Below are positions 1-64,000 of a DNA stretch of 64,000 bases, in pieces (the stretch's first letter is position 1; each line of letters opens with the position of its first letter). Source of the DNA: Hyphochytrium catenoides (taxonomy: Eukaryota; Protista; Hyphochytriomycota); the NCBI GenBank assembly GCA_900088475.1, contig FLMG01001397.1, forward strand, positions 1-64,000, in the 5' to 3' direction. A program made the position numbers and the translations under genes. The notes beneath the pieces are model-generated. The model was not told the origin of the DNA and searched no databases. It was given only the letters and a program-made list of their open reading frames with translations.

Positions 1-1084
1 TACATAGTTCTAGGTGCCAAAATGTTTTTTACTGGAACACCTTGCGGAGGAGACACCACGGCTTCCTTATAAAGGATGATGAGCCGGTCAACTGTCCGTC
101 CTGGGGACGCATCAGAAGGCGCGGCGTTGCTGGGCTCTCTCCTGTGAAGCTGGAGAGGACCAGCGCTGAAGCAAGTCCCATTGAAATCCTAGCTGGAGGC
201 CCTCTCTAGGTGTGATAAGTGGTAGTGCTGCAACCAAGAAATGAGACTGATTCCATCCGGCGAAGAGTCAGTGCTCACCAAGGAGATGGCGCTGAACCTG
301 GTAGAAGGGCAGCAGGTGGCTGCAGCTGCAGCGCCCTCCTCCTTGCAATAATCATTTAATCAGCGAGAAAAACGCGGAAAGTGACGATTGGACAAATAAG
401 GCTGGCCCATTTTAGTGAGCAGGAGAACCTGCAGCCTTCAAGGGCTGCTGCTCTCATACCAGGTGTGTGGAGCAGCAACCTTTGATAGAAGGAGTCTATC
501 CCGAAGCATGCTCCAGACGGTACCTATCTCAAGTGCAGGTATTGTACCAAACGGCCAGCCCGTTGTCTTTTCATGATGAAGTCTTCTGCCACGTGGCGGG
601 TAGTGGCTGAAGCTGCCACCGAGAAGGTTGTGCGACTTTTTGCTTTGAAAGTAGAGGTAGTGACGGGTGCAATGCGCCCCCGACTTTTGTCTCTCCAGGC
701 GTCGAGTGGTGTGCGTCCTAGCTGACGAAAGTCTTCATGGGCAGTAGCTCAAAGTTTGGCACGCTGGGTAAGTAGAAAAGCATGCAGTGATGATGACTGA
801 TGAGAATAATTTGATGATGAAGAAGATCTACTACTGAGAAAGACTTACGAGGTACTCCTGTTCCATGTCAACAAAGCTGGTCATGACAGAGGTAGAGCAA
901 GGTCTAGTAGGCAAGAGCAGTGGCAAGTTGTTCTTTGTTATCAACAGAACCAAAGACATGAGCTGATCAGGAGAGGCAATGAGTCCACATAGGTGGCTAA
1001 TCTTTGCCTACTAGTCGAAGAAGACATCAAAGGTTCTTAGAGTCAGTGGCTCTGTTATGGCCCAGTACTCCTACCCGCGCACCT

Positions 1085-1660
1085 GTTGCCGGCTGTTACT
1101 TTGGTTGCGGCACTTGTACCATGATCATAGACTCTCAAGACGCAACCAGTCTCCAAGTCCCTGTAGTATCTGCACAACAGCCTGCTTCTCAGCGGGTCAT
1201 TAGTGCCAGAGAGCCTGCAAGAGGGCAGCCCTTGGGACTTACAAGGACCACCAGCATGAGTTTGGACATTATGAGGATATCACTTGTCTGTCACTGCTAA
1301 GTAGGTGGACGACGTAAGCGGCAGCAGCATTTGACCTACATAACATCCTACTTGGTAGCTCTCTTGTTTATAACATGCCCTAGCTCTTTCAACCACGGTC
1401 CTTCTGACAGCGTTGAATCCAATAAAAGGCCGCACAGCTCTACCTCCTGCTCCTCGATCTTCAGATTCGTCCGGGCGGTGCCGAGTGGGCTGATATTCTT
1501 TTCTTATGATCTTCTGCCCTTCACCACTCTAGCACCAAATTTTGTTTCAAGGTCTCTCCATAGTGTTGCGGCTCGAGTGGGAGTCGAGGTGGTGGCAAGC
1601 TCGTCTTGGTCTCACTCCTCAAAAAGCAATGAGGCCTCGACCTCCTAGGTCACCGTCATG
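1085..1660. repeat. Diverged dispersed repeat, copy 1 (direct repeat of ~6960-7530)
   Basis: Colinear shared blocks, e.g. cagcctgcttctcagcgggtcat (1178) vs cagcctgcttctcagtggctcat (7074); ttgtctgtcactgcta vs ttgcctgtcaccgcta; atcttctgcccttcaccactctagcaccaaat vs atcttctgccctcacgactccagcaccaaat; gtggtggcaagctcgtcttggtctcactcctcaaaa vs gtggtggcagctcgtcttggtcccactactcaaaa. Confidence 0.8.
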
Positions 1661-2328
1661 AGTTATAAGAACTGTCCCGAGAGAGCCATCCTGGCCTCTG
1701 GGGGGCAAGATGAAGCAATTTCTGCTGCAAAGGTCAAACCATACTGTTTCAGATGGTGTCGCCCTCAAGAAAAGACCGTCCCTCCTACGCCCAAACTCTT
1801 GGCCAGTTGGCTCCTCTGAACGCTGAATGAGTATGCAAAGAGTTCATCGACTCTCTGCTTAGGGTGATGCGGCTCTTGCATTCCTTACCAGTCCACACTG
1901 TTACCTCTCAGGTGGCAAAACCCCATGTCATAAGAGAGCAACCTAATAACCAGCTACGCTGCACGGAAGTAAGGGAGTCTTCATTTGCAGATATCTTCTT
2001 CTGGGCGGACTTCCCGTCTTAAGTCTCATGAACGGTGTGAAGGAAACCCCTTCTCGCATTGAACCAATGTACCTTAACAGCCGTGAGAAATGCTCCCACA
2101 TGCGAGCTGTCCTTCAACCTACAACTATCAGAGAACGGAGGTACTAACCTGCCTGAAATGCCTAAGACACGGAGAGCTATCTAAAACTACGTACACAGCT
2201 ACTCATCGACCGCTGCGCCTATCGTTACTGCCAGAGACCCCTTCACAACCAGGATGACCTCCTCATCAAAGCACGCGAGCCAGCACATCTGTCATCGGAT
2301 ATAGCACCATCAACAGAGTGAAGCGGCA

Positions 2329-5300
2329 TTACTTGCAAGAGCGATAGCTCCTCATGAGCGACTGAAAGCGTCTCGCGTTCGGCTTCACTCCAAGCGACGG
2401 TATACCTTCACGCCGGAATACCTTTGCCTTCTCGAGCTCACCAGCCTTGAGGTACGCCTTCAGCAACGCAGAGCAGGTAATCTCACTGGGCTTCACGCCA
2501 GCCTCAGGCATGCAGTTGTACAGGATCTCCTCCGCTGCCTGCAACTGACCCATAGACCCATAGCCTCCCAGGAGCAGAGTGAAGTGCACAGCATCCGGCT
2601 TCACTCCTAGCAGCGGTATGCCCTCACGCAGGAACGCAGATGCCTTTTCCAGCTCTCCAGCCTTGATGTACGCCTTTAGCACTTCAGAGCAGGAGATCTC
2701 ATCAGGCTTCACGCCAGCCTCAGGCATGCGCTTGTACAGGATCTGCTCTGCCGTCTGAAACTGACCCGTAGACCCATAGCCTCCCAGGAGCAGATTAAAG
2801 TGCACAGCATCCGGCTTCACTCCTAGCGACAATATGCCCTCACGCAGAAACGTTGATGCCTTTTCGAGCTCCCCAGCCTTGATATACGCCTTCAGCACCT
2901 CAGCGCAGGTGATCCTACTGGGTTTCATGCCAGCCTCAGGCATACGCTGGTACAAAATTTGCTCCGCTGCGTTCAAGTCACCCATAGAACCATAACCTCC
3001 TAGGAGCAGAGTGAAGTGAATTTCAGTTGGCTTTACTCCTAGCAACGGTAAGCCCTCACGCAGAAACGTTGATGCCTTTGCCAGCTCTCCAGCTCTGATG
3101 TATGCCTTCAGAACCTCTGCGCAGGTGATCTCATTGGGCTTGACGCCAACCTCGGGCATACCCTTGTACAGGATCTGCTCCATCCTCTGAAAGTTACCCA
3201 TAGATCCATAGCATCCTAGGAGCAGAGTGAAGTGGACCTCATTTGGTTTCACTCCTAGCGATGGCATGCCCTCACGCAGAAACATCTCGACCTTCTTGAG
3301 CTCTCCAACGTTGATAGACGCCTTCAGCACCTCAGAGCAGCTGATCTCATCAGGCTTCACGCCAGCCTCAGGCATGCGCTTGTACAGGGTCTGCTCCAGT
3401 GTCTGCAAGTTACCCACAGAACCATAGCCTCCTAGGAGCAGATTGAAGTGAATAGCAGTTGGCTTCAATCCTAGCGATGGCATGCTCTCACTCAGAAACA
3501 TCTCCGCCTTTGCCAGCTCTCCAGCCTTGATGTACGCCTTCAGTACCTCAGAGCAGGTGATCTCACTGGGTTTCACGCCAGCCTCAGGCATGCGCTTGTA
3601 CAACACCTCCTCAAGGGCTCGAAGGTTCCCCTTAGCGCCATACTTATAAATAAGCCCAGTAAGAGTCACAGGGGAACGTAACTGACTCCCATCACTAGCC
3701 GCCTCATTCTCCGTGGGCTGCTTAAATGGCCGGGCGCCTGGTTTCCCAGGTAGCAGTGGAGCTGCTTCATCGAACAGTTTTCGTGCCCTTTCCAGCTCTC
3801 CAGCCCTAATGTACGCCATCAAAACCTTCGAGTAGCTGATTTTGTCAGGTCTCACGCCTGCCTGAGGCATGCGCTTGTGCAGGATCTCCTCCATAGCCTG
3901 CCACTTACCCATAGACCCATAGCCTTCCAGAAGCAGGTTGAAGTGGATGTCACTTGGCTTCACTCCTAGCGACCTTATACTCTCACGTAGGAACGTTGAT
4001 GCCTTTGCCAGCTCACCAGCCTTGATGTCTGCCTTCAGAACCTCAGCGCAGGTGATCTCATCAGGCTTCACGCCCGCCTCAGGCATGCGCTTGTACAGGA
4101 TCTCCTCCATAGCCTGCCACTTACCCGTAGACCCATAGCCTTCCAGGAGCAGGTTAAAGTGCTCTAGTGAAGGCGTCACTCCTAACGAGGAAACTTTCTG
4201 ACAAACAAATACCTTCGCCCTCTCGATTTCTACCGCCTTGATGTACGCCTTCAGTACCTCAGCGCAAGTGATGCTATTGGGCTTCACACCAGCCTCAGCC
4301 ATGCGCTTGTACAGAATCTCCTCCATCGTCTTCCACTCACCCATAGACCCATAGCCTTCCAGGAGCAGGTTGAAGTGCACAACCTCCGGCTTCAGTCCTA
4401 GCGATTGAATCCCTTCTTGCAGAAACCTCCTTGCCATCTCCAGCTTTCCAGCCTTAATGTACGCCTTCAGAACCTTAGAGCAGGAGATCTTATTGGGTTT
4501 CATGCCAGCCTCAGGCATGCGCTGATACAGGATCTCCTCCACTGCCTGCAAGTTACCGGTAGACCCATAGCCACCCAGGACCAGATCGAAGTGCATTAAT
4601 GAAGGCTTCAACCCCAGCGACCGTAGGCCCTCACGCAGAAACATATTTGCCCTTTCCAGCTCACCAGCCTTAATGTAAGCCTTCAGCACCTCAGAACAGC
4701 TGACCGTACTAGGCTTCACGCCAGCCTCAGGCATGCGCTGATACAGGATCTCTTCCATTCTCTTCCACTTTCTTATAGATCCATAGCCTCCCAGGAGCAG
4801 AGTAAAGTGAATATCACTTGGCTTCACTCCTAGCGACTGTATGCCCTCACGCAGAAACGTCTCTGCCTTCTCCAGCTCTCCAGCCTTAATGTACGCCTTT
4901 AGTACCTCAGCGCAGGTGATCTCATCAGGCTTTACGCCAGCCTCAGGCATGCACTTGTACAGGATCTGCTCCATCCTCTGCAAGTTACGTATAGACCCAT
5001 AGCCTCCCAGGAGCAGAGTGAAGTGAATATCAGTTGGCTTCACTCCTAGCAACAGAATGCTCTCACGCAGAAACGTTGATGCCCTTTCAGCTCACCAGCC
5101 TTGATGTACGCCTTTAGTACTTCAGAGCAGGTGACCTCATTAGGCTTCACCCCAGCCTCAGGCATACGCTGGTACAGGATCTGCTCCGCCGTCTGCAACT
5201 GACCCATAGACCCATAGCCTCCCAGGAGCAGGTTGAAGTGAATAGCAGTTGGCTTCAATCCTAAAGACGATGGTCCCTCACGCAGAAACGTTGATGCCCT

Positions 5301-6578
5301 TTCCAGCTCTCCAGCGTTAATGTACGCCTTCAGCATCTCAGAGCAGGTAAACCCATCAGGCTTCACGCCAGCCTCAGGCATGCGATGGTACAGGATCTGC
5401 TCCGCCGTCTGCAACTGACCCATAGTCCCATAGCCTCCCAGGAGCAGATTAAAGTGCACAGCATTCGGCTTCACTCCTAGCGACCGTATGCCCTCACGCA
5501 AAAACATTTCTGCCTTTTCGAGCTCTCCGCCTTGATATACGCCTTTAGTATCACAGAGCAGGTGACTGCATTGGGCTTCACGCCAGCCTCAGGCATACGC
5601 TTGTACAACACCTCCTCAAGGGCCCGAAGGTTCCCCTTAGCGCCATACTTATAAACTAGCTGAGTAAGAGCCGCAGGGGAACGTAACTGACTCCCATCAG
5701 TAGCCGTCTCATTCTCCGTGGGCTGCTTAAATGGCCGGGCGGCTGGTTTCCCAGGTAGCAGTGGAGTTGCTTCATGGAGCAGCTTTTTTGCCTTTTCCAG
5801 CTCTCCAGCCCTAATGTATGCCATCAAGCCTTTGAGCTGATTTTGTTAGGTCTCACGCCAGCCTCAGGCATGCGCTTGTACAAGATCTCCTCCATCGTCT
5901 GCCATTTACCCTTAGACCCATAGCCTCCCAGGACCAGGTTGAAGTGCATTAATAAAGGCTTCATTCCTAGTGATGGCATGTCTTCACGCAGAAACATTTC
6001 TGCCTTTTGGAGCTGTCCAGCCTTGATGTACGCCTTCAGAACCTCAGCGCAGCTGATCGCATTGGGCTTTACGCCAGCCTCAGGCATGCCCTTGTATAAC
6101 ACCTCCTCCAGCGCCCGTAGGTTGTTCTCAGCGCCATACTTAGCAATCAATTGAGTAGGTGCCGAATGTAATTGACTCCTATCAGTAGCCGACTTATTCC
6201 CTGTACGCTGCAGAAGATAAGCAGAAGGCTGGTGTCTACTTTCTCTCTCCTAAGCAGGGTCGAAAGTGTTCGCTGATGGTAAGGTTCTCTCGATGGGCTC
6301 AGCCCTTGGCCTCTTTCTCGCCTTCTAGAGCTACACACCAAGGAGCTCCTGAGCTCATTGTACGCTCTGATGGGGAGGGACCTCCTGAAAGCTTGTGATG
6401 TCAACCTACTACTGCTCGCCTTAGTCCAACTCCCGTAGTAGTACGCTTGGCACCCAGCCATCACACCCAGGCGTGCATTCACATTGGCCCTGGCCATATT
6501 GAGTTTTGCAGGATTGATCTTGGGCACTCTTCCTGAAGAGCTTGACGGTGGGTTACAAAGAGGCCACTCTTTCATCAA
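2329..6578 (-). pseudogene. P-class-like pentatricopeptide repeat (PPR) protein with ~34 alternating 36-aa motifs and an Arg/Ser-rich presequence-like N-terminus; frameshifted in this assembly (pseudogene or sequence errors)
   Basis: ORFs 6147-6578, 5824-6150, 5477-5827, 5046-5507 and 2329-5052 join into one protein. Motif A: EITC(S/A)EVLKAYIKAGELEKAxxFLREGIxSLGVKPx. Motif B: xIHF(N/T)LLLGGYGSxGxxQxxEEILYKRMPEAGVKPx. Both fit the PPR consensus (..Y.K.G....A......M...G..PD). Confidence 0.9.
2350..6140 (-). repeat. Coding tandem repeat, 216-bp unit (two 108-bp PPR motifs)
   Basis: Near-identical blocks such as ggcttcacgccagcctcaggcatgc and agacccatagcctcccaggagcag recur at 216-bp spacing. Confidence 0.95.
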
Positions 6579-6959
6579 TGTTTGCCTCGCTCATCACAAG
6601 GACGAAGGGGAAAAGCCTAGCCTGTCTTTATTGAAGACTTCCACTCATCTGATCCTTTTAACTGACGGCGCTCTGGCGGATGCGTCTGGCCATCGGGCCA
6701 TCAGGCCAGCAACCAGCAAGGACCAGACACCAGACCTGAAGAAGACCTGAAGGTTGATGGATCGGATGATGGGATAGATACACATATTGGATAACAAGTC
6801 AAGTATCAAGTATGTCCTACTTGACCTCTTTCGGGTACTTGCGAGCTATCACGCTGGAGCTCACTGTAGCCGATAAGTAAGTAAAAGTACTGGGTAATGC
6901 TTATAAAGGAATTGAAATTACTTGTGGGCAGAGCAACGCCGGATGTCCGTTAGCCGCTA

Positions 6960-7530
6960 TTTGCCGCCAGTTATTGTTTCAGTTTTGGCGCTGCGGCGCT
7001 TGTATTCGCAGTCCCAGGTCCCTGACGGACTTTGACACTCAATGAGTATCCAACGCATTGATTCTCTGCAGGGCAGCCTGCTTCTCAGTGGCTCATAAGG
7101 CCAGGCAGACTGTGGCATCCTGCAAGAGGAGGCAGCTTGAACTCGATGAGAAATGGCACTTTCGACACTTAATCTTTTGCCTGTCACCGCTAGGACGGTG
7201 GACATAAGCTGGTGTGACCTAATATATGGCTTGTAGCTCTGTTGCTGTGCTCAAGCTCTTCCTATCACGGTTTTCTACTGACAGTATTTGGATCACATGA
7301 AGAGCCGCAGAGCGAAATTTCTGCTATTGCTTCCCAATATCTGTCTGCTGGTGCCCAGTGACCTGGCTAGTAGTTTCTCCTGCTCATCTTCTGCCCTCAC
7401 GACTCCAGCACCAAATGTGAGCTTAAGTCTATCCATACTCGGTGGTCGAAGAGGAGACGACGTGGTGGCAGCTCGTCTTGGTCCCACTACTCAAAAGTCC
7501 TGGAAGTCTCGACGTAGGTTACTGCTATAA
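6960..7530. repeat. Diverged dispersed repeat, copy 2
   Basis: Colinear similarity to 1085-1660 (see that feature); patchy similarity may continue to ~8300 vs ~2020. Confidence 0.8.
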
Positions 7531-9224
7531 GTCATAGAGGGGCCGCTAGAGGGCCATAAGTGGGGAGCCTCACCTTGCCCCGGTTTCCAGTAGGTATTGG
7601 TACCGCTGCGACTTAACGTGACCTAAGGAAGAAGACAGCGCGTCCCAGTTTCAATGGGTATGATGGAGGGCTAGGCAAGCACTTGGCATAAGAGAGACGT
7701 CCTTGCTCTTCCTGCCCGTCACGTCCTCGTCTCTCTTACTTAAAGTGGAAAACTAGAGTTAGATGCATAAAGGGATATGACCCTGTCTGCATACAGGCAC
7801 TGCACACACTTCAAACTCTTGTCACCATTGCTTTCCCCCTACAGTTTGGACGTCTGAGGGTTGGTACACCTAGCAGAAGCAAAATAGGCAAAGGATAGAG
7901 AATCGACCTGCAGCTTCAAGGGCCCAAGTGGGCAAAAATGCAGCAGAATGGACTCAAGAGCCGAAGATGCAGCAGCCCCACTCCTGGTGCGCTGTTTGCA
8001 GCGGGCTCGGCTTGAGGGTATGAGAGTCATTCCTGAAGATCTTTGCTATGAATGCTATCGTCCAGGACCCGAGTTTGCGGCTAGGTCTAGGGCAATCGGA
8101 CTAGCCCGCACTTTTGGATTCCTAGAGGTGCTGTCAAACGAGAAGTCGTTCATCTAATGTGCTACTATGCCACTCTCTCTTGCAGCTGTGGTCTCTTTCC
8201 TTACCAGCCAAGACGCTACTTATCCCACTATGCGCGTAACTCGACATGCTCACGTCTTCTTCTTCTCAGGGTTCAGTGGACATCTCGTCTCTGCCACTTA
8301 TCTGGGCGACCATCATCAACCGAAGAAGAGCAGCAGCTCCTAAATTGCCTCCCACGGGTCAAGAACCACCTTCGGCTTATTAAGAGCACGTACTAAGGGC
8401 AAGCTGTAAAGCTTAACGCACTGACTCGGCCAGATGGAGGAGAGGGAGGGGAGAGTTGAGAGCTACAAGGGGAGAGTCCGACGCACCTGTAGAAAGAGTG
8501 TCCAGGCACCGTCAGGACTGCTGGTCGACCCGAGGCCCCAACCTGCGCACTGTCTATAGTTCGCTAACAAGGTCATGGCAGCAGTAGGCATGGTAGACCA
8601 GTATTGTTTGGCCCCAGCGTGGAACTAGCTCTAGACTCCATGTCTGCTTACTCTCACCTCTAACCCTTGCTACTAACCCGCCCTAGCTATGAGGAAACAC
8701 ATGTTATTAACAGCAATGGACCCTTCTGCACTCAGTTGGACTGTTTGGAGCAGCAATGAAAATGCTCTCGACTGCGCGCAGTTGGAAGCTGAGACATGAG
8801 GGATACCTTTTCCCCGAGGAAAAGGAGATATGTAGAGGAAGTTATCTGTCCGGAGATGAACAAACGCGATGTATAATATTTGACTCTATAGATCCCTGAC
8901 TATGAGGACTGCAGGGAGACACCTCTTCACAAGCTACCAGAAGGAGGCCAATGCTAACAGTGAGAGGACTGAAGGGAGGCGCTCCTACACCGACTACTCT
9001 ACAAGAAGCATGACGGATGTCTCGTTGCTCTAAGGCCATGAGAAGGAGAAGAAATTGATGATGGATCAATTGAAGAGTTGCGCCTTTCCTCGACACCGTC
9101 CCTTCTGCAAACGATTTGCCATAGCGGAGATTGTACTAGCTTCTTCAACTTCCTTTTGCTGCTGTGGTCTCTCCGTCTGACTCCTCTCGCTTTCCTTCAT
9201 GGGTCCTCTTCAAACAGAGCCTCC

Positions 9225-12200
9225 CTAGTGCCCCATACTATTGTACATATTGATAACCTCAAACAGTCGCTGGCTCTNNNNNNNNNNNNNNNNNNNNNNN
9301 NNNNNNNNNNNNNTCGTAGCTGCAATGCCATCCATCACCGGCATTTGAATGTCCATGAAGATCAGATCATAGGGAGATGACGCTATCAAAGACTCCTCTA
9401 TAATTGACACGGCTTCGGCTCCATTGGCTGCTACTTCGCAATCCCATCCAGGTTTCTGCAAGATGAGCCTCCGCATCATCTTCTGGTTAATATAATTGTC
9501 ATCTACCACCAGGATTCTGAACTGAGAGCGCCAGCTCTCCTGCGCCTTCGAATCCCTCTGTTCAGAACATGACTCGACGCCCATAGTGTCAATGGTAGCA
9601 CGCTTGGCGGCATTCGATGAGCGTAAAGCTACCCTTTGGTCGTCTGCCGGATGCGCTGACTCCGGCAGAGTTTGCTGAGGGCCAGAACGGACCGCTTCTA
9701 CCATTGAGCGCGCACCAACAGCCTTAGGCCTCGAAGTTTGTTCAGGGTCGAGTTCCCGAGCTGTTGTTGCCCTAGCCTCCGTTGTCGGACTGATGTCTCG
9801 CTCGACCGCCTCTTGCTCAGGAACCCCTCCTAATCTCTTGTGCTCTGCCCCTTCATGGCTTAGGTCTCCCTCCATAGAAAGTGGGGAATCTACTCCTTGT
9901 GGAGAGCGATGAGAGGACTTTTCCGGTTCATCCTCGGCAAACTTCCCGTCAGTTGCTGGCAATTCCTCCGCCAAGAAAGTGAAGCTAAAGGTGGAACCAC
10001 CGCCCCTCTTACTCCTCACCAAGATTTTCCCACCCATGAGCTCTACTAAGCTCTTACAGATGTACAGACCAAGCCCAGAGCCGCCATAGTCTGAAGACCC
10101 GGACGTGCTAAAGCGATTAAAGACTGTCGCCTTCTCCTCGTCAGTCATGCCAGTCCCTGTGTCTTGCACCTCAATCGCAAATACGGCTTTATAATGGTCA
10201 GCAGAGATCTTTCTATCCTCCTTTGCGTCCCTGCCAGCAGTCAAATTTGTTATCTTCTCATCGTCATCAGGGTACCCCGATTGAGCCATCAAGCTTTGGC
10301 CAGAGAAGAGCTTCGTCGTGGGAGAGTTTGTGCACGATAGATCATTAGAAGAGATACCGGTGCCGGAGGAAGAGGAGGAAGCCATTGGTGACGAGAGTCT
10401 CGGAGCTGCTGAGCCGTATTGCTTGGTTTGGGTTGGCGCCAGTCGCTTCACATGGATGGTGATACTACCGTGGGCAGTGTACTTGAGCGCGTTAGACACT
10501 AGATTTATCAGGATTTGGGCCAGACGTGCTGGGTCTCCACGCAACCGGGCCATTTGCAATGGAGTAGCCTCTGATATGACGACACCTTTCTTCTTGGCCT
10601 GAGTCTTGAACATTTTGATAACATCGCGAACCACATGGTGGACTTCGAAGTCCACTAGATCAAGCTTCATTGCTCCGTTCTCGAGCCGTGAAAGGTTAAG
10701 CACATCATCGGCAATGACCTTTTGGTGTCTCACACACTTCTCTATCGCCTCCAAAGATTCTTCATCCAACGCCATCTGCTGCGACACAGCTGGAACCAAT
10801 GGCCGAGGCATTTTATCAAAGATTTCGATCATCCACTTCTTTCTGCTTTCTAGCCCAGCACGGAGTAACTCTACGTTGCCGTAGATACCTCCTAATGGGT
10901 TTCGCAGCTCGTGGCAGAGTGTATCGACGAACTGGCTAAGGTACCTCTTCCTGCTGTCAGCCTCACTGGCTCTCTTTCTCTGAAGCTCCTCTGCCTGTCG
11001 AAGGGCCTTCATTCTTTCGAGCTCCATAGTCTTCATATGAGTCACATCAACGATGGTGTGCACTACGTCGATGCCCTCAACCGTATCGAGAAAGGGTCTA
11101 CTGGAGACCCACTCGCCTACGACCCACCGGATTGAGCCATCAGGCAAGACAAACCGATATTCCCGCTTATCAAGCTTGCCCTCCTCCGTCTTTGCCATTT
11201 TCCATATCTCTAGAATCTGCTCTTGATCTTCAGGGTGAATGGACGAAAGCCAAGCGTCGGAATGCAGCTCAGCCTCTTGTAGTCCGGTAATCTCCACAAA
11301 GCGCGGGTTGAAGAAGAGTTCCGCACCATCTGCAGAGAGCTTAAGAATGCCCACTGGCAGTGTCGCCAGAATGTTTCGATAGTTATCTCGTTCTCGGTGC
11401 AGCGCTTCCTGGGCTCTAGAGGAGAGCAGTTTCAAACAAGCCTGCAGTGCCCTTTCCGTCACCTTCCTCTTCTCTACCTCCAGCTCAAGAGCGCGCGACT
11501 TTTCCTTAAGTGCTTCTATTGCACTTGGATCGGAGGCTGGGCTCACTCGGTCCGTAGAAGGCCAGATTCCAGAATGACAAGCAGCGATGCCTTCCAACAC
11601 GTGGAGATGGTCGGTCGTTGTAAAGCTTCCCATGTGATAAGCACAGAAGACGGCGATATCCTTCTTCTTGATGAAGTCATCCCATAAGACCTCAAGCTTC
11701 AGTGCCTCTGCATGCTCTCCAAGCTGTGCCAGTGTGTTCACCAGCTCTCCAAAGGCGTACATTTTCCTAAACTTTTGTTCGAGCTCCGCTAGCTTTGGGC
11801 CAAAAAGCTCTGTAAATATCTCATCAGTGATGTCAAGAATCCCTCCACATCTTGCCTTCAGAGTCTCGTAAACCTCCGAGGTTTCAAACACCATCAACTG
11901 GCCACTCTGGAGCTTCTTGTCGACGTCAATGTTATGGTCAGCCAGTAGCCGAAGGAATGCTTGCATGTGCTGCTTCGTGACAATGAGAAGCATCGCATCT
12001 TCCGCGTGAAGCAGAGCAGGGAGCATAAAGGAGAGCCCAGCGCGGTAGTAGAGCTCTTCTGAGTCATAAAAGTGCACAAGATGATCGCCCGTGTGATGAT
12101 GATAGGGGAGGACAGTGGTTGATGACGTGGAAGACCACGCTAGGTTGTTGCTGCTCCTCCTAGGAGGTGATTTTCTGCCACCTCGGCCATGCTTTGCCTC

Positions 12201-12620
12201 CTCTTCGCTCAAGGCCGTCTTTGTCATGACTCTATTGTCATCGTCATTACATCTTAGAGGCCCCTCATCAGTCTCTCTCCTCTCATCGGCTGGGGGAGAA
12301 AACTGAGCAGAAGCCATCAAGCTAGTCATCGAAGAGGAGGGGGAAGAGAGCGAGGAGCTCTCTCCTATTCCTCCCTTCTTTAGACCATAGGCAGTGGTGG
12401 TAGATAAAAAGGGATCCCTCTCTCGAGCCCCGTAAGACTGGTTAATGAGTCGTGACCTTGGTGGTACCCTGTCCAAGGACGAGCCATTTACTTTAGGAGA
12501 AGACGAGTACAAGGGTCCAAGCTGCAAAGTAGAAGAAACGTCATTTCTGGCGATGCTTCGATCTCCGCTGCTCTCTTCAAGGGAGTGATTTGCTTCTTCG
12601 GCAGGAGGCGCCGAGGTCAT
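9225..12620 (-). CDS. Hybrid sensor histidine kinase: MEDS-like sensor, PAS, HisKA, HATPase_c, receiver; 3' end obscured by N gap
   Basis: MEDS-like HLVHFYDSEE...FGELVNTL...ALKLEVLWD...VFCAY; PAS (WLSSIHPED, EYRFVLPDGSIRWV); H-box CHELRNPL; N-box QILINLVSNALKYT; G1 VQDTGTGM; G2 GGSGLGLYI; REC ILVVDDN...DLIFMDIQMPVMDG. First ATG at 12620. Confidence 0.93.
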   Translation of the reverse strand: MTSAPPAEEANHSLEESSGDRSIARNDVSSTLQLGPLYSSSPKVNGSSLDRVPPRSRLINQSYGARERDPFLSTTTAYGLKKGGIGESSSLSSPSSSMTSLMASAQFSPPADERRETDEGPLRCNDDDNRVMTKTALSEEEAKHGRGGRKSPPRRSSNNLAWSSTSSTTVLPYHHHTGDHLVHFYDSEELYYRAGLSFMLPALLHAEDAMLLIVTKQHMQAFLRLLADHNIDVDKKLQSGQLMVFETSEVYETLKARCGGILDITDEIFTELFGPKLAELEQKFRKMYAFGELVNTLAQLGEHAEALKLEVLWDDFIKKKDIAVFCAYHMGSFTTTDHLHVLEGIAACHSGIWPSTDRVSPASDPSAIEALKEKSRALELEVEKRKVTERALQACLKLLSSRAQEALHRERDNYRNILATLPVGILKLSADGAELFFNPRFVEITGLQEAELHSDAWLSSIHPEDQEQILEIWKMAKTEEGKLDKREYRFVLPDGSIRWVVGEWVSSRPFLDTVEGIDVVHTIVDVTHMKTMELERMKALRQAEELQRKRASEADSRKRYLSQFVDTLCHELRNPLGGIYGNVELLRAGLESRKKWMIEIFDKMPRPLVPAVSQQMALDEESLEAIEKCVRHQKVIADDVLNLSRLENGAMKLDLVDFEVHHVVRDVIKMFKTQAKKKGVVISEATPLQMARLRGDPARLAQILINLVSNALKYTAHGSITIHVKRLAPTQTKQYGSAAPRLSSPMASSSSSGTGISSNDLSCTNSPTTKLFSGQSLMAQSGYPDDDEKITNLTAGRDAKEDRKISADHYKAVFAIEVQDTGTGMTDEEKATVFNRFSTSGSSDYGGSGLGLYICKSLVELMGGKILVRSKRGGGSTFSFTFLAEELPATDGKFAEDEPEKSSHRSPQGVDSPLSMEGDLSHEGAEHKRLGGVPEQEAVERDISPTTEARATTARELDPEQTSRPKAVGARSMVEAVRSGPQQTLPESAHPADDQRVALRSSNAAKRATIDTMGVESCSEQRDSKAQESWRSQFRILVVDDNYINQKMMRRLILQKPGWDCEVAANGAEAVSIIEESLIASSPYDLIFMDIQMPVMDGIAATXXXXXXXXXXXXXSQRLFEVINMYNSMGH

Positions 12621-13611
12621 CCTCACCCTTCTCCTGAGCCGATGATGATCTTCAACAGATGATCTTCAACAAGCCTGTGGCCGTTCTGGTCTCCTCCTCC
12701 TCCTACTCGTCTTGGCTGCTCTTCTCAGTCATCATCAGACAGAGGCTCACACAGCACTAACTACCCGCAGGCACAATTATTTATATTATCAGAGAGATGA
12801 TGATGGCGACGACCACGGACAGCTTTGAATGGCCTTCTTCCTGCTGCTGCTGCTGGGCTGTCTCTCTGTCTACCTCGTGCGTGCAGCTCCGGGATGCTCT
12901 TCTCTTCAGTCATCATGCTCAGCACGCTGACGAGAGTTGGAGGCGGCGGCAGCTGACTTGCTGGGATCCTTCCCTTCCCTTCCCTTCCCTTCCCTTTGTG
13001 GAGGGAGGTAGCTTGTACAGTCAGACAGAGGAGACCCATGGCAAGGAGGATGGAGGAGTGAGTAATAGGGGAGAGAGATATTACCTGGAAGACCAAAGTG
13101 ACACACATATGGACGCGGTACAAAATCCAGCAAGCGCCACAACAACAACGCACATCGGGAATCTTGATATCCAATGACAGGGAGTAGGGCTCTCAGTATG
13201 CTCAAGTATGTTCGTGCGCGTAGTAAAGTCCAGAACCCGCATTCCGCATTCTCCCTTATTCCGGATTGTATAGTCTATGTGCTTTAGAAGTCTGGATAAC
13301 ATACTCGTCTATTCGGAATTAGACCGGGCGGCCTTGTCGCCGTAAAAGATGCATTGCGTACTGTATCTGCACAGCCCGCTCCATGATGTAGTCGTACCAG
13401 GGGCAGTCTGTCCGTTCTCTCAATAGATGTGTGTACCGTTAGCGGTAAGAATGGACTCAGATCACAAGCCGTCCACTCTTTCTCCCAGTTGCTTCTGATG
13501 TTACTGTAGTAATAGTTTCGTCCAAGTGAGAGTAGGGATATAAGACTGTATTACTACGTCTTTAGGTGCTGTTGGAGTTTTATATCTCTCGCTGATCTGT
13601 ACCTACACTTG

Positions 13612-13658
13612 ATGGAGAGAGATGAGAGGGGAGTGCCCAACAGCAAGAGAGAGAAAGG

Positions 13659-13690
<32 letters not shown>

Positions 13691-13935
13691 AGGAGAGAGA
13701 CAGAGAGAAAGAGTAAGTGAGAGAAGGAGAGAGCGAGAGCGAGAGAGTGAGAGAGAGAGGAGAAGAGAGAGTGAGAGTTGAGAAAAAGAGAGAGAAAAGC
13801 AGGGAGCGAGCAAGAGAGAGAGAGAGAGAGCANNNNNNNNNNNNNNNNNNNNNNNNNNNNNNNNNNNNNNNNNNNNNNNNNNNNNNNNNNNNNNNNNNNN
13901 NNNNNNNNAGAGAGAGAGAGAGAGAGAGAGAAAGG
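13612..13935. repeat. (GA)n microsatellite / purine tract containing an assembly gap
   Basis: Long degenerate GA dinucleotide run on both sides of the Ns. Confidence 0.97.
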
Positions 13936-14286
13936 GATGAGATGAGACTGGGAAGGATGAGGTGGATACGAGGAGAGACAAAAACACAGAGCCAAGAGAG
14001 AGAAGAGAGCCAGAGGGAAGAGGAGTGGACGAAGGGATAACATGAGCATGAGAAGGTCCTCGCGTGCAAATCTGCAGCTCAGACCTGTCCCCAGAGGCCG
14101 AAGAGAGGCACAGACAACGCAGAGGAGTTTATGACTCACAGAGAAAAGGAAAGGCGAGCTGGGCGTAGGGAGCCATTATGAGGAGGAGAGAGCACGCTAG
14201 AGGCTGAAGCTGCTGAAGAGCAACTGGATTCCCCTCGTTCGCTCGCCTCTTCGTGGGAGAGAGAGTGAGAGCTGAGCTAGAGGAGG

Positions 14287-15888
14287 ATGGAGGAGCTGAG
14301 AGCAAGCCAATCGCGTCTCTCACGACAAGGCCTCTCAGTTCTAAACTCAGCCCTGCAGGAGCCGAGCTCTCTTCCCTTAAGTAACTCTCCTGCGCGACTC
14401 TCACACTCCTCTGCCTCTCCCCGCCTCTCTCTTCTGTCTTCCCCCGCCGGCCGTCGCCCCATCACGATTAAAGATAATGGGACACCGAAGGAGAAAAGCC
14501 CTTCTAATGTTAGAACAGGACCATCCCTGCAGCTTGAAGAAGCAGCTCTTCCATCCTCCAACATGGACCTGCAGAGGTTACGTACTATCTCTCCCTCCTC
14601 CGATCATCATCATCTCGGCACTCCATCTCCCTCTGCGAGCTCTGGGGCACTAGGAACACCCTCACCAAGCTACGAACCAAACACTCCTGTCCTTCCGCCC
14701 TCTGTCTCTACCCCTGCACCTCCTGCACATCAAGCTTCTACACCTGGAAGACAGAGTCCAATCGCTAATGAAGGACTGAAGGGGTCCTTTACACTCTCTT
14801 TGCAGCCCTCGCCATCCTCATCCTCTTCTCTCATTAGAGACGGAGTAAATGACTCACCTGCCTCCAAATACCGCTCCTGGGCCCAAAGCCAGTCCTTGGG
14901 GTCGGGGGGAGGCCGGAGCCCAGTAAGAAGGCCTCCTGCCACACCTCCGGCTGCTACTCCTCCTCTTCCTACGACGCCAGCTTCGGAAGAGAGGCCATCT
15001 GCTGCTGGTCCGTCGTTCTTTGATAGCGCTCCTCGGCGGTTCTGGCCGACCAGGGGAAGGAATGGTGGTGCAGCTTTTAAAAGAGGAGGGGCAGGAGACC
15101 CTGGAAATGGGTTGGAAGGGAGTGAGGCTGGAACAGGCGGAGGAGTAGGGCTTGGAAGCCAAGGGGCGAAGTTGTACCAGCGCGTGTCCTCTTCCTCCAA
15201 CAGTGTAAAGAGTATGGTGTCCTCTCTTCAGCCAGCTATGAATAACGCTGTGCGCTCCTTTGGCATACCTCGTACTCTCCTCAGGGGAGAGAAAACTGCA
15301 GTTCCTTTCTCTTCTGCTGCCGCAAACCTCAAGAGTAAAGCGCCCTTATATGGAGGGCCGGGCCCATCTCGTCACTCTTATGCACCACAGAATCCTCTGC
15401 AGGAGGAAGAAGGAGATGGAAGAGGGAGTCGTAGGACCGCAGACGTCCTGACTCCTCCTTCACTTTCGGAGAGGGGAAGCAATGGCTGGGGAGGACCGGC
15501 ACGCCGCTCTTCCTTTATGAAAGACCTCGAGAAGACAGAGTTTTGGGGCGCTACGGGTGGTGTCGGAGAGAACGAACTTCTCCGGGTGTCTCTTGGAAAA
15601 GTGTTGCTTCCCCCTGAAGAGAGAATATCTTCCTCTGTGGACCCCACGGCTGTTGCAGATCCCAGTGGGCTAGAGCGGCATAGGGGACACTTCTTGCACA
15701 GAGAGTCCTGTGAGTCTGTCTAGCATACCTAGTTTAACTCTGCTGTCGGAAGTGTCTTGACTTTGTTGCTTGCCTGCTACCTGTTCGTCTGTCTGCACTT
15801 GGGTATGATGTCGTTCTGCTTCTCCCGCAACATCTCTCTCACTTTTCCTCTCTCTCTCTCCCACTTTGTTCTCTCTCTCTCTCTTTTG

Positions 15889-15931
<43 letters not shown>

Positions 15932-18257
15932 CTGATTCCTGCAATCCGTCCTTTCAGGGAAGCTGGTGGATTACTTCTTCGTCGCTCGGGTAGAATGTGC
16001 CATCCAGCAGCCTGATGAATGTCCTGATGACCTCACAGCCATCCCTTTGAGAGCACAAGTGGCTGAGCGATACCCTGAAGAGGATCTTGACGGCTTTCCC
16101 CTTCCCACGCGAATCCAACACTTCTGCTTCCCTCAGGGTGTCTATCTAAAGGTAAAAGCCTGCTCAGCCTGTTTACCTCTCTGTCCCTGTCTTCAACGTT
16201 CGGTCTGTTGTACCCAAAGAGACTCAGGCTTGGTTATGTGTGGGTTGTTGGCTCCCTCTCGCTGAGTCATCAGGCTGACCTATCCCTTCCTCTTATCCTC
16301 GACGAACTCGCCAATACTCACCAGAATGTCTCTCTTGTGCCGCTGTTTCTGTGTCCACCTTTTGGTGCTTCTCTTTGTACAGCCTGGCCCAGAAGAGCCA
16401 ACCTTGCACAACTTCGTCTGCACGGACGAGGAGGGACGAATGCTTCACGGTGCCACTCTCATATTCTACGAAGCCGCCACAGCGGAAGAGATAGCAAAGA
16501 CATATGGTCTATCAACGGAGACTGTTGCATCTTCTCTCCCTGCAAAGACGCCTGTACTCTATCGTCCCGTTGCAATCTGCGCGACTTCAATCTTTGGGCT
16601 TTTTGGTCTTCTGAATGAGATTCTTCGGCAACTCTATAGGCTCTCCTTGTCTGAGCTCCCTATGCCCCTAGAGCGATATATTACGCACGTGGTCACGGCT
16701 ATGCCTCTTCCTCCCCGTGGCATAGCAGAAGTGCAGGCCCTTATAGGGGACCATCATGTGACCGTTTGTCGCCCCCCTCCCAACTCCTTTGAGTGCATGG
16801 ACATCGCTCTCAGGCCTATCTTTGAGCTCTTAGATGTCCGGAATGTGATCTACATTTTCTCTCTCCTCCTCACGGAGAGCAGAGTCGTATTTTGCTCCAG
16901 AATGCGTTCTCTCTTGGTGCCTGTGGCTGAAGGTTTCTGCTCGTTCCTCTTCCCATTCTGGTGGCAAGGCCTCTACATACCGGTCCTTCCAGCTGAGCTG
17001 TACAAGCTATTAGAAGCTCCAGTGCCCTTTGTCATGGGGATTGACGCTGCATATCTCTCTCAGCACGACCGAGAAGATTGGCCTGAGGACGTGTACTTCG
17101 TAGATTTGGATAACAATCTTGTCTTTGATCCTCAGGGTCAGGAGCCTATCTCCCCTATAGACTTTGCGGACTTCAAGATACCAGGAACGAGCATCTTCAA
17201 GCTTATGAAGAAGATAGAAAGCGTGGCTGACGTCTTTGTGCCTCTGGAACTTCGGCAAGCAAGCCCAGTTTCTCCTTCTCTATCCTCTTTGTCTCCAAAC
17301 CCTGCGGTTGAAGCCCTCCCAGTGAACCGAGTTGCCCATCCTTCCAATTCTATCGCTAGCCAGGATCGCTTGTCCATGAATTCGTTAGGGAGAGAAAGTT
17401 GGAACCGTCCTTCTTCCGCTCTTCAGAGCTGGAAGTATATGGAGGGAGACAAAGCATTTCCTTCTGTCACAACGGTGGAGCCCATCACCCGCTTCCCGTC
17501 GGTGCATGGCATCCTCTATCATAAATCACTGTCAGCACGGGACCAGAGGTACGGAACAACAGTCCAGGCAGGAGGAGATTCAGGGCTCAAGAGACGGTCC
17601 CTATTGATGCACCAGATGGAGCTGGAAGAGACTGAAGGCTTCTCAAGAACCGCAGTGAGAGAAGCTTTCTTTTGTTTTGTTCTCTCTCTTCTGCGGGGCT
17701 ATCGAGGTTTCCTTCCTGCGCAAACTAGTGACTATCGAGAATTTAACGTTGTCGGGTTTATCAATAGCAAAGCTTCGGCGGGGCAGCTGGATCAGCAGCT
17801 CACTCACCGACTCGTAGAGACACAACTGTTTGACAAGTTTGTTCAGGAGCGACTGCAGTACAAAGAGTTAGCCGAGATCGAGTACGTTGATGCCAAGCTA
17901 ACAGAGGTCACATCTGGGATAAAGACAGCGTTCCTCCAGGATGCTTCCTATGCCCTCACGGAGGTCTTCGTAGCGCCCACACCTTCGCAAGGAGGAGCGG
18001 GAGCGAACGCAATGCACGGTGAAGCCTTCCAGTACACATCTTTTCCCCGTTTGCAGTCTTCACTGTTTGGTTCCCCGCACCTGTCTGAGCCACAGACGCT
18101 GAATCTTCGCTCCAACCAAGAGTATGTGGAGAGGTTAAGGAGTGGTAAGCCGTCGGAACTGAACCGAAGATTTTTCTCCAAGCAAAACATTCAGAAAGCG
18201 TTGGAGACTTCCAGAAGGAATATTCATCACTGGTTCAACTCGTCTGACGGACATTGA
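14287..18257 (+). CDS. DENN-domain protein (uDENN-cDENN-dDENN, putative Rab GEF) with long Ser/Pro-rich N-terminus; 3 exons (~14287-15709, ~15958-16151, ~16383-18257)
   Basis: LVDYFFV, ERYPEED...LP...FCFPQG, FVCTDEEG..HG, LLTESRVVFCS, FLFPFWWQGLYIPVLP, APVPFVMGI, VDLDNN, ETQLFDKFVQER; GT-AG junctions keep the frame. Confidence 0.93.
15835..15930. repeat. (CT)n microsatellite in DENN intron 1
   Basis: CT dinucleotide run just upstream of the splice acceptor. Confidence 0.95.
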
Positions 18258-18624
18258 GATAACTGTCCTCCCTGTTCCCCATTGTAACTCTTATACTTGC
18301 GGTCTATGGGCCTGCTCCCTTCTATGCTCTCTTCTCTTGGCATCAAAAGTGCTTGTCAATGCCGTTAACCTTTAGATGTCTCAGACCAACTCCTCGTAAG
18401 ACCTATGAAGAACTAACCCTTCAATAGATGCCATAATCCCTTTTTAACCCTTTGGACCTCCTCACTGGTCGCGTGTTCTTTTCCACCTAACGCAGCATAA
18501 TAATCACAGGGTCGAGTAGGAAGCGATTCTACCTTCATTATATTCTCTGCTACAATGAAAAGGACAAGGCTCAGGTGCACTTTTGCACTTGGGACAGCAT
18601 AGGGAAGGTACTCGTTGCTTCTCT

Positions 18625-20751
18625 CTACTCTCGCTTTGGTTTTGATGGCGCCACCAGCCACATGTAGAATAGGCCAAAGAGGGCAGTGGCTATAAGTCCA
18701 AGCAGGACAAGGAAGCCAGCGGCAACAAACCAAGGCAACTGGAGCTCTTCGATGAAGAAGTAATAAAGGCTCTGTTGAGACATCAGTTAACTTTGAGACG
18801 ATAGGTAGATAATGTAGGCAAAACAGGAACACTACCCCTCGGACTACGAGCAAAAGAGCTGAGTAGCTTTAAAGCAAGAGAAGACCTTTCATCGAAAGAA
18901 CAAAAATTATTATTGTTCTTGAAATGGAAGACTCACTTGAATGCGGCCACCGCTAGAAATGAGGAAACCCTTGAATTTTCCGCTACATGGCACAATGGAC
19001 AAGGGAAGGAGAGTCAAGGTACACATACTAGTTCGAAGAGAATAGCAGATATCGAACCCTTTGCAACCGCAGAGAGCCTGCTGGTAGCATGAGAAGAACA
19101 GAAGCGTCCTTAGGCAGACGGGGCGCAGCTCAAGCGCAGAAGAAGACGACAACAGGAGTTGAGACTTACACGAGCCCAAAGGGGGACTTCAAATAGCTTA
19201 CAGCGGGTGCGTCCTTCCAACCTACACAGACAAGAGAAAGGGTGAGAAGTGCTGCCGTATCCTAACTCCCTTTACTGCAGTTCTCTCTATATGATGGAGT
19301 TCCTTCTGTCCACGTTGGCTCTTTCTTGCCTGACGCCGTGCTCTCTTGTCTGTCTGTATGCGACTTCCCCCTAAAGTCTCTTCACGCAACCGCTTCAACA
19401 ACTACGTACGAAAGGCGTAGACCTACCTTCAGTTGCGAAGTGCACGAGGCCCTGAACAGAGCGACTGTACTCGACATCAGCAGCGTGAGCAGCTGCGATA
19501 TACGGACCCAAATGTGAAGATGGAGCAGAGCTTACCCTGAGTTACCCATCTGCCGAATATCTTGCTTGCGGACGCTGAAGGAAAGAGCGGAGCACTGGGT
19601 CAGCAAGTTGAACAAGTTCTGAGCCCTTGACTGCTCATTGCAGTCCCAGGGAGGACAACATGGTGAACTCCCACGGCAAAACGGGCATAGCACAAGAAGG
19701 CAGCCTATATTGCACGGAAATAGACCTCATAACACAGAGACTAGACTCATAGGATGTAGCATACATAGAGTGCTTAACGCTTCTTGGGCCAGAGATGGGC
19801 AGGGAGAAAGGTGGAACAGCTATAACAAGGGCCGACAATCAAAGAGCTCAAGCAGACATTGTACTTACAAGAAGATGGATGGATAACCGCCGATATGGAA
19901 GCGAGCGCTTAGGGCTGAAAGACACGGGGTTAGCATCGAATGGACGAAGAGAGTCTGAGGTATATGAACCTTTTGGACTAGGTCGTACGAGCATAAAAGA
20001 AAGAGGATAATCCGCTTACGTTCTTACCTCGTTCTGCAGAACCATCAACCTTTGCTACATTGACACGTCCTAGGTTCAGCACAATCAAGCAGAAAGAAGA
20101 AAATAGCAGCCCCGAAGACAGAGATGCATTGTCAGACATTGGTGCAGGAGACGAGAGCGTGGCTGGGGATTCGAGGAGAACGAGACCAGAAAGACAGAGA
20201 AAACCTGACTGCAAAAGCCAGGACTTAAGTCAATGAAGAGGAAGACTTAGAGGAGGGAGAGAACAAGCGGAAAAAGAAAGATAAGAGTAGGGGGACGCAT
20301 GCCAAAAAGAAGAAAGCGAAGCCCATCGCGATTGTGGCATTGATCACCTTTGAGCTCTTTTGCAGCTTCAGCATACGCCCTCGCCATCTTCCGGCAATGA
20401 CCGCACCATGGTGCATAGCTACAAAAATGACTAAGGTTAGCTTTACTCAGTCGACAGTTTACTTTGAGCGTGTGCAAGCTGGGGAAGAGAGAAGGGAAGA
20501 CAACGAGGCAGCCGCTCTGAGAAAAGGAGGATTGTCAGGTAAGAGAAAGAACGACAAGTGCCCTACAATTCTATCATCCAGTCTCCCTGTGCCATGGCTT
20601 CATCAATCGTGTGATAGTCCAGCACTATGACCCCATCAGCATCTCTTTTCCACTCCTGGCTCCCTCCGGTGCAGACCATAAGGAAAGATGCTGTCAGCGC
20701 CATCACTGCCACTGCAACAAAGGCAAATCGGGAAGAAGCACGTCGGACCAT
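18625..20751 (-). CDS. Thioredoxin-related transmembrane protein (TMX/PDI family), 9 exons
   Basis: Hand-spliced: signal peptide; WMIEFYAPWCGHC; RVNVAKVD; LSARFHIGGYPSIF; GRSVQGLVHFATEGWK; SPFG; C-terminal TM LPWFVAAGFLVLLGLIATALFGLFYMWLV; ends KPKRE* (KxKxx ER-retrieval signal). Confidence 0.9.
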
Positions 20752-21700
20752 GGTGCTGAGGGCTGTGCTTGGTGCCGTCCTATATCTACCTACTTCTATG
20801 GAGGAGGATTAGCAGCGCCCTGTGTTGACAGAAAGAAGGCGCTTTCTCCAAGTCCAAGATGGCAAGAGAGAATGTTAGACAGGCGTCGGACGGAGAAATG
20901 GGCAGATTTCTGAGACGGCGGCGGCGGCATCGGCGCTATTTCGAAGATCTCAGAGTTCTGGAGAGACTAAGACTGTTCTCGGGAAAAGATGACGTTTGGT
21001 CCGTGGCTTCGTATTATAATGTTTATTGTCGGTCTAACCCTAACTGTTGGAAGGACCTCCAATGTTATTTAGGAGACCTTATATTCGGCTAGCACTTTCA
21101 AACTTGGAACAAGGAGAAAGTAGCGAATCTTCAGTAAGCTTTCATGGAGCCATCGACTCACTTAGCACGCACGTCTTCATCTTCAACAGGTCAGGATGAC
21201 CGCCAGAGGAGTGAGGTTATAGACATGAAGAACGGCTGAGAGTGAGAAAAGGAAGAGAGAGAGAGCTAGCAGAAGGAGCCGAGGAGAGAGGGAAAGAGAG
21301 CATGTTAGGCTTGACTACGGAAAGACAAAGGCTGTGTAGACGGTCGGGGGACAGGGGTGTATGACATAAGAGGCAGGGATGTAGCGCAAATTGTGTCGTT
21401 ACTTCGCTTTCTAATAGTAGAAGCCAACTTCTGTTATCCTCTGAGATCTAGATCCAAAGAATCTCAAGGGACTAGAGAGTAGGAGAATCACCTGTCGGTC
21501 TGCGGAGAGTATAACTAGAGGCGAAGGTGTGCCATGTAGCCAAGGAACAACCTTGATCGCTCCTCACCACATAATAAGTCCTAGAGAAAGGAGAATATCT
21601 CTCTAGTTCTCTTCCTTACGTCCACCCTGGATGGCTCTTTCACTGCTCATGTAAGCGTACAGTCTCCTCACCGGAGCCCGTAGCGGTAGTCATTCCCGAC

Positions 21701-22813
21701 TTAAAGCAAGTTCTCGAGAAAATCTTCTGACACGTAACGGAAGACAGCAACACTGGCCCCAAACATTGCTATTGCCCGATTAGCAACGAATGTTTCCCAT
21801 ACACCCGCAGCGATGGCTTTCCATGGAATACTCCGGTCAGGCCGCTCACTGGGAGGGGCTGCTCCTCTTGGCGCAGCTCTTGCGGGTGCCGCACCCCCTT
21901 TGTTCTTCTTGGAGGAGACCAGTCGACCCGCACTGGCCTTTTTTTCTGTCACCGGTACCCTGGCGGCGTTCTCGAGTCTCTCGAGCGCTATAGCAGTGGC
22001 GCTGAGGACCTGAGTTTCCTTTTCTTTCTCCTTCAGCAGCCGCTTCTTCCTTCTGTGGAGATTTCCAATCTCTATTACTATCTTCTCTTCTTCTGAGGGC
22101 GTGAAAAGTACCTGGAACTCCACCACTGGGCTCTCAGGGGTGGTGCTACTATCTTCTTTCTTCTCCTCGGCCTCACCAGTCTGGAAGTCTGGAGCCTCGT
22201 TATCTGGGTCTAGTTCTTCGATGCTAGTAGGTGGGAGGGTTGTGTCTTCGTCCTCCGGAGCGACAATCTCATTGACTGCTGAACCTTGAGCACTCTGACT
22301 TTTCTCTGTCCTCAAACTTAAACAGCCGTTCTTCACCTCTTCCGTGAGAAGATCCGTGATGGCGAAGTGTTGCTGGCTCTCGGGCTCCTCTTTCCCAGAC
22401 TCCCATAGACGCAGCACTAGGGCTCCATCTCTATCTCTGATGGCGCCAAAGTCGAAGTTACTTTGCCAATCAGGCTTTTCTTCGCTGGACCACGGCGCGG
22501 CCGGTGTCTGGAATTTGCTCTCGCGCTGCTCGTCCACAGCGTCTTCAGGATCAACTTCGACTGTGCAATATACGTCTTTGCGGCCACTAGACAGGTAACC
22601 TTTGGTTCCCTGAATCTCTACCCGCAGGTTGCCTACATGTGGAGGAGTGTCCTCACCGTCGTCCTCTTTTTCCTCGAACTCATGGAGAGCAGTGAGCTTT
22701 TGATGGGACTCTTTGATGTGGTCGTCCACCTCTGCAAGTTCAGTCATGATCTCATGCAGCCTCTTCTTGGACTCGGCATGCCGCCTCTGCGTTTCTGTCT
22801 TCTTGTCTGCCAT
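21701..22813 (-). CDS. C2-domain protein with flanking coiled coils and a hydrophobic C-terminal tail, intronless
   Basis: GNLRVEI...DVYCTVEV...FQT...PDWQSNFDF...LVLRLWE is C2-like; heptad-rich segments on both sides; C-terminal hydrophobic stretch. Confidence 0.75.
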   Translation of the reverse strand: MADKKTETQRRHAESKKRLHEIMTELAEVDDHIKESHQKLTALHEFEEKEDDGEDTPPHVGNLRVEIQGTKGYLSSGRKDVYCTVEVDPEDAVDEQRESKFQTPAAPWSSEEKPDWQSNFDFGAIRDRDGALVLRLWESGKEEPESQQHFAITDLLTEEVKNGCLSLRTEKSQSAQGSAVNEIVAPEDEDTTLPPTSIEELDPDNEAPDFQTGEAEEKKEDSSTTPESPVVEFQVLFTPSEEEKIVIEIGNLHRRKKRLLKEKEKETQVLSATAIALERLENAARVPVTEKKASAGRLVSSKKNKGGAAPARAAPRGAAPPSERPDRSIPWKAIAAGVWETFVANRAIAMFGASVAVFRYVSEDFLENLL

Positions 22814-23228
22814 GGTTGCCTACTCAGACGCTTTCAGGTGCAGCCTTCCTTCTTAGTCTGACGAGACGAGTAAAGCTCCAGATCTGTGTCTCGCTTGGCA
22901 AACAATGGGCCACGGTGCTTCAAGCAAGGCGTAGCTTACGTCTTTCGTCTGCTTTCCCTCGCTCAAAGAAAGGAAAGGAAGGCGCTTGACTGAAGTCTGG
23001 GTGGTGATGACGAAGATTCTCTGTTCAGAACCACCTACTTGTGCAGAACTTCCAACTCCGCAATGTGGTATATTTTCCTAACGCGTTATCCTACAGAAAG
23101 GAAAGTTGAATAGCGGAGTTACGAGTATTGGTTGGTTGTATAGGTTTCGGCATTACTTGGCCTTCAGCCTCAGCAGAGCTCAAGAATTCCTTCATCGTGG
23201 CAATGAACGCGATAGTTTGAGATCTTCA

Positions 23229-23793
23229 CTTCTGGGCGGGCTCGATGATGAAGCTGGTTGTCCGCATGGGGCATGAAAGCCGTAGATCTGGGCCGTCTAG
23301 GGCTGCACCAGCTAAGGAATCTGGACCTAGCTTCCTTTGCGGGAGTTCGCTTCAGCCCACAGGGAGCAGGTACTACTGGGCGGGCTCGATGAAGCTGGTT
23401 GTCCGGATGGGGCATGAAAGCCGTAGATCTGGGCCGTCTAGGGCTGCACCAGCTAAGAAATCTGGACCTAGCTTCCTTTGCGGGAGTTCGCTTCAGCCCA
23501 CAGGGAGCAGGAACTTCTGAGCGGGCTTTATGATGAAGCTGGTTGTCCGCATGGGGCATGAAGGCCGTAGATCTGGGCCGTCTAGGGCTGCATCAGTTAA
23601 GGAATCTGGACCTAGCTTCCTTTGCGGGAGTTCGCTTCAGCCCACAGGTAGCAGGTACTACTGAGCGGGCTTTATGATGAAGCTGGTTGTCCGCATGGGG
23701 CATGGAAGCCGTAGATCTGGGCCGTCTTGGGCTGCACTAGCTAAGGAATCTGGACCTAGCTTCTTTTTTGCGGGAGTTCGCTTCAGCCCACAG
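23229..23793. repeat. Tandem array, ~3.9 copies of a 144-bp unit (one copy 141 bp)
   Basis: Unit starts ctg(g/a)gcgggct at 23232, 23376, 23517 and 23661; copies differ at only a few positions. Confidence 0.97.
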
Positions 23794-24509
23794 TCAGGTC
23801 TCGGTTGAATGTCTCCTAAGCAAAGTACGCGGGGGCCAAGGCTTTGAGCTCAGCCATCTGAGTACAAGCTTATCGCTTCGTACATCATCTAGGCCGTTTA
23901 GTGGCATGGAGATGGCCGACAGTATTAGGACAAAAGAGATCTAAAAAGTTCCCCGGAAAGCAAAGCAAAGTCTCCGCGTTATCAAGCGCTCAAAATTTTG
24001 ACTCAAACTTCCGCTGCGCGCCACGTAGAGATCGTAGTCTCTTGGTCCATGCAACAAACGGCAATAGCAGATCTAACCTTTTCACTTCTCTGCTGGCCCT
24101 GATCCCAGGAGAGACCGCTGTGATCCTTCTTTGTTTATAACACGCCTCTATGTCCTTAGAACTTGTCTTCTAAAGCCTGGTGGTCCTCGCTAAAGACAAC
24201 GAGCCCACCGCGCCTCTTTCTCCTAACTATCGACTTTGAAATTAATTGATGATGACCAGCTCCCTTCCCTCCTTCCTTGCCACCGCTTCGCTTTTCCACT
24301 GGCAGCTGTCAAAGAGAAGAAGTTGAGAATAAGCCACTTTGGTCCTCCCATCATCGCGAGAGGATCCACGTGGACCTCACTAGGACACTGATTTAAGAGT
24401 CGAACGAAAGTTTACCAGTGACATCCTAGAGAGAGAGGAGAAGCATGTTGCCTATCATCGTTGTCTAGAACTAATGCATGTCATACAATTTGACAACCTG
24501 ACTAGCTCA

Positions 24510-27008
24510 TCAGCAAGACATAAAGCGGTAGTGTGAGATCTTGAGCGGCCTCTCTTGCTCTTGATGTTCTTCTTCTTCGCTTTCCGCGTCTAAACAGAGA
24601 TGAGGGCACTGATGCCAAAGGCAGCAGCGCTCTGATTTCTTTGTCCGTCCGTCACTTGGTGCCTCGGGGGCTTCTGCGACACGCGTGGGGCTCCTTTTAG
24701 GGGACGAGGGTATGAGAGTGATTTGCTCTACAATGATAGCATGGCAGTGAGGGCATCCCACAGTGCCAAGGAAAGCCCACTCTTCTGTCACTTCGCTGAG
24801 CAGATGAGAGGGGACAGGGCTGCTTCCTCCCTGCTTTGCCATCACCATGTCGAGACCTCCCTTAGCGCCTCCAGCAGCAGCAGTGGCCTTCCCTTGCCCT
24901 AATGCCAAGGCGCTACTAGGGCCAGGGCTAGCAGCAGGGGTAGGGACCGGTGCGGACGAAGGTATAGATTGAGGACCGTGCGCTGGTTCTTTCTTGGCTG
25001 CCGCCGTGAGAAGAGCTAGGATGGCAGCAGTCCTTTGCCCTTCTCGCTTTCGTTTTCTCCACAGATTTATGGCTGTCTGCAACCCCAGCGCGAGTAAGGC
25101 AATGTATATGGCACAGATGGTGTGAGTGATAATGTCTCCTCTAACATAGACACAAAAGCCCTGCGGTGTGCAGCCTGTAAAGAGGAACCACCAGAATGCG
25201 GCGATGATCTTATTGCTGCTCTGGAAGAGGAAGAGGAGGTCCCAGTTGAACTGCTGAATAGTATGAGTCCCCATAGATAGAGCCAGCAGAGAGACGTATC
25301 CTAGCACTCCAATGTCCGCGATAGTGGCCATCGCCCTCCTTCTTCTCCTTCTCTCTCCTCCCTCTTTGCTGCCCAGCACTCCCCATAGCACACGGAAGAC
25401 GAGCATGATGATGGCTTCGTGATACACGACGATGCCAAAGGCTTGCCACCCAGCAGAGACTGTAGAAAGGGCCGAGGAGGTAAGGAGCTCCGCATAGATT
25501 GCACCAAAGTACTGTCTGATAACCGCCAAGCCTAAGTAAAGACTGTCATTATTGGCACACGCGATGCCAATAGAAGTGGCCGTCAACCAGCTCTGCATCT
25601 GCTGCCTTCTACCACTCGCCCCAGCGCCGCCTCCTCCATCATGCGGAACATTCCCGGTCGTGACTGAAGGAGGGGTAAATCTCGTCTTGTCAGTTGTTCT
25701 GCCTTCGTCTTTGTCCTTGTTCTCATGACTCCATCGTGGTCCCGCCATAGCAGTAGTGATCTTGTTCCCATGATTCTGGAGCCGCTTATCTTCCCGTTCT
25801 GACTGCCCATTCATTCCTTCTTCTTCTTCGCCCTCCGCTCTCACTTTGCCTACTGCCGACGGCATTGGTGGCCCTACAACGACCAGATTGCCGGTGTTAT
25901 GCAGCGACCGTTTGGGACACTCTGAACGAAGATGTGCAAGTGTTCTCCTGGTCACGATGACAAGCGTCCGCCAGTACTGAATCCGCATGATTATCGAGAG
26001 GATAATCCACGCCAAGGCTGAGACCTTTATTTTATTCCAGGCTGCGGATAAGGGACCGATGATCCACTGGAGCTCTACTGTCTCTAGATCTTCCTCACTG
26101 AAGCGGATACACGGCACAGACCAGCCTGCCAGTGGGTCTTCTATCGGGTAAGTGAAGAAGCAGATGGCACGGACCCCGCAGACCTCTAACCGAAAGACAT
26201 AGTCTTCAGGTTTTGAGCAGATTTCTAGGGCTTTGACGCCTTCTGGGAACACTTGAGGACCTTTGCATTGCTGTGACCAGCCTGCAACGATGAAACGCTG
26301 ATCCCACATAGGGTCAGTTCTCTTGCAGAGAAGTGTCCGCGCAATGTCCCTATTGAGAGACATCTGTCGGCTCTCCTTCTTCCCAAACTTTCTCTCTGCT
26401 CGTTGCCTCTCGTCTTGATTCCGTGGCCACCATAACAGACCCACGTCCGCTGCTCCGTCGCCCATAGGGCCCATGGTAGACAGCAAAGGTTGTAGGTTTG
26501 AGTTAAAGAAGAACGGAGTACCCGGCAGAGCCCCACAATAGGTCTCAGGATTGACAGAAGCGTTAGGGTGCAGTCCTCCCACTGTGAGCGTTAACAGACT
26601 TTGCTGCTCGACGCCGCTAGTCTCACGACTCTCCCCTAGAAGTCCCTGTTGCTCTGTCCTAGCCTTTAGCATCTGTGCTGTCATGTCCAGAGTTTCAAAC
26701 GAGTAGTCTGTCTGAAACAGTGTGAGGAAGAAAATGCACAGCTCCAAGACGGTCCATATGATACCCAGGAAAGGGAAACGTGGAAGAGACAACACAACCT
26801 TGTGCACATGGAGACCCTCGCGGTAGAGAAGTAGCTTCTTCCAGGACGATCGACGGCGAGTTAAAGAGACAAACAACGAAGGGCGAAGCTCAAGATCTTC
26901 GTCTGCTACCACCTTATTATGGTGGGAATCTTCTCCTAAGCCTGCCCAGGCTTTGTTCATTGTTGATGGTAAGAAGAGGAGAATGAGACCCCAGCAAGAG
27001 TCTTTCAC
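24510..27008 (-). CDS. Uncharacterised multi-pass membrane protein, 832 aa, intronless
   Basis: 2.5-kb ATG-started ORF; one TM near aa 80-100, a Cys-containing ~210-aa loop, a second TM, a disordered loop, then ~5 TMs and a Cys/His-rich tail. Confidence 0.75.
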   Translation of the reverse strand: MKDSCWGLILLFLPSTMNKAWAGLGEDSHHNKVVADEDLELRPSLFVSLTRRRSSWKKLLLYREGLHVHKVVLSLPRFPFLGIIWTVLELCIFFLTLFQTDYSFETLDMTAQMLKARTEQQGLLGESRETSGVEQQSLLTLTVGGLHPNASVNPETYCGALPGTPFFFNSNLQPLLSTMGPMGDGAADVGLLWWPRNQDERQRAERKFGKKESRQMSLNRDIARTLLCKRTDPMWDQRFIVAGWSQQCKGPQVFPEGVKALEICSKPEDYVFRLEVCGVRAICFFTYPIEDPLAGWSVPCIRFSEEDLETVELQWIIGPLSAAWNKIKVSALAWIILSIIMRIQYWRTLVIVTRRTLAHLRSECPKRSLHNTGNLVVVGPPMPSAVGKVRAEGEEEEGMNGQSEREDKRLQNHGNKITTAMAGPRWSHENKDKDEGRTTDKTRFTPPSVTTGNVPHDGGGGAGASGRRQQMQSWLTATSIGIACANNDSLYLGLAVIRQYFGAIYAELLTSSALSTVSAGWQAFGIVVYHEAIIMLVFRVLWGVLGSKEGGERRRRRRAMATIADIGVLGYVSLLALSMGTHTIQQFNWDLLFLFQSSNKIIAAFWWFLFTGCTPQGFCVYVRGDIITHTICAIYIALLALGLQTAINLWRKRKREGQRTAAILALLTAAAKKEPAHGPQSIPSSAPVPTPAASPGPSSALALGQGKATAAAGGAKGGLDMVMAKQGGSSPVPSHLLSEVTEEWAFLGTVGCPHCHAIIVEQITLIPSSPKRSPTRVAEAPEAPSDGRTKKSERCCLWHQCPHLCLDAESEEEEHQEQERPLKISHYRFMSC

Positions 27009-27659
27009 TTATCGAGAAGGCAGTAATAGGAGGTGCGCTCGGATGAGAGGTGGCAGGCAGGCTCGCCGATCTAGTGCTGTGGCAAGTTCTCTCCTGCTTT
27101 TGCCTTCACTTCAATGCCACTGGGGAGATTGTCCCTTTGCCGCCGCCGCTGGTGTAGGTTCTCGCTGGTGGCTCAACACAACCACTGCGATGGCGGCAGA
27201 AGACCTGCTGCCGCTATAATCGCGCTTTGAAACTCCATCCGAGAACTGCCCGCGGCAAGAGGTAAGGGCCGTGTCCGACGCAAAGCAGAATTGAAGGTAC
27301 TTGCCCTCTAGCTCGGCAGCAACTTGTCCCATTCCCTGAACCTCGCGCACCCCTGTAGTCTTTATGGTCTTCTTCGAGGGTCAGTACCCCTCACCCACAG
27401 TCCTCTAGGATGTTCTCTACTCTTTGCTGCCCGTGCTCTCAATCGTCCCTGCAGTGTTAGTTGAAGACAGTAAGTCTTCCGGTCAGTAGAGCCAGACTGC
27501 TTACTCACCGTTTTGGTCCAATGTCTTGCAAGGCATGATGTTGATCTGCTGCTCCCAGCAACCACGCCGTCTTTCAGATCAGTCTTTTCGCTGTCTTGGG
27601 GCAGTAGTGTCTTTCTGGTCATAAGTATCATCCGGGCTCTTGCTCGCTCTTGTTCAGCC

Positions 27660-28090
27660 TCTTTCCGTTTCTCTCTCTCTCTCTCTCTCTCTCTGTCCGC
27701 TCCTTCTATGTCTCTCCTTTCCTCATCCTCCCTCTCTTCCGTTTCTTTCCTTCTTGGGGTCCCTAGCCTCTTGTTCTCCCTCCAGTTTCTTCCTCACGCT
27801 TCTCCTGATCGTCTGGCCCTCTCTCTTTACTTCTTCCCTTCGCTTTCAATAAGAATGTAACGCCTGTCACGTTCCCCCGCCGCGCCAGCGCTTGGTCGAT
27901 GCCTAGTGAACACTCTGTCTCTACTGCTAATACCTTCTGTCCTTTCTCCACTCTCCTCTCTCTCTCTGTCTCTCTCTCTCTCTGTTCTCACTGACTCTTT
28001 CTCTCATTCTCTTTCTTCCACTATCTACCACCTTGTCTCTCCCTTCATTCCCTCCTCGCTTCCTTGTCTCTCTCTTTGTCCCTTTGTCCT
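27660..28090. repeat. CT-rich low-complexity/microsatellite tract
   Basis: Repeated (CT)n runs and strong pyrimidine bias. Confidence 0.9.
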
Positions 28091-28094
28091 GCCC

Positions 28095-28882
28095 TGTAAC
28101 GCCTGACCACCCCCTCGAAGGGTCAGCCAGACCCGTCATAACCAACATAAGACACACACCCCTCCCATAAAAGGGTCAGAGTCAGAGACACTATCTGTGC
28201 AACTTCCTCTGCTCTTTGGATCTTCCGCCTTGCCCAATGGCTTCTGCCCCACCATCCGTCGGTTGTTGGCTCCTCAGTCAAGGGTGGATCCGGGGCAGTA
28301 GGGACACTTTGCCCGCGCACACGACGAAGAAGTAGAAGAAGAAGTACAATGTCTTTAACGGTTGTTGCTGCTGACGAGAACGGTTTGCCGCCAATCTTCC
28401 TCTTGTTGAAGCAGGATCAGGGACACCAAACGGCGACTGCTTTCGTACTAACAGGTGTTCTCAACGATGGCAGGACAACGGAAAGAGATAGAGGAGGTCA
28501 AGCGACGATCAACCGTCTCTGCAAGTTTAACTATAGGAACCTTCCCCCTTTTTATTTCTAGGCGATGTTCTTGTTGACGCAGAGAATGGCTCTTGATGAC
28601 CAGCGAACACAAGTCCTTTGAGCTCGCTTTGGCGGCAACCACTTCCGTTCATTGTTTATTCCAGCGGGCAACGCAAAGCGTATTTTCTAGCACAATAGCA
28701 GAAAAGAGAGAGATAATGTCCCTCTGTCATTCACTCCTCATCACTCCCTCCTCGAGCTTGCTTCGTCCTTCGAAAGTAAAACGACGATGCGGCACCAGTA
28801 CTTGGCGAGGTTGACAGACTAAGAGTCAAAACTCATCTGACCATTCAACAGCTCTGGCGCCTGTAGGACACCTAGGGTTACA
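28095..28882 (+). mobile_element. Possible LTR-retrotransposon relic
   Basis: TGTAACGCCTG at 27856 and 28095; ...TCAACA-gctc-TGGCGCC (LTR end plus PBS-like) at ~28845-28861; GGGTTACA at 28875-28882. No TSD or pol ORF seen. Confidence 0.3.
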
Positions 28883-30301
28883 ATATCCAAGAATGCAACA
28901 TACACTTGCCCACTATATGGCAGCCTGAATAGTGGCAGTGATGAGTGTGAAGAACGTGGTGCTCAGACCCATTCTCGTTTTCAAGGCTAATGAAGCAGAG
29001 TCGTACTTACCAAGCACGTTCTGCTACTACATAATATCTTGCTGTCCCGCTCAACGTATCACAGAGAAAAAGAAGAACAGATGAGAGGAAGAAGCGCATC
29101 GAGACGTCTGCTAACGGTCGAGTGACGGGAGAAATGTCCATAAACGGAAAAAACTTCTTTATCGGTAGATGGGTGGTGAGCTCTATGAGTGAGGAAGGTT
29201 AGGTTTAGCCTGTCCCCTTGATGATGAGGTGCGCACACTCTCAGAGTTATCTATGACGCTATTATGTAGCCGCTTTGGTCGCCTTAGTACATAAGATATA
29301 CGGGAATTATCCTGGCTGTGGTCTAGTCAACACCATCTATTCAGCCACTTCATCATCCTCGTATTGGCCACTAACAGGAGCAATCAACAACAAGCTCTGG
29401 GCGGGAGGGAGAGCAACGGTCTTCCAAGTAAGCGCAGAATGGTGTGATAACTCATAAGTCGTCATTGCCGTTGATTTGCTCATCATTAACCTCCTGAACG
29501 TGGTAGAGGGGAGAATTGGCCTCGTAGTATGTAGCTCAATAGTGAAATCATGGGAGTAGTAACAAAGGTGACCAGCGCGTCACCAATTCCTTGTTTCACC
29601 ACCAGCGAGTTCCCAACCAGGAGAGAGTGGCCCTAGTGCAGAACGGTATCTCTATGTCTTGTTGCAAGCCTGAACAGAGTACTTTCTTCTATTACACCCC
29701 GGTTCCTTGTCCTTGGACTGCAATTATAAGATAACGACTCGGGACGTGCTTCCATCTGTCCAAACAGCGATGAGAAGCGAGCGTCCCTCCCTCTTGTCAC
29801 TACCCTGCGATCAATCTTCCTCATCATGACGTTCTAATGCACCACGACGATGACTCTGTCATCCATCAATAAGCCAGCCCACTATGGTCTAACGTGGGCA
29901 TCAGCGCAACAGCAACTCCTCAGGTCCTCGTCATCGATCATTGACTATCTAACTGCTGCTGGCCTGCCTTCCTGCTGCGGCTGCTGGCTGCCAGACAACA
30001 CAGCCTCAGTTGAAGCCGCGCGCACAAAGTTATCCTAATGATGGTGATGATGTTCCTAGGACTTGCTGTATATGTGACCTTTGGCCGTCATCAGCAGAAA
30101 CCGACAATCTCCGGTATAGATCTAATATATTACTGTACAGTATGATTGTATGAGCTACTACAGTACTGCTACTGTACTGTAGGAGCAGCTCCTCCACTTG
30201 CTTATGTCGTGCTACCGTCGGATCATGAATACAGGGCTTCAAATCTGACCCATCCCGAATCATGTGTGGCGCCAAAACCCCACTTACTGCTAACTGTGTA
30301 C

Positions 30302-30516
30302 TGTAACCCCGGCCCCCCGCCCACTAAAAAGTTTGTCCATTGTCAGGGAAAGCGACAATGTCAGGAGAGCCGGCGTATATAAGGATGACTTCAGGTGCAC
30401 TCCTGAGGAGTCCGTCCCCCTTGTTTCGTGTATCAGAATTGTACAGTACCCCCAAACCCATCTAAAAGTGTCCCAAACCTGGCACCAACAATACGACGAA
30501 GCCCTGGAGGTAACGG
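30302..30516 (+). mobile_element. Possible degenerate solo LTR
   Basis: Starts TGTAACCCCGG, has internal TATATAA at ~30376 and ends cctggaggtaac (imperfect inverse of the start). Confidence 0.25.
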
Positions 30517-30762
30517 TGTGATTAAAACTCAAATGGACGGGTAGTAATACTCGGCCTGAATTACGAAAGGCCAGATTTGCGAAAAGCCAGACAGCTGTTT
30601 AGAGTTTATTTCGTTTTGCCGCCGTCTTGGCTTTTGCTGACGAAATTCATTCTGACTTCTCCAGATTGCGGAGGAGCCGTCGAGCTACTGAAGCAGCTGC
30701 AGATTCTTCACTGAGAAGCACGACTCAGTAATTGCCTAAGAAGGCTCTTAATCAAGACCTCT

Positions 30763-33700
30763 ATGAAAAAGCATTGGCGTACAGTTTACCATCTGCACGG
30801 CGACATGAAGCCGGGTCTTGCACCAGCAACGACAAGGCAGTATCGCTATCGACTGACAAGGCTTCACAAGAAGGCAGGTCCATTGCAATGGACGAGATTT
30901 ACGGATGCACTAGAGAACGATGTGACCTATGAGCTTGATGCTTATAGGGTTGACAGTGAACTTGGCAAGCTGTACGCGGTCGCTATAAACGTGTATCACA
31001 ACTATCGTGCGCTATGGGCGTCGATCCAGCGCGACATCAGAAGAGAGACCCAGACAGCTCCGGATGATGACCAAGATAGTAGTGCTGGTGGTAGTAGGAA
31101 GAAGAAGAAGCTGAAACGATCCCGATCGGCAAGAGAATCTTCTAGCACAACTTCACCTGAAACGTTGAAGAAAACGAAGATCGGTCATATGGTTGTGCAT
31201 AATAATAGCCACTTCGCCATGAGTTCAGTCAACGGAGAGCGACGATCACCTTACTATCGAAGGATGAGTTTGGTACTTCGTGGAGAGAGGTGGTACGAGA
31301 ACGGTTATCTCAGAATCTCAGAAGAGTCACAAGATGAGATCATCTTTAGCGGCATACGGCCATATGTTCGGGACGTTCTCCGTGGTAAGCCTGCAGAAAC
31401 AATTCCGGACAACGTGGTGGTTGTCTCTATCGATGCTGGGAAGCTTGGAACACTTCGGCTTCACGAAGAAGATCTTCAGGTTCACCTAGAAGATGCGTTT
31501 CGTGATCTCTGGATTGTGGAGAATAATACTACGAAGAGTGAAGCTGGTGACCGCCTGGATTACATGCGGTTAACATTTGGAGATTGGTCTTGGATTGTGG
31601 TCAAGGACCTCACACCTATCGACAGTGAAGAGAGCATCTATGATACGGACTGGCCTAGAGTAAATCGGCGTTTGCATCGACGTGGAGTTCTGGGTTCACT
31701 TTACGATTATGGTTCTGATAGGTTTCAGACGATCTACCAAGACGGTCCATGTGTCCGGTGTACCCGGCACATCAAGGGACAAAGAATTGAGCTTGAAGTT
31801 AGCTTTGTGCAATACTTTGAGGAGGCGGAGGATGGAAGGGCAACAGATATCTGGAAAGGACTTTTTCACTATAAGTACAAAGCCATGGACGGCACACCGA
31901 TCGTTTGCTTTGCAGACCCGTTGCAGGGATCAGGGGACGAGGAGGGACCAGGACTGGCAGAAGACTTTATTGGAAAGCGCTGGAACAATTCGTGCAAGTG
32001 GAAAGAGCGCGACGGAAGAGAAGGCATCCTCTGGTATTATTATACAGTGTTCGTTGGTCTCGCTGACGATGAAGAGAGTGCGACACCAGCATTTATCTGG
32101 TTGCCCCCAGCACCAAAGGCCTCGCCACTTTCACTCAACAAGATGATCAGAATACCCAGGGTGTGTGATAAAGCAAGCGCGCCTTGTACAATCGAAGAAG
32201 GGCCTGGGGAACCCAGACTAATGCTTGATACACAGCAACAAAGCATTCGAGAATTAGTAGGCCGCCCACGAGGAGATATGGAGCGAGTCTCTGAAGTATC
32301 GGCGATGTCTTTACCGGCAGCAACTACAGACAGACCACGGACTCCATCGTCAGTAGTATTATCTAGCACAACCTTCCCTCATGCTACTGCTGATATCACA
32401 ACTTCCAGCGATGCTGGGGTTGGGAAAGCTTCTGCTTCTTTCACGAAGTTTCCCAATGCCGCGCTGCCATGTGTGGCGCCTCCCAATTCGTTAGGTTCGG
32501 GACTTCTACAAAGGCCGGTCCCGGCTACTAAGACGCAAAGTTTTCCTTGCACTCTTGGAGATAAAAGAATGCCCGAAAGGAGTTCAAGTCCACTAAGAAG
32601 ACCTGCCAGAAAAACTGTACCTATGCAAACTCTTCAAACAAAAAAACAAATGGTAGATTTTCCTCCGCCTCCACCCCCTATGAAGGACTGGTCGGGTGAG
32701 CAGTCCTCCCAGGCCAAGAAGGCCCGCCATAAAAAGCCTCCGGTGCGCCTTCCTATCCCTGCACGAGAGTCCATCGCATTGGTGACAGGGCCCAGGTGGG
32801 CAATATCACGTCCAGCGGCAATATCACCACAAGCAGCAGACGGGTCTCCTAAGTCGGCAGTCCCAGGCCATCATCAAGAAACAGCGCCAATCGCGAAGAG
32901 AAATGGAAACGTCAGAGAAGCTGTTGTGCTTCGTCCTGAAGGAACACCAACAAGTGACATGCCTCCTCCGGATCCAACGTCATACAAGAACAGCAATGAG
33001 GACATGGAAGATGCGGTTTCAATATCTCGATCACCGCCATTAACTTTTGAGGAATCGGAGCTTAGTGTGACAACACCCCCTTTCTCTCCTCTCCCTTCAC
33101 CGCCACAAGCGTCGTACTATGACGACAACTCGAATGATAGCGTTTCCCCGGCAGGACCCTTCACAGCAGCCAGAGTGAGTGACAGCAAGGATCAAGAGAA
33201 GAAGGCTGAGAAAGTTGGCAAGCACGATGAAGGGCAATTGGTTGAAAAAGAAGAAAGAGCGGCTTCTTCTGATGGTCCTTCAGGGGAACGTTGCGAACCG
33301 GATGCATGCATAAAGCAGGAAAGGGTGCAAATTGATGACGCGAAGCCCGAACCACCAACAAGGACCGTTGAGACAAACAAGCGACGACGGGGACTCATAA
33401 GAAATGGGCGAAGACAGGGAGAAGACGAAGAGCAGAGTAGTCATCGACCACTAATGCATTATGGCATTAATGAGACTCAACCGATAATGAAGGACTTCCA
33501 GGAAGAAAGTCCCGGCGGGCAGAATCTGCCTTCTTCGGGCCGAAGAAGCGGAATATTGCTGGAGAGCTCGAGTCATCATAATGCTAAGGACGAGAAGAGG
33601 AAAGACGGGCAAGTGATTGCCAAAGAGGACCGCCCGCCCCTTGAGATAGACGGCATTAGTAGACAACCGGCACGAAACGATGCCAACCCAGACCGTGTGT

Positions 33701-34308
33701 TGACCACTATCGAGACACCAGACGATGAGCCCGTTGCGAAAGCGGAGAAATCTGGAACTTCGGCCGATGAGGAGGAAACACAGATTGGAGCATACCCTTG
33801 GGATGAAACCTCTGACCAAGAAACGGACCACAAGAAGAATGAGCAGGATCGCAAGGCGGATGGCAGCCACCCTTTTACTCTGAGCAACCAGCCATCGGAT
33901 GAGCGGGGCGGACAGGGCGAGAGTAACGATGAATTACCATCTGACGCTTCGACAGTGGTGGACGTCTCTTTCACACGACCAATTTCTTCGAGGAGCTTAA
34001 GAGTCATCGTGCAAGCGTTAGTTCAAAAAGAGCTGAAAAAGCAGAGTGATGACAGACAACTATCTTTGGCTCCCTCCCTCCGAGATGCAGTTGAATCCTG
34101 CGAAGCGAGATTGAGAGAAAAGGTAGAGGCGTTGCAGCACGAGCTTGATGAGGCCAAGCAGCAGAGAGAGACTATGCAGACCGATATTAGAAGACTAAGG
34201 CTTGAACTCAGCAATGCCAAGATGGAAAAGGAGAAGCTCATTGACGTGACTGCTGCCTATGCAGAGAGCCTACAGCAGATACTCTCTGCTCCAAGTACGC
34301 CGTCATAA
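30763..34308 (+). CDS. Hypothetical 1181-aa protein, intronless: globular N-half, disordered middle, C-terminal coiled coil
   Basis: 3.5-kb ATG-started ORF; NLS-like RKKKKLKR; aromatic-rich domain ~aa 140-450; Pro/Ser/Glu-rich region; terminal heptads. Confidence 0.8.
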   Translation: MKKHWRTVYHLHGDMKPGLAPATTRQYRYRLTRLHKKAGPLQWTRFTDALENDVTYELDAYRVDSELGKLYAVAINVYHNYRALWASIQRDIRRETQTAPDDDQDSSAGGSRKKKKLKRSRSARESSSTTSPETLKKTKIGHMVVHNNSHFAMSSVNGERRSPYYRRMSLVLRGERWYENGYLRISEESQDEIIFSGIRPYVRDVLRGKPAETIPDNVVVVSIDAGKLGTLRLHEEDLQVHLEDAFRDLWIVENNTTKSEAGDRLDYMRLTFGDWSWIVVKDLTPIDSEESIYDTDWPRVNRRLHRRGVLGSLYDYGSDRFQTIYQDGPCVRCTRHIKGQRIELEVSFVQYFEEAEDGRATDIWKGLFHYKYKAMDGTPIVCFADPLQGSGDEEGPGLAEDFIGKRWNNSCKWKERDGREGILWYYYTVFVGLADDEESATPAFIWLPPAPKASPLSLNKMIRIPRVCDKASAPCTIEEGPGEPRLMLDTQQQSIRELVGRPRGDMERVSEVSAMSLPAATTDRPRTPSSVVLSSTTFPHATADITTSSDAGVGKASASFTKFPNAALPCVAPPNSLGSGLLQRPVPATKTQSFPCTLGDKRMPERSSSPLRRPARKTVPMQTLQTKKQMVDFPPPPPPMKDWSGEQSSQAKKARHKKPPVRLPIPARESIALVTGPRWAISRPAAISPQAADGSPKSAVPGHHQETAPIAKRNGNVREAVVLRPEGTPTSDMPPPDPTSYKNSNEDMEDAVSISRSPPLTFEESELSVTTPPFSPLPSPPQASYYDDNSNDSVSPAGPFTAARVSDSKDQEKKAEKVGKHDEGQLVEKEERAASSDGPSGERCEPDACIKQERVQIDDAKPEPPTRTVETNKRRRGLIRNGRRQGEDEEQSSHRPLMHYGINETQPIMKDFQEESPGGQNLPSSGRRSGILLESSSHHNAKDEKRKDGQVIAKEDRPPLEIDGISRQPARNDANPDRVLTTIETPDDEPVAKAEKSGTSADEEETQIGAYPWDETSDQETDHKKNEQDRKADGSHPFTLSNQPSDERGGQGESNDELPSDASTVVDVSFTRPISSRSLRVIVQALVQKELKKQSDDRQLSLAPSLRDAVESCEARLREKVEALQHELDEAKQQRETMQTDIRRLRLELSNAKMEKEKLIDVTAAYAESLQQILSAPSTPS

Positions 34309-34821
34309 AGCTGGGGACTTTTCTCTTGCACCTTCAGTCTGATAGTCAATTGAGCGCTTGCGAGAATTGATGTGAGTAACAAGCGCTGCGGCCAGCAAAG
34401 AGCAGCGCTGTGCTATAAGAGGGCACACCTACCAGGCCATCACGGCGCACTACCCTATGTCTGCTTGATTCTTCCGGTGTTCAGCTTCCTAGGCCCTATT
34501 GGTACAGCGCATCTGACACACACAACTGACGTGTCGTTGATGGTGAAGCTTTGTCTTTGCTTTTGTCTTTTGTATCCCTAATGCATGGTCTTACAGTAAA
34601 GGAGAGAAGGACCAAGTCAGGAGTAAGAAGAGGCCGCTTTGGGTGAGGTACGTAGTGAAAGGTTGACATGTATAGCAGCTAAAGGGCAGCTCTGCCCGTC
34701 TTACAGCGTTGCAGATGCCTCAGCATGTAGCGTTCGTTTACTACCGAGCCTAGAATACAACGGTCTAATATCACAATAGTACTAGCACTAAAGAGCAATC
34801 GGCAACGAGTTGAGGTCCTCT

Positions 34822-37800
34822 CTATTTTTTCACTGGTGAGCTGAGGCGAGAGGAAGGTGCTCGCGGCGGTGTGGACGCTCGAATAGTCGTCACAGAGCGA
34901 GGTGGAGGTGCAGGTGCCGGAGAGCTCGACTGTGCAGAAGCAAAGGTTAGCCATCATTTATAGGAGCTAGCGCAGAGAGGTCCAAGCCCGACAGAAGCAG
35001 AGACAGAGAATCTCAAGCACGCGCAGAGCAGCTACGGACTCAGAGAGACATCCAAAGGACAAAGGGCGGAACAGGTAAACCAGGTCAACACATGGATGCG
35101 GTTGGTGAGGGCCTGGGGCGAAGCGATGACAAGGCCCTAGCCATCTTTTTGACGGTGGAGATTCTTCTTCTTGAAGAGAAGAAGTGTCTAAGCGCAGAGT
35201 AAGAAGAGCCGCGGGTATACAGCAGGACAATTAACAGGCACGATAGCCATATCTCGGATGACAACGTGTCAGATAGGATCAACTTACCCTTGAACCTCCC
35301 TCTATCTGCCTCTTCGCCTGGCCGAGCTCCACGGACCGGCATCTCGCAGCAAAATTGAGCGAGCACAGCGTCTCCGAAAGGTTATACATACAAGGACTGA
35401 TGTTCACGAACATGAGCACCTAAGGATAGGCAGGTCAGCGAATTCCCAAATAAAGGCCGAGGAGTAACCGGACGGGACAAGTACGGAGAGCCAGCACAAT
35501 TCGAGTAAGAAGTGATGAGACCTTAGAGTTGCCTCCCATACTGTCCTGCAGTAGGAAAGTGAGCTTGGAGTTCCTAAAGGGCACATGGCCCTTCTTTGCG
35601 GCCCCAAGCGCTTGAATGACGTCTCCTAAAGCCGAGAGCGACCTATAAAAGCAGCAAACACACGGCAGATTTAGATCACGGTCAGGAGCTAAACAAGGAA
35701 GGGAAAATATTCCGCCTCTTACCGGTTGATATTTTGAGCTTCTTTTAGCCTATCGCCGGTGGCATCCGTCTTACTGACGCGTTCGGACCCGGCAAGGTCA
35801 ATGAGGTAGAGCTTTCCGCGTACCGTAGTGTCATCGCGTTTATTCTACGTTAAGTACAGCGGGGAGATAGAGAGAGTTGTCCATAGGAGGGAGACAGGGC
35901 GGGTGAGAGAGGGACATATGGTCAATGCTGCACTGGGTGACGAGATAAGTACCGTGAAGTGTAGGACGAAGCTGAGGACAAGTAGGCGATCGAAGAGTCC
36001 GTACCTTTCCTTCCACTCTAATGCAGAGGATCATATGTGACCTGCTCGAGTATTCATTCATGTCATGGGACTACAGAGGAGTAAAGAAAGCGAGTCAGGA
36101 TCAGCATCTAGCTCCACATAGCCACAACCCATGGCCAAACCTCACTCAGCCACTCCCTCAGACCTTATCGATCTCTATTTCTGGGTATAGGTACACCATG
36201 GGGCCAGGTCTGGCAGTCAATCTCCATTCTCCTGCATCTAAGACACCCACACACTCTCTTTCACAGCCGCATTGCTAGACTCACCCCTACAGCTCTGGCG
36301 TCATTGGCCTGCGACAACAGGAGCATAACTTGCTCAATAGTGGTCACTGCTACCTCCGTCAAGTCTGGAACCATTATCCCTTCTTTGCCCTGCATTTGAA
36401 GGTTAGCTACATAATGGAACAGTGACTAGGAGCGCGTCCGCTAACTTCCACAAGCAGGTGTATTTCCAGCAGCTTACCTGCCGAATGTCAAGCTGTTTGC
36501 GATTCTCCCCTCTCTTAGGGGTCGGTGCCAGCAGGTCTCTAAGAGATTCGTTGTATATCTCCATCACCGAGAGGAGCAGCGAATATGTCCAGTCCTCAGC
36601 TCTTTCTTCCATGAGCGAAAAGAGCGATGCAATGGCTCTGGAGTTCACGCCACTGCAGAAGAAGGCAAAGTTAGCCGCAACAGCAGGAAGACACGATCAG
36701 TGGCATTCGGGCCCAGGGTAGGGGATTGGGATAAGTGAGGGAGATTGAGAAATAAATGATCAAGAGTATCTTAAACAGCGTTGAATCGAGGAAAGATGAG
36801 AGATGGCAGATACGAGGCCCTGCTAACTGGCTGGCAACCCTGCTAAGAAGGGGCTGACAGAGAAAACGAAAGGCCCATTCGAAAGAAGGTTCAGCTGAAA
36901 AGGAATGACGTACGGATTCTCAGGCGGCCCAGTGATGGTGAAGGTCTTGCCTGAACCTGTCTGTCCGTAAGCAAAGATACAGACCTATGGTCACGTGTAA
37001 GATAGGAGTGAGAAGGGTCCGACATATGAGATGTCATTTGGAGCTTGAGAAGGTAGGAGGAGAGCACAAAAACCGAGATACTTACGTTGTACCCGTCCAT
37101 AACTGAGATGATGAAGGGATGCACCTGGTCGAAGACCTGCTCCTGGGAGCTATCCCAGTCAAAGACTCGCTCAAACTCAAACTTGTTACGCGTCATATCA
37201 TCGCTGTCGCAGACAAACGGGAAAGAAAGAAGAGAAATGGTGGTTAACAAGTAGAACTCAGTACATCTGGAAGGAAAGATCAAAACAAGGGCAGCCGTAT
37301 GATCTATGAAAGGTTGTGGTTACCCTTATGCGCCGCTGGCAATCGCGTACCTCTTAATAGTCACCTCAGCTTCCGATGGAAACTCTGTTATGATGGCGTC
37401 GTCACCAGTTCTGGAGCAACAGGGCACATAAAGGGCAAAAAAAATGAAGCTGGGTGAGCAAGCAGACTGACCAACAGAGGCGAAGGTAACCACAGTTCAG
37501 TTCTACCAGCTCTCGCTAGCTGTCTGTCTTCTCTTCTCCTCTACTCTCCCCTAGAGTCTTGCTTCTTACGTACTTGCCATCTACTGGAAGCTTGGGCCGA
37601 ACTCTGCAAATCACTCGAATATTCCCTTGTAGCTCCAGCAGCTTGTTATGAATCTCGCGACGTAGAGACGCCTCCTTGGAGTACAAGATCTGCAAAGGAA
37701 TAAGGACAAGGCCCTACGCTCAGATAATCTAATACTAAGAATAGGCAAGCATACTTATTGCCTCAAGAATGATACAGGAGTGAGAATTAATAGAGCAGCT

Positions 37801-40800
37801 CAAGGGTGTAAAAGGGAAGTCTTAGCGTCCATAGCTGTGCCTCTAAGTTAAGTGTGAGACAAGACAAGGCATGACTTCCATAAGCAGAGAACGAGGAGAT
37901 ATGTAGAGGATTCTTACCCTAAACTCGTCTCTTTCAGCCTCCATTCGAGCCAGCTTCTGGCCCCAGCTCTTATCTGCTGCCGCTAGTGCCACTCGCTTCT
38001 CTTCTTCCGCCACTTTGATGGCGTCTTCGACTGCTTTTTTCCGGCTTTCCTCAAACTCTCTTTCCTTTGCTCGTTTCTCCTCCTTAGCCTTTTCCACTTC
38101 TTTCTCTGCCTCTTTGATCTTTGCCTGCAGTGCGTCCCTCTCCTTCTGGACTGCCACCCTTAGTGCTTCAGCGCCTTCATCCCTCACACTGATTGATGGT
38201 AATTGACAGGAGAAGAATCGCCCAAGCGTTAGACCCCACTTAGAGACCGTAGAAGAGTGACCGCGGGGATAGCACCGGATGGATGAGAGAACAGAGATGC
38301 TTGGCTGTATATTAGTGTACAGATGGCCTTAGACAGCAAGAAGAGGTTTCTTGATGCCAAGCCGTGAACTCTGTCTAATAACAAGTGACAGGAAAGAGAA
38401 GATGCACTGGATAACGATTGACAAGTGAGTCTCACCGCTTCATTGCATCCTCCGCCCTTTCTCTCTCCGCGGTCACTTCCTCCTATAAGTCAGAAAAGAA
38501 TAAGAGGTGTTCATTGACGCCAGATGCTAAAGCACGCCAATCTTGAATGTTCATTACCTCTGCTTTCTTCTTTAGCTGCTCTTCAGCAAATGTTCTCTCT
38601 TCAACTAGCTGTTTCCGAAGTTGTTCAAGTGCTTCCTCTTTTTCGTCTTTCGCTCTCTTATCCAGCTCGTTGGTTAGCTGCTCTTGAGCCTAAGGCAAGG
38701 AAGCAACTCTTCAACTTTCGTGCTAAACCAGCAGGGAGATAAGGGACTCCAATCCACCAACCCACTTTTCTTGGCTCACGTTTCTCTCCTTAGCCTAATC
38801 GTGACCACCCTTATAAGAAATCGAGAGCTCTCCGAGCCCTTCCCCGTTCCTACCTGCTGGAGGCGCACTTCTGCCTCCTTCTTAGCTTCCTCAAGCATCT
38901 CAGTCAGCCTCTGTTGGGCTTCCGCCGCTGCTTTTGACAATGCCTGAGGAATGTATGTAAACTCAGTTTAGTCTTGTGGCAGAGAGATTTATTATCGAAG
39001 GCGTCTACGGGGAAGTCTCATGTTGTCAAACGGGGTCGCCACAAGCAATCGTCCGGTCAAGCAGGAATACTCTAATTAGTTCCTTACATTCTCAACTAAG
39101 GTATGCGCCTTGCCTTCCCATTCTCCGTTTAGTTGCTCTGTCAGTCTGCTTTTGAGCTGCAACACGCGCAACCGATTAAAGTCAATTTGCATTGAGGCAG
39201 AACTACTAAAGGAGGATAGCAAGGGCAAGGAAGGAAAGCGGGGAGAGAGGAAGGTATGAAGCTGCTACTATGCCCAGAGCCTAGTGAACAGCATATCGAA
39301 AAAAGGACAGGCTCATTACGGTCGCACCTCATCAAGAGCTCTTTCTTTCTCCTCATCCTTTTCTCTTTCCTTCCCCTCTAAAGCTTTTTGCTTCTCTGCA
39401 TCCTTGAGTCTTTCTGTCTCCTGAAGAGCAGCCTTTCGCTCCCTCTCCGCCTGTTCCTTGGCTTCGTTAAGAACCTGCTGGACTGTGCCTTGGGAATCCT
39501 TCGATACGCTTAAAAGTGCAGTTTCATGCTCTTTCTTCAACAGCACTGTTAAATAGCAGAGAGTTTTAGACAGTTAACTGAGGTGTACTTTTTTCCCGCT
39601 CAGATAGATAGCGGGTACTCTAGCTAGCCCTGACGTGCTAGATTACCTAGCTCATTTCTATGGTCCTCTCTCAGCTGATCCAACTGTCTTTTGAGCTCGT
39701 TCTGCTCTCCTTCAGCCTTTGCCTGAGAAATTGAAGGTCCAATGAGCTGGATAAGCTAAGGTGAGGCCCCGACAATCCACGGACACAGTTACCTTATCTG
39801 CTTCTAGGGTCCGTTTGACCTTCTCTAACTCCTCCACCAACGAGGCCGATGAGGAATTGCTCTCACCTGAAGGTGGAGACACGCAACGATGTTTAGAAGC
39901 GATTCGTCAAGAGTCCCAAAGCTTAGAAAGGGAGAGAACTGACGAACTCCGTACATGAGCCCAGTGAACAAGTCCGGACTTTTTAATCTTCCAAGGGAGG
40001 TAAAGGTAACGTACTAGTCAGCGCACTGATTTTTGCTTCGTACTCGGTCTTCAAGGCAGCAATTCTTCTCTCCGCATCCTCCCGCAAAGAATGTACTTCT
40101 GCCTCCATAGCTCCTGTTTTTCGACAGCTCAGTAGACGTTGCCCAGCTTGCCCTTGTAGTACCGCCCTTTCGCTATTGTTATAGTTCAAAGGCCAAAGAC
40201 GACTGCACCTCTAAGCTAAACCCTCTTTAGCAGCCGCGGCTCCCATGTTTAACCCAAAACCTACCTCCTGAGGTCGATGCTCGTTTCTAAGGATAATATG
40301 GTCAACGGGCAAATAATGACATGGGCGAGACATGAAGGTATAAAGAGGAAAGGATGAGTACACTCGTGTTAGACGTCAAAGAACAGCAAGGAGTATAAGG
40401 GCGACATGTGGCTGGGCCCCAGCCAACCCATACCGAGTGGGCGAGTTGTGGGTTAAACATAGTCCATTGCCTTCATCGGTTGCAATCGTTGAGCGATATT
40501 TCTTAACTCTTACGTACCGTCAATTCAGCCTCCAGCTCTACTACTCGCGCCTTTAGTCGCTGTTTCTCGCTATCTTGATCATCATCTTCTGCGTTACGTT
40601 CTTTAACTGGCTCAGCAGCGGTCTGAGTAGGCCCTCCGCCACCCTGTGAGGCCCGTCGAGTAAGCTTGAGCTCCATCAGCTCCGCTTTTGCCTTTGCTAA
40701 CTGCTCCTCTACATAAGAGAGTTGCGCAGAATCCACCTATCAGATGCACACACGGAACCACACAGGGGTCAGATTACCCAAGGGCCAACTGATAGCGTCT

Positions 40801-42619
40801 TCTATCCCATCCCACTAAAGAAAGGACACACAGAGTGTGCGACAGAGGCAGACGACGACAGAGTGCGACAGCAGCCAGATTGGAGACTTCTACTTCGACC
40901 TCCAATTCCCTCATCAAACTACCTTCGAGACGCCCCGCCTCTCCTTAGTGATGTCCTGTTCTTGCTCAAGAAGCCGAAGAAGGTTCTCTTCCTGAGTCTT
41001 GACCTTAAGCACCAGGCTTTCATTCTCAAGCCTTAGACGCTAATGGCGACGTGGAAGTTAGAGCAAGAACAAAAATGATGGAGAGCGTCCCCGTAGGAGA
41101 GGCAGGAATGTGTCAGCGCAGCTGCTGGGAACATAAAAACCAGCTAATTAGGAGAGCGTCTATACCGCTCACTGCTTAGACCAGTCGCAGTATGGCACGA
41201 AATTCTCCTACTCTCTAGAAGTCCAGCAGGGAGCGATATGAGAGGAGGAAGTATAATCAAGTCCCCCTTGTACAAGAAGCGGGGTCACGATATGCAGAAC
41301 GGGAGAGAGCTCGTAGACATTCCTAAGCTAGCGGAGGCTTTGGTAGCGTCCCAAAGACGAACCTTTAGCTGTGCAGCGTCCACTTCCGCTTGCGCCGAGC
41401 TGTCAGCGGCCAACTTATTGTACTCTGCAACCAGCTGGTCCAGAGCCTCAGCTTCCGTCTAAAAATAGAGCTTGTCAGTAACCCTGTTTGCCTACATCAT
41501 GTCCTCTTTTCTCTCTCTTCTCTCTTTCAGTTCGCGTGGGATCTCCGGTGTGACTGACAGTCCTCTACCTTCTCTTTATCGTCCTGATTCCTCTCCGCCA
41601 GAAGAGCCTGAATCTGATGTTCTTTGCTCTTGAGCTGTACGGTCAGTTCTTCCCTTTCTCTTTCAAATTCAGCCATCTTGTTCTCTTGATGCACTTTGTG
41701 GGCAGACAGCTCTGTTTTTATACTAATAAGTTCACGCAGCCGCACTTCCCAGGCCTGGGTAAGAGACAGAGACAAACAAGTGGAGGTCAATGACTGAGGA
41801 CCCGCTTATAGGCAGAGGACAAACACATTCACGAGATCAAAGAATAATAGGTAGTATGCTAAGGAGCGGCCCTGTGCTGATGAGGATGTGTGTGGTCAAT
41901 GGCGAGAGCCAGGCCCTTTGATTAAGAGGAACCATCGGCTCAACTTCATTTGGCAAGATCGGACCATAGGACGCACCTCCAATGTCTCCTGCAGCTCCCG
42001 GTTCCTTTCTCGCAGTCGTCGAGCTTTTTCCTCTGTCAACGATGCTCCTGTTGCCGTACATTGCCGGTACATAGTCAGTCCTTTTCCGTCCTGATACTTC
42101 CTTTCTCCTTCTTTCCCCATCTGCGCGACAATCTACAATCTATGTCACGTTCTCTGGGTACGATCTCCCTCCTTACCATCTTCTCCCTCTTCCTCTTCTG
42201 GAACCGCCACAGTGCTTGAGCGCTTCTTCGCTGTCTCTTCAGGCAGAGGTTGGCCGGTAGCTTCATGCCACTTGCTCTTCCATTCTGCCAGCTCTCGCTA
42301 CGCTCCGACAATCATACAATCAGAGGGAACAAGAAGGCCTGATAAGGCACGAAGGCGGTAAGGTAGACTTGGTAGCCCTCACCTCCTTCTCAATTACAAG
42401 CTTCTGGAACTCTCTGGTGACGTTGAGCTGTTCAAACTGCAAATCTAGCACCATCTTTTTGTACAGCTCCGCCTCTTCCAGCGCTGTCGCTCTTCTTTCC
42501 TCCTCCTCCGCATGCTGCTGAGCTGAGTGTGCAATCTCCTCACTAACCTCTGCAAGCGCCGTCTTCACTTGCTTAAATCCGTCCACGGCCGTGTTAGCCA
42601 GTCGAGTGATGGTGAACAT
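34822..42619 (-). CDS. Kinesin-14 family protein (C-terminal motor) with long N-terminal coiled coil; many exons
   Basis: Neck [14 protein letters not shown] (~37600-37640), [97 protein letters not shown]. The coiled-coil exons at 37.9-42.6 kb are assumed to belong to the same gene; the last exon is inferred. Confidence 0.88.
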
Positions 42620-44095
42620 GTTGTTAGCCCCTAATCAAGCCTCAACCTGACGCTCCACTTCTGCCGGGCTGGGCCCTCAACAGCAACGACAGATCTTGAA
42701 GAAGCCAGATCGCCCGCTATAACCTCGACTGTCCCTTATAGATTGGGCGGACTCGATGACTATTGACGAAGCCGGAAGATTGAGAAGAAAGGGCCAATCT
42801 CGGGGTGCCAAGGTCCTCTTTCTTCAGGTCCTGCTTTGGCTGGTGAGCTTCATGAAGTCCGTGCGTCCCCGATGATGAGCCTTGTGCCTGTCTGTCCGTT
42901 GGGTTGGAAGTGACCGATGCCCTACCAACAGACAACGAAAACTCAAAGAAGAAAACTCCAGACTGATTCTCCTGCCTCTATAAATGCCGTTACCGGTAGC
43001 CTGGAGAGCAAGGTCTTCCGCTAACGGCTAGCTCGCATAGGCCCAGGTGGGGTCGGTGGTTTCATAGGTTGGGAGGAGGAGGAGGAGGAGGAGCGCTGTG
43101 GCTGAGGATCTTAGCTTCTGATGATGAGGATGGACGATTGTCAATGATGATGATGATGACTAGCAGAATGAAGAAGGGAGCAGCAAGGGTTGAAGAAGCA
43201 TGAAGGAAGAAGAGGCACGCATGGCCGGAGCCTCTGCCTTCTTCATGATTGACTAGCAGCTGTCGCTCCTGCCCCATTATTGGACGGAGGGTGGCTGCTT
43301 GAATGGTTGGAGCTCGTCGGGCGGCGGGCGGCAAGCCTCCCACCAATTGTTTCCTTCAACCACGCGCAGCTATTTATAGACCCCAGGGCGGTCGAGAAAG
43401 GTGACCAGCAGTAAAAGAAAGCAAGATGAAGTTTCAATTTGTTGGGGTGGCTCTTCTTCGTCGCTCTTGCCTTGTTGGCAACAAGAAGGCGACAGATTGC
43501 AGCGCACAGCAGTAGCAGCTGCATTACTAGTGCCACAAGGGTAACTAAGAAGGAATGCTCGGATGCTCCCATCATGATATATTCCTCCTCAGCACTGCGT
43601 GTTCGTATCCCTAATGATCAACATCTGCCCGTAATGAGGACGAGCTGTGGCTCTTGGTCTGCTCACTTCCTATTATCGCACTCTTGAAGGAGGGCTACTC
43701 ATCTTCATTAAAAAAAAGAAGCTTAAGAGATAGTCGGTAAGAAGACAGCTGTCGTGTGACGCAACAGTCCTTAGAAGAAGAAAGAAAGGAGTTTCCCGCA
43801 GCCAAAAACGCTGTTTGTGTCTGTTGCCTATTATCCTGCCGTCGACAGGATCTATGGGAAGGGTAAACGTCACTACGGAGCCCTCCACCTCCTCAGAACC
43901 TCCGTATATCCATCCCTTGTCAAATCTCAGGCTAACTCTTCCTTGCTTCCGCTGACAAGAAGCCAACAAACTGTCCGTCTGTATTGTATAAGAGACAGGT
44001 AGACATCAATCTATGTTATTACGGGGAACATCAATAGTTGGATAGAGACAGAGATCTGATCCGTGCAACATTGGCCAGGGCGGAGTCCCTATATT

Positions 44096-45583
44096 TCACA
44101 CCCTTTCGTCTCCAGGATGCTCTCGCACTGGCTCCGAACCAGCTATCATTGGCGATTTATAGTGACCTACTATCGCACTGTTCACTATCCCTTCTTCTTC
44201 AGAACTTGTTAATGAAGAGGTTCCGGCGGCGTCCTGTGCCAGTTGACGATGATGGGACACTCTAAAATCCTGCTCCACTGCGCTATCTCGTGTCCCTTCC
44301 TCCCCACCGGCTCCCATATTAGACGCCGATCTGCCTTTGTTGGGTCTCCAGAAGATGATCACAGAGGCTAAAAGTACCATAAAGAGGATAAAATCAGTCA
44401 GCATCACGGGAAGGGTTGTGCGGCTCGACGAAAGACATCTGGTATCCCATGTATCGGATTTGGCAGTACCGTTGCTGACGCTGCATTTTGCGTAGTAGAC
44501 CCAAGCATCAACGCCTATTCGAGGCTTGCCTACCGCCATAAGGACAGCGATGCTGACAGTCGTCAAGACAAGAAGCAACTCTAAGGTCATATAGAGTAGC
44601 AATGAGCGGGCAACCCAGGAGAGGCGGCTGTAAGACTGAAGAGGGCTGACCCAAAGCCGCCACCGCCCAGAGTGCTTATCTACGGCGTCCACAACGGGGC
44701 TTACGAGAGGGACATCAGGCCCTTCTGACTGCTTCTTCTGCTGAAGCTTTCGCAATACCGCCGCAGCGCTTGGAACGTCGTCCGTTGGATAACGTGAGGA
44801 CTGCTCAACCATGATCTCTAGAGCTTCATGTTGACGAACATGGCGGAATAGGATGACAGACAGCGTCATAAAGCTCACTAGAGAACCTGCGAAGAACATC
44901 ATACAGCCAAACCGGAGCAGGAGCGAAGGATGGTGCCTCGGAGCCATTATGGACGCCATAAAGAGAAGCGTCATCGAAGACAGGGACACCGCGAAGGTCG
45001 TCCAAGATCCCCTACGAATCTTCCTTGCCCTGGCGCTGACAATTTGCAGCCCTTCCACAAGGGCTTGGCCATTCGCTGCAGAAGATCTTTGGTTGTTACC
45101 TGCTACTACTGAACCCGAGGGAGAGAGCCTCCTACTACCTCCCACGACGTTCCCTCCTTCTTCAATCACGTTGACAGCCTCCAGCTCCCTGACAGCAAGA
45201 ATCACAGTGGTAGACCATCTTCGGAGAGCTATTGCGAGGCTGGAGACGACGCAAAAGATGTAAATCCACTGGAGCAGAGACACGACGGGATATGGAAGCA
45301 CAGCTCCATGAGCAAAGGGGTCAATCCCTCTAAGGATCAACACTGCAAAGCCCAAAAGGGCAACGACCACCATCCTCTTCTGGACCTTGCTACCGCCTTC
45401 GCAGTGTATCTTGAGCCATTGGTAGAGGGTAATGGCAACACCTAGAAGGCCCAGGAGAGAGTATAGGAGCTTTTGCTTGAGATATTCATCAATGATAACA
45501 TCGCTGAACGCCGTCTGACAGTCAGATCCCACTTTGGCGTAACTGCACGGGAAGTCCTGGACGCGGGACGACGTGCTTCCCAT
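44096..45583 (-). CDS. Seven-TM-like membrane protein (GPCR-like), intronless
   Basis: 495-aa ORF with about 7 hydrophobic segments, an N-terminal Cys pair, LRGIDPF after TM2 and a Cys pair in the last loop. Confidence 0.75.
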   Translation of the reverse strand: MGSTSSRVQDFPCSYAKVGSDCQTAFSDVIIDEYLKQKLLYSLLGLLGVAITLYQWLKIHCEGGSKVQKRMVVVALLGFAVLILRGIDPFAHGAVLPYPVVSLLQWIYIFCVVSSLAIALRRWSTTVILAVRELEAVNVIEEGGNVVGGSRRLSPSGSVVAGNNQRSSAANGQALVEGLQIVSARARKIRRGSWTTFAVSLSSMTLLFMASIMAPRHHPSLLLRFGCMMFFAGSLVSFMTLSVILFRHVRQHEALEIMVEQSSRYPTDDVPSAAAVLRKLQQKKQSEGPDVPLVSPVVDAVDKHSGRWRLWVSPLQSYSRLSWVARSLLLYMTLELLLVLTTVSIAVLMAVGKPRIGVDAWVYYAKCSVSNGTAKSDTWDTRCLSSSRTTLPVMLTDFILFMVLLASVIIFWRPNKGRSASNMGAGGEEGTRDSAVEQDFRVSHHRQLAQDAAGTSSLTSSEEEGIVNSAIVGHYKSPMIAGSEPVREHPGDERV

Positions 45584-47569
45584 GCTTCCCGCTTTTCTTC
45601 AGCAGATTTATGATCCACTTCAAAGCTCCGCCAGTACCAGAAGAGTATGATGCAGCGTAGTCGGTTCTTAGAGTGACTTCTCTCTCGTAGATGTGCGCAT
45701 CCTCTGCTGATCTACGGTGAAGGCGTACCCTCGCCAACGCCAGTAGTTCTTGTCAACACTTAGAGCTTTTGTTTTTAATCTGGGCAAGTCATTCCCGTCA
45801 AAGCGCCTTTCTCTACAATGTCTCCTGCCTATCACGACGTGGCCCCTTGTTCCTATCAGGAGCAGTGATTGCCGTTAGCGCGTCTCCGTTGGAGCGTACT
45901 GGACGCTAGTCATAGCCACTAGGCACATTAGACTAGCAAGACCTTCCCAAGGGTTTATGGCCCCGTAGTGGCGGAATATGGAAGATGTTGCACAATGCTG
46001 AAAACAATGCCAAGCTCTGCTACAGAACAGAAGAGTCCTTACAGAGATTGTGACGCAGTGTGAATCCTGTTTGACGAGTGCAGTCAAAGAGCTTAGTGGG
46101 AGCTTTCCCTCTCTAAATGACTGCGTGAGAATTTGGGGCCTAGCTTGTTGAGCACAAGGACAGCAAAGATGGCGAGACTGAGCGTTGGAGAGCTTTCTTC
46201 TGCTTTCTTTCCTCTCTAAGAGTAAGTACTACGCGCCAGTCGCCACCACATCTTCATGATCCAGCCTGCCTGGAGTTCTACCCGTCAGAAGCGGTGCAAG
46301 GTGATGACGCCATAGACCCATCTTCTCCGCCTTTCTATTGTCTTCACCCTACTGCACACTCATAGTAGCACCATTTGTCTCCCTGTTCTCTATCGTTGAC
46401 GTTGACTTCCCCTTCTGCCTTCCTCCTCCTCCTCCTCTGTACCACCTGAATCCTTCGACCCGTCGTCCCCTCTCTTCTATTGCTTTGTCCTCCTCCTCCT
46501 GATGCTAGGAATAGTTCTAAGGCCTGCTGAGAGCTTCTTCTTTCCCTTTGGCTTGGTTCTTGATTCCTCTGCCATAGCCCAAGCTGCTGACGCTGCTCCA
46601 GAGTTCCAGTTCCGAACCGCCTGTTTAACTTCTGGTGCGCGCTGTCCCCCCCCCCCATGATGATGCGCCGGCCATAACCGTTAGCGACTCTGTCAGGAGA
46701 GAGGATCATAGGGCCAAATTATTTCTGGGGTCCCAGAGCGCCCACCTCACCCCCTGGTCCAACCCTGAAGATAGACCGCTAGTTACAGATAAAGTGCAAT
46801 CCGTCGGTGGAAGTTACTCCATGATCCTCTGAGCTGATCTAATCCTAAGCCGGACCTTTGACCGGACGTCCAACTGCCTAAGAAATTCTACGTGTCCAAT
46901 ACACCTCGCAGGTGGCCCACCGCTCCAACTTTTTAATATTTCATTCCTTGTATAATTTCCTCACAGCGAATCAAAGACTCCTGTCAGTCTACATTGATGA
47001 ATTTAAAACTTCGCCAGGCAATTGAAATAATGAAAAGCTCCTGCAAATAACACAAAGGAGAGAGAGGCGGAGGAGGACAAGGAAAGCTCGACTTCTGGTG
47101 ATTATTCCCGCGCCAGGGCAGGGGCGGTGGGTCCTCTATAAGAGCGCGTGGCCGTCCAAAGTCGCGACAATAATTGATCCTTTCTCTATCTTTCTCCTCG
47201 TTCTTGCGTCTTCCTTCGTTCTTCAACTGGTGCAGGAGCGCTCCCTGCTGGTTGCTGATGAGTAGAGAACGAAAGAGATGTGAAGAAGCCAGCATAATAG
47301 AACTAGGAACTAGTAGGAAGCATGGGCTATGGAAAGAGAAAGGTTTAGTGTCGTTCTTCCTCTCTACTATGACAGAACTGAAGGACAAGAAGCGAGAGTG
47401 GGCGATGGCCATACTAGTCCTATAATAATACTTTAGTCATTAGAGGCTTGTTGGTGAGGGACAGAGCGAGTACTGAGTTGTGAGTTGAAGAAGACGAAGT
47501 CGATAAGTGGTACAAGCCAAAGTGGAAGGGAAACTGAGATGACCAAACAATAACCTGAACAGAGAGGAT

Positions 47570-47800
47570 TATTACTGAACACTGGAAGTAGCACACCTTA
47601 CTGGATGAGTGATTACCCATGAGTTTTGGGCATTCCTGGTTACTGGATGAGTAACCCATGTTCTATGAGTACAACAGTAGTTTCGGCTTACATATCCCAT
47701 GAGTTTATAAGAGTAGTGCGTACATTGCCTTGAACTCTCAGTTACTTCATTCCTCAAATTTTTTTCGAGCTTATTATCCTACTCTGAGTACTTTTCCAGC
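47570..47800. repeat. Short degenerate subrepeats (tactggatgagt..acccatg), transposon-end-like
   Basis: tactggatgagtgattacccatgagt (47599), tactggatgagtaacccatg (47641), cccatgagttt (47696). Confidence 0.55.
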
Positions 47801-49711
47801 TGTTCCGAGTAGAAGAAGTCTATGACTGAGGAGGAGGATGAGTAGGCCATCATGAGCTAGGAGGTTGGTGGTTGTTGGCTGTACAACAGAGCTAAATAAT
47901 GACAGGGTTCTTCAAGGCACTGATATCATTAGTAATAGAAGAAGAAATGAAGGATCTGCAGCTGCTAGCACCATCATCGAATGAACTAAAACGAAGAGGA
48001 CAAATAAAAAAGAAGAATGACAAGCAAGGAACAAAACAGGAGAAGAGGGAAGAAGCGCTCGTCTTTCTACTGTTTGTTGTCGTCCCTCCTGGCCCGTTCG
48101 GGAGGTTATGGATGGCAACAGATCGCCATTCATAACTGACCTTATAATAAAATGAAGAAGAAGAAAGGTAGTGTGTGCGTCTTACATTCTTCTTTTTTGC
48201 TCTCCTCTTCTCCTCATCAAATCATCACCACCCTAACGAGGTCTTTCTTCCTCCACCTCATCTTCCTGTCCTTGTTTCTCATGTCTCTTCTTCCTCTATC
48301 TATTGGGCTCTTCCTGATGTATTATTCTCTTTAACAGCAAGCATAATTTGGCTACTAATGATAAAAAACTCTTTATTATCCGCCAGGAGGTTGTTGAAGC
48401 AAATCAGCAGCAAGCACCACTCGGTTATATAGTAGTAACAGAAGACGAGGACCACTAACTGATGGAGGAGCGAGAGAGAAGAGAACTATGATGAAGAAGA
48501 AGAGAAAGACAGACCGAAATCCTCCTTCCTCATAGTAGGGACAAAGGTCCAGCGCTAGAGGTGGAAGAGGTCTGAGTACTAAGTAGTCCTAGTAGAGCTC
48601 GGGATTGCCTGGGCGCGGGTGGGGCGCCGCTGCTGCCTGCATCCATCATGATGATGATGATAATAGAGATTCTCTTCTTCGTGCTGCTGCTGCTGCTGCT
48701 GATGGATGATGATGATGATAGAGATCTGAACGGACACAGAGAAGATCCTTTATAATCAAAGAAAGCGAACTGTATGCCAGGAGCCGGTGGATGGGAAGAA
48801 ATAGAACCTCTTCTAATTTAAATCTTTCCTTTTGCTTTCTTTTTGATAAAGAATTCATTTACAGTATTGCACGTTATTGCCTGTGTCCGACAGCTGGTTT
48901 TATGGAGAGGAATTGATAAAGTATATAAATTTAATTCTTTTTTGTGGAAGAATAAGAAGACCTAAAAAGGCAGGAGTGGGTGGGCCCTTTGTACGCTTCC
49001 CATCTCCTTTACACAAACCCCATGCCACTGACTCTGTCTATTCTTAGAACAGGAGTAGTAATACGACGCCGCTAGGCCCTTATCACCTTATACACACTGT
49101 AACCGTATAGTACTATGTTCCCGTACGGTGCGGCTTCACAGTGCAGAGAGAAAGGGAGCAGCGCCACGTCGTTTCTCTCTCAATAAAAAGAGAACCACCG
49201 CTGTAAGGTCTGCAGGTAGAAACCTCAACGGACAACCTGGCCCTTTATCTCTTAGGGTTGTTCCCGCTGGGCAGTTCGGGCAGAGGACCGGATGAAAAGT
49301 TATCCGTATGTGCGCGCGCACCGCCGCCTCCTCTTCAGCAAGCTCCACCGCTTGTTAACTTTGCTTGGAGACCCACCGCCGCCTGACCGCCGTCTGCGGG
49401 TTTTGGTTAGAAGAAGCTACCAGCGCGGCCTGGACGTCCTCTTGCGGCAAGTAGTCCCTATCTGACTGCCCTTTCTGACGGTGACAGCTCCTACAGGCTG
49501 GCTGTGTGGAGACCGAGACTCTCCGGGCAGGGCGCCTCCCATATACTTGTGGCCGTAGGAAGTCCAGGTTCGCAGCTGACGGTACGCCGGGTGATACAGG
49601 TTCATCTCACTGCCTATTGAAGTTGAAAGCTGTCCTTCGCTCGCAGCCACCAGGACCTTGACGGGCCCTCGTAGTTAGTTGCCCTCAAGGTACATATTCG
49701 GGCCTGGAGAA

Positions 49712-52700
49712 ATGGCCAAAAGCAGGGCCAGCTTGACGTCTGTCACAGACTATTCCTCCATTCGGACACCAGCAAGCTCGTATGCCACCGTCACTCGGCC
49801 TAATCTCGACAGCGTAATGAGCGTGACGCCTTCGCTGGCAAAGGAAATCCCTGCTTCCGCTTGGACCCGGCGCTTCAACACACCAGACCCGTCAGAACGA
49901 GTACATACACCTTCCATGCCACCTGTTGGAGAAAGCATTAAGCTCTTACCTATGGCATATAGGCTGGCAAGGTGAGAATCAGAAGGAAGGGGAGCAAAAA
50001 TCACAGGCTTCTTTATGGAAATAGCAAGGACAACAGAAGCGAGTCTGAGCAAAAAGCCCGAGCCCTAATGGTTCCTTCACTCATATGCCCGCCCTTTGCT
50101 TATCGTGTACAATCTAGCTACATCTATGAAGAGACATCCGCTGGCCGTGCTCCTATATTGGATCTTAAGGTGTGTGAACGACTTCTTGTGCTCAAACTGA
50201 CGGAATCATCTTGCTGAACGGTTCTCCGTGTCAACAGCTTCCCACTCTGCAACCAGAGAAGCCAGGACCTAACGCTGGCGTTCCTCTTGGAGGAATCGGC
50301 GGAGGATCAATTGGCCGCGGCTGGAAAGGAGACTTCAGGAGATGGTCCCTCAGACCAGGTAGGCTCCACTGTCACTGTATAGTTCTTGCTAGCGTTCACC
50401 CATGATCGGATTTAGGATCCTATGAGCACCGGGAGGTTATCGCTGACCAGTTCTCAGTGTACGTGAACCGTGCTGGAAAGGNNNNNNNNNNNNNNNNNNN
50501 NNNNNAGAGAGAGAGAGAGAGAGAGAGGGGTAGAACTATTCTTGACGCAAAACCTTACCTATCTTTGTCGTGACAGGTTCTCTCTCACAGAAGAGATGGC
50601 GGACCCGATGGTGCCTTGTTTTCCTGGGACTGGGGCATGAACACTAGCAATGCCTGTTACCACGCGATGTATCCGAGAGCTTGGACTGTCTATGAGTTTC
50701 CCGAGGCGGCCATCCGATTGGTCTGTCGGCAGATCTCGCCCGTCATCCCTCATAACTATACAGAGTCTTCCATTCCGGCCGCAGTCTTTGTATGGAGTGT
50801 AGAGAATCTGGGAGACGAGGAGATAGACGTTAGTATCATGTTCACCTTTCAGAATGGTACAGGAGGAAAGAACGACTTTGCAGGCAGCCATCAAAATGAG
50901 GTATGTTCTATGCCGTAAGAAGCCAACCGCTTGAAGGTGTAGCCGTGCCCTTTATGACCCACGTTTTGTCTAGGCCTTTGGCTTCGAAGAATCTGCTTTG
51001 GGAGCTTCAGACTGTGCTATGGGTGTGAAGCTCCATCATGTGGAGCGCACCCTAGCGGCAATCCCTCGAGAAGAGATGAAGAAGAGGCATTGCATGTGCT
51101 GCTTCGGATGCTTTGGGATATGCAAATCTTTTCATAAGTCCAATGATGATGACAGGGAGCTTTACATTGATCCGTTGACCTTCTGCATCGCGGCTCCAGC
51201 GGGACAACCTGGCGTCGAAGTCACACATCACGCTTCTTGGAGGACAAACGGCATGCGGGCTGGTCAAGAGGTAACGGGTTCGACTCTTGATACCTGATCT
51301 TCCTGTTCAATGTTTATGCTGCTTATATGGTCCTTTGACGCCACCAGCACGTCGATATATCGTTCTTGACCGTGGTGTCCACTGCTTAGCTTGCTATGTT
51401 GCTCTCTATTCCTTTACTGCTTACCCTCACTTCCACTACTAGATCTAGATTTAGGTCGCTAATCTGTGTGCCTTTGGCCCATGCACCTTACGTAGGTGTG
51501 GAGACATTTTAAGACCAGCGGGCGGCTCGACAACTCCACAAGTCAGCGGGGCCCTAGTAATGTTGGCGAAAGCATCGGCGCCGCCTTAGCTCAGACGTTC
51601 GTAGTTCAGCCCAAAGAACTCAAAAGCAACATTGTCTTTTCCCTTGCGTGGGACATGCCCCTTGCTCGCTTCAGCGAGGGCAAAGCTTACCCACGGCGCT
51701 ATACTAAATTCTTTGGCGATGATGGTAAAGCTGTGGAGGCCATCACAGAGCATGCTTTGAAGTATTGGCGGGTGTGGGAGGAGGCCATAGAGCAGTGGCA
51801 GGAGCCGATTCTCTCGTCTCCTCAGCTGCCTGACTGGTATAAAGGTCAGCTATTTAACGAGCTCTACTTCATCACTGATGGAGGCACAATCTGGACCACA
51901 ATTGGTGGCGCCAATGCCCCGTACGTTGACCATTTTGACGATTCTCCACGGGATTATGGTGATCAACGGCCAAAGCTACCTGCCCCGTCATTGGACCGTG
52001 TGGCGATCGCAGGACAAAGACAATCACACTACCGCGCTAGCTACAACTCTGGGTTCGTTCTGCCTTCGCAAGGGACTTCTCCAAGCTCAGTTCCAGGCCG
52101 TGAGAGTATATCGAGAGACTCAGGTGTCTTTATCTACCAGAGGGAAAACACGAAGCTGCCAAACCCTGATGGTTACCTCTGCAATGATGATCCCATCCAC
52201 TATGAAGACATGGGTTGGAACATTATGCATAGAGATGACTCCATTGGGCACTTTCTATACCTTGAAGGCCACGAGTACCTTATGTACAACACATATGACG
52301 TACACTTTTACGCCTCCTTTGCTCTCATCATGAACTGGCCACAGTTGGAGCTCAGCCTGCAAAGAGACTTTGCGGCGGCAGTTATGACTCACGATGATGA
52401 GATTCGGACGCTTTTCAGCCATGGAGAGATACGGAGGAGAAAAATTGAAGGCCAAGTGCCGCATGATGTTGGCTCTCCAGCTGAAGACCCATGGAATAGG
52501 GTAAGCTTTCATTGCAATAGAAGCACTCAATTTCGCGACCTCTGCATGCCTTGTCTCTGCAAGCCTAACCGAGCCGTCTCTATCCTCTCAGCTGCTCTCT
52601 CTTTTACTCTCTTCTGTTGCACTTTAACTCTCTGACGTTCTCTATCATGCCTCTATGATACTAGGTGAATGCCTATAACTTCCAGGACGTTGGTCACTGG

Positions 52701-53651
52701 AAGGATCTGGGCCCTAAATTTGTCCTACAGATTTACCGGGACTACGTCGCCACTGGCGATGAGAAGTTTCTCCGTGAGATGTATCCAGTTGTTAAGCAAG
52801 TCATCGACCACTGTCAGCAGTTCGACCGTGATGGTGATGGCCTGATAGAGAATGAAGGTTTCCCAGACCAAACATATGATATATGGGTGGTGAACGGACC
52901 ATCATCGTACACAGGCAGTCTCTGGCTCTCAGCGCTAGCTTGCACAGTGATGATGGCGAACATAGTTGGTGACAGTGAGGCGGCTTTGCACTACCGCTCC
53001 CTAGAAACAAGAGGAAAGGACGCTTATGAGAAGCTTTTATGGAACGGCCGGTACTATAACTATGACAGCGGCAATTCAAAGACCAGCACCTCCATCATGT
53101 CAGACCAGCTGGCAGGGCAGTGGTATGCCAGGGCCTGTGGGCTTCCTAGCATAGTGCCTCCAGAACATGCTTCACTAGCTCTAGCCACGGTGTTCGCCAA
53201 CAATGTACTGAGATTTCATAACGGGACCATGGGAGCCGTCAATGGGATGACTGCGGATGGCAAGGTTGACAACTCCTGCCTGCAGTCTCGTGAGGTTTGG
53301 ACAGGCACCACCTACGCGGTTGCTGCAGCGATGATTCAAGAAAGTTTTTTCTCTAGTGGCCGTCCCATCACTCCCGAGGTCAAGGATCTCCGACGTGCGG
53401 GCTTTTCTACGGCTGAGGGCATCTCCCGTTGGGGCTGGCAGCAGGGAGGCTACTGGTTCGCCACTCCCGAGGGATGGGAGGGCTCAGGCAACTATCGCTC
53501 TATGGGATATATGAGGGCCCTTGCCATTTGGTCAATGCAGTGGGCTCTAGACGTTGTTCCTCGGCTGCCCCAGCAACAATCCCATCGTCTCTCAAACGCA
53601 ACCGTCCTTTCCCTAGTAGCTTCCGAAAATGGGCATGCTCCCAAGCACTAG
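49712..53651 (+). CDS. GBA2: Non-lysosomal glucosylceramidase (GH116), about 8 exons
   Basis: [15 protein letters not shown]; [12 protein letters not shown]; [15 protein letters not shown]; FSLAWDMP; LFNELYF; [22 protein letters not shown]; VPHDVG; [11 protein letters not shown]; [20 protein letters not shown]; [12 protein letters not shown]; SREVWTG; [13 protein letters not shown]. Confidence 0.96.
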
Positions 53652-54120
53652 AGGTTCTCTAGCAACCCGCTTGACCGCCCTCTAACAGTATCACTATGAC
53701 CTCTTGTACGATAGAGGAAGCAAGGCTTTCTAATGGTGTGAAGAATAAATAAAAGTTACCATAAGTAAGCGGTGCTGCGCTCAGACCACCACTCTTTGAA
53801 GGATGACGAGGCAAGGTCGACAACTCTTTGTTCGTTGCGAAGCCTAGGTTTGAAAGGGGAGGCTAAACCTGATCACTGCCTGTCTGCCTTCCATCTTTGC
53901 AACAGTGTGCGATGCGCTTTGACTGTCGGGGTAGGCATTGGGATGGGCTCAGTAGATGTTTCTCCATCGTCCCCGGATTAGAGAGCAAGAAGATCTGCTG
54001 GACCTAACAGAGCCCAGACATCAAGTGGGGGACAGAAAATCCGGTCTTCACATCCTCACCTCTTCTCAACCTTGCCTCTCCTGGACTGGATCCATCAATC
54101 CGCCAGTATACTTTGTATTG

Positions 54121-55244
54121 TCATGAGATGATCTCCACGTGTGGGAGAGCTTCCTTGGCTCTCTGCAGTTCATTCTGGCTAAGAGCGTTGCCAGCTAAAG
54201 TCAGTTGGCTCAGCTTATCTAATTGCTCCAAGGCGCCGATGGGAAGCTCTGAGAGCCTGTTCCCGTCCAGATGGAGTGTCGCAAGGGAGCTTAATGCCGT
54301 GATATTCGGAGAGAGGGAGTCGAGGCGGTTCTCTGTTCATAGAAGTAAGCACTGAACAGTGGCGTTCTAGAGGGCAGAGGAGACTGTACCTCGTAGGTCT
54401 AAACTTTCTAACGCAGTCAGCTTATAGACCGAATCAGGCAACGCGGTCAGATTGTTTTTTGAGAGATCCAAAGCTCGCAGTCCATGTAAGCGGTCTAGTA
54501 CGCTGGGGACAGAGCAGCAGAGGCAGGAGGAGAAAGGTGCGAAGTGAGCGGCAGGTCAACAAGGTGATAGAGCCGACAAATGAGGTAACAGAGAAGGGAG
54601 GGAAAGCAATGCGGAGGTTGTCTCCCAGGTGGCGGCCCCGACTGCAGTGCATCTTAGTTGCTCTCTCTCTTTGGCCTGAACTGGCTCTTACTCTTCTGTC
54701 TCTCGCTGTGTGTGTCTCTCGCTGTGTCTGTCTCTCGCTGTTTCTCTGCTTAATATCACTTAAAGGCCGCTTCTTGTCGTCTTCTCCCATTGTAAGAGGT
54801 TCCCAACCAACCACTTCTTTTGCCATGTTTGCAGTCCAAGGGTCTCCCTCTTTATCCTTTTGACACTCATCTAACTCCCCTTCCTCCATTCCTAAGTCTG
54901 TCCTCGAGACCTTGGGCCCTTCGGGCTTTCTCGTTCTTTGCTTGCTCAACGTACGTGGCCAACCTGCAGATGCAGGGCTCACCGATCTTCTCACACATGA
55001 TGTTCTTGCATAGTAGGTCTTCGCTGTTGCTGAGAAACAGCCCTGATACTTTGGTGCCATGTACAGCCACATCGCGATAGGACTTTGCGCGAATAGATGC
55101 TGATTGTCCGCCATTGACTGCTCTCACGATGACCTTTGGAAGCTGCAAGGCTTGGCGTGGTCTCTTCAATGAGGAGAGATTCTCCTTGAAGCCGGTAAGG
55201 AGGACGGTATGCTTAAGACCCTTACGTCCCGTGGCTAGAGCCAT
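54121..55244 (-). CDS. Leucine-rich repeat protein, 3 exons (~55244-54957, ~54502-54390, ~54332-54121)
   Basis: Spliced ...CICRLATVLDRLHGLRALDLSKNNLTALPDSVYKLTALESLDLRENRLDSL...LATLHLDGNRLSELP...LSQLTLAGNAL; four LxxLxLxxN repeats. Confidence 0.85.
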
Positions 55245-56006
55245 GGTTTCGCACGCAGTATCAGGCTGACGGAGCCAGTAGCCAACTAGAGATTGGCCTG
55301 CGTGCCCCTCTCAGTCAAGCGACGGTCTGCTGGGCCTCTCGATACATGGCACCGAGCCTCACAAGGCACTATGGTTTATGACACTTGTTGGCTTCACTCG
55401 CTTCATAGCGCTGCTTGCTTCCTGCTGCTGCTTGACCGCGGTTCAGAATATTACTGGTACTACTACAGATATTACAGTAAACATCCCATTTTAGCGTTCT
55501 TATCCTGAATAGGTCATCCCTGCATCCCTGCATCATCGTCATCAACACAATCTCCCTCAAGTGGCTTATCACGTTTTACCATGAAGCTGATGATGGGCTT
55601 GGCTCGAGCCCTGACGAAGAGAGAGATCGGGGTTCATCCTCCTCCCTCTGCGGCTGACTCGACCTCTGCATTGTTTTCGGCGACGTGAGAGCCTCCTAGA
55701 CTCTCCTTTTCTCTGCAGATCTATCGGGAGGCGGTGAGAAACAAGAAAGATGGCTGGCGAGGAAGCTACTGCACGGCCAGGATCATCAGGTAATGCATAT
55801 GACGAGAGAGGAGAGATAGATAGGACCAGAAAGAAGCGGGAGACATCTAAAGCGGATGGTTATAGGTTGCCAGGTGCGGCGGTAGGAGGCGTAGAGTAGG
55901 GGCCTGTCCTAGACAGCGGAGAGTATGCAGGGCCTATCTTCTAAGCTACTTCTTCTCTGTGGGCTCTGTCAAGGAAGACGGTACAGGAGCATGTGCCACT
56001 GGTTCC

Positions 56007-56937
56007 ATGGCCGCTACGGTGGAGCCATGCGCACCACAGATTAAGGTGGAGACCTTCTCGGAAAAGATTGCGGATAAGATCGTCAATATCCAGGTGCAGA
56101 GTTCGTCCTGACTCAGAGCATCGAGAGTCCAGTATCTCTTTTATCACTGTCTCGCGTCTGGATTTGGCCTTCCTGGCTTATGCTCGCGCTCCTATCCCGC
56201 CGCTGACGATGCTGATACCTCACTAGATTGCTTGCTTTTTCTGTCCTCGTACCTGCTGCGGCTCTCTTCAATTCTTGTCTCTCTATCTCCTGAATATCGC
56301 TGTTATCCTACTGCATCTATCTTTGTCACCCTCTCACGTCTGTTCCAATACTCTCTTCTTCTCTCAATCGTCCTACCATTAATCTACGTGCATCAGGTTT
56401 ACCATTTAGTCGACAGCTACTTCGTCTCACTGGCTTTTCAAGGAGAGAGCTACCGCTTAGGGTTGGTAACTTCTCCATCTTTACTCTGGCTCTTCCCGGT
56501 GTTACAGAGTCTCCAAGAGATAGCGCAGGATAGACTGCTGCTAAGCGCTTCTTCCAAGCGTTCTCTCGACCTCCATCTCTTCCCTTCCGTGCCATCTGTG
56601 CTATTGAATCTATCTGTGGCCCAAGTCTAACAAGTATCTCCTTCCTCTCCCTCTCTCTCTTGGTGTTCTCATCTGGGGCAGAGTCCTTCACAACGCCTTA
56701 CTTTCAAGGTTCAGCGATGCACCGCTATGTACTAGTCTTCTGGGCCTAAGCACTGCTGGCTTTGGTGAGGGACTAGCGAAGAGGCTCGCAAAGAGAACCG
56801 GCAAAGTGGTTTTCGTTAGTTGCGACATCCCAGAAGTGCCGGAAAACTTGGTCTTCCTTCCTGCCATAGAGAAGAGGCTTGTACAGCGCATTCCTGGCCT
56901 AAGCACAGAGGCAAGCTCCCAAGAAACAGCGATATAA
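56007..56937 (+). CDS. PSMG4: Proteasome assembly chaperone 4, 3 exons (~56007-56093, ~56397-56461, ~56682-56937)
   Basis: Spliced MAATVEPCAPQIKVETFSEKIADKIVNIQ/VYHLVDSYFVSL...LG/VLHNALLSRFSDAPLCTSLLG...GLAKRLAKRTGKVVFVSCDIP...AIEKRL; matches PAC4 motifs TSLLG and LAxRLAxxxxxxVFVS. Confidence 0.8.
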
Positions 56938-57124
56938 AATTTTGATTCTCTTTTTATCGCCCCTGGTGTGGGGAGGTTTGCATCCCAACGTCACCGCACT
57001 GTTCACTAGCACAGCAGATCAAGACGAGAGAAGGACAAATCTGTCGTCTGTGCTCTTATGGTCCTCTCCTACCAATACGACCTCTTTGTCTCCCGCACAC
57101 ACTCCCTGCCACCTCTCAAGTCGT

Positions 57125-59518
57125 TCATTGCCGCATAGAGAAATCGCGGTCAGCAGCAGTCGATCGTGGGACAGCGACAGCCCCAGCGTGTCTGTTGCCA
57201 CAGGAGACGCTCTGTACGGCAAAGCCTTTCAAGCCTTCCACAATCGTTGGCTGCTGTTTGTTTTTCTTGTCCTCATGTCCTAGGCAAGTACTACGTCCCT
57301 TCCCAAAGGTGTAGAGATCTCCATTGTCTATGTTGAACATTCAAGCATGGGTAAGAGAGGAAGAGAGAGAGTCGAAAAGAGAAAGTCAGATAGTGAGAAA
57401 GGGAGAGCCAGCTGGCGGGTGCAGTAGAGGAGGATATATTGGAGCTCAGACCTGTGATCGCTGCTGTGTAGTTTCCTCCACAACTTGTCTGTACCACCTT
57501 GTGACCGCGAAGCCCTGTCATCTCGTTTGGCTCCAAGTAGAGCTAAGATTTTGAGGGGTGAAGGGTCAGGGCGATAGTGAAGTCCGCTTTATGAAGCACC
57601 AACAGATCTCTACTGCCTAAAAATAGAGTAGAAGAGTGATGAGTGCTTACCCTCATGCCCCAGACGTAGAGCTTTCCTTCATCTGACACTGCACTGGCGT
57701 GGGAATGCCCCGCAGCTAACGACGTAACTGTGATCCCTATCGCGGAAGAACGGTCGCCAAAAAAGTGTAAAAGTTAGAAGTTAGAGGAGCCTGAGAGGTG
57801 TGCAAGCAGGACCTTTCCGTCATTTGACGGAGGGGCGGACGCTAACATGGTTCGGACCTTCAAACTTTTCAATCGTCCGTGGGTAGTTCTCCATGCTGTA
57901 CACATCCATGGACAACCCCCCGCCTAGTCCTAGTTGACCCTCTGCATAGTGAGAAGTTTGAGAAGAGTGAGAGTGAGAGAACAACGTGAGGAAATCATGC
58001 AGCCAATGACTTGTGTACAAGTAGTGAATTGCTCACGGTCATTTCTTCCCCAGCAGTAAACTGCACCGTCCTCAGTCAACGCTAAGGTGAAGGCGTGTCC
58101 AACTGCAATCTATAAAAGCAGAACGTTGAAAAATTGTTATGTATGTGCTGTTGGTACGACTCAACAGAGAATGCCTAGAGGATGCTCGAGCGCTACCTGC
58201 GAAACCGACGTCTGCTCAAAGAATTCCAAGGGTTCGGGTTCTAATGCGTGGGCGCTGCCTCCATTTCCGAGCCGACCATACTCGCCATTGCCCCAGCACC
58301 ACACTTCACCATTATCTGAGAGTGCCACAGTGTGCATCTCCCCGCAACCTACTGACTTTACTCTTACATTGTAGGACTGGAGTTAAGGAGAAGCCACAGA
58401 CTAGTGAAGGTACATTTCTTCAGACAGAAGAACGCGCAGAGCGTGATTCAAGCACTAAAAAAAGACAAGAGTCAGAGGTATTGCTGCAGTCAGACAGGAT
58501 CTAAAACGGAATATACTGACAAGCGATTTAACCGACGGAGATCCTCGTCGTCCTGTGTTAATCAACCACAAAAATGCTAAAGAAACGCTGTGAAGACTTG
58601 ACAAAGAGACGAGATGAGGAAGGAACATGAGGGCTGAAGTTAAGAAGGATATCTCTTCCTCCAGTACTCGAACAAGCTGCGGTGTGTGCTGATCACTCTT
58701 GTTGCCCAAACCCAAACCTCCAGGACCTAGAAGCATATGCGAGATCGTGGCAGAAAGTTACTTTTCAGTTTAGCGCGACAAAGATGGACGACTCATCACC
58801 TGAGAAGAGAGAGCCGCCCCAGCCCCAGGTGAAGACGCGGCCATGGCTATCCAGCGCCGCTGTATGATACTCGCCACAGTGAAGACATGTGGTTAAGGAA
58901 CGACTCGAAGGAAACAAGGCGGACAAAGTAGACAGATGACCATGCACAAGTGAAAAGATAGCGGTCGGAGCAGGATATGTGAACTTGTTTGATCTGCACG
59001 TCCTGAAGAGCCTCCACTAACTTGGGCTTATTCACAAGCATATCTTCTGCTGTGCCGTGGCCTAGCTTGCCGTACTTATTGCTGCCCCAGGTCCAGAGTC
59101 TGCCATCTTCACTGACTATGAAGAGAAGAATGAGTCTATGCACTCGACATGATAAGAGTGGAGATTGACGTCATACCCGCCGCTGAATGAGTGAAGCCTG
59201 CGGAAATCTGACAAATGTTCAGGTTCTCAAGCGTCTCTACTTCCTTTGGTAATAGATTCTCGAACGTGTTGCGGATGCCGGACTTCTCGACGTGTCCTAG
59301 GCCAAGCTGTCCATCATCACCGGTACCCCACATGAAGACTGCGGAATTGCAGTCAGCCCGTTGGACGACATACTCAAGGCTCACATCGTTAACCTTAGCT
59401 CACCTGAACGAGGCGCGTTCTGAGAACTGGAAGAGGAGAAGGAGCGCACTTCGACTGCAAACAAGCCGGGCCTCTGACTTGGTCGGGGCCGTGCAGCCCT
59501 CGCTAGCCTTCCCAACAT
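57125..59518 (-). CDS. RCC1-repeat beta-propeller protein with mitochondrial-type presequence; multi-exon
   Basis: MLGRLARAARPRPSQRPGLFAVEVRSFSS; VFMWGTGDDGQLGLG, ISAGFTHSAA, LWTWGSNKYGKLGHG, CGEYHTAAL..GRVFTWGWG, GEYGRLGNG, SCGNRHAGAV. Confidence 0.9.
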
Positions 59519-60464
59519 ACTCTTCTCTCAGGCCCACTACAGTGGATGATCGATACTGCCAGTTATAAGAGAGCCCTATCCCTCAGGAGCCCAGCACAAG
59601 TTGGCCACGCTTGTTTCTTTAAATCACGATGAACTTCCTTGGAACTCTAACTGCCAACGTATACCTCCCTCGACTAAAGGCCTTTAGTAGGGCTCACAGA
59701 AGGAAGACGAAGCTCATATTCCAGACATCTTCAGAAGATCTTCATCTGTCAGCGCTGCTGCAGTTTGGAGCCATTCGCAGCATCATATTCTCCTCCTTTT
59801 TCCGGTAACCGGGCTTTGTAGATCAAGCTTAGCAAATATCAGTAATCAGATTGTAGTAACTGAATAATATCGTGACAAGTGTCCTTTGAAAACGCAGATT
59901 TCAAAAATCTGGCTTCAACTCCTCCATAATCTCCGGAGAGCACCGATGAGAGAGATTGAAGAAGAGCGATGGATCTGGAGGACTCAACATCGCTCCTGTC
60001 ATAACCTTATGATGGGCGCTTCGTCCTAAAGGTGCACAGTCCGATAGCGTTGTCTACACAGGGCAAGGCACTGTGCACTTCTCCTAGTTACCAGGTCGTA
60101 GTGGTGCCTTGGTACCTTACACATACGTTACTTACCTTGGGTTGTGAGCGGCCAAGGCACTGAGTAGGCCGATCGCCAACTGCTGGGCAGCAGAGCAGCT
60201 ATATGTTACCATAGTCATGGCGTCTTGATCTCAGCTAAGCTCGTAAGAAGACAGGGCGAAGCATCACATTTAAAACCACAGAGAAAAACAGCAGCAACTC
60301 CCCGATAAAGAACACCATTTGGGGGGAGATAAAATTACTGGACATGCTCCTCGACCCTTCTACCTAGCGGTTCAAGCTCGTGACCCTAATCTGGTTGCCA
60401 AGATAAGTGCATTTGTCACGTCTAGTCGCTGGTCCCAGTGGCTCGAGCACTCACGAGAGGCAAG

Positions 60465-62234
60465 ATGAGTTCAATTAAGCTCAGTAAAGACGTCGAGGAG
60501 CTTCTGAAGAGACATGAGCCCTCGCTAGAGCGTACCTTCCGTGGCCACCGAGAGAGCATTCTCAGCCTTTCTTTTCGACCCAGCATGCAGCAGCTGGCGT
60601 CATCTTCTTCTGATGGCTCCATCATGGTTTGGAACTTTCAGCCACAACAGCGAGCGTTAAGGTACGCCGCTCACTCTGCGGCAGTGCATGAGGTAGGTGC
60701 CAAGTGAAAAGCAGCAATGTTAAGACCACTTATTCTAAAGAGTGGATGCTGCAAACTCAAAGTTCAAACCGACCTAAAGGAGGGTCCTAGAACTTGAGAT
60801 TCGGCTGCAAAGACAACCTCTTCCGCTTCGTTTGACACAGTTCTTGCCCTACCTTGCCTTTCAATGTACAGGTCTCCTGGTCTCCCCAAGGTGACATGTT
60901 CGCCTCGGTATCACATGACCAGACCATCAAGGTGTGGCGGCCCACTGTGAAGGGAGAGCACTTTACTATCAAAGCTCACGCAGGTAGGGTAGTACAATTT
61001 CTTTGCTAAAACTATGTATTTCTTCGTTCATTAATGGTCTGCTTGCTGCTGTGTGGACCCAGGACCCATCAGATCTGTCGGGTTCAATGCCACAGGGGAC
61101 GAGATTGTGACGGCTTCTGACGACAAGTCCGTCAAGATATTCTCAATGCCAATGGGCACATTTAAAACAACGCTTCGGGGTCATTCTAACTGGGTCCGAT
61201 CGGCTAGATTTTCTCCGGACGGCACTCAGGTAGTGAGCGGCGGGGACGACAAGACTGTGAAGCTGTGGGACAAGGCAACTCAGAGCTGCCTCCGGACATA
61301 CTTCGATCAATCTTCCTCAATCACTAGTGTAGGCTTCCATCCACAGGGTGTGGCAGTAGCGGCTGGTGGGATGGATAAGTGCATTAATCTATGGGATGCT
61401 CGCTCGGACCGGCTTGTCCAGCACTACCAAGCACACCAAGAAGAGGTCACAAGCATCGCATTCCATCCATCTGGCGGATACATCGTCTCTACCTCTGGAG
61501 ATGCCACAGTCAAAATTTGGGATTTGAGAGAAGGGCGTCTCATCTACACGCTCTATGGGCACACTGGTCCAACCTTCGCCGCCACCTTCTCACCATGCGG
61601 TCAGTGGTTGGCTACCGGTGGTGCAGATAAAATCGTTATGACGTGGGATGCGAAGTTAGGAAAAGAAGCGCTTTCAAGGGAAGTGGCGGAAGAGGAGCTA
61701 AGTAAATCCTTGCAGAAAGAGTCAGGCCTTGGCCATGGTGAGAGAAGTGCGGCGCGTGGTGCCGCTTATGCTCTGGAGCGATTTGAAGAGAGCAGCATTC
61801 GCCGGCCTCGTGCTCCCGTGCCAGCCTCAAAGCTGCTGCCTTCACAAGCCAAGAAAACTTTTGCGCCAGGCCCTTCCCTTTCATTTTCTCGCCCCACACA
61901 TCCATCTATGCCTTCTAACCTACGGGCAGTTCAACCTCAATCACGAACGTCAACAAACAACCTCCCTGCCGCTAAACCCCAGGCTGAGAGTAGGAGGAGT
62001 ATAGGTCGTTCCTCAAGGACCCAATCTCACGTGCAGCAAGCCGCTGAGATCGAACAGGTCCAAGGCAACGGCAGGGGAGAGACTGAGGCCATTGCTGCTA
62101 CTTTGGAACACGTAGTTGGACAGCTGGATATCATTACTCGCACCTTATCTATCTTAGAGGAGAGGTTGACGATGACTGAAGATAAGGTTGCCCTTCTCGC
62201 TCAGGCCAGAGAGGAACACGCTAAAGCCGAGTGA
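60465..62234 (+). CDS. POC1: POC1 centriolar WD40 protein, 3 exons
   Basis: PSLERTFRGHR, WNFQPQQRALRY, LRGHSNWVRSARFSPDG, KIWDLREGRLIYTLYGH, and the Poc1 coiled coil TLEHVVGQLDIITRTLSILEERLTMTEDK. Confidence 0.95.
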
Positions 62235-62416
62235 TGGTCGTCTCTACTGGCAGTTGACGGGATACAGCTTGTGAAACTTACTGCTAAATACCAGGCACTC
62301 CATGCTACATCTCATGAACTGGCGAGTCCGCAAGGCGTCGCTTGGCGCGAAAGAGCGCAGCCAGCGCTTTATAATAGATTAAGTTAGGAGAGCTGTAAAG
62401 TGTGGAATAAATGAAC

Positions 62417-63071
62417 CTAGCTCTCAGCTTTAGCCTTAAGCTCGTACCAAGAGACGGCAACCTTTTTCGTTAGCGAGAGGATCACCTTGTCTGCCTTCCT
62501 GCGGAGCTTGACGTCTTCCACTTCGTCGTGTGGCTTGAAGCTTAGCAACAGGGTTTGACTATCATAGTTGTGCACTTTCAGAGAGAGGGATGTTGGAGAC
62601 CAGTCGAGCTCAAGTTGGTCCTCAGCAAGAGCCTCAATGCCTTCAAGCGGTATATAGATGGTAACTTTTTTCTCGCCATCCGCCCAGGAGTACTTTGTGA
62701 TGGCTTTTAGAGCTGGACGGTTGCTTGTGTCGGTTATGACCGTCTTACGGAGGAGCTTGGGAGCCTCCTGACCGTCCCACTTGTAGGTATAAACTCCTAG
62801 GACAACGCATTGTTAGACCATTGCCCAGAAGATGGTACGAAAGCATAAAGGCTAGCCTGGGTGGATAGAGTGCTGTCCCTGCCCACTAACCTTCAACATC
62901 TCTGGGTGCGTGTGCATAATAATAGCTATTCTTTCCCTTGGACTGAATGTTATGATGCAGAGCACTTGCGTTTGACTGGTTCGCTACGTCCTCATCCGGG
63001 GAAGGACCATCTCCCTCCGTCAGAGCACTAGCAGGCTCACTGACTATGGGCCCCTCATCTGCATCTGCCAT
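62417..63071 (-). CDS. CS (p23-like) domain co-chaperone-type protein, 2 exons
   Basis: NIQSKGKNSYYYAH; exon 2 AITKYSWADGEKKVTIYIPL...KADKVILSLTK...SWYELK. Confidence 0.82.
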
Positions 63072-64000
63072 GGGTCAGGCTCTTTTGTAAGGCTCCGGTC
63101 TCTTTGATGTCTGGTCTCTTCCGAGTGCAGGTAGACCTCCTCAAACTCTCCGGGAGACGGGCGGAAGGCAGAGAGAAAGGGTGTGGGCCAGCTGGAGGGG
63201 ACTCGAACTAGGCTACTCCCTTGGGAAGACTGAAGACTGAGAGCCAAGCCAGAGATGCTGGTGCGCTGGCTCTGCATAGGTGTTCTGGGGCCTAGCCTCT
63301 GCTGCCTCGAGTCGCTCAGCTTCAGGTCACTTGCCAACAGCCATCACTTGCATCACAACTGACCCCTTGAAAAAGTGTATCTGATATAAAGTATCTCCTT
63401 TTCCCCTACATGACCCTATTAGAGGAGGCGCCTTCGAGAACCAGATAGAAGTTGGAGATCCTGCTCTCGTGCGTCGTCCTGCTGCACCAGTTCCGGCGGC
63501 TGATGGAATGACAGATGTTGATTGACCAGCGGGCGAGAGGACAGGGCGGGGAAAGGGCGTGACGGAAGGGATTAGTACGTCCTCGTGTATCCGAAAGCCT
63601 TGCAAGATGGGGCGCTCCTTGCGTCGGTTGCTAAGTTCTCGTTCGAAGCCGCTAGGCGGGACCGCCGCCAGCAGGAAAGGAGCAATGGGGCAAGGTTCAA
63701 AAGAGTTACAATGGCCCCTTTGTTGGCTTCCCCTCCTTCTTGCCCTGCTGAGAGCCGCAGAGGTTCACATCATGATCGCTCATTCACATTGAAAGGTCTA
63801 CCGGCTAGTATGATCACACCTACACATACTACTACGAAGCGGCGGGTATGTTAGCTAGTTGGGATTCAGTGATTCAGTCACGTACTCTTCACCTCAGGTT
63901 TAAACCATCTACTCAAAACTGTCAAGCAATCCCTGCCGCCCTCAAAGCTTCAAGATGGAAAGCACATTTCCTAAGGGGACAGACAACCCGATAGATGCCT

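What the first reader, a model, noticed from the sequence alone, without database searches (positions are those of the whole stretch)
2329..6150. TALE-like PPR array: ~34 near-identical 36-aa motifs strictly alternating A/B, with variable RNA-code residues
Seen: every motif is 36 aa (canonical PPR is 35) and two scaffolds alternate without exception, giving a highly homogeneous 216-bp DNA unit. The helix cores are nearly fixed, while position 5 and the last residue vary: A motifs have S/A at 5, B motifs have N/T (one D) at 5, and the last residue is mostly D/N/S/T. Module 3 pairs: TS, ST, ND, SN, TN, AT, TS, AD, ND, SD, TS, SN. Module 2 pairs: TN, SN, ND, ST, NN, ST, TD, AS, TS, SS, DN, SE, NN, AS, ND, AS, ND, SG. 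Established: these two positions form the PPR code (TN/SN=A, TD/SD=G, ND=U, NN=C/U), and natural PPR motifs are usually highly degenerate. Inference: a recently expanded, recombination-shuffled RNA reader in which every second base is purine-biased and the other is switchable. It would be analogous to plant restorer-of-fertility-like PPRs and might survey mitochondrial or selfish RNAs. It would also be a natural dimeric scaffold for programmable RNA binding.
Basis: partly seen in the sequence, partly recalled or inferred. Interest (0 to 1): 0.8.

Follow-up and report, generated by a model that had tools for sequence, protein, structure and literature searches.

The report
Two-motif PPR array, probably broken copy
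This is a real gene of the PPR family of RNA-binding proteins, built from 34 repeats of 36 residues in which two repeat types alternate strictly; it belongs to a family found only in this organism's genome, and this copy carries four frame breaks, so it is probably dead or misassembled.

Summary
On the minus strand (ATG 6497, stop 2329) lie 34 PPR motifs, each 36 residues, with types A and B alternating without exception. They form three modules of 4, 18 and 12 motifs joined by 21-residue linkers.

Three things need correcting. The repeats are not near-identical: DNA identity is 76-81%. Several non-code positions vary as much as the code positions. Four 1-nt deletions break the frame in the 5' third, so this copy is probably a pseudogene or misassembled.

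The family is real. The genome holds at least 135 units of 72 residues on about 16 contigs, and at least nine loci have intact genes with a basic N-terminal presequence. AlphaFold gives a confident PPR solenoid (pLDDT 89). Alignment to designer PPRs fixes the register of positions 5 and 36.

New here: B motifs carry canonical code pairs (ND, TN, TD, NN, NS) in 87% of cases, A motifs in only 16% (mostly ST or SS). Alternate bases would be read specifically, and the bases between weakly, with a bias to A or purines.

No relative above 36% identity exists in 1.84 billion representative proteins. No mitochondrial target could be assigned. The scan found this family before on two other pieces.

The parts
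6231..6497 (-). Start codon (6497-6495) and N-terminal presequence. It is basic and rich in S, T, R and A, has no acidic residue in about the first 45 residues, and lacks a hydrophobic signal peptide.
   Evidence: ORF 6147-6578. About 88% DNA identity to the N-terminus of the intact paralogue on C1873. The same presequence heads the intact ORFs on C2965, C4408, C183, C420, C1149 and C4325. Mitochondrial targeting is inferred from composition only.
6230..6231 (-). Frame break 1: a 1-nt deletion relative to the paralogue, between the presequence and module 1.
   Evidence: Pairwise alignment with C1873; frame change seen in the three-frame translation.
5741..6168 (-). Module 1, four motifs: N-cap B' (6168-6061), A (6060-5953), B (5952-5845) and C-cap A' (5844-5741). 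A' carries frame break 2 (1-nt deletion at 5826/5827, creating TGA 5826-5824) and a 3-nt deletion at 5837/5838.
5678..5740 (-). 21-residue linker between modules 1 and 2 (ARPFKQPTENETATDGSQLRS).
   Evidence: Translation. The equivalent linker before module 3 is predicted disordered.
3736..5677 (-). Module 2, 18 motifs: B', eight A-B pairs, A'. Pairs at positions 5 and 36 are TN SN ND ST NN ST TD AS TS SS DN SE NN AS ND AS ND SG. It carries frame break 3 (5528/5529) and frame break 4 (5087/5088).
3673..3735 (-). 21-residue linker between modules 2 and 3 (ARPFKQPTENEAASDGSQLRS).
   Evidence: AlphaFold pLDDT is below 50 for residues 1-33 of the module-3 query.
2377..3672 (-). Module 3, 12 motifs, in frame. 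Pairs are TS ST ND SN TN AT TS AD ND SD TS SN. Read with the published code this gives 5'-A A U A A R A G U G A A-3'.
   Evidence: AlphaFold2 mean pLDDT 89, with 25 helices in a 13-3-14-6 pattern. Foldseek top hit is 5i9f, dPPR-U10 with RNA, E 2.3e-15. phmmer against 6een gives 3.5e-79.
2329..2376 (-). C-terminal tail ARRFQSLMRSYRSCK (a degenerate start of a B motif) and the stop codon 2331-2329. This is the conserved end of the gene in the family.
   Evidence: Intact paralogues end the same way...ARRVRSIMERYRSSK*...AKHLQLFKESDHSRN*.
2329..5052 (-). Longest open frame left in this copy (907 codons). It starts inside a B motif and has no presequence of its own.

Best explanation
The locus is one member of a PPR gene family known so far only from this genome. 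The genome is probably Hyphochytrium catenoides. Family genes have a single exon and this plan: ATG, then a basic presequence of about 110-130 residues, then one to three solenoid modules, then a 15-residue tail. The presequence is inferred to direct the protein to mitochondria. Each module has an N-cap motif B', then (A-B)n, then a C-cap motif A'. Modules are joined by disordered linkers of 21 residues.

Every motif is a 36-residue helix-turn-helix. Stacked together they form the PPR superhelix, which in characterised PPRs binds single-stranded RNA at one nucleotide per motif. The base is read by residue 5 and the last residue.

In this family B motifs carry the canonical four-letter code: ND for U, TN for A, TD for G, and NN or NS for C. 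A motifs carry mostly ST, SS, AT or SC, which published assays link weakly to A or purines. The predicted ligand is therefore an RNA in which every second base is read specifically and the bases between are read loosely.

The family evolves by tandem duplication, exchange between paralogues, and toggling of code residues under overall purifying selection.

The window copy has four 1-nt deletions between its presequence and its 907-codon ORF. As assembled it cannot make a targeted full-length protein, and it is most likely a young pseudogene.

Shown: the anatomy, the fold class, the register of the code residues, the family and the frame breaks. Inferred: RNA binding, mitochondrial location, and the meaning of the A and B pairs.
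For: Pfam PPR_3 5.6e-75 and PPR_2 3.5e-71. Spacing of 108 nt and A/B alternation. AlphaFold2 pLDDT 89 and pTM 0.76, a regular helical hairpin solenoid. Best structural matches are designer PPRs bound to RNA and PPR10.

phmmer against dPPR10 (6een) gives 3.5e-79. Position 5 aligns with the N or T of the designer motif and the last residue with its D. One inserted residue sits at different places in helix b of A and of B.

Family: 64 matches to module 3 and at least 135 matches to the 72-residue profile in the own genome. Intact ORFs of 440-1272 codons carry the presequence and the same C-terminal tail.

Code pairs: 90 of 103 B motifs carry canonical pairs, against 16 of 100 A motifs. B position 5 is N in 52 and T in 50 motifs and nothing else but one D. 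The meaning of the pairs is taken from PMC6468296.

Selection: overall pN/pS is 0.45-0.5. The last residue reaches 1.0-1.7 in the window and up to 2.5 on C2965.

Frame breaks. No indel was seen between the window and contigs of two DNA runs.

Organelles: no psbA in the genome and a 48-kb mitochondrial contig, so mitochondria are the only organelle with a genome detected in the assembly.
Against: No RNA data: no RNA run holds the locus, so expression is unknown for the whole family.

The code was established on 35-residue plant and designer motifs. Whether 36-residue motifs keep one nucleotide per motif is untested. Long (L) motifs of moss PLS proteins contribute little to recognition (PMC7190159, abstract seen).

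The code-based scan of the mitochondrial genome gave nothing beyond permuted arrays.

The four frame breaks are all 1-nt deletions clustered in the 5' 1.4 kb, with no in-register stop anywhere. That pattern also fits assembly error in a short-read assembly of a heterozygous diploid (PMC5795050). I could not confirm that each site is bridged by a read-derived contig.

Mitochondrial targeting rests on composition only.
Confidence: 0.6

Rival explanations
1. The gene is intact and functional in the organism. The four 1-nt deletions would be errors or haplotype chimeras of an Illumina-only de Bruijn assembly across 216-bp repeats that are longer than the reads.
For: All four breaks are single-base deletions and all lie in the 5' 1.41 kb of a 4.17-kb gene (p about 0.013 if evenly spread). 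There is no in-register stop, and the motifs between the breaks match the consensus well. Many family members sit at contig ends or contain N gaps, which shows the assembler struggled with them. The assembly matches a Platanus assembly of a diploid with 2.75% SNPs.
Against: Laying contigs of two DNA runs (about 200x and 14x unique depth) on 1800-6800 showed no inserted or deleted letters. At least nine other loci assemble with uninterrupted ORFs of up to 1272 codons, so the assembler does not generally introduce indels here. Other clearly decayed fragments of the family exist with stops (C1676, C156, C420:2248-2623).
Confidence: 0.3
2. The arrays are helical-repeat scaffolds that do not read RNA base by base. 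They could be protein-binding or mitoribosome-associated PPR/TPR-like proteins. The variation at positions 5 and 36 would then be ordinary surface drift.
For: Several positions outside the code vary as much as, or more than, positions 5 and 36. A motifs mostly carry pairs with weak or no assigned specificity. Many PPR hits in the PDB are mitoribosomal proteins. No target was found.
Against: B motifs use only N or T at position 5 (102 of 103) and D, N or S at the last position (97 of 103). These are exactly the residues of the validated code, and all four letters are used at similar frequency. Drift would not keep that alphabet. The closest solved relatives by sequence are RNA-bound designer PPRs.
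Confidence: 0.1

Closest known systems
Designer/consensus PPR proteins (dPPR10 6een, dPPR-U10 5i9f, cPPR)
   Same: Arrays of similar PPR motifs on one scaffold, with specificity set by residue 5 and the last residue. Best sequence match is 3.5e-79 and best structural match 2.3e-15 at 28-29% identity. B motifs use the same ND, TN, TD and NS/NN pairs.
   Different: Those proteins are synthetic, with one 35-residue motif type. This family is natural, has 36-residue motifs of two strictly alternating types, and joins several capped modules by linkers. Its repeats are only 65-86% identical.
Plant restorer-of-fertility-like (RFL) P-class PPR proteins
   Same: Arrays with no catalytic domain. Tandem gene clusters (three genes on C2965). 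Mosaic similarity between paralogues. Raised non-synonymous change at base-reading positions. Live and dead copies side by side (RFL features from PMC5075784).
   Different: This family is not in the plant RFL clade: plant PPRs are 21-27% identical. RFL proteins have 35-residue motifs of one type and a known link to cytoplasmic male sterility. Here position 5 is only moderately variable, and no conflict partner is known.
PLS-class PPR proteins of land plants
   Same: A regular alternation of distinct motif types, including motifs of 35-36 residues. One motif type (L) contributes little to base recognition (PMC7190159).
   Different: PLS proteins have triplets P-L-S with 31-residue S motifs and C-terminal E/DYW editing domains. 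Here the unit is a doublet of 36 + 36 residues, with no S motif and no extra domain.
TAL effector repeats
   Same: Analogy only: tandem repeats in which a residue pair sets the base that is read.
   Different: TAL effectors are an unrelated fold that binds DNA. Their repeats are nearly identical outside the two variable residues. Here at least 10 columns per motif vary.
Divergent 36+36 PPR proteins of the same genome (C58, C2157, C2495, C1539)
   Same: The same 72-residue A/B register, with the signatures 'AE.FL...M' and 'E.IL..RMP.AG..P'. Identity to the window array is 28-45%.
   Different: Their repeats are degenerate, as in ordinary PPR proteins, and they are single-module. They look like the old stock from which the homogenised family expanded. 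This is inference.

Membership tests
PPR superfamily (Pfam PF01535 / PF13041 / PF13812) | Profile match above the curated cut-off | tested here: met
   PPR_3 247.8 bits (cut-off 25), PPR_2 235.6 (30), PPR 129.3 (25) for the 907-residue ORF. The three upstream ORF pieces also match.
PPR superfamily | Helix-turn-helix motifs stacked into a superhelix like solved PPR proteins | tested here: met
   AlphaFold2 pLDDT 89, with 25 regular helices. The Foldseek top 13 hits are all PPR proteins.
PPR superfamily | 35-residue motif | tested here: not met
   All 34 motifs have 36 residues. Each has one inserted residue in helix b relative to dPPR motifs. Lengths of 31-36 residues occur in accepted PPR classes, so this does not exclude membership.
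PPR superfamily | Sequence-specific binding of single-stranded RNA, one nucleotide per motif | not testable with these tools
   There is only indirect support: the code residues align with those of RNA-bound designer PPRs, and B motifs keep the canonical alphabet.
P-class PPR | Arrays of one motif type without C-terminal E/DYW or other domains | tested here: inconclusive
   No extra domain was found. However, two motif types alternate strictly.
PLS-class PPR | P-L-S triplets and C-terminal E/E+/DYW domains | tested here: not met
   The period is 72 residues, not a triplet. There is no 31-residue S motif and no DYW or E domain hit.
Restorer-of-fertility-like (RFL) PPR | Membership of the plant RFL clade | tested here: not met
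   The best plant hits are 21-27% identical. The best hit of any kind is 33-36% identical.
Restorer-of-fertility-like (RFL) PPR | Diversifying change concentrated at base-reading residues; clustered, recombining paralogues | tested here: inconclusive
   The last residue has pN/pS of 1.0-2.5 relative to mean pS, but position 5 has only 0.7-0.8, and other columns are as high. There is a tandem cluster on C2965, and nearest-neighbour motifs form a mosaic across loci.
TAL-effector-like repeat logic | Repeats nearly invariant except for the specificity residues | tested here: not met
   Mean DNA identity among the window motifs is 0.76-0.81. Entropy exceeds 1 bit at 12 or more columns of each motif type.

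The most novel reading that the evidence does not exclude
The family would be a natural programmable RNA reader with a two-motif grammar, seen so far only in this one genome. B motifs would spell any of the four bases with the canonical PPR code. A motifs would act as A/purine-biased or spacer positions. The genes would evolve by birth and death, exchange between paralogues and toggling of code residues, tracking changing mitochondrial or selfish RNAs. That would be a counterpart, outside plants, of the restorer-of-fertility-like PPRs. It would also be a ready-made 36+36 scaffold for engineering.
Probability: 0.2. Interest if true: 0.75.

Novelty: new variant of a known kind. Interest (0 to 1): 0.5.

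Why it matters
Natural PPR proteins are usually degenerate, which makes their targets hard to predict. Engineering therefore relies on synthetic consensus motifs.

This family shows what evolution does with a semi-homogeneous PPR scaffold. It has a strict doublet of two 36-residue motifs, capped modules strung on linkers, and one motif type that keeps the full canonical four-letter code while the other does not.

If the B motifs read bases as their residues predict, the family offers a natural test of whether alternate-position reading works. It also offers a second, independent case of rapid retargeting of PPR proteins outside land plants.

For annotation of this genome it matters that the family is fragmented and partly broken in the short-read assembly. 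This particular copy should not be called as a normal gene without resequencing.

Tried and rejected
(1) Target prediction. I turned the position-5/last pairs of 15 arrays into scoring matrices, using my own approximate weights based on PMC6468296. I scanned both strands of the 48,127-bp mitochondrial contig. The best scores equalled those of the same motifs in permuted order. The single nominal p of 0.023, for module 3, does not survive 15 tests. The patterns carry only 5-16 bits against a search space of about 16.5 bits. This is no support and also no evidence against a mitochondrial target.

(2) Relatives elsewhere. The word-based search gave only 21-27% identical PPRs, mostly from plants. 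The exhaustive representative search gave a best identity of 33-36%. None of 274 fetched hits has the A/B signature. A search with the divergent C58 paralogue gave 20-27%. The metagenome pattern scan confirmed no relative. The ESM Atlas gave generic PPR clusters. A few environmental proteins have a weak 36- or 72-residue period. One of them, P0122, aligns at 21-23% to the divergent paralogues; I could not tell whether this is homology or convergence.

(3) Expression. No RNA run holds the locus.

(4) Frame breaks. One reads call showed no indel, but it lists only the longest contigs, so bridging of each site is unproven.

(5) Introns. The possible acceptor at about 6208 was rejected, because intact paralogues read straight through the equivalent place.

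(6) Plastid targeting was rejected: there is no signal peptide and no psbA in the assembly.

(7) Literature. Four searches found no description of a 36+36 alternating PPR family, or of PPR arrays in hyphochytrids or oomycetes. The Hyphochytrium genome paper does not mention PPR.
Full report
**What is there.** On the minus strand of window 2329-6497 lies a single-exon gene made almost wholly of pentatricopeptide (PPR) motifs. Tandem Repeats Finder reports a 216-bp period at 78-80% matches. Pfam scores the 907-residue ORF at 5.6e-75 for PPR_3 and 3.5e-71 for PPR_2, and the three shorter upstream ORFs also match PPR models. Anchoring on the G-x-K-P loop shows a spacing of exactly 108 nt from 6075 to 2391, apart from the two linkers and three steps of 107 nt.

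Two motif types alternate without exception.
- A consensus: EITCAEVLKAYIKAGELEKASTFLREGIPSLGVKPS.
- B consensus: AIHFNLLLGGYGSMGQLQTMEQILYKRMPEAGVKPD.

The gene divides into three modules of 4, 18 and 12 motifs, 34 in all. Each module opens with a variant B motif (..L.YKYGAKGNLRALEEVLYKRMPEAG) and closes with a variant A motif (KISYSKVLMAYIRAGELERARKLFDEAAPLLPGKP). Linkers of 21 residues (ARPFKQPTENE.A.DGSQLRS) join the modules.

Intact paralogues show the full gene plan. It is ATG, a basic presequence of about 110-130 residues rich in S, T and R, the arrays, and a short tail ending ...YRS.K*. The window copy has that presequence from ATG 6497 (MARANVNARLGVMAGCQAYYYGSWTKASSSRLTSQAFRRSL...) and the conserved stop at 2329.

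Four single-base deletions shift the frame between them, at 6230/6231, 5826/5827, 5528/5529 and 5087/5088. As assembled, the presequence is cut off from the arrays. The only long frame, 2329-5052, starts inside a B motif.

Contigs built from two DNA runs of the same study show no inserted or deleted letters against 1800-6800. I could not verify that each break is bridged.

All four breaks are deletions and all lie in the 5' third. No in-register stop exists anywhere. A young pseudogene is my preferred reading, but a local assembly error or a chimera of a dead and a live copy remains a serious rival.

**Which genome.** The genome has 4759 contigs, and the last one is a 48-kb mitochondrial genome. 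DNA runs date from 2011 and 2017. This matches the Illumina-only Platanus assembly of Hyphochytrium catenoides, which has 4758 scaffolds plus the mitochondrion and is a diploid with a SNP frequency of about 0.0275 (PMC5795050). The identification is my inference from these statistics.

**How homogeneous the array is.** It is less homogeneous than claimed. Mean DNA identity among the window's A motifs is 0.757 and among its B motifs 0.812. That equals the level between loci (0.773 and 0.81). Other loci are more homogeneous internally, at 0.83-0.91. Most window motifs have their nearest neighbour in another locus (C4263, C1873, C1238, C4325). That mosaic fits exchange between paralogues, or chimeric assembly. 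Synonymous divergence among the repeats is 0.30-0.41 and overall pN/pS is 0.45-0.5. The repeats are therefore neither recent nor free of constraint.

**Whether the code positions are special.** Partly.
- The last residue (position 36) is the first or second most variable column of A motifs and the fifth or sixth of B motifs. Its non-synonymous diversity is at or above the mean synonymous level: 1.2-1.7 in the window and up to 2.5 on C2965.
- Position 5 is intermediate, at 0.7-0.8.
- Positions 1, 2, 14, 16 and 19 of B and 21, 22, 27-29 of A are as variable.

So the TALE-like picture fails. What is striking is the alphabet.
- Position 5 of 103 B motifs is N in 52, T in 50 and D in 1.
- Their last residue is D in 50, N in 37 and S in 10.
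- 87% of B motifs carry one of the seven canonical pairs: ND 31, TN 21, TD 19, NN 15, NS 4. All four bases are represented at similar frequency.
- Only 16% of 100 A motifs do so. They carry ST 28, SS 12, SN 9, SD 6, and AT, LT, AC, SC or CT.

Published gel-shift work assigns TN and SN to A, TD and SD to G, ND to U, and NN, NS and NT to C. It finds weak association of SS and ST with A. It also finds that A, C or G at position 5 favours purines (PMC6468296).

**Fold and register.** AlphaFold2 on module 3, with 13 paralogous rows as its alignment, gives mean pLDDT 89 and pTM 0.76. The model has 25 helices in a strict 13-3-14-6 pattern, and the linker is disordered. Foldseek ranks designer PPRs bound to RNA or ssDNA first, then PPR10 (5i9f, E 2.3e-15). 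phmmer against the PDB gives 3.5e-79 to dPPR10. In the alignment my position 5 falls on the designer motif's position 5 and the last residue on its position 35. The extra residue lies early in helix b of B motifs and late in helix b of A motifs. The two motif types are thus two different one-residue expansions of the 35-residue motif.

**Family and distribution.**
- Module 3 finds 64 matches in the own genome.
- A 72-residue profile finds at least 135 units on about 16 contigs.
- At least nine loci have the presequence and array in one open frame. C2965 has a tandem cluster with ORFs of up to 1272 codons.
- Decayed fragments with stops exist on C1676, C156 and C420.
- More distant proteins on C58, C2157, C2495 and C1539 keep the same 36+36 register with degenerate repeats. 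They are probably the older stock.

Outside this genome nothing close was found. Among 1.84 billion representative proteins the best hit is 33-36% identical, and none of 274 fetched hits has the A/B signature. The metagenome scan was blank.

Homogeneous PPR arrays as such are not unique. Examples among the hits are environmental TIR-domain proteins with PPR arrays (P0110, P0188). Others are a two-motif array of about 76 residues in the gammaproteobacterium Parashewanella curva (P0121) and an environmental protein with a 72-residue doublet of other motif types (P0148).

The scan has met this family twice before on other pieces of the genome. Those notes agree with my reading.

**Location and target.** The assembly has no psbA, and the presequence has no signal peptide. 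Mitochondria are therefore the likely destination; this is inference. A code-based scan of the mitochondrial contig (69% AT) was uninformative, because permuted arrays score as well.

**Verdict.** The repeat architecture is real and is a new variant of the PPR kind: a strict doublet of two 36-residue motifs, capped modules on linkers, and canonical code pairs confined to one motif type. The family is expanded in this genome and was found nowhere else. The window copy is probably broken. RNA binding, targets and expression are untested.

Noticed in passing
G000:C2965 (L013:2807-6622, L013:8618-10000 continuing into L014:1-2750): A tandem cluster of family genes on one 18.7-kb contig. Each gene has its own presequence. 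One ORF is 1272 codons long with three modules, and N gaps lie inside the arrays. The linkers there differ from those in the window and contain a degenerate A' motif.
   Followed up: partly
window 3673-3735 and 5678-5740 versus 2332-2376 and 6169-6230: The inter-module linker looks like the gene's C-terminal tail (G.KP.AR.F.Q) fused to the segment that follows the presequence (TENETATDGSQ...LI.KYGA). Multi-module genes may therefore have arisen by in-frame fusion of tandem gene copies. The similarity is short.
   Followed up: no
window 9225-12626 (-): A hybrid histidine kinase with MEDS, PAS, HisKA, HATPase_c and receiver domains in one 1133-codon ORF. An N run at 9278-9313 lies inside it.
   Followed up: no
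window 51496-52635 and 52665-53651 (+): A glycosyl-hydrolase family 116 (beta-glucosidase 2-like) gene split into two adjacent ORFs. The cause could be a short intron or a frame break.
   Followed up: no
G000:C4759 (48,127 bp) and G000:C1785 (11,558 bp): C4759 is the mitochondrial genome (cox1 found, 69% AT). C1785 is a 100% identical duplicate of C4759:33441-44998. Reading TGA as a sense codon about doubles the number of ORFs over 100 codons; I did not resolve which genetic code is used.
   Followed up: partly
P0121 (Parashewanella curva, RLV58935.1); P0110 and P0188 (environmental): Bacterial or environmental proteins with very homogeneous PPR-like arrays. One has a two-motif unit of about 76 residues repeated about 13 times. 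Two have an N-terminal part resembling a TIR domain followed by an NTPase (judged from the sequence by eye, not scanned against Pfam), then 32-residue PPR-like repeats.
   Followed up: no
window 5651-6162, run X1: One read-derived contig joins 5651 to 6162. It skips 510 bases and has 25 other letters between the two sides; these letters match the C1873 paralogue. It is an allele or paralogue that lacks module 1, or an assembly-graph artefact.
   Followed up: no
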